A stretch of 7,590 nucleotides of DNA from a virus. Lineage: Duplodnaviria > Heunggongvirae > Uroviricota > Caudoviricetes. How positions within the stretch are numbered: position 1 is the stretch's first letter; every line of letters begins with the position of its first letter. A model generated the notes under the pieces. It worked only from the letters and a program-made list of their open reading frames with translations. It was not told the DNA's origin and ran no database searches. The stretch lies in the IMG/VR virus record IMGVR_UViG_2609459830_000025; one strand, 5' to 3'. Below are positions 1 to 7,590 of this stretch, one piece after another. Both the position numbers and the translations under genes were made by a program.

Positions 1-1284
1 TTACTTCTTCGCCTCTGCAACCACTTTACTACCCACGCCGCGGTTATTGTATTCCCACATGCGGTTGTAGTTAGTGTCATTCAGATTGCGCTGTATTTCG
101 TCGTTATCATCTACGCTGCCGGTATTACCCGCAAACGGACGATTAGAGATCACCGCATCGGCCCACGGTTTAGCCGTGTTAAAACCTTCGTTGATGGCGC
201 TATCACGGATCACCACCTGACCGTTGGTATTGGCATCAACATCCAGCGAGCGGCCCAGTTGCGCCACACCATCACCGAAAGCATTGAAACGGCTGTTTAC
301 GGCGAGGAAACCGTAGTAAATGTTGGACAGCGTAGCCGGTGCAAACACATACGCTTCTTGCTGAGTACGTGAGTTCACCACGCGGAATTCGGTGTTATCG
401 AACACCACTGCGCCGCGACCAGAAACGATATCCACATCCCCTTCAATGTAGCTGTTGGTCACCAGCGTACGCGGCTGACGATTCGTTTCCAGACGGTTCT
501 GCACACCGCTGTTGGTGACAAAGAAGGTGTTCTGACGACCGAGAATGTTAACGTTGTTAATCTGTACCTGGTCACCATCAGTACGCAGTGCCACCGCCGG
601 ATGGTTACCTGCATCTACGCTATCGCCCAGCGTGTTTTCGATGGTCAGATTTTGCAGTTGCAGGCCATTGTTTTGTGACCAGAAGACCGCAGAGCAGAGA
701 ACACCGATACTGTCGCTGCGTTTGCTCTGGCAGCTATCGTACATATACCACGCTGGTTTACCTGGCATATATTTGCCGCGCGGGTTGACGTCGTGACGCC
801 AGTCGGCAGGGCTCATGCCACCATCAAGGGAAAGCCCAATCTTCACATCAATCGGTTTTTCACCTGTACCGTACAGAGTAATTCCACCCGGAGCGGCAGG
901 GACATATACCGTTCCCTGATACTCACCAGGCATCACGGCAATATACTGGCGCTTGTTGGTACGCTTGATAATTGCCGCATCTACCGCCGCCTGAATCGTG
1001 GTATGCGTTACACCTTGAGTGCCCGCCGGGCCGACAACAAAGTCAGGTTGCGCAGGCAGGGTAATCGGGGAAGGATTCCACGCTGCTGCACCTGGTGTCA
1101 GGGATGCAAAATAGTGTTGAGCATCGAAATTCTGCGCTTCTTTTGCCGACAGAATCGGGCGAGAAGAGGTACCAGGCGCGGTTTGATCAGAAGGACGTTG
1201 ATCGGGCGGGGTTGAGCTACAGGCGGTCAGCGTCACGCCAAAAGCCAATGCCAGCGCCAGACGGGAAACTGAAAATGTGTTCAC
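1..1284 (-). CDS. ybhC: YbhC, pectinesterase-family outer-membrane lipoprotein / putative acyl-CoA thioesterase (host gene flanking attB-lambda)
   Basis: 427-aa ORF on the minus strand with a GTG start at 1284, GGAG Shine-Dalgarno 6 nt upstream, and TAA stop at 1-3. N-terminal lipoprotein signal with lipobox LTAC. Recognised as E. coli YbhC, the gene adjacent to the lambda attachment site. Confidence 0.92.
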   Translation of the reverse strand: MNTFSVSRLALALAFGVTLTACSSTPPDQRPSDQTAPGTSSRPILSAKEAQNFDAQHYFASLTPGAAAWNPSPITLPAQPDFVVGPAGTQGVTHTTIQAAVDAAIIKRTNKRQYIAVMPGEYQGTVYVPAAPGGITLYGTGEKPIDVKIGLSLDGGMSPADWRHDVNPRGKYMPGKPAWYMYDSCQSKRSDSIGVLCSAVFWSQNNGLQLQNLTIENTLGDSVDAGNHPAVALRTDGDQVQINNVNILGRQNTFFVTNSGVQNRLETNRQPRTLVTNSYIEGDVDIVSGRGAVVFDNTEFRVVNSRTQQEAYVFAPATLSNIYYGFLAVNSRFNAFGDGVAQLGRSLDVDANTNGQVVIRDSAINEGFNTAKPWADAVISNRPFAGNTGSVDDNDEIQRNLNDTNYNRMWEYNNRGVGSKVVAEAKK

Positions 1285-1330
1285 AGGTTGCTCCGGGCTA
1301 TGAAATAGAAAAATGAATCCGTTGAAGCCT

Positions 1331-1345
1331 GCTTTTTTATACTAA
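1331..1345. other. attL 15-bp core (common core O), host/prophage junction
   Basis: Exact GCTTTTTTATACTAA. Left flank is host DNA upstream of ybhC; right flank is the lambda P' arm (GTTGGCATTATAAAAAAGCATTGCTTATCAATTTGTTGCAACGAACAGGTCACTATCAGTCAAAATAAAATC). Confidence 0.92.
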
Positions 1346-1370
1346 GTTGGCATTATAAAAAAGCATTGCT

Positions 1371-1383
1371 TATCAATTTGTTG
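1371..1383. promoter_or_regulatory. IHF binding site H' in the P' arm
   Basis: TATCAATTTGTTG matches the IHF consensus WATCAANNNNTTR, at the expected distance from the core. Confidence 0.6.
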
Positions 1384-1390
1384 CAACGAA

Positions 1391-1422
1391 CAGGTCACTA
1401 TCAGTCAAAATAAAATCATTAT
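1391..1422. promoter_or_regulatory. Int arm-type binding sites P'1, P'2, P'3
   Basis: CAGGTCACTATCAGTCAAAATAAAATCATTAT contains three tandem arm-type repeats (AGTCACTAT-like) directly before the int 3' end. Confidence 0.7.
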
Positions 1423-2489
1423 TTGATTTCAATTTTGTCCCACTCCCTGCCTCTGTCATCACGATACTGTGATGCCATGGTGTCCGACTTATGCCCGAGA
1501 AGATGTTGAGCAAACTTATCGCTTATCTGCTTCTCATAGAGTCTTGCAGACAAACTGCGCAACTCGTGAAAGGTAGGCGGATCCCCTTCGAAGGAAAGAC
1601 CTGATGCTTTTCGTGCGCGCATAAAATACCTTGATACTGTGCCGGATGAAAGCGGTTCACGACGAGTAGATGCAATTATGGTTTCTCCGCCAAGAATCTC
1701 TTTGCATTTATCAAGTGTTTCCTTCATTGATATCCCGAGAGCATCAACATGCAATGTTGTAGGGATGGCAATTTTTACGCCTGTTTTGCTTTGTTCGACA
1801 TAAAGATATCCATCTACGATATCAGACCACTTCATTTCGCATAAATCACCAACTCGCTGCCCGGTAACAACAGCCAGTTCCATTGCAAGTCTGAGCCAAC
1901 ATGGTGATGATTCTGCTGCTTGATAAATTTTCAGGTATTCGTCAGCCGTAAGTCTTGATCTCCTTACCTCTGATTTTGCTGCGCGAGTGGCAGCGACCGG
2001 GTTTGTTGTTATATGGCCTTCAGCTATTGCCTCTCGGAATGCATCGCTCAGTGTTGATCTGATTAACTTGGCTGACGCCGCCTTGCCCTCGTCTATGTAT
2101 CCATTGAGCATTGCCGCAATTTCTTTTGTGGTGATGTCTTCAAGTGGAGCATCAGGCAGCCCCCTCCTTATTGCTTTAATTTTGCTCATGTAATTTATGA
2201 GTGTCTTCTGCTTGATTCCTCTGCTGGCGAGGATTTTTTCGTAGCGATCAAGCCATGAATGTAACGTAACAGAATTATCACTGTTGATTCTCGCTGTCAG
2301 AGGCTTGTGTTTGTGTCCTGAAAATAACTCAATATTGGCCTGTATTGCTTCAGTGATTGCTATCCTCCTGTCTCGGCCTAAACCAAACTCTTTACCCGTC
2401 CTTGGGTCCCTGTAGCAGTAATATCCATTGTTTCTTATATAAAGGTTAGGGGGTAAATCCCGGCGCTCATGATTTCGCCTTCTTCCCAT
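1419..2489 (-). CDS. int: Lambda integrase, tyrosine site-specific recombinase
   Basis: 356-aa ORF, near-identical to lambda Int as recalled. Catalytic residues present (HELRSLSARLY with His/Arg, LLGHKSDTMASQYRDD with His and the Tyr nucleophile). Stop codon abuts the P' arm. Confidence 0.97.
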   Translation of the reverse strand: MGRRRNHERRDLPPNLYIRNNGYYCYRDPRTGKEFGLGRDRRIAITEAIQANIELFSGHKHKPLTARINSDNSVTLHSWLDRYEKILASRGIKQKTLINYMSKIKAIRRGLPDAPLEDITTKEIAAMLNGYIDEGKAASAKLIRSTLSDAFREAIAEGHITTNPVAATRAAKSEVRRSRLTADEYLKIYQAAESSPCWLRLAMELAVVTGQRVGDLCEMKWSDIVDGYLYVEQSKTGVKIAIPTTLHVDALGISMKETLDKCKEILGGETIIASTRREPLSSGTVSRYFMRARKASGLSFEGDPPTFHELRSLSARLYEKQISDKFAQHLLGHKSDTMASQYRDDRGREWDKIEIK

Positions 2490-2685
2490 TTCTGATCCTC
2501 TTCAAAAGGCTACCTGTTACTGGTCGATTTAAGTCAACCTTTACCGCTGATTCGTGGAACAGATACTCTCTTCCATCCTTAACCGGAGGAGGGAATATCC
2601 TGCATTCGCGCACCCATCGACGAACTGTTTCAAGGCTTCTTGGGCGTCGCTGGCGTGCGTTCCACTCCTGAAGTGTCAAGTACAT
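2467..2685 (-). CDS. xis: Excisionase
   Basis: 72-aa ORF MYLTLQEWNARQRRPRSLETVRRWVRECRIF..., recognised as lambda Xis. Overlaps the int start by 23 nt as in lambda. Confidence 0.95.
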   Translation of the reverse strand: MYLTLQEWNARQRRPRSLETVRRWVRECRIFPPPVKDGREYLFHESAVKVDLNRPVTGSLLKRIRNGKKAKS

Positions 2686-2711
2686 CGCAAAGTCTCCGCA
2701 ATTACACGCAA
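2670..2711 (-). promoter_or_regulatory. cII-dependent int promoter pI, with cII box TTGC-N6-TTGC
   Basis: On the minus strand TTGCGTGTAATTGCGG (plus coordinates 2698-2711) sits just upstream of and overlapping the xis start, as at lambda pI, whose transcript starts inside xis. Confidence 0.55.
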
Positions 2712-2712
2712 G

Positions 2713-2735
2713 AAAAAGCCGCCATCAGGCGGCTT
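2713..2735 (-). terminator. Predicted intrinsic terminator hairpin overlapping the stop of the 55-codon ORF
   Basis: Minus strand reads AAGCCGCC-TGAT-GGCGGCTT followed by TTTCTTG: a perfect GC-rich 8-bp stem, 4-nt loop and T tract. Confidence 0.5.
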
Positions 2736-2892
2736 GGTGTTCTTTCAGTTCTTCAATTCGAATATTGGTTATGTCTGCATGTGCTATCTGCGCCCATATC
2801 ATCCAGTGGTCATAGCAGTCATTGATGTTCTCTGCTTCGATAACTCTGTTGAATGGTTCTCCATTCCATTCACCTGTGACTCGGAAGTGCAT
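2725..2892 (-). CDS. Small hypothetical protein (lambda orf55-like)
   Basis: 55-codon ORF from ATG at 2892 to TGA at 2725-2727, translating MHFRVTGEWNGEPFNRVIEAENINDCYDHWMIWAQIAHADITNIRIEELKEHQAA. Below the ORF-track length cutoff, found by manual translation. Position after xis matches the small ORF annotated there in lambda. Confidence 0.65.
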   Translation of the reverse strand: MHFRVTGEWNGEPFNRVIEAENINDCYDHWMIWAQIAHADITNIRIEELKEHQAA

Positions 2893-3134
2893 TTATCATC
2901 TCCATAAAACAAACCCCGCCGTAGCGAGTTCAGATAAAAGAAATCCTCGTCAGTGCGAGGATGCTGTTCATTGCTGCTATACACTTTTTTGCTCTCAACG
3001 TAAGCGGTAGCTCATTCTGTTGGGTTGGTGCAGTTGCTTTTAGGAAATGCTATTTACCCCTTAAACGTCGGCTGAAAGAGCTAAAATCCATGCAAAAAAT
3101 TTACGCAATTTTGTGTATTATTGTGCAGTAAGTA

Positions 3135-3737
3135 ATGAGCTATTTTCTGCGCAAAAAATGGATGGTAAATTTGTCCGGGGCAGGAAAAATTTTATGGGCG
3201 CTAAACATGAAAAAAGATTCGTATCCTTATTTGATTTGCATGACAGTTTTAGGCCTGATCTTTATTTTCCTTTTCTTCTGGTGGCGGGCAGATATTTACA
3301 GGGTCACGTTTCTTAATCAGAGTATATCCCACTATTACATTCTGTTTAGCATGGGAATAGCTTTTCTGTTATCTCTGTTTTGGGTTAAGAAGGGGATAGT
3401 AAAACAAAGCGGCTGGAAGAGTCTGTCAGCATACCTTAAGGTTTATGCAGGGATGTGCATATTTGCTGGATTTTTTCTGATTATACCCCTTACAACACTA
3501 ACTTATTTTTTGCCTGGAGAGACATCGTCTTATGTTGCACCGTATCGGTATACTTCCGGTAGTTCAAAAAGTTGTTCTGGAGCTGAGGTGGATGACCCCG
3601 ATCTACATGAGAATATTCGCATTTGCTATCCGTATGGCAATTATGAGTACGATAATATTATCTATGTTGAAAAGAAAATTAATACATTAGGTGCGGTAGT
3701 AACATATGCACAGACCGCGCGTGATGATACTGAATGA
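3135..3737 (+). CDS. Hypothetical membrane protein, 3 predicted transmembrane helices plus a ~75-aa C-terminal soluble domain; cargo gene in the exo-xis region
   Basis: 200-codon ORF on the strand opposite to all flanking phage genes, in an AT-rich segment (about 33% GC in a hand-counted stretch versus about 55% in exo). Hydrophobic stretches YLICMTVLGLIFIFLFFWW, YYILFSMGIAFLLSLFWV and VYAGMCIFAGFFLIIPLTTLTYFL. Start is uncertain: ATG at 3135, 3162 or 3207 (MKKDSYPY...), none with a strong Shine-Dalgarno. Followed by a hairpin terminator. Confidence 0.75.
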   Translation: MSYFLRKKWMVNLSGAGKILWALNMKKDSYPYLICMTVLGLIFIFLFFWWRADIYRVTFLNQSISHYYILFSMGIAFLLSLFWVKKGIVKQSGWKSLSAYLKVYAGMCIFAGFFLIIPLTTLTYFLPGETSSYVAPYRYTSGSSKSCSGAEVDDPDLHENIRICYPYGNYEYDNIIYVEKKINTLGAVVTYAQTARDDTE

Positions 3738-3771
3738 GATAGTATATAGCGGGCAAGTTTTAGTTAATTTA

Positions 3772-3805
3772 TCGAGGTAATATAATTTACCTCGACTCGT
3801 TTATT
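3772..3805 (+). terminator. Predicted intrinsic terminator for the membrane-protein gene
   Basis: TCGAGGTAA-tataat-TTACCTCGA perfect 9-bp inverted repeat, followed by CTCGTTTATTCT (moderately T-rich), 35 nt after the stop codon. Confidence 0.5.
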
Positions 3806-3933
3806 CTGGTATTAATATTTCGCTTTACGATCGATTTTTATCTGATGATATCATGCGGTTTTCATATACTGACTTACTGTCTTTTCTCCGTTAGCGATTT
3901 TCTCCTGCTCAGCGATGATTTTATCTTTGGCTT

Positions 3934-3951
3934 CTAGTTAATTTCGCTCAC
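3934..3951 (-). pseudogene. Remnant of the ea22 start (GTG plus 5 codons, then TAG)
   Basis: Minus strand reads GTG AGC GAA ATT AAC TAG. The GTG overlaps the orf73 stop (GTGA) exactly as I recall for the orf73/ea22 junction in lambda, but the frame stops after 5 codons where the sequence leaves lambda. Confidence 0.4.
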
Positions 3952-4169
3952 TTCGAACCTCTCTGTTTACTGATAAGTTCCAGATCCTCCTGGCAACTTG
4001 CACAAGTCCGACAACCCTGAACGGCCAGGCGTCTTCGCTCATCTATGGGATCGCCACACTCACAACAATGAGTGGCAGATATAGCCTGGTGGTTCAGGCG
4101 GCGCATTTTTATTGCTGTGTTGCGCTGTAATTCTTCAATTTCTGATGCTGAATCAATGATGTCTGCCAT
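3948..4169 (-). CDS. TraR/DksA-family C4 zinc-finger protein (lambda Orf73-like)
   Basis: 73-aa ORF MADIIDSASEIEELQRNTAIKMRRLNHQAISATHCCECGDPIDERRRLAVQGCRTCASCQ... with paired Cys motifs (C-x2-C ... C-x2-C) typical of TraR/DksA zinc fingers. Position in the exo-xis region matches lambda orf73. Confidence 0.85.
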   Translation of the reverse strand: MADIIDSASEIEELQRNTAIKMRRLNHQAISATHCCECGDPIDERRRLAVQGCRTCASCQEDLELISKQRGSK

Positions 4170-4221
4170 CTTCCATTAATCCCTGAATTGTTGGTTAATA
4201 CGCTTGAGGGTGAATGCGAAC

Positions 4222-4245
4222 AATAAAAAAGGAGCCTGTAGCTCC
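4222..4245 (-). terminator. Predicted intrinsic terminator in the leftward operon (possibly lambda tL3)
   Basis: Minus strand reads GGAGC-TACAG-GCTCC followed by TTTTTTATTG, between the orf61-like stop and the orf73 start. Confidence 0.5.
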
Positions 4246-4267
4246 CTGATGATTTTGCTTTTCATGC

Positions 4268-4549
4268 TCACCGTTCCTTAAAGACGCCGTTTAACATGCC
4301 GATCGCCAGGCTTAAATGAGTCGGTGTGAATCCCATCAGCGTTACCGTTTCGCGGTGCTTCTTCAGTACGCTACGGCAAATGTCATCGACGTTTTTATCC
4401 GGAAACTGCTGTCTGGCTTTTTTGATTTCAGAATTAGCCTGACGGGCAATACTGCGAAGGGCGTTTTCTTGCTGAGGTGTCATTGAACAAGTCCCATGTC
4501 GGCAAGCATAAGCACACAGAATATGAAGCCCGCTGCCAGAAAAATGCAT
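4268..4549 (-). CDS. Exo-xis region small protein, orf61-like with altered termini (93 codons from ATG 4549; alternative start at 4483 gives 71 aa)
   Basis: ORF MHFSGSGLHILCAYACRHGTCSMTPQQENALRSIARQANSEIKK... in the orf61 position. An upstream ATG at 4578 in the same frame runs only 9 codons into TGA at 4550-4552. Confidence 0.6.
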   Translation of the reverse strand: MHFSGSGLHILCAYACRHGTCSMTPQQENALRSIARQANSEIKKARQQFPDKNVDDICRSVLKKHRETVTLMGFTPTHLSLAIGMLNGVFKER

Positions 4550-4559
4550 TCAGTGGTTG

Positions 4560-4751
4560 TCATACCAGGTCTCTCTCATCTGCTTCTGCTTTCGCCACCA
4601 TCATTTCCAGCTTTTGCGAAAGGGATGTGGCTAACGTATGAAATTCTTCGTCTGTTTCTACTGGTATTGGCACAAACCTGACTCCAATTTGAGCAAGGCT
4701 ATGTGCCATCTCAATACTCGTTCTTAACTCAACAGGAGATGCTTTGTGCAT
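4560..4751 (-). CDS. Exo-xis region protein Orf63
   Basis: 63-aa ORF. Size, position and overlap with neighbours match lambda orf63. Confidence 0.75.
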   Translation of the reverse strand: MHKASPVELRTSIEMAHSLAQIGVRFVPIPVETDEEFHTLATSLSQKLEMMVAKAEADERDLV

Positions 4752-4906
4752 ATCGCCTCCCGTTTATTATTTATCTCCTCAGCCAGCCGCTGGGCTTTCA
4801 GCGGATTTCGGATAACAGAAAGGCCGGGAAATACCCAGCCTCGCTTCGTAACGGAGTAGACGAAAGTGATCGTGCCTACGCGGATATTATCGTGAGGATG
4901 CTTCAT
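4724..4906 (-). CDS. Exo-xis region protein Orf60a
   Basis: 60-codon ORF from ATG at 4906, overlapping the exo stop (ATGA). The ORF track extends it two codons upstream to ATG at 4912. Confidence 0.7.
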
Positions 4907-5583
4907 CGCCATTGCTCCCCAAATACAAAACCAATTTCAGCCAGTGCCTCGTCCATTTTTTCGATGAACTCCGGCACCATCTCGTCAAAACCCGCCATGT
5001 ACTTTTCATCCCGCTCAACCACGACATAATGCAGGCCTTCACGCTTCATACGCGGGTCATAGTTGGCAAAGTACCAGGCATCTTTTCGCGTCACCCACAT
5101 GCTGTACTGCACCTGGGCCATGTAAGCCGACTTTATGGCCTCGAAACCACCGAGCCTGAACTTCATGAAATCCCGGGAGGTAAACGGGCATTTCAGCTCA
5201 AGGCCGTTGCCGTCACTGCATAAACCATCGGGAGAGCAGGCGGTGCGCATACTTTCGTCGCGATAGATGATCGGGGATTCAGTAACATTCACGCCGGAAG
5301 TGAATTCAAACAGGGTTCTGGCGTCGTTCTCGTACTGTTTTCCCCAGGCCAGCGCCTTAGCATTAACTTCCGGAGCCACACCGGTGCAAACCTCAGCCAG
5401 CAGGGTGTGGAAGTAGGACATTTTCATGTCAGGCCACTTCTTTCCTGAGCGGGGCTTTGCTATCACGTTGTGAACTTCTGAAGCGGTGATGACGCCGAGC
5501 CGTAATTTGTGCCATGCATCATCCCCCTGTTCGACAGCTCTCACGTCGATCCCGGTACGCTGCAGGATAATGTCCGGTGTCAT
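4903..5583 (-). CDS. exo: Lambda exonuclease (Red-alpha)
   Basis: 226-aa [43 protein letters not shown]..., recognised as lambda Exo. Start overlaps the bet stop (ATGA). Confidence 0.97.
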
Positions 5584-6365
5584 GCTGCCACCTTCTGCTC
5601 AGTGGCTTTCTGTTTCAGGAATCCAAGAGCTTTCACTGCTTCGGCCTGTGTCAGTTCTGACGATGCGCGAATGTCGCGGCGAAATATCTGGGAACAGAGC
5701 GGCAATAAGTCGTCATCCCATGTTTTATCCAGGGCGATTAGCAGAGTGTTAATCTCCTGCATGGTTTCATCGTTAACCGGAGTGATGTCGCGTTCCGGCT
5801 GGCGTTCTGCAGTGTATGCAGTATTTTCGACAATGCGCTCGGCTTCATCCTTGTCATAGATACCAGCAAATCCGAAGGCCAGACGGGCACACTGAATCAT
5901 AGCTTTATGCCGTAACATCCGTTTAGGATGCGACTGCCACGGCCCCGTGATTTCTCTGCCTTCGCGGGTTTTGAATGGTTCGCGGCGGCATTCATCCATC
6001 CATTCGGTAACGCAGATCGGATGATTACGGTCCTTGCGGTAAATCCGGCATGTACAGGATTCATTGTCCTGCTCAAAGTCCATGCCATCAAACTGCTGGT
6101 TTTCATTGATGATGCGGGACCAGCCATCAACGCCCACCACCGGAACGATGCCGTTCTGCTTATCAGGGAAGGCGTAAATTTCTTTCGTCCACGGATTAAG
6201 GCCGTACTGGTTGGCGACGATCAACAATGCGATGAACTGCGCATCGCTGGCATCGCCTTTAAATGCCGTCTGGCGAAGAGTGGTGATCAGTTCCTGTGGG
6301 TCGACAGAATCCATGCCGACACGTTCAGCCAGCTTCCCTGCCAGCGTTGCGAGTGCTGTACTCAT
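5580..6365 (-). CDS. bet: Bet single-strand annealing protein (Red-beta)
   Basis: 261-aa [69 protein letters not shown]..., recognised as lambda Bet. Confidence 0.97.
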
Positions 6366-6370
6366 CCGTT

Positions 6371-6667
6371 TTATACCTCTGAATCAATATCAACCTGATG
6401 GTGAGCAATGGTTTCAACCATGTACCGGATGTGTTCTGCCATGCGCTCCTGAAACTCAACATCGTCATCAAACGCACGGGTAATGGCTTTTTTGCTGGCC
6501 CCGTGGCGTTGCAAATGACCGATGCATAGCGATTCAAACAGGTGCTGGGGCAGGCCTTTTTCCATGTCGTCTGCCAGTTCTGCCTCTTTCTCTTCACGGG
6601 CTATCTGCTGGTAGTGACGCGCCCAGCTCTGAGCCTCAAGACGATCCTGAATGTAATAAGCGTTCAT
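6371..6667 (-). CDS. gam: Gam, RecBCD inhibitor (GamS form, 98 aa)
   Basis: 98-aa [51 protein letters not shown]..., recognised as lambda Gam. The upstream GamL initiation codon (6784-6786) is out of frame in this sequence. Confidence 0.93.
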
Positions 6668-6740
6668 GGCCGAACTCCTGAAATAGCTGTGAAAATATCG
6701 CCCGCGAAATGCCGGGCTGATTAGGAAAACAGGAAAGGGG

Positions 6741-6884
6741 TTAGTGAATGCTTTTGCTTGATCTCAGTTTCAGTATTAATATCCATTTTTTATAAGCGTC
6801 GACGGCTTCACGAAACATCTTTTCATCGCCAATAAAAGTGGCGATAGTGAATTTAGTCTGGATAGCCATAAGTGTTTGATCCAT
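6741..6884 (-). CDS. kil: Kil, host cell-division inhibitor (47 aa)
   Basis: [47 protein letters not shown] from ATG at 6884 to TAA at 6741-6743. The ORF track's 89-aa version begins at an upstream in-frame ATG that I take to be an overcall. Confidence 0.85.
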
Positions 6885-7017
6885 TCTTTGGGACTCCTGG
6901 CTGATTAAGTATGTCGATAAGGCGTTTCCATCCGTCACGTAATTTACGGGTGATTCGTTCAAGTAAAGATTCGGAAGGGCAGCCAGCAACAGGCCACCCT
7001 GCAATGGCATATTGCAT
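6853..7017 (-). CDS. cIII: CIII, FtsH inhibitor that stabilises CII (54 aa)
   Basis: [54 protein letters not shown] from ATG at 7017. The ORF track's 78-aa version starts at an upstream in-frame ATG. Confidence 0.9.
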   Translation of the reverse strand: MQYAIAGWPVAGCPSESLLERITRKLRDGWKRLIDILNQPGVPKNGSNTYGYPD

Positions 7018-7089
7018 GGTGTACTCCTTATTTATACATAACGAAAAACGCCTCGAGTGAAGCGTTATTGGTATGCGGTAAAGCCGCAC

Positions 7090-7113
7090 TCAGGCGGCCT
7101 TGATAGTCATATC
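7090..7113 (-). pseudogene. 3' remnant of ea10, truncated by the IS insertion
   Basis: Seven sense codons (DMTIKAA) plus a TGA stop at 7090-7092 lie at the position where lambda ea10 ends. The reading frame upstream of them is replaced by the IS terminus at 7114. Confidence 0.45.

Positions 7114-7590
<477 letters not shown>

Follow-up and report, generated by a model that had tools for sequence, protein, structure and literature searches.

The T4 proteins Sp and Imm are small and membrane-anchored and act at the periplasm or inner membrane against the entry of superinfecting genomes, and SieB, which has no periplasmic barrel, acts by abortive infection. In P22 an inner-membrane protein with three transmembrane (TM) helices, SieA (162/164 aa), is sufficient alone to block DNA injection (PMC10883804); it is the product of a single prophage gene that has its own promoter and lies on the strand opposite to its neighbours (P22 annotation). 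The sieB gene of P22 and lambda is antisense within the leftward early (pL) operon, where it has a promoter of its own, and the prophage expresses it (P22 annotation). HK97 gp15 is a small moron-encoded membrane protein that blocks DNA entry, according to Cumby et al. 2012 as cited in PMC6832061. DNA entry of 434 and lambda requires the inner-membrane ManYZ, and a prophage protein is able to block that step (PMC6832061). The P2 interval between gpQ and gpA is an experimentally validated anti-phage hotspot, which in P2 itself holds old and tin (PMC9122126), and at the equivalent hotspot of P4 the majority of the uncharacterised candidates tried turned out to be defensive (PMC13586616).

The gene described here lies in the window, a stretch of 7,590 nucleotides from a Caudoviricetes virus (IMG/VR record IMGVR_UViG_2609459830_000025). 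Its protein matches SieA in size, TM count and moron layout, including a single gene opposite in strand to its neighbours, but the two are not homologous (hhalign probability 0.1%): SieA lacks a beta domain, and the FxRYPxEAxxFNK motif conserved in it is cytoplasmic and absent from the window protein, whereas the conserved part of the window protein is a predicted periplasmic beta-barrel with a Cys pair. The antisense position within the pL operon is that of sieB, whose product is not homologous either (hhalign probability 0.3%). HK97 gp15 is likewise a small membrane protein from a lambdoid-phage moron, but it has 62 aa against 176 aa, is encoded among the tail genes, on the same strand as they are, and shows no homology (hhalign probability 0.9%). 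T4 Sp and Imm, likened to the window protein by description, are much smaller and belong to a virulent phage. Relatives that are 55-78% identical occupy exactly the gpQ-gpA hotspot where P2-like phages carry old, tin and other defence cargo, although the window copy sits in the lambdoid exo-xis slot and matches no PADLOC model. Short NfeD-type proteins likewise begin with a few TM helices and end in a small OB-like barrel of five strands; their barrel is cytoplasmic, however, whereas a periplasmic location and a disulfide are predicted for that of the window protein, which has no Pfam match to NfeD (PF01957) even at E <= 1 and no SPFH/stomatin neighbour in the contexts examined.

By BLASTN against lambda (NC_001416), window positions 1900-2962 correspond to lambda 28293-29355 (97.2% identity) and positions 3936-5100 to lambda 30380-31545 (96.9%), and between them 973 bp of unrelated DNA (2963-3935) stand in place of lambda 29356-30379 (1,024 bp), with the loss of ea8.5 (29374-29655) and ea22 (29847-30395). 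The first-pass annotation had placed this replacement at 2963-3937, with which the breakpoints agree, and the interval is not collinear with ea8.5/ea22. Also borne out are the lambda-like flanks it described (int, xis and orf55 on the left, TraR-like orf73 through exo on the right), the AT-rich insert (37.9% GC, the prophage flanks having 45.0% on the left and 49.7% on the right) and a short ea22 remnant on the right. The features of the slot are as follows.

2943..2962, minus strand: hairpin and T-tract at the left breakpoint, common to lambda (-10.4 kcal/mol, z = -2.1)
2963..3935, no strand: cassette replacing lambda ea8.5 and ea22 (973 bp, 37.9% GC, 99.8% identity to phage 434)
3851..3937, minus strand: Ea22-like coiled-coil remnant, out of frame, LEAKDKIIAEQEKIANGEKTVSQYMKTA followed by a stop (from sequence comparison)
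3934..3951, minus strand: lambda-type ea22 start, GTG (3951-3949), VSEIN (about 5 codons), then TAG (3936-3934) (from the sequence)

An intact ea22 ORF (Ead/Ea22-like family) is absent from the slot, in which the GTG start with a few codons and the out-of-frame 28-codon remnant are left; positions 3894-3937 have 77% identity to an Ea22-like pseudogene adjoining the copy of the gene in an E. coli P2-type prophage. The hairpin at 2943-2962 is labelled t-L4, a terminator of the leftward transcript, in the GenBank record of 434 (M60848), and a partial 'ORF-22+' of the same record falls inside the cassette interval. That the exo-xis slot is variable among lambdoid phages, as had been supposed, is seen on comparing lambda, ev099, PhiR70_1, 434 and 2B8, which are otherwise collinear and differ only there: lambda has ea8.5 and ea22, ev099 an LprI-family gene and an ea22-like gene, PhiR70_1 nothing, and the 434 type the present cassette.

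The cassette carries one gene, which runs opposite to int, xis and exo (the pL operon strand). Its transcription unit comprises these elements.

3112..3125, plus strand: TTGT-N6-TTGT direct repeat, flagged as a CII-consensus site in the 434 record
3135..3206, plus strand: 24-codon 'N-terminal extension' of a 200-aa ORF, with in-frame stops in 6 other alleles
3163..3171, plus strand: extended -10-like element TGgTAAATT, recognised by conservation (TGnTAAnTT), putative promoter
3207..3737, plus strand: gene for a 176-aa membrane protein (stop 3735-3737), equivalent to ECs_0804 and to 434 CPT_434_36
3772..3795, plus strand: intrinsic-terminator-like hairpin (-12.9 kcal/mol, z = -3.45), then CTCGTTTATT

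The first-pass annotation had rightly seen an opposite-strand membrane-protein gene with its own terminator, but gave it as 3135-3737; that ORF exists on the plus strand, yet its start is 72 nt too far upstream. We dropped the 200-aa reading because the 24-codon extension has in-frame stops in all other alleles compared, which places the true start at the internal ATG at 3207; the segment 3135-3206 instead contains the putative promoter and the 5' UTR. Annotated starts differ between records (200, 188 or 176 aa), and one RefSeq record divides the gene into two small ORFs. The motif TGnTAAnTT lies 35-40 nt 5' of the ATG in the E. coli P2-type, two Salmonella, E. hormaechei and Cedecea copies, and this element and the 5' region are conserved among alleles that have nothing else in common there. 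The putative promoter, with its motif kept in 6 alleles, has a weak -35 and was not called by a consensus scanner; it would place the transcription start near 3178. A CII-dependent promoter was considered and dropped since the TTGT repeat is kept in P2-type copies without CII (it is also found in two Salmonella P2-type copies), one Salmonella allele has it with disrupted spacing, and a -10 at a suitable distance is missing. An upstream 56-aa ORF (2961-3131, a membrane protein in 434) is doubtful, as homology to the P2-type copies starts only at 3039-3070.

Window positions 3070-3844, from the promoter region to the terminator and including the hairpin at 3772-3795, align as one to the copy in an E. 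coli P2-like prophage (76% identity), so promoter region, gene and terminator move together. The interval is a self-contained accessory module of about 0.9 kb with one gene and a putative promoter element, that is, a moron, as its layout had suggested.

High-confidence prediction gives the 176-aa product three TM helices and, after them, a five-stranded beta-barrel of 74 residues (structure models with pLDDT 86 and 90).

3228..3284, plus strand: TM helix 1, residues 8-26, predicted
3333..3386, plus strand: TM helix 2, residues 43-60, predicted
3387..3440, plus strand: Lys-rich loop 2, residues 61-78, mean net charge in the family +3.6, presumed cytoplasmic
3441..3512, plus strand: TM helix 3, residues 79-102, predicted
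3513..3734, plus strand: C-terminal five-stranded beta-barrel domain, residues 103-176, pLDDT 90, presumed periplasmic

The charge of loop 2, the acidic C-domain and a conserved Cys pair support a topology in which the N-terminus would be cytoplasmic and the barrel periplasmic. The barrel is the best-conserved portion of the protein, with the motif CSGAxVxxPxL...IxICxPxGxY, and it contains the invariant Cys123 (3573-3575) and Cys140 (3624-3626), which probably form a disulfide that stabilises it.

Searches for a family gave a match to PHROG 1416 (E = 2e-50), a function-less family whose 90-position profile spans residues 113-200 of the 200-aa ORF, and to no PHROG with an exclusion-type annotation. 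There was no Pfam match at E <= 1 except a sub-threshold DUF6057, no significant NCBIfam match, no family at E <= 1 among the PADLOC-DB v2 defence HMMs, nothing below E = 0.4 in a PDB sequence search, and nothing at E <= 1e-3 when the full model was compared by Foldseek with viral structures and the PDB. Weak fold matches to membrane-associated and NfeD-like barrels were seen. By PHROGs, PADLOC, Foldseek and hhalign to SieA, SieB and gp15, no relation in sequence or fold to known exclusion or defence proteins was found. Two giant proteins (P0124, P0131) with repeated matches to the C-domain motif had sub-threshold Pfam matches only and were dropped as uninformative. A literature search by phage name, locus tag and accession found no functional study of the gene, and a term search of the text of the supplementary tables of PMC9122126 (Rousset et al.) did not find the protein. 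The function is thus undescribed, as first proposed, insofar as no family match gives one and no paper was found for the accessions searched; the records annotate the gene always as "hypothetical" and nowhere as a well-characterised gene.

The cassette is neither rare nor new, being the classical phage 434 allele, an already known sequence shared by 434, 2B8 and mEp332. Carriers make up 916 of 5,426 complete E. coli genomes (17%), among them O157:H7 Sakai, where prophage Sp3 has the gene as ECs_0804 in a 100% identical cassette although its int and bet are pseudogenes. A YY76-1 prophage remnant also has the cassette intact beside neighbour genes that are pseudogenes. The 55-78% identical relatives lie between portal gpQ and replication gpA in P2-like prophages of four genera and form five lineages (E. 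coli, two Salmonella alleles, E. hormaechei and K. michiganensis), in which the gene is solitary or has varying neighbours; the E. coli copy is the one that adjoins the Ea22-like pseudogene fragment. Other cargo at the hotspot includes non-defence genes (ParM/StbB, YafO toxin), and a 112-aa truncated form of the protein is widespread. Copies with 36-45% identity are chromosomal and stably keep one gene order (LysR - gene - GGDEF - AI-2E transporter) across six Enterobacter species, with further chromosomal copies in Klebsiella and Cedecea, and no phage or defence genes were seen near the chromosomal copies in these three genera.

Homologues are of 169-180 aa and colinear across genera, with invariant Cys and Gly/Pro positions. 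Judged by codon comparison, the gene is under strong purifying selection, with dN/dS of 0.08-0.15 at saturated dS and a minimum in the C-domain.

The first-pass annotation had suggested a defence or conversion role for the cassette gene, and it may have one. Our first choice, held tentatively and at rather less than an even chance, is that it encodes a lysogen-expressed superinfection-exclusion protein acting at the envelope, and we regard it as a good, if still candidate, means of blocking infection by other phages. The gene would be transcribed in the lysogen from its own putative promoter, with convergent pL transcription opposing it during lytic growth. The protein would reside in the inner membrane, and its periplasmic barrel would interfere with genome entry of superinfecting phages, by obstructing either a port of entry in the inner membrane or the trans-periplasmic ejection conduit of the phage. 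This would be exclusion by a single protein, like SieA of P22 in action and unrelated to it.

Several lines of evidence point this way: the unit is autonomous (terminator, conserved -10-like element and 5' region, promoter-to-terminator identity of 76%), the relatives are placed in the validated gpQ-gpA anti-phage hotspot, the cassette is retained in decayed prophages (Sp3, YY76-1), dN/dS is low, the predicted topology has support from charge and Cys conservation, the structure models are confident, and there are precedents in P22 SieA, P22 sieB and the ManYZ entry block. Other observations count against exclusion. The syntenic Enterobacter chromosomal copies fit a cellular envelope function, the very low dN/dS differs from that of arms-race proteins which face fast-evolving phage parts, the ParM/StbB and YafO cargo shows that not all genes at the hotspot are defensive, the promoter rests on conservation and was uncalled by the scanner, and the protein is without sequence or fold relation to known exclusion or defence proteins. 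A wider proposal, to which we give slightly less credence than to exclusion itself, is that the protein is the founding member of an undescribed exclusion family that combines three TM helices with an OB-like barrel, periplasmic and locked by a disulfide, and has no relation to SieA, SieB, Imm, Sp, Cor or gp15. Such a family would have been recruited from a chromosomal Enterobacteriaceae envelope gene, would travel, promoter, gene and terminator together, between the exo-xis slot of lambdoid phages and the gpQ-gpA defence hotspot of P2, and would protect about 1/6 of sequenced E. coli, including O157:H7.

Among the alternatives, a lysogenic-conversion or host-fitness factor that is not directed at phages seems unlikely but deserves serious weight. 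Its target for modulation would be a conserved part of the envelope (a transporter, a signalling protein or the machinery of the cell wall), and phages would keep the gene because it helps the lysogen, for instance to tolerate stress or to colonise. This agrees with the vertically inherited, syntenic orthologues of six Enterobacter species beside LysR and GGDEF genes, with the chromosomal copies in Klebsiella and Cedecea, with retention in cryptic prophages and with strong purifying selection on a protein whose best-conserved part is predicted to face the periplasm, which suggests a conserved host partner. The chromosomal contexts hold no conserved partner gene, however, and the phage-borne clade is concentrated in a validated defence hotspot (PMC9122126). 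Host fitness and exclusion can also coincide, as blocking a host entry port serves both (compare DicB with ManYZ, PMC6832061).

We consider it improbable that the protein is an abortive-infection effector which senses an infection cue, permeabilises or depolarises the inner membrane and kills the cell, with the logic of RexB in a single protein. Small multi-pass membrane proteins at defence hotspots invite this reading, since TM proteins of defence systems are commonly viewed as suicide effectors (PMC9122126), but no sensor partner accompanies the gene, which is solitary or has varying neighbours, and what is conserved is a predicted periplasmic barrel, not a pore-like helix bundle. Against a latent toxin stand an apparently constitutive putative promoter, stable chromosomal orthologues and an occurrence in 17% of E. 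coli genomes.

Pore-forming-colicin immunity proteins have a similar size and a three-TM inner-membrane architecture, and a predicted periplasmic disulfide domain would be suited to toxin binding; the gene could then be protective prophage cargo, an orphan immunity protein against a membrane- or periplasm-acting toxin (pore-forming colicin, T6SS or CDI effector). This is a long shot, with a toxin gene adjacent in none of the contexts examined and no family match in Pfam or NCBIfam. Slimmer again is the chance that the protein regulates development of its carrier phage (the lysis-lysogeny decision, induction or lysis timing). Genes of the exo-xis region do affect lysogenisation and induction (PMC3824215, PMC7093339) and the repeat at 3112-3125 fits the CII-site consensus as annotated in 434, but the gene runs opposite to the early operon, P2-like phages, whose regulatory circuit differs and lacks CII, have the module too, prophages no longer able to develop retain it, and chromosomal orthologues exist. 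A chance ORF in AT-rich filler, which the disagreeing start annotations and the split RefSeq record might suggest, is as good as refuted by the homologue alignment (colinear in several genera, with its invariant residues), the confident structure prediction and dN/dS.

The gene has no name, family or paper, although it is present in 434, a model phage of long standing, and in 17% of the complete E. coli genomes, O157:H7 with its Sp3 prophage among them; a corrected gene model and a confident predicted architecture for it are new here. The occurrence of one module at both places, Ea22 footprint included, is concrete evidence of a cargo pool common to the exo-xis slot of lambdoid phages and the defence hotspot of P2, and with such a pool the 'hotspot' idea would come to cover lambdoid phages as well. 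Exclusion of phages by the protein, if real, would bear on the prediction of host range and on phage therapy directed at E. coli and Salmonella; if the protein does not exclude phages, the syntenic Enterobacter orthologues indicate an envelope function, as yet undescribed, that phages have borrowed.

We aligned the window to the lambda genome by BLASTN and found that the slot replacement proposed in the first-pass annotation is real: 1,024 bp of lambda (ea8.5, ea22) have been swapped for 973 bp (2963-3935), with window 1900-2962 matching lambda 28293-29355 on the left and window 3936-5100 matching lambda 30380-31545 on the right. The cassette is AT-rich as described (37.9% GC, where the prophage flanks have 45.0% and 49.7%), the ea22 start persists at the right edge as a GTG (3951-3949) and four more codons running directly into TAG, and the opposite-strand gene, seen as a plus-strand ORF at 3135-3737, has its own hairpin terminator (3772-3795). 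The moron interpretation is likewise supported. The lambda-like prophage is integrated at att-lambda, next to host ybhC (1-1284); the 15-bp lambda att core GCTTTTTTATACTAA is exact at 1331-1345 and forms the host/prophage junction, 47 bp from ybhC, and homology to phages 2B8 and 434 begins at 1331, i.e. at this core. The prophage genes around the cassette are:

1419-2489, minus strand, int
2467-2685, minus strand, xis
2725-2892, minus strand, orf55
3948-4169, minus strand, TraR/orf73-like zinc-finger gene
beyond the orf73-like gene, in order, orf61/63/60a, exo, bet and gam

Directly after the kil/cIII region comes part of an IS3-family (IS1203/IS629-like) transposase, its C-terminal end (7156-7584, minus strand); an IS thus seems to have severed the prophage's early-left operon from pL/N. 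Searched as one piece, 6000-7590 had no match among complete E. coli genomes. The sole Rfam match in the window is Lambda_thermo, the cIII thermoregulator RNA element (6972-7030, minus strand, 84 bits). Phage 434 has about 420 bp extra between xis and orf55 (L002 1833-2254), encoding the 114-aa ORF114, which is absent from the window (~2713-2733), lambda and 2B8 and is a second small presence/absence polymorphism adjoining the cassette. In phage ev099 a "lysozyme inhibitor LprI family" gene (L047 1030-1728, minus strand) occupies the ea8.5 place, another envelope-directed cargo at the xis-orf73 slot.

As a sequence the cassette is already known: it matches phages 434 (99.8% identity), 2B8 (99%) and mEp332 (98%). 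The current 434 record labels the gene "putative membrane protein", and GenBank M60848 had already entered a partial "ORF-22+" in this interval, its terminator t-L4 being the hairpin at window 2943-2962. The supposed rarity of the cassette was not borne out: this 434 allele is present in 916 of 5,426 complete E. coli genomes, as a single copy and chromosomal in every case. It is 100% identical in O157:H7 strains (ECs_0804, "prophage Sp3, lambda-like phage", in Sakai; WP_000120056.1 in TW14359) and lies at the same place in att-lambda prophages of further strains. A search of the available literature library by the accessions and locus tags of the gene found no paper mentioning any of them.

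The first-pass annotation had the gene correctly on the opposite strand, but its start codon must be moved from 3135 to 3207. Homologues in other genera are 169-180 aa long and all start where Met25 of the 200-aa ORF aligns (MKKxSYPxL), and the 72 nt preceding the ATG at 3207 contain in-frame stops in the Cedecea allele and in the E. coli, both Salmonella, E. hormaechei and K. michiganensis alleles of P2-like prophages, so the gene is 3207-3737 (176 aa), a model that RefSeq already has in one strain. Public models of the family disagree, being 200, 188, 176 or 112 aa long or mere fragments, and the RefSeq record of phage 2B8 breaks the intact gene into two small ORFs (L001 2259-2838). Two elements lie upstream:

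3112-3125, TTGT-N6-TTGT direct repeat, matching the CII-site consensus in the 434 annotation
3163-3171, plus strand, extended -10-like element TGGTAAATT, conserved, 35-40 nt before the ATG

The extended -10-like element reads TGnTAAnTT in other alleles and TACAAT in Klebsiella, and is, by its conservation, a putative promoter of the cassette gene; a generic promoter scanner made no call there. The repeat is also found upstream of the Salmonella P2-type copies (L005/L006 ~5905-5925), in phages without CII, and L006 has three ATTGTGCA repeats upstream of the gene; a host regulator may bind at the repeat. A 56-aa ORF (2961-3131, plus strand), called "putative membrane protein" in the 434 record, begins inside the t-L4 hairpin and lies mostly outside the module common to the P2-type copies; it is doubtful as a gene and probably is not one.

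The protein is real and constrained, with pairwise dN/dS of 0.08-0.15 at saturated dS, the C-terminal domain giving the lower values (0.076-0.083, against 0.12-0.21 for the TM part); that the ORF is a non-gene can be dismissed. AlphaFold2 predicted helices at 5-29, 38-61 and 70-101 and, after them, a beta domain at 105-171 (pLDDT 86); modelled alone, this domain forms a five-stranded barrel (pLDDT 90). A comparison of 21 family members showed three hydrophobic segments without charge, a loop 2 with a net charge of +3.6 and a net acidic C-domain, which by the positive-inside rule points to an N-in/C-out topology that would place the barrel in the periplasm. C123, C140 and the motif CSGAxVxxPxL...IxICxPxGxY are invariant, and the Cys pair, still present in the most distant members, is predicted to form a periplasmic disulfide. 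Pfam, NCBIfam and PADLOC gave no match. PHROG 1416, a 90-position profile, covers only the C-terminal half, probably an effect of truncated gene calls such as that in the 2B8 RefSeq record. When 1.8 billion cluster representatives were searched exhaustively by HMM, only 62 members emerged, nearly all ~170 aa, and all named homologues are from Enterobacteriaceae; the reference-genome census gave only Enterobacteriaceae as well, except for one contig (JARKOR010000073.1, 3.5 kb) binned as "Candidatus Nanosynbacter", which carries the gene at 98% identity and is almost certainly an E. coli prophage fragment put in the wrong bin.

The most informative result is the placement of relatives between portal gpQ and replication gpA of P2-like prophages, where five lineages with 55-78% identity (E. 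coli, two Salmonella alleles, E. hormaechei, K. michiganensis) sit on the strand opposite to gpA. This cos-proximal hotspot holds old and tin in P2 and is experimentally a reservoir of anti-phage systems (PMC9122126); in a later survey the main defence loci of 19% of P2 elements held nothing but unknown genes, and in the equivalent P4 hotspot six of eight randomly picked unknowns were defensive (PMC13586616). The genes beside it in the hotspot differ and may be small ORFs, YafO, ParM/StbB or an AAA_16 ATPase pair, which argues that it acts alone. About 113 complete genomes carry the E. coli P2-type allele at ≥95% identity. The locus of this allele shares 76% DNA identity with window 3070-3844, spanning promoter region, gene and terminator, and just past this module carries, on the opposite strand, a frameshifted fragment of a lambdoid ead/Ea22-like gene. 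Part of that fragment matches window 3894-3937 at 77% identity, and this stretch of the window encodes an out-of-frame remnant (LEAKDKIIAEQEKIA...) resembling the coiled-coil segment of the fragment. The Ea22-like flank at both loci indicates that the module formerly had an ea22-type gene convergent with it, in a lambdoid phage, and was transferred together with that flank to the P2 hotspot. The ea22 gene of the 434-type cassette has since shrunk to the 5-codon stub and this remnant. With 24% nucleotide divergence, the exchange is old.

A 5'-truncated E. coli P2-type allele, 112 aa from an internal GTG and without TM1-TM2, is very common (>1,000 contigs; proteins P0132/P0134), and at one locus (L042 4998-5180) the last ~60 codons alone are left, beside the Ea22 fragment and ParM/StbB. 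Salmonella hotspots (L005, L008, L013, L014 ~5100-5890) often have two small same-strand ORFs upstream of the gene (the first of 81 or 123 aa, the second of 119 aa, neither with a Pfam match), missing or incomplete in L006, L007 and L015, which could be separate cargo. In the K. michiganensis hotspot (L037-L039 2281-5623, minus strand) a 790-aa AAA_16 ATPase and a 279-aa protein beside the gene look like an uncharacterised two-gene defence candidate.

The cassette gene is mobile, selectively kept and probably autonomous, and its product is predicted to have three TM helices and, at the C-terminus, a conserved barrel. The gene is antisense to the pL operon, as is P22 sieB, and it persists undamaged in prophages in which int, bet or exo has already become a pseudogene. 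We tentatively propose envelope-level superinfection exclusion, in which the protein would be expressed in the lysogen and, with its barrel in the periplasm, would act on phage genome entry. P22 SieA is the nearest functional analogue: this three-TM inner-membrane protein of 162/164 aa stops DNA injection on its own, through interference with the ejection-protein conduit (PMC10883804); hhalign against P22 SieA, P22 SieB and HK97 gp15 gave probabilities of 0.1-0.9%.

The strongest rival, a non-phage host-fitness function, is less likely. Chromosomal copies are the main evidence against a purely anti-phage role: six Enterobacter species have copies with 36-45% identity in a conserved gene order (LysR - gene - GGDEF - AI-2E transporter), and others lie at different non-phage sites in Klebsiella and Cedecea, which suggests a cellular envelope function for the family, now or at its origin. 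One mechanism could reconcile defence with host physiology, since inner-membrane ManYZ is required for 434 and lambda DNA entry and the cryptic-prophage protein DicB can block this step and also affects sugar transport (PMC6832061). An abortive-infection effector is improbable, orphan immunity to a bacterial toxin more so, and least credible of these is a regulator of the carrier phage's own cycle.

Filed conservatively, the cassette gene is an uncharacterised prophage moron for a small envelope protein. It is widespread, present in a model phage and in O157:H7, and it connects the accessory hotspots of two phage families.

Follow-up and report, generated by a model that had tools for sequence, protein, structure and literature searches.

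A mobile cassette in a phage 434-type prophage encodes a conserved, predicted three-helix membrane protein that may act at the cell envelope

The DNA analysed here, a stretch of 7,590 nucleotides that we call the window, is as a whole a phage 434-type prophage at att-lambda, and in the region of the gene described below it is 99.7% identical to phage 434. To the left of this gene lie int, xis and ORF55, to its right a Zn-finger gene, DUF1382, DUF1317, exo, bet and gam, and all of these are on the minus strand. The gene itself, flanked by ORF55 and the Zn-finger gene and well away from the immunity region, is present as an open frame on the plus strand (3135-3737) which can be read as 200 aa. 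It is convergent with the leftward early (PL) operon, as an initial annotation of this DNA had proposed, since the genes from int to ORF55 and from the Zn-finger gene to gam are all encoded on the opposite strand. The same gene is known as ECs0804 in prophage Sp3 of E. coli O157:H7 Sakai and as CPT_434_36 in phage 434. Just upstream is a 56-aa ORF (2961-3131), labelled 'putative membrane protein' in the 434 record, which is partly included in the cassette shared with other prophages and gave no match in family libraries.

Sequence comparison establishes that the frame is a genuine gene and not a chance ORF, because it has 74 homologs, down to 42% identity, and because dN/dS between the 434-type and the P2-borne copies is 0.08-0.15, the sign of a strong purifying selection. 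We are highly confident of the gene and of its architecture as described here. The start codon had been left ambiguous between 3135, 3162 and 3207, and of these three ATG 3207 alone is conserved. All divergent homologs begin at M25 of the 200-aa reading, with nothing conserved upstream of this residue, and every non-434 locus presents an in-frame stop 2-19 codons 5' of the equivalent of ATG 3207, with no alternative start; an E. coli P2-like prophage (locus L014) shows an indel of 1 nt, and a TAA interrupts its frame 5 codons before the ATG. With this shared start of the divergent homologs, and with stops interrupting the 5' extension at other loci, the alignments identify ATG 3207 as the true start, giving a product of 176 aa, not 200, and a coding sequence at 3207-3737 on the plus strand, stop codon included. 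The 24 codons in frame at 3135-3206 on the same strand are open only in the 434-type sequence and, by the M25 boundary and the L014 stop, do not belong to the gene. The predicted transcript start also falls 3' of both ATG 3135 and ATG 3162, and in a further prophage remnant of E. coli the protein annotated by PGAP has exactly 176 aa. The RefSeq annotation (200 aa) and that of the phage 434 record (188 aa, from a TTG start) are thereby corrected to ATG 3207 and 176 aa. The records of phage 2B8 mis-call the gene as pieces of 52 and 49 aa.

The initial annotation had described, from the sequence, a polar C-terminal domain preceded by three hydrophobic helices, and Kyte-Doolittle hydropathy and AlphaFold2 agree with this description. 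On the 200-aa reading, the hydropathy windows mark three hydrophobic stretches, around residues 30-50, 64-84 and 105-127. The AlphaFold2 model shows three long helices (H5-29, H38-61 and H70-101) and then a five-strand beta domain; confidence is high, with a pLDDT of 86.8 over the full protein and of 91.4 when the C-terminal domain is modelled alone. By hydropathy and the model, the predicted membrane part occupies 3225-3512 (plus strand), with TM1 at ~3225-3284, loop 1, TM2 at ~3324-3386, a lysine-rich loop 2 and TM3 at ~3444-3512, and is followed at 3513-3734, on the same strand, by a C-terminal five-strand beta-barrel predicted to be periplasmic. The 74 residues of the barrel are polar and acidic (12 D/E versus 6 K/R), and they contain an invariant CSGA motif and two invariant cysteines (codons 3573-3575 and 3624-3626), between which a disulfide is probable. 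The mean number of K+R across the family is 6.2 for the N-terminus and loop 2 together and 1.9 for loop 1, and this bias points to a protein with its N-terminus in and its C-terminus out. The barrel would then be in the periplasm, with a 6-residue N-terminus and a loop of ~16 residues as the predicted cytoplasmic parts. In the full-length model, loop 1 has a short strand (E34-36), which is compatible with the location of loop 1 and the C-terminal domain on one side of the membrane. The best fold matches are weak and concern small barrels, with DUF1093 (YxeA-type) and other small OB-like domains among the closest known; no PDB sequence matched the family profile with an E value below 0.43. A lipoprotein reading was rejected, the Y-L-I before Cys11 (176-aa numbering) being no lipobox and Cys11 not being conserved.

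Upstream of the gene, we predict a promoter at 3163-3171 (plus strand), where an extended -10 element, TGGTAAATT, combines a TG at 3163-3164 with the hexamer TAAATT at 3166-3171. Transcription would start near 3178, leaving a 5' UTR of ~29 nt. The motif by itself is no less frequent in the window than chance would give, and its support comes from its conserved position: TGnTAAnTT is found 44-48 nt before the ATG in the window and at loci L014, L004-6, L015-16 and L017-18, even where the rest of the upstream DNA cannot be aligned, and locus L019 has TACAAT at the same position. A generic sigma-70 scan returned only chance-level matches, all within the ORF, and missed the extended -10. A weak -35 candidate, TTTTCT, is suggested by sequence and alignment at 3143-3148 (plus strand), 17 bp 5' of the -10 hexamer. 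The spacer of this promoter holds a near-palindrome, TTTTCTGCGCAAAAAA (3143-3158, plus strand), which is identical in L014 and is a candidate operator. Its counterpart at the Salmonella locus L004 is TTTTCTACGTAAAAAT, with a core changed from TGCGCA to TACGTA and still palindromic; at L005 the core is TGAGTA, which is non-palindromic. A weak Shine-Dalgarno-like GGGCG lies at 3196-3200 (plus strand), 6 nt before ATG 3207; a GG(A/G)G-like block occurs in all aligned upstream regions, and Klebsiella locus L007 has AAGGAGG at this position. The -10 hexamer put forward in the initial annotation, TATTAT, does exist at 3116-3121, but it is not the best promoter candidate, and we ranked both it and an annotated CII site below the conserved extended -10.

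The gene is carried on an AT-rich cassette (3070-3844, plus strand) which blastn aligns to positions 5864-6636 of the E. coli P2-like locus L014 with 76% DNA identity, and which has a GC content of 37.2% versus ~43.5-53.2% in the flanking genes. Scanning and folding revealed a terminator-like hairpin at 3772-3795 (plus strand), 35 nt past the stop codon and followed by CTCGTTTATT. Its folding energy is -12.9 kcal/mol (z -3.9), none of 200 shuffled sequences folds as well, and its T run is modest; the counterpart in L014 folds less stably (-8.0 kcal/mol, z -0.8) and lacks a T run. The homologs of P2-like phages (P0039, P0044, P0048 and P0055, from E. coli, Salmonella and Klebsiella) present 55-78% identity and are always located between portal and the replication gene gpA, convergent with gpA, unlike the copy in the window, whose prophage is lambdoid. 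The gene travels alone, its neighbours differing in every other context. The slot between portal and gpA is the old/tin defence hotspot of P2-like phages (bioRxiv 10.1101/2024.10.15.618418), of which the characterised cargo is mainly, not exclusively, anti-phage; the present protein is without a PADLOC match. This placement suggests that the function of the gene may be protective and expressed in the lysogen. Morons are recognized by a patchy presence and mobility, a deviant GC content, and a promoter and a terminator of their own (PMC3594210, citing Juhala et al. 2000). The present gene is patchy among related phages and mobile, and its GC content deviates from that of its flanks; as for the two other traits, the extended -10 is a chance-frequency motif kept at a constant offset, and the hairpin is strong in the window and weak in the P2-like copy. 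We therefore consider it likely that the gene is an autonomous moron, presumably expressed in the lysogen. The AT-rich cassette, the promoter element conserved in position, the 3' hairpin and the old/tin placement give it the look of an accessory gene with its own expression.

The product was said to belong to no recognised family, and the library searches agree. A Pfam scan (E up to 1) gave only a sub-threshold match to DUF6057, NCBIfam had no match, no family of PADLOC-DB 2.0, which covers known and candidate defence systems, matched at E up to 1, and the sole PHROG match was phrog_1416, of unknown function, spanning just TM3 and the C-terminal domain. Literature on WP_000120056, ECs0804 and the 434 accession numbers, together with the 434 genome announcement, contained nothing on function. 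The family is restricted to Enterobacterales; the gene occurs in 17% of complete E. coli genomes (915 of 5426), and among 50,697 phage records only those of 434, 2B8 and mEp332 carry it. The C-terminal domain is the most constrained part of the protein (omega 0.076), and the gene persists intact in decayed prophages, namely Sp3 of O157:H7 and a KplE1-type remnant. Short members obtained by deep search (86-112 aa) were discarded as truncations, at least two of them artefactual; P0082, of 112 aa, falls into the cluster of a 176-aa member, and the copy in P0086 carries a frameshift. Two other deep-search matches, the large, multi-stretch P0124 and P0131, are low-complexity noise.

Homologs were also found outside prophages, at syntenic chromosomal loci of Enterobacter (7 species), Klebsiella and Cedecea/Pseudescherichia. 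In Enterobacter, the order is LysR, the gene, HAMP-GGDEF and an AI-2E transporter; these orthologs are vertically inherited, the P2 and lambdoid marker genes tested are absent within 10 kb of them, and they diverge somewhat faster than their neighbours (mean identity 0.78 versus 0.85-0.96). The initial annotation held that kinship with a chromosomal membrane protein unrelated to phage biology would speak against its proposal. Such kinship does exist to some extent, in the three groups, but it is compatible with exclusion, because HK97 gp15, a proven exclusion protein, has similar relatives.

The same annotation compared the gene with lambda RexB and SieB, two membrane-associated exclusion functions expressed in the lysogen. 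Its orientation against PL can be retained, for lambda sieB (34482-35036, plus strand) also sits among minus-strand PL genes with the same geometry, but homology does not follow: hhalign of the family profile gave probabilities of 0.15% against lambda RexB and 0.09% against lambda SieB, that is, at most 0.2%, Pfam and PHROGs (E up to 1) returned no RexB family, and neither library had a SieB match. Moreover, RexB requires RexA, co-transcribed with the repressor gene, whereas no RexA-like partner is present beside the gene. SieB and RexB act after DNA entry, by abortive infection, while the only folded domain of the present protein is predicted to be outside the cytoplasm. A predicted periplasmic and probably disulfide-bonded domain would be more in keeping with a protein acting at the envelope than with a channel of the RexB type, which is triggered from the cytoplasm.

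Two exclusion proteins provide closer parallels. SieA of phage P22, an inner-membrane injection blocker of 162/164 aa with three TM helices (PMC10883804), seems the best analogue in architecture and in the sense of 'works like'. Both proteins are prophage-expressed (by prediction for ours), have ~160-176 aa and three predicted TM helices, lack a signal peptide (PMC10883804), had an uncertain annotated start codon and have a promoter of their own, predicted in our case. In contrast, hhalign against P22 SieA gave a probability of 0.1%, and the SieA motif FxRYPxEAxxFNK is absent from the present protein; the conserved C-terminal motif of SieA is predicted to be cytoplasmic, whereas the C-terminal domain here is a predicted periplasmic barrel with two invariant cysteines, and sieA is located in the immI region of P22-like phages whereas the present gene is in PL or old/tin regions. 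HK97 gp15 is a moron-encoded inner-membrane protein for which exclusion was demonstrated and of which the homologs, found only in Enterobacteriaceae, are mostly chromosomal rather than phage-borne (PMC3594210). The present gene resembles it in being self-contained, with a deviant GC content, its own promoter and terminator and expression from the prophage (PMC3594210), the last three as predictions here, and the evolutionary pattern of gp15, which is related to YebO, parallels that of our family. The gp15 gene differs by its location inside the tail operon and by a demonstrated exclusion, which for the present protein is hypothetical. No relationship to gp15/YebO was found in Pfam (E up to 1) or PHROG scans, the comparison being made through these family libraries alone.

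Taken together, we tentatively favour, with somewhat less than even confidence in the whole, the explanation that the gene is a moron acting at the envelope, most plausibly by blocking phage entry. The region ~3070-3844 would be an autonomous accessory cassette, inserted into a 434-type prophage in opposition to its PL operon, and the phage copies would derive from a chromosomal gene family of Enterobacterales, the cassette having been exchanged among phages of the lambdoid and P2-like kinds. A sigma-70 extended -10 promoter would drive transcription from ~3178 to the hairpin at 3772-3795, and as this promoter would need no phage activator, expression would be expected in the repressed lysogen; during lytic growth, N-antiterminated PL transcription would pass antisense through the gene. 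The product would lie in the inner membrane with its N-terminus and loop 2 in the cytoplasm, and would display a disulfide-held barrel in the periplasm. From the periplasmic side of the inner membrane, the protein may target some conserved component of the envelope, and the lysogen would be protected by a block of genome entry of superinfecting phages, as with HK97 gp15 and P22 SieA, to neither of which the protein is related. By analogy with these systems we hypothesise entry-blocking exclusion, a possibility to which we give slightly less weight than to the explanation as a whole. Several observations go against it: the syntenic chromosomal homologs, found in non-defence and non-prophage contexts, point to an ordinary cellular role, the C-terminal domain (omega 0.076) does not show the diversification expected of a phage arms race, and there is no similarity to PADLOC models, SieA, SieB or RexB. 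The presence of the gene in both siphovirus-type and myovirus-type prophages counts against a block of the carrier phage's own entry machinery.

If the gene does serve in exclusion, a new, widespread single-gene family would join the few envelope-level exclusion proteins with studiable targets, and, as an entry blocker, it would give protection to roughly one E. coli strain in six, O157:H7 included, after having gone unnoticed in classic phage 434. The promoter-bearing cassette common to lambdoid and P2-like prophages represents a clean exchange of a moron between unrelated temperate phages and ties the PL-distal slot of the former to the defence hotspot of the latter. A previously unrecognised family of single-gene, envelope-acting anti-phage proteins, captured by temperate phages from an Enterobacterales chromosome, shuttling with its promoter from one to the other of two sites, the PL region of lambdoid phages and the old/tin hotspot of P2, and constituting an entry blocker absent from PADLOC, is less likely than not. 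The confident structural model, a simple cassette that can be cloned, and its presence in a classic model phage and in O157:H7 are assets for its study.

The main alternative, which is doubtful like exclusion itself but has real weight, is that of a lysogenic-conversion or fitness gene: without any part in phage defence, the phage copy, a small protein of the inner membrane with an OB-like barrel on the periplasmic side, would do the envelope-physiology job of the chromosomal homologs, for example in stress tolerance or in modulating a transporter or sensor, and would benefit the host in this way. It draws on the vertically inherited, syntenic Enterobacter orthologs without the P2 and lambdoid markers tested and on the similar loci of Klebsiella and Cedecea/Pseudescherichia, on the strong constraint on the periplasmic domain, and on weak best fold matches to DUF1093/OB-like domains combined with the missing PADLOC match. 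However, P2-like copies occur repeatedly in a hotspot known chiefly for anti-phage cargo, the orthologs in Enterobacter diverge somewhat more quickly than the genes beside them, and this role is as poorly specified as exclusion. Were ordinary envelope physiology the function, the gene would encode a routine hypothetical membrane protein. Much less probable is an abortive-infection effector of the RexB/SieB type, which would depolarise or kill the cell on sensing a superinfecting phage. The sieB-like orientation against PL, the small polytopic membrane product and the accessory positions in prophages are what one would expect of it, but homology to RexB and SieB is absent by hhalign, Pfam and PHROG, the gene travels alone among varying neighbours with no rexA-like partner, the short cytoplasmic parts (6 and ~16 residues) leave little for sensing an intracellular infection, and the chromosomal orthologs are outside defence contexts.

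Slightly less credible still are two further readings. Colicin immunity proteins have 3-4 TM helices, which the present protein would resemble, and an immunity protein directed at a toxin that acts on membranes (a bacteriocin that forms pores, or an effector of the contact-dependent or T6SS type) would have about the right size and TM count and could be an orphan gene on mobile elements and in chromosomes alike; yet no toxin gene is consistently adjacent (one locus alone has a YafO toxin nearby, on the opposite strand), family-library matches are absent, and we know of no colicin immunity protein with a conserved 74-residue periplasmic barrel. The other, equally improbable reading concerns the direct repeat TTGTGTA-TTA-TTGTGCA at 3111-3127 (plus strand), 51-67 nt 5' of the predicted transcript start, of which OL657226 annotates 3111-3124 as a CII consensus site. 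The repeat would be a fourth CII-dependent promoter, giving a transcript antisense to the distal PL RNA at the establishment of lysogeny. Such a promoter, of the pRE, pI or paQ type, is defined by TTGC-N6-TTGC straddling the -35, a -10 ~13 nt past the second repeat, and CII dependence. Besides the annotated consensus match, the repeat is conserved in the closest relatives of the cassette, and a genuine pI CII box at 2698-2711 of the same window implies that a CII regulon exists here. On the other side, TTGT-N6-TTGT is at chance frequency in the window (3 found, 1.9 expected) and accompanies the cassette into P2-like prophages (loci L014, L004 and L005), which to our knowledge do not use lambda CII. 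Read directly, the sequence after the second TTGT offers no good -10 at a pRE-like spacing, and the element conserved in position is the extended -10, 40 nt further 3'.

The 200-aa open reading frame that the initial annotation placed on the plus strand at 3135-3737 is present in the window, with the three hydrophobic segments described for it visible by hydropathy, and the gene is real. Its product has 74 homologs, with identity down to 42%, and in a full HMM scan only 62 of 1.84 billion representatives proved related, about 30 of them full-length (166-202 aa) and of the same layout. The 434-type copy compared with the P2-borne ones gives a dN/dS of 0.08-0.15, with the minimum in the C-terminal domain. 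The AlphaFold2 model, based on a 21-sequence alignment, is confident (pLDDT 86.8) and predicts three long helices and, C-terminal to them, a beta domain of five strands, which reaches a pLDDT of 91.4 when modelled by itself. Concerning the start codon, 3135, 3162 and 3207 had been proposed, the 434 record uses a TTG at 3171 and RefSeq starts at 3135. Comparison of homologs retained 3207 and dismissed 3135 and 3162: the residue encoded at 3207 is the first residue of every divergent homolog, with no conservation upstream of it; in 13 of the 13 other loci examined the equivalent ATG is preceded, 2-19 codons away, by an in-frame stop, and none of these loci presents an alternative start; and the PGAP call in a KplE1-type remnant is 176 aa. 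By these criteria the gene is 3207-3737 and its product has 176 aa. The stretch that is open in 434 carries a TAA as well as a 1-nt indel in the P2-like copy from E. coli.

The window itself is a 434-type prophage at att-lambda, as judged from gene order and identity to known phages. From the window's left end, ybhC (1-1284), a lambda/434-type int (1419-2489), xis (2467-2685) and ORF55 (2725-2892), all on the minus strand, are followed by the target ORF, which is on the plus strand and, as had been stated, points against the leftward early operon (PL); then come, again on the minus strand, a TraR/DksA zinc-finger gene (3948-4169) and DUF1382, DUF1317, exo, bet, gam, kil and cIII. Over positions 2900-3950 the identity is 99.7-99.8% with phages 434 and 2B8 and 98.7% with mEp332, and the target ORF is CPT_434_36, a 'putative membrane protein', in the phage 434 record and ECs0804, within defective prophage Sp3, in O157:H7 Sakai. 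The prophage is broken at 7156-7584 (minus strand) by an IS3-family transposase fragment with rve, rve_3 and rve_2 domains, which stands just right of cIII, where lambda has ea10, and reaches the window end. It is 434-like and not phage 434 itself, because ORF114, located between xis and ORF55 in phage 434 (compared over M60848 1602-2080), is missing from 2686-2724; the resulting xis-ORF55 gap of 39 nt is the same in O157:H7 and other E. coli att-lambda prophages. Just upstream of xis, TTGCGTGTAATTGC at 2698-2711 (minus strand) occupies the place of the CII-controlled pI promoter of the 434 records, and adjoins a GC-rich hairpin at 2716-2735, readable on both strands, which matches the t'I terminator annotated in M60848.

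The target gene, its predicted promoter and a 3' hairpin form an AT-rich cassette (3070-3844) of 37% GC, versus 45-53% in the flanks, which by blastn is 76% identical to an E. coli P2-like prophage. Directly after it in the PL direction, a hairpin with a T run at 2943-2962 (minus strand) corresponds to the t-L4 terminator annotated in M60848, and PL transcripts ending there would therefore already have crossed the cassette antisense. Alignment of upstream regions from nine contexts gave one common block, GTG(A/G)TAA(A/T/G)TT, an extended -10 of the form TGnTAAnTT at 3163-3171 (plus strand). The window, the P2-like loci of E. coli and Salmonella, and Cedecea all have it 44-48 nt 5' of the ATG, and the P2-like locus of Klebsiella has TACAAT in that position. 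The motif by itself is at chance frequency in the window; its constant position counts as evidence because two lineages that have it possess no upstream DNA alignable to 434. A weak -35, TTTTCT (3143-3148, plus strand), precedes the -10 hexamer by 17 bp. The transcript is predicted to start near 3178 (plus strand), past the ATGs at 3135 and 3162, and TTG 3171 is inside the -10 hexamer, in agreement with the start-codon result. The hairpin 3' of the stop codon (3772-3795, plus strand; -12.9 kcal/mol, z -3.9) has a weak P2-like counterpart. Two further elements could have a regulatory role. The direct repeat TTGTGYA-N3-TTGTGCA at 3111-3127 (plus strand), with a 10-bp period and an A-tract before it, is a candidate binding site for a host regulator, and the E. 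coli P2-like copy (L014, about 5897-5940) presents about five GTGCA repeats. The near-palindrome TTTTCTGCGCAAAAAA at 3143-3158 sits right in the predicted promoter's spacer and may serve some regulator as an operator or be a mere AT-rich spacer; it becomes TTTTCTACGTAAAAAT, with the core still palindromic, in one Salmonella P2-like copy and the non-palindromic TGAGTA in another.

Phage-borne homologs (55-78% identity) from E. coli, Salmonella and Klebsiella michiganensis are all carried by P2-like prophages, where they occupy the interval from portal gene to gpA, convergent with the latter and with variable neighbours; this is the classical old/tin hotspot, in which defence cargo abounds. The target gene occurs in 915 of 5426 complete E. 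coli genomes, chromosomal in every case, in contexts that include complete att-lambda prophages, decayed Sp3-type prophages and a KplE1-type remnant where the adjoining exo is a pseudogene and the target gene is intact. Only three carriers were found among sequenced phages in a 50,697-record collection. The family is restricted to Enterobacterales, where it reaches Proteus, Providencia and Erwinia; all its members bear the name 'hypothetical'.

The locus fits the definition of a moron (PMC3594210): it is mobile and of deviant GC, and a promoter and a terminator of its own are predicted. In a repressed lysogen, expression would be possible from an activator-independent promoter directed away from PL, and during lytic growth antiterminated PL transcription would oppose the target gene. 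The product is predicted to present a conserved, folded domain on the periplasmic side of the inner membrane. Comparable prophage proteins are P22 SieA, an inner-membrane protein of 162/164 aa with 3 TM (PMC10883804), and HK97 gp15, the inner-membrane product of a moron, with homologs that are for the most part chromosomal (PMC3594210); the target protein may work like them, or is at least similarly built. Because blocks of phage genome entry are the roles best documented for prophage proteins of this type, entry-blocking exclusion is, by analogy and tentatively, the likeliest single function. That the periplasmic domain is so strongly constrained suggests binding to a conserved host component and not to a variable phage protein. 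The main rival, rated almost as probable, is a non-defence envelope function inherited from a chromosomal family. In seven Enterobacter species the homolog occupies the same syntenic position (LysR - gene - HAMP-GGDEF - AI-2E transporter), and no tested P2/lambdoid marker gene was found within 10 kb; these orthologs diverge slightly faster than their neighbours (mean identity 0.78 vs 0.85-0.96). A second chromosomal slot is common to Cedecea and Pseudescherichia, and a third exists in Klebsiella sp.

An abortive mechanism of the RexB or SieB type, put forward in the initial annotation, is unlikely, since homology to either protein is lacking, the partner gene is absent and the cytoplasmic mass of the protein is predicted to be almost nil. 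Two lesser alternatives are toxin immunity and antisense control driven by CII. For the latter, the TTGT-N6-TTGT repeat at 3111-3124 (plus strand), which the 434 record labels a CII site, is not good evidence, because the pattern is at chance frequency and moves with the cassette into P2-like prophages. By profile comparison with SieA, SieB and RexB and by family-library scans for gp15/YebO and the PADLOC families, the protein belongs to none of these. The most suitable place for it is a family that is new and unnamed, among the moron-encoded inner-membrane proteins, a known kind. Public records already annotate the gene as a putative membrane protein, and our literature search found no paper on its function. 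No mechanistic surprise emerges here and the function proposed is hypothetical; the family is widespread and easily tested, and both a model phage and O157:H7 carry it.

Beside the homolog, the hotspot cargo comprises a 790-aa protein (weak AAA_16 match) and a 279-aa protein in Klebsiella (L019/L020 2281-5623, minus strand), a YafO-family toxin and a 200-aa protein in Salmonella (L005 6703-7687, minus strand), and StbA/ParM-like genes in E. coli locus L014; the Klebsiella and Salmonella pairs may be defence or toxin-antitoxin systems. A 3.5-kb contig binned as 'Candidatus Nanosynbacter' (L026, JARKOR010000073.1) carries the target gene at 98% and lambda-type exo and bet at 98-99% identity, and almost certainly reflects contamination of the MAG by an E. 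coli prophage. A 56-aa ORF at 2961-3131 (plus strand), CPT_434_35, the second 'putative membrane protein' of the 434 record, is probably not a gene; it has no match in Pfam or NCBIfam, is uncalled by PGAP, and only its 3' third is within the cassette common to P2-like prophages. Just left of attP, the b region of the phage 434 record (L001 1-1090) has annotated T3SS effector-related genes, a full-length NleC-like metalloprotease and an NleH-like fragment, which parallel the effector cargo that prophage Sp3/CP-933K of O157:H7 carries at this same site in the chromosome.
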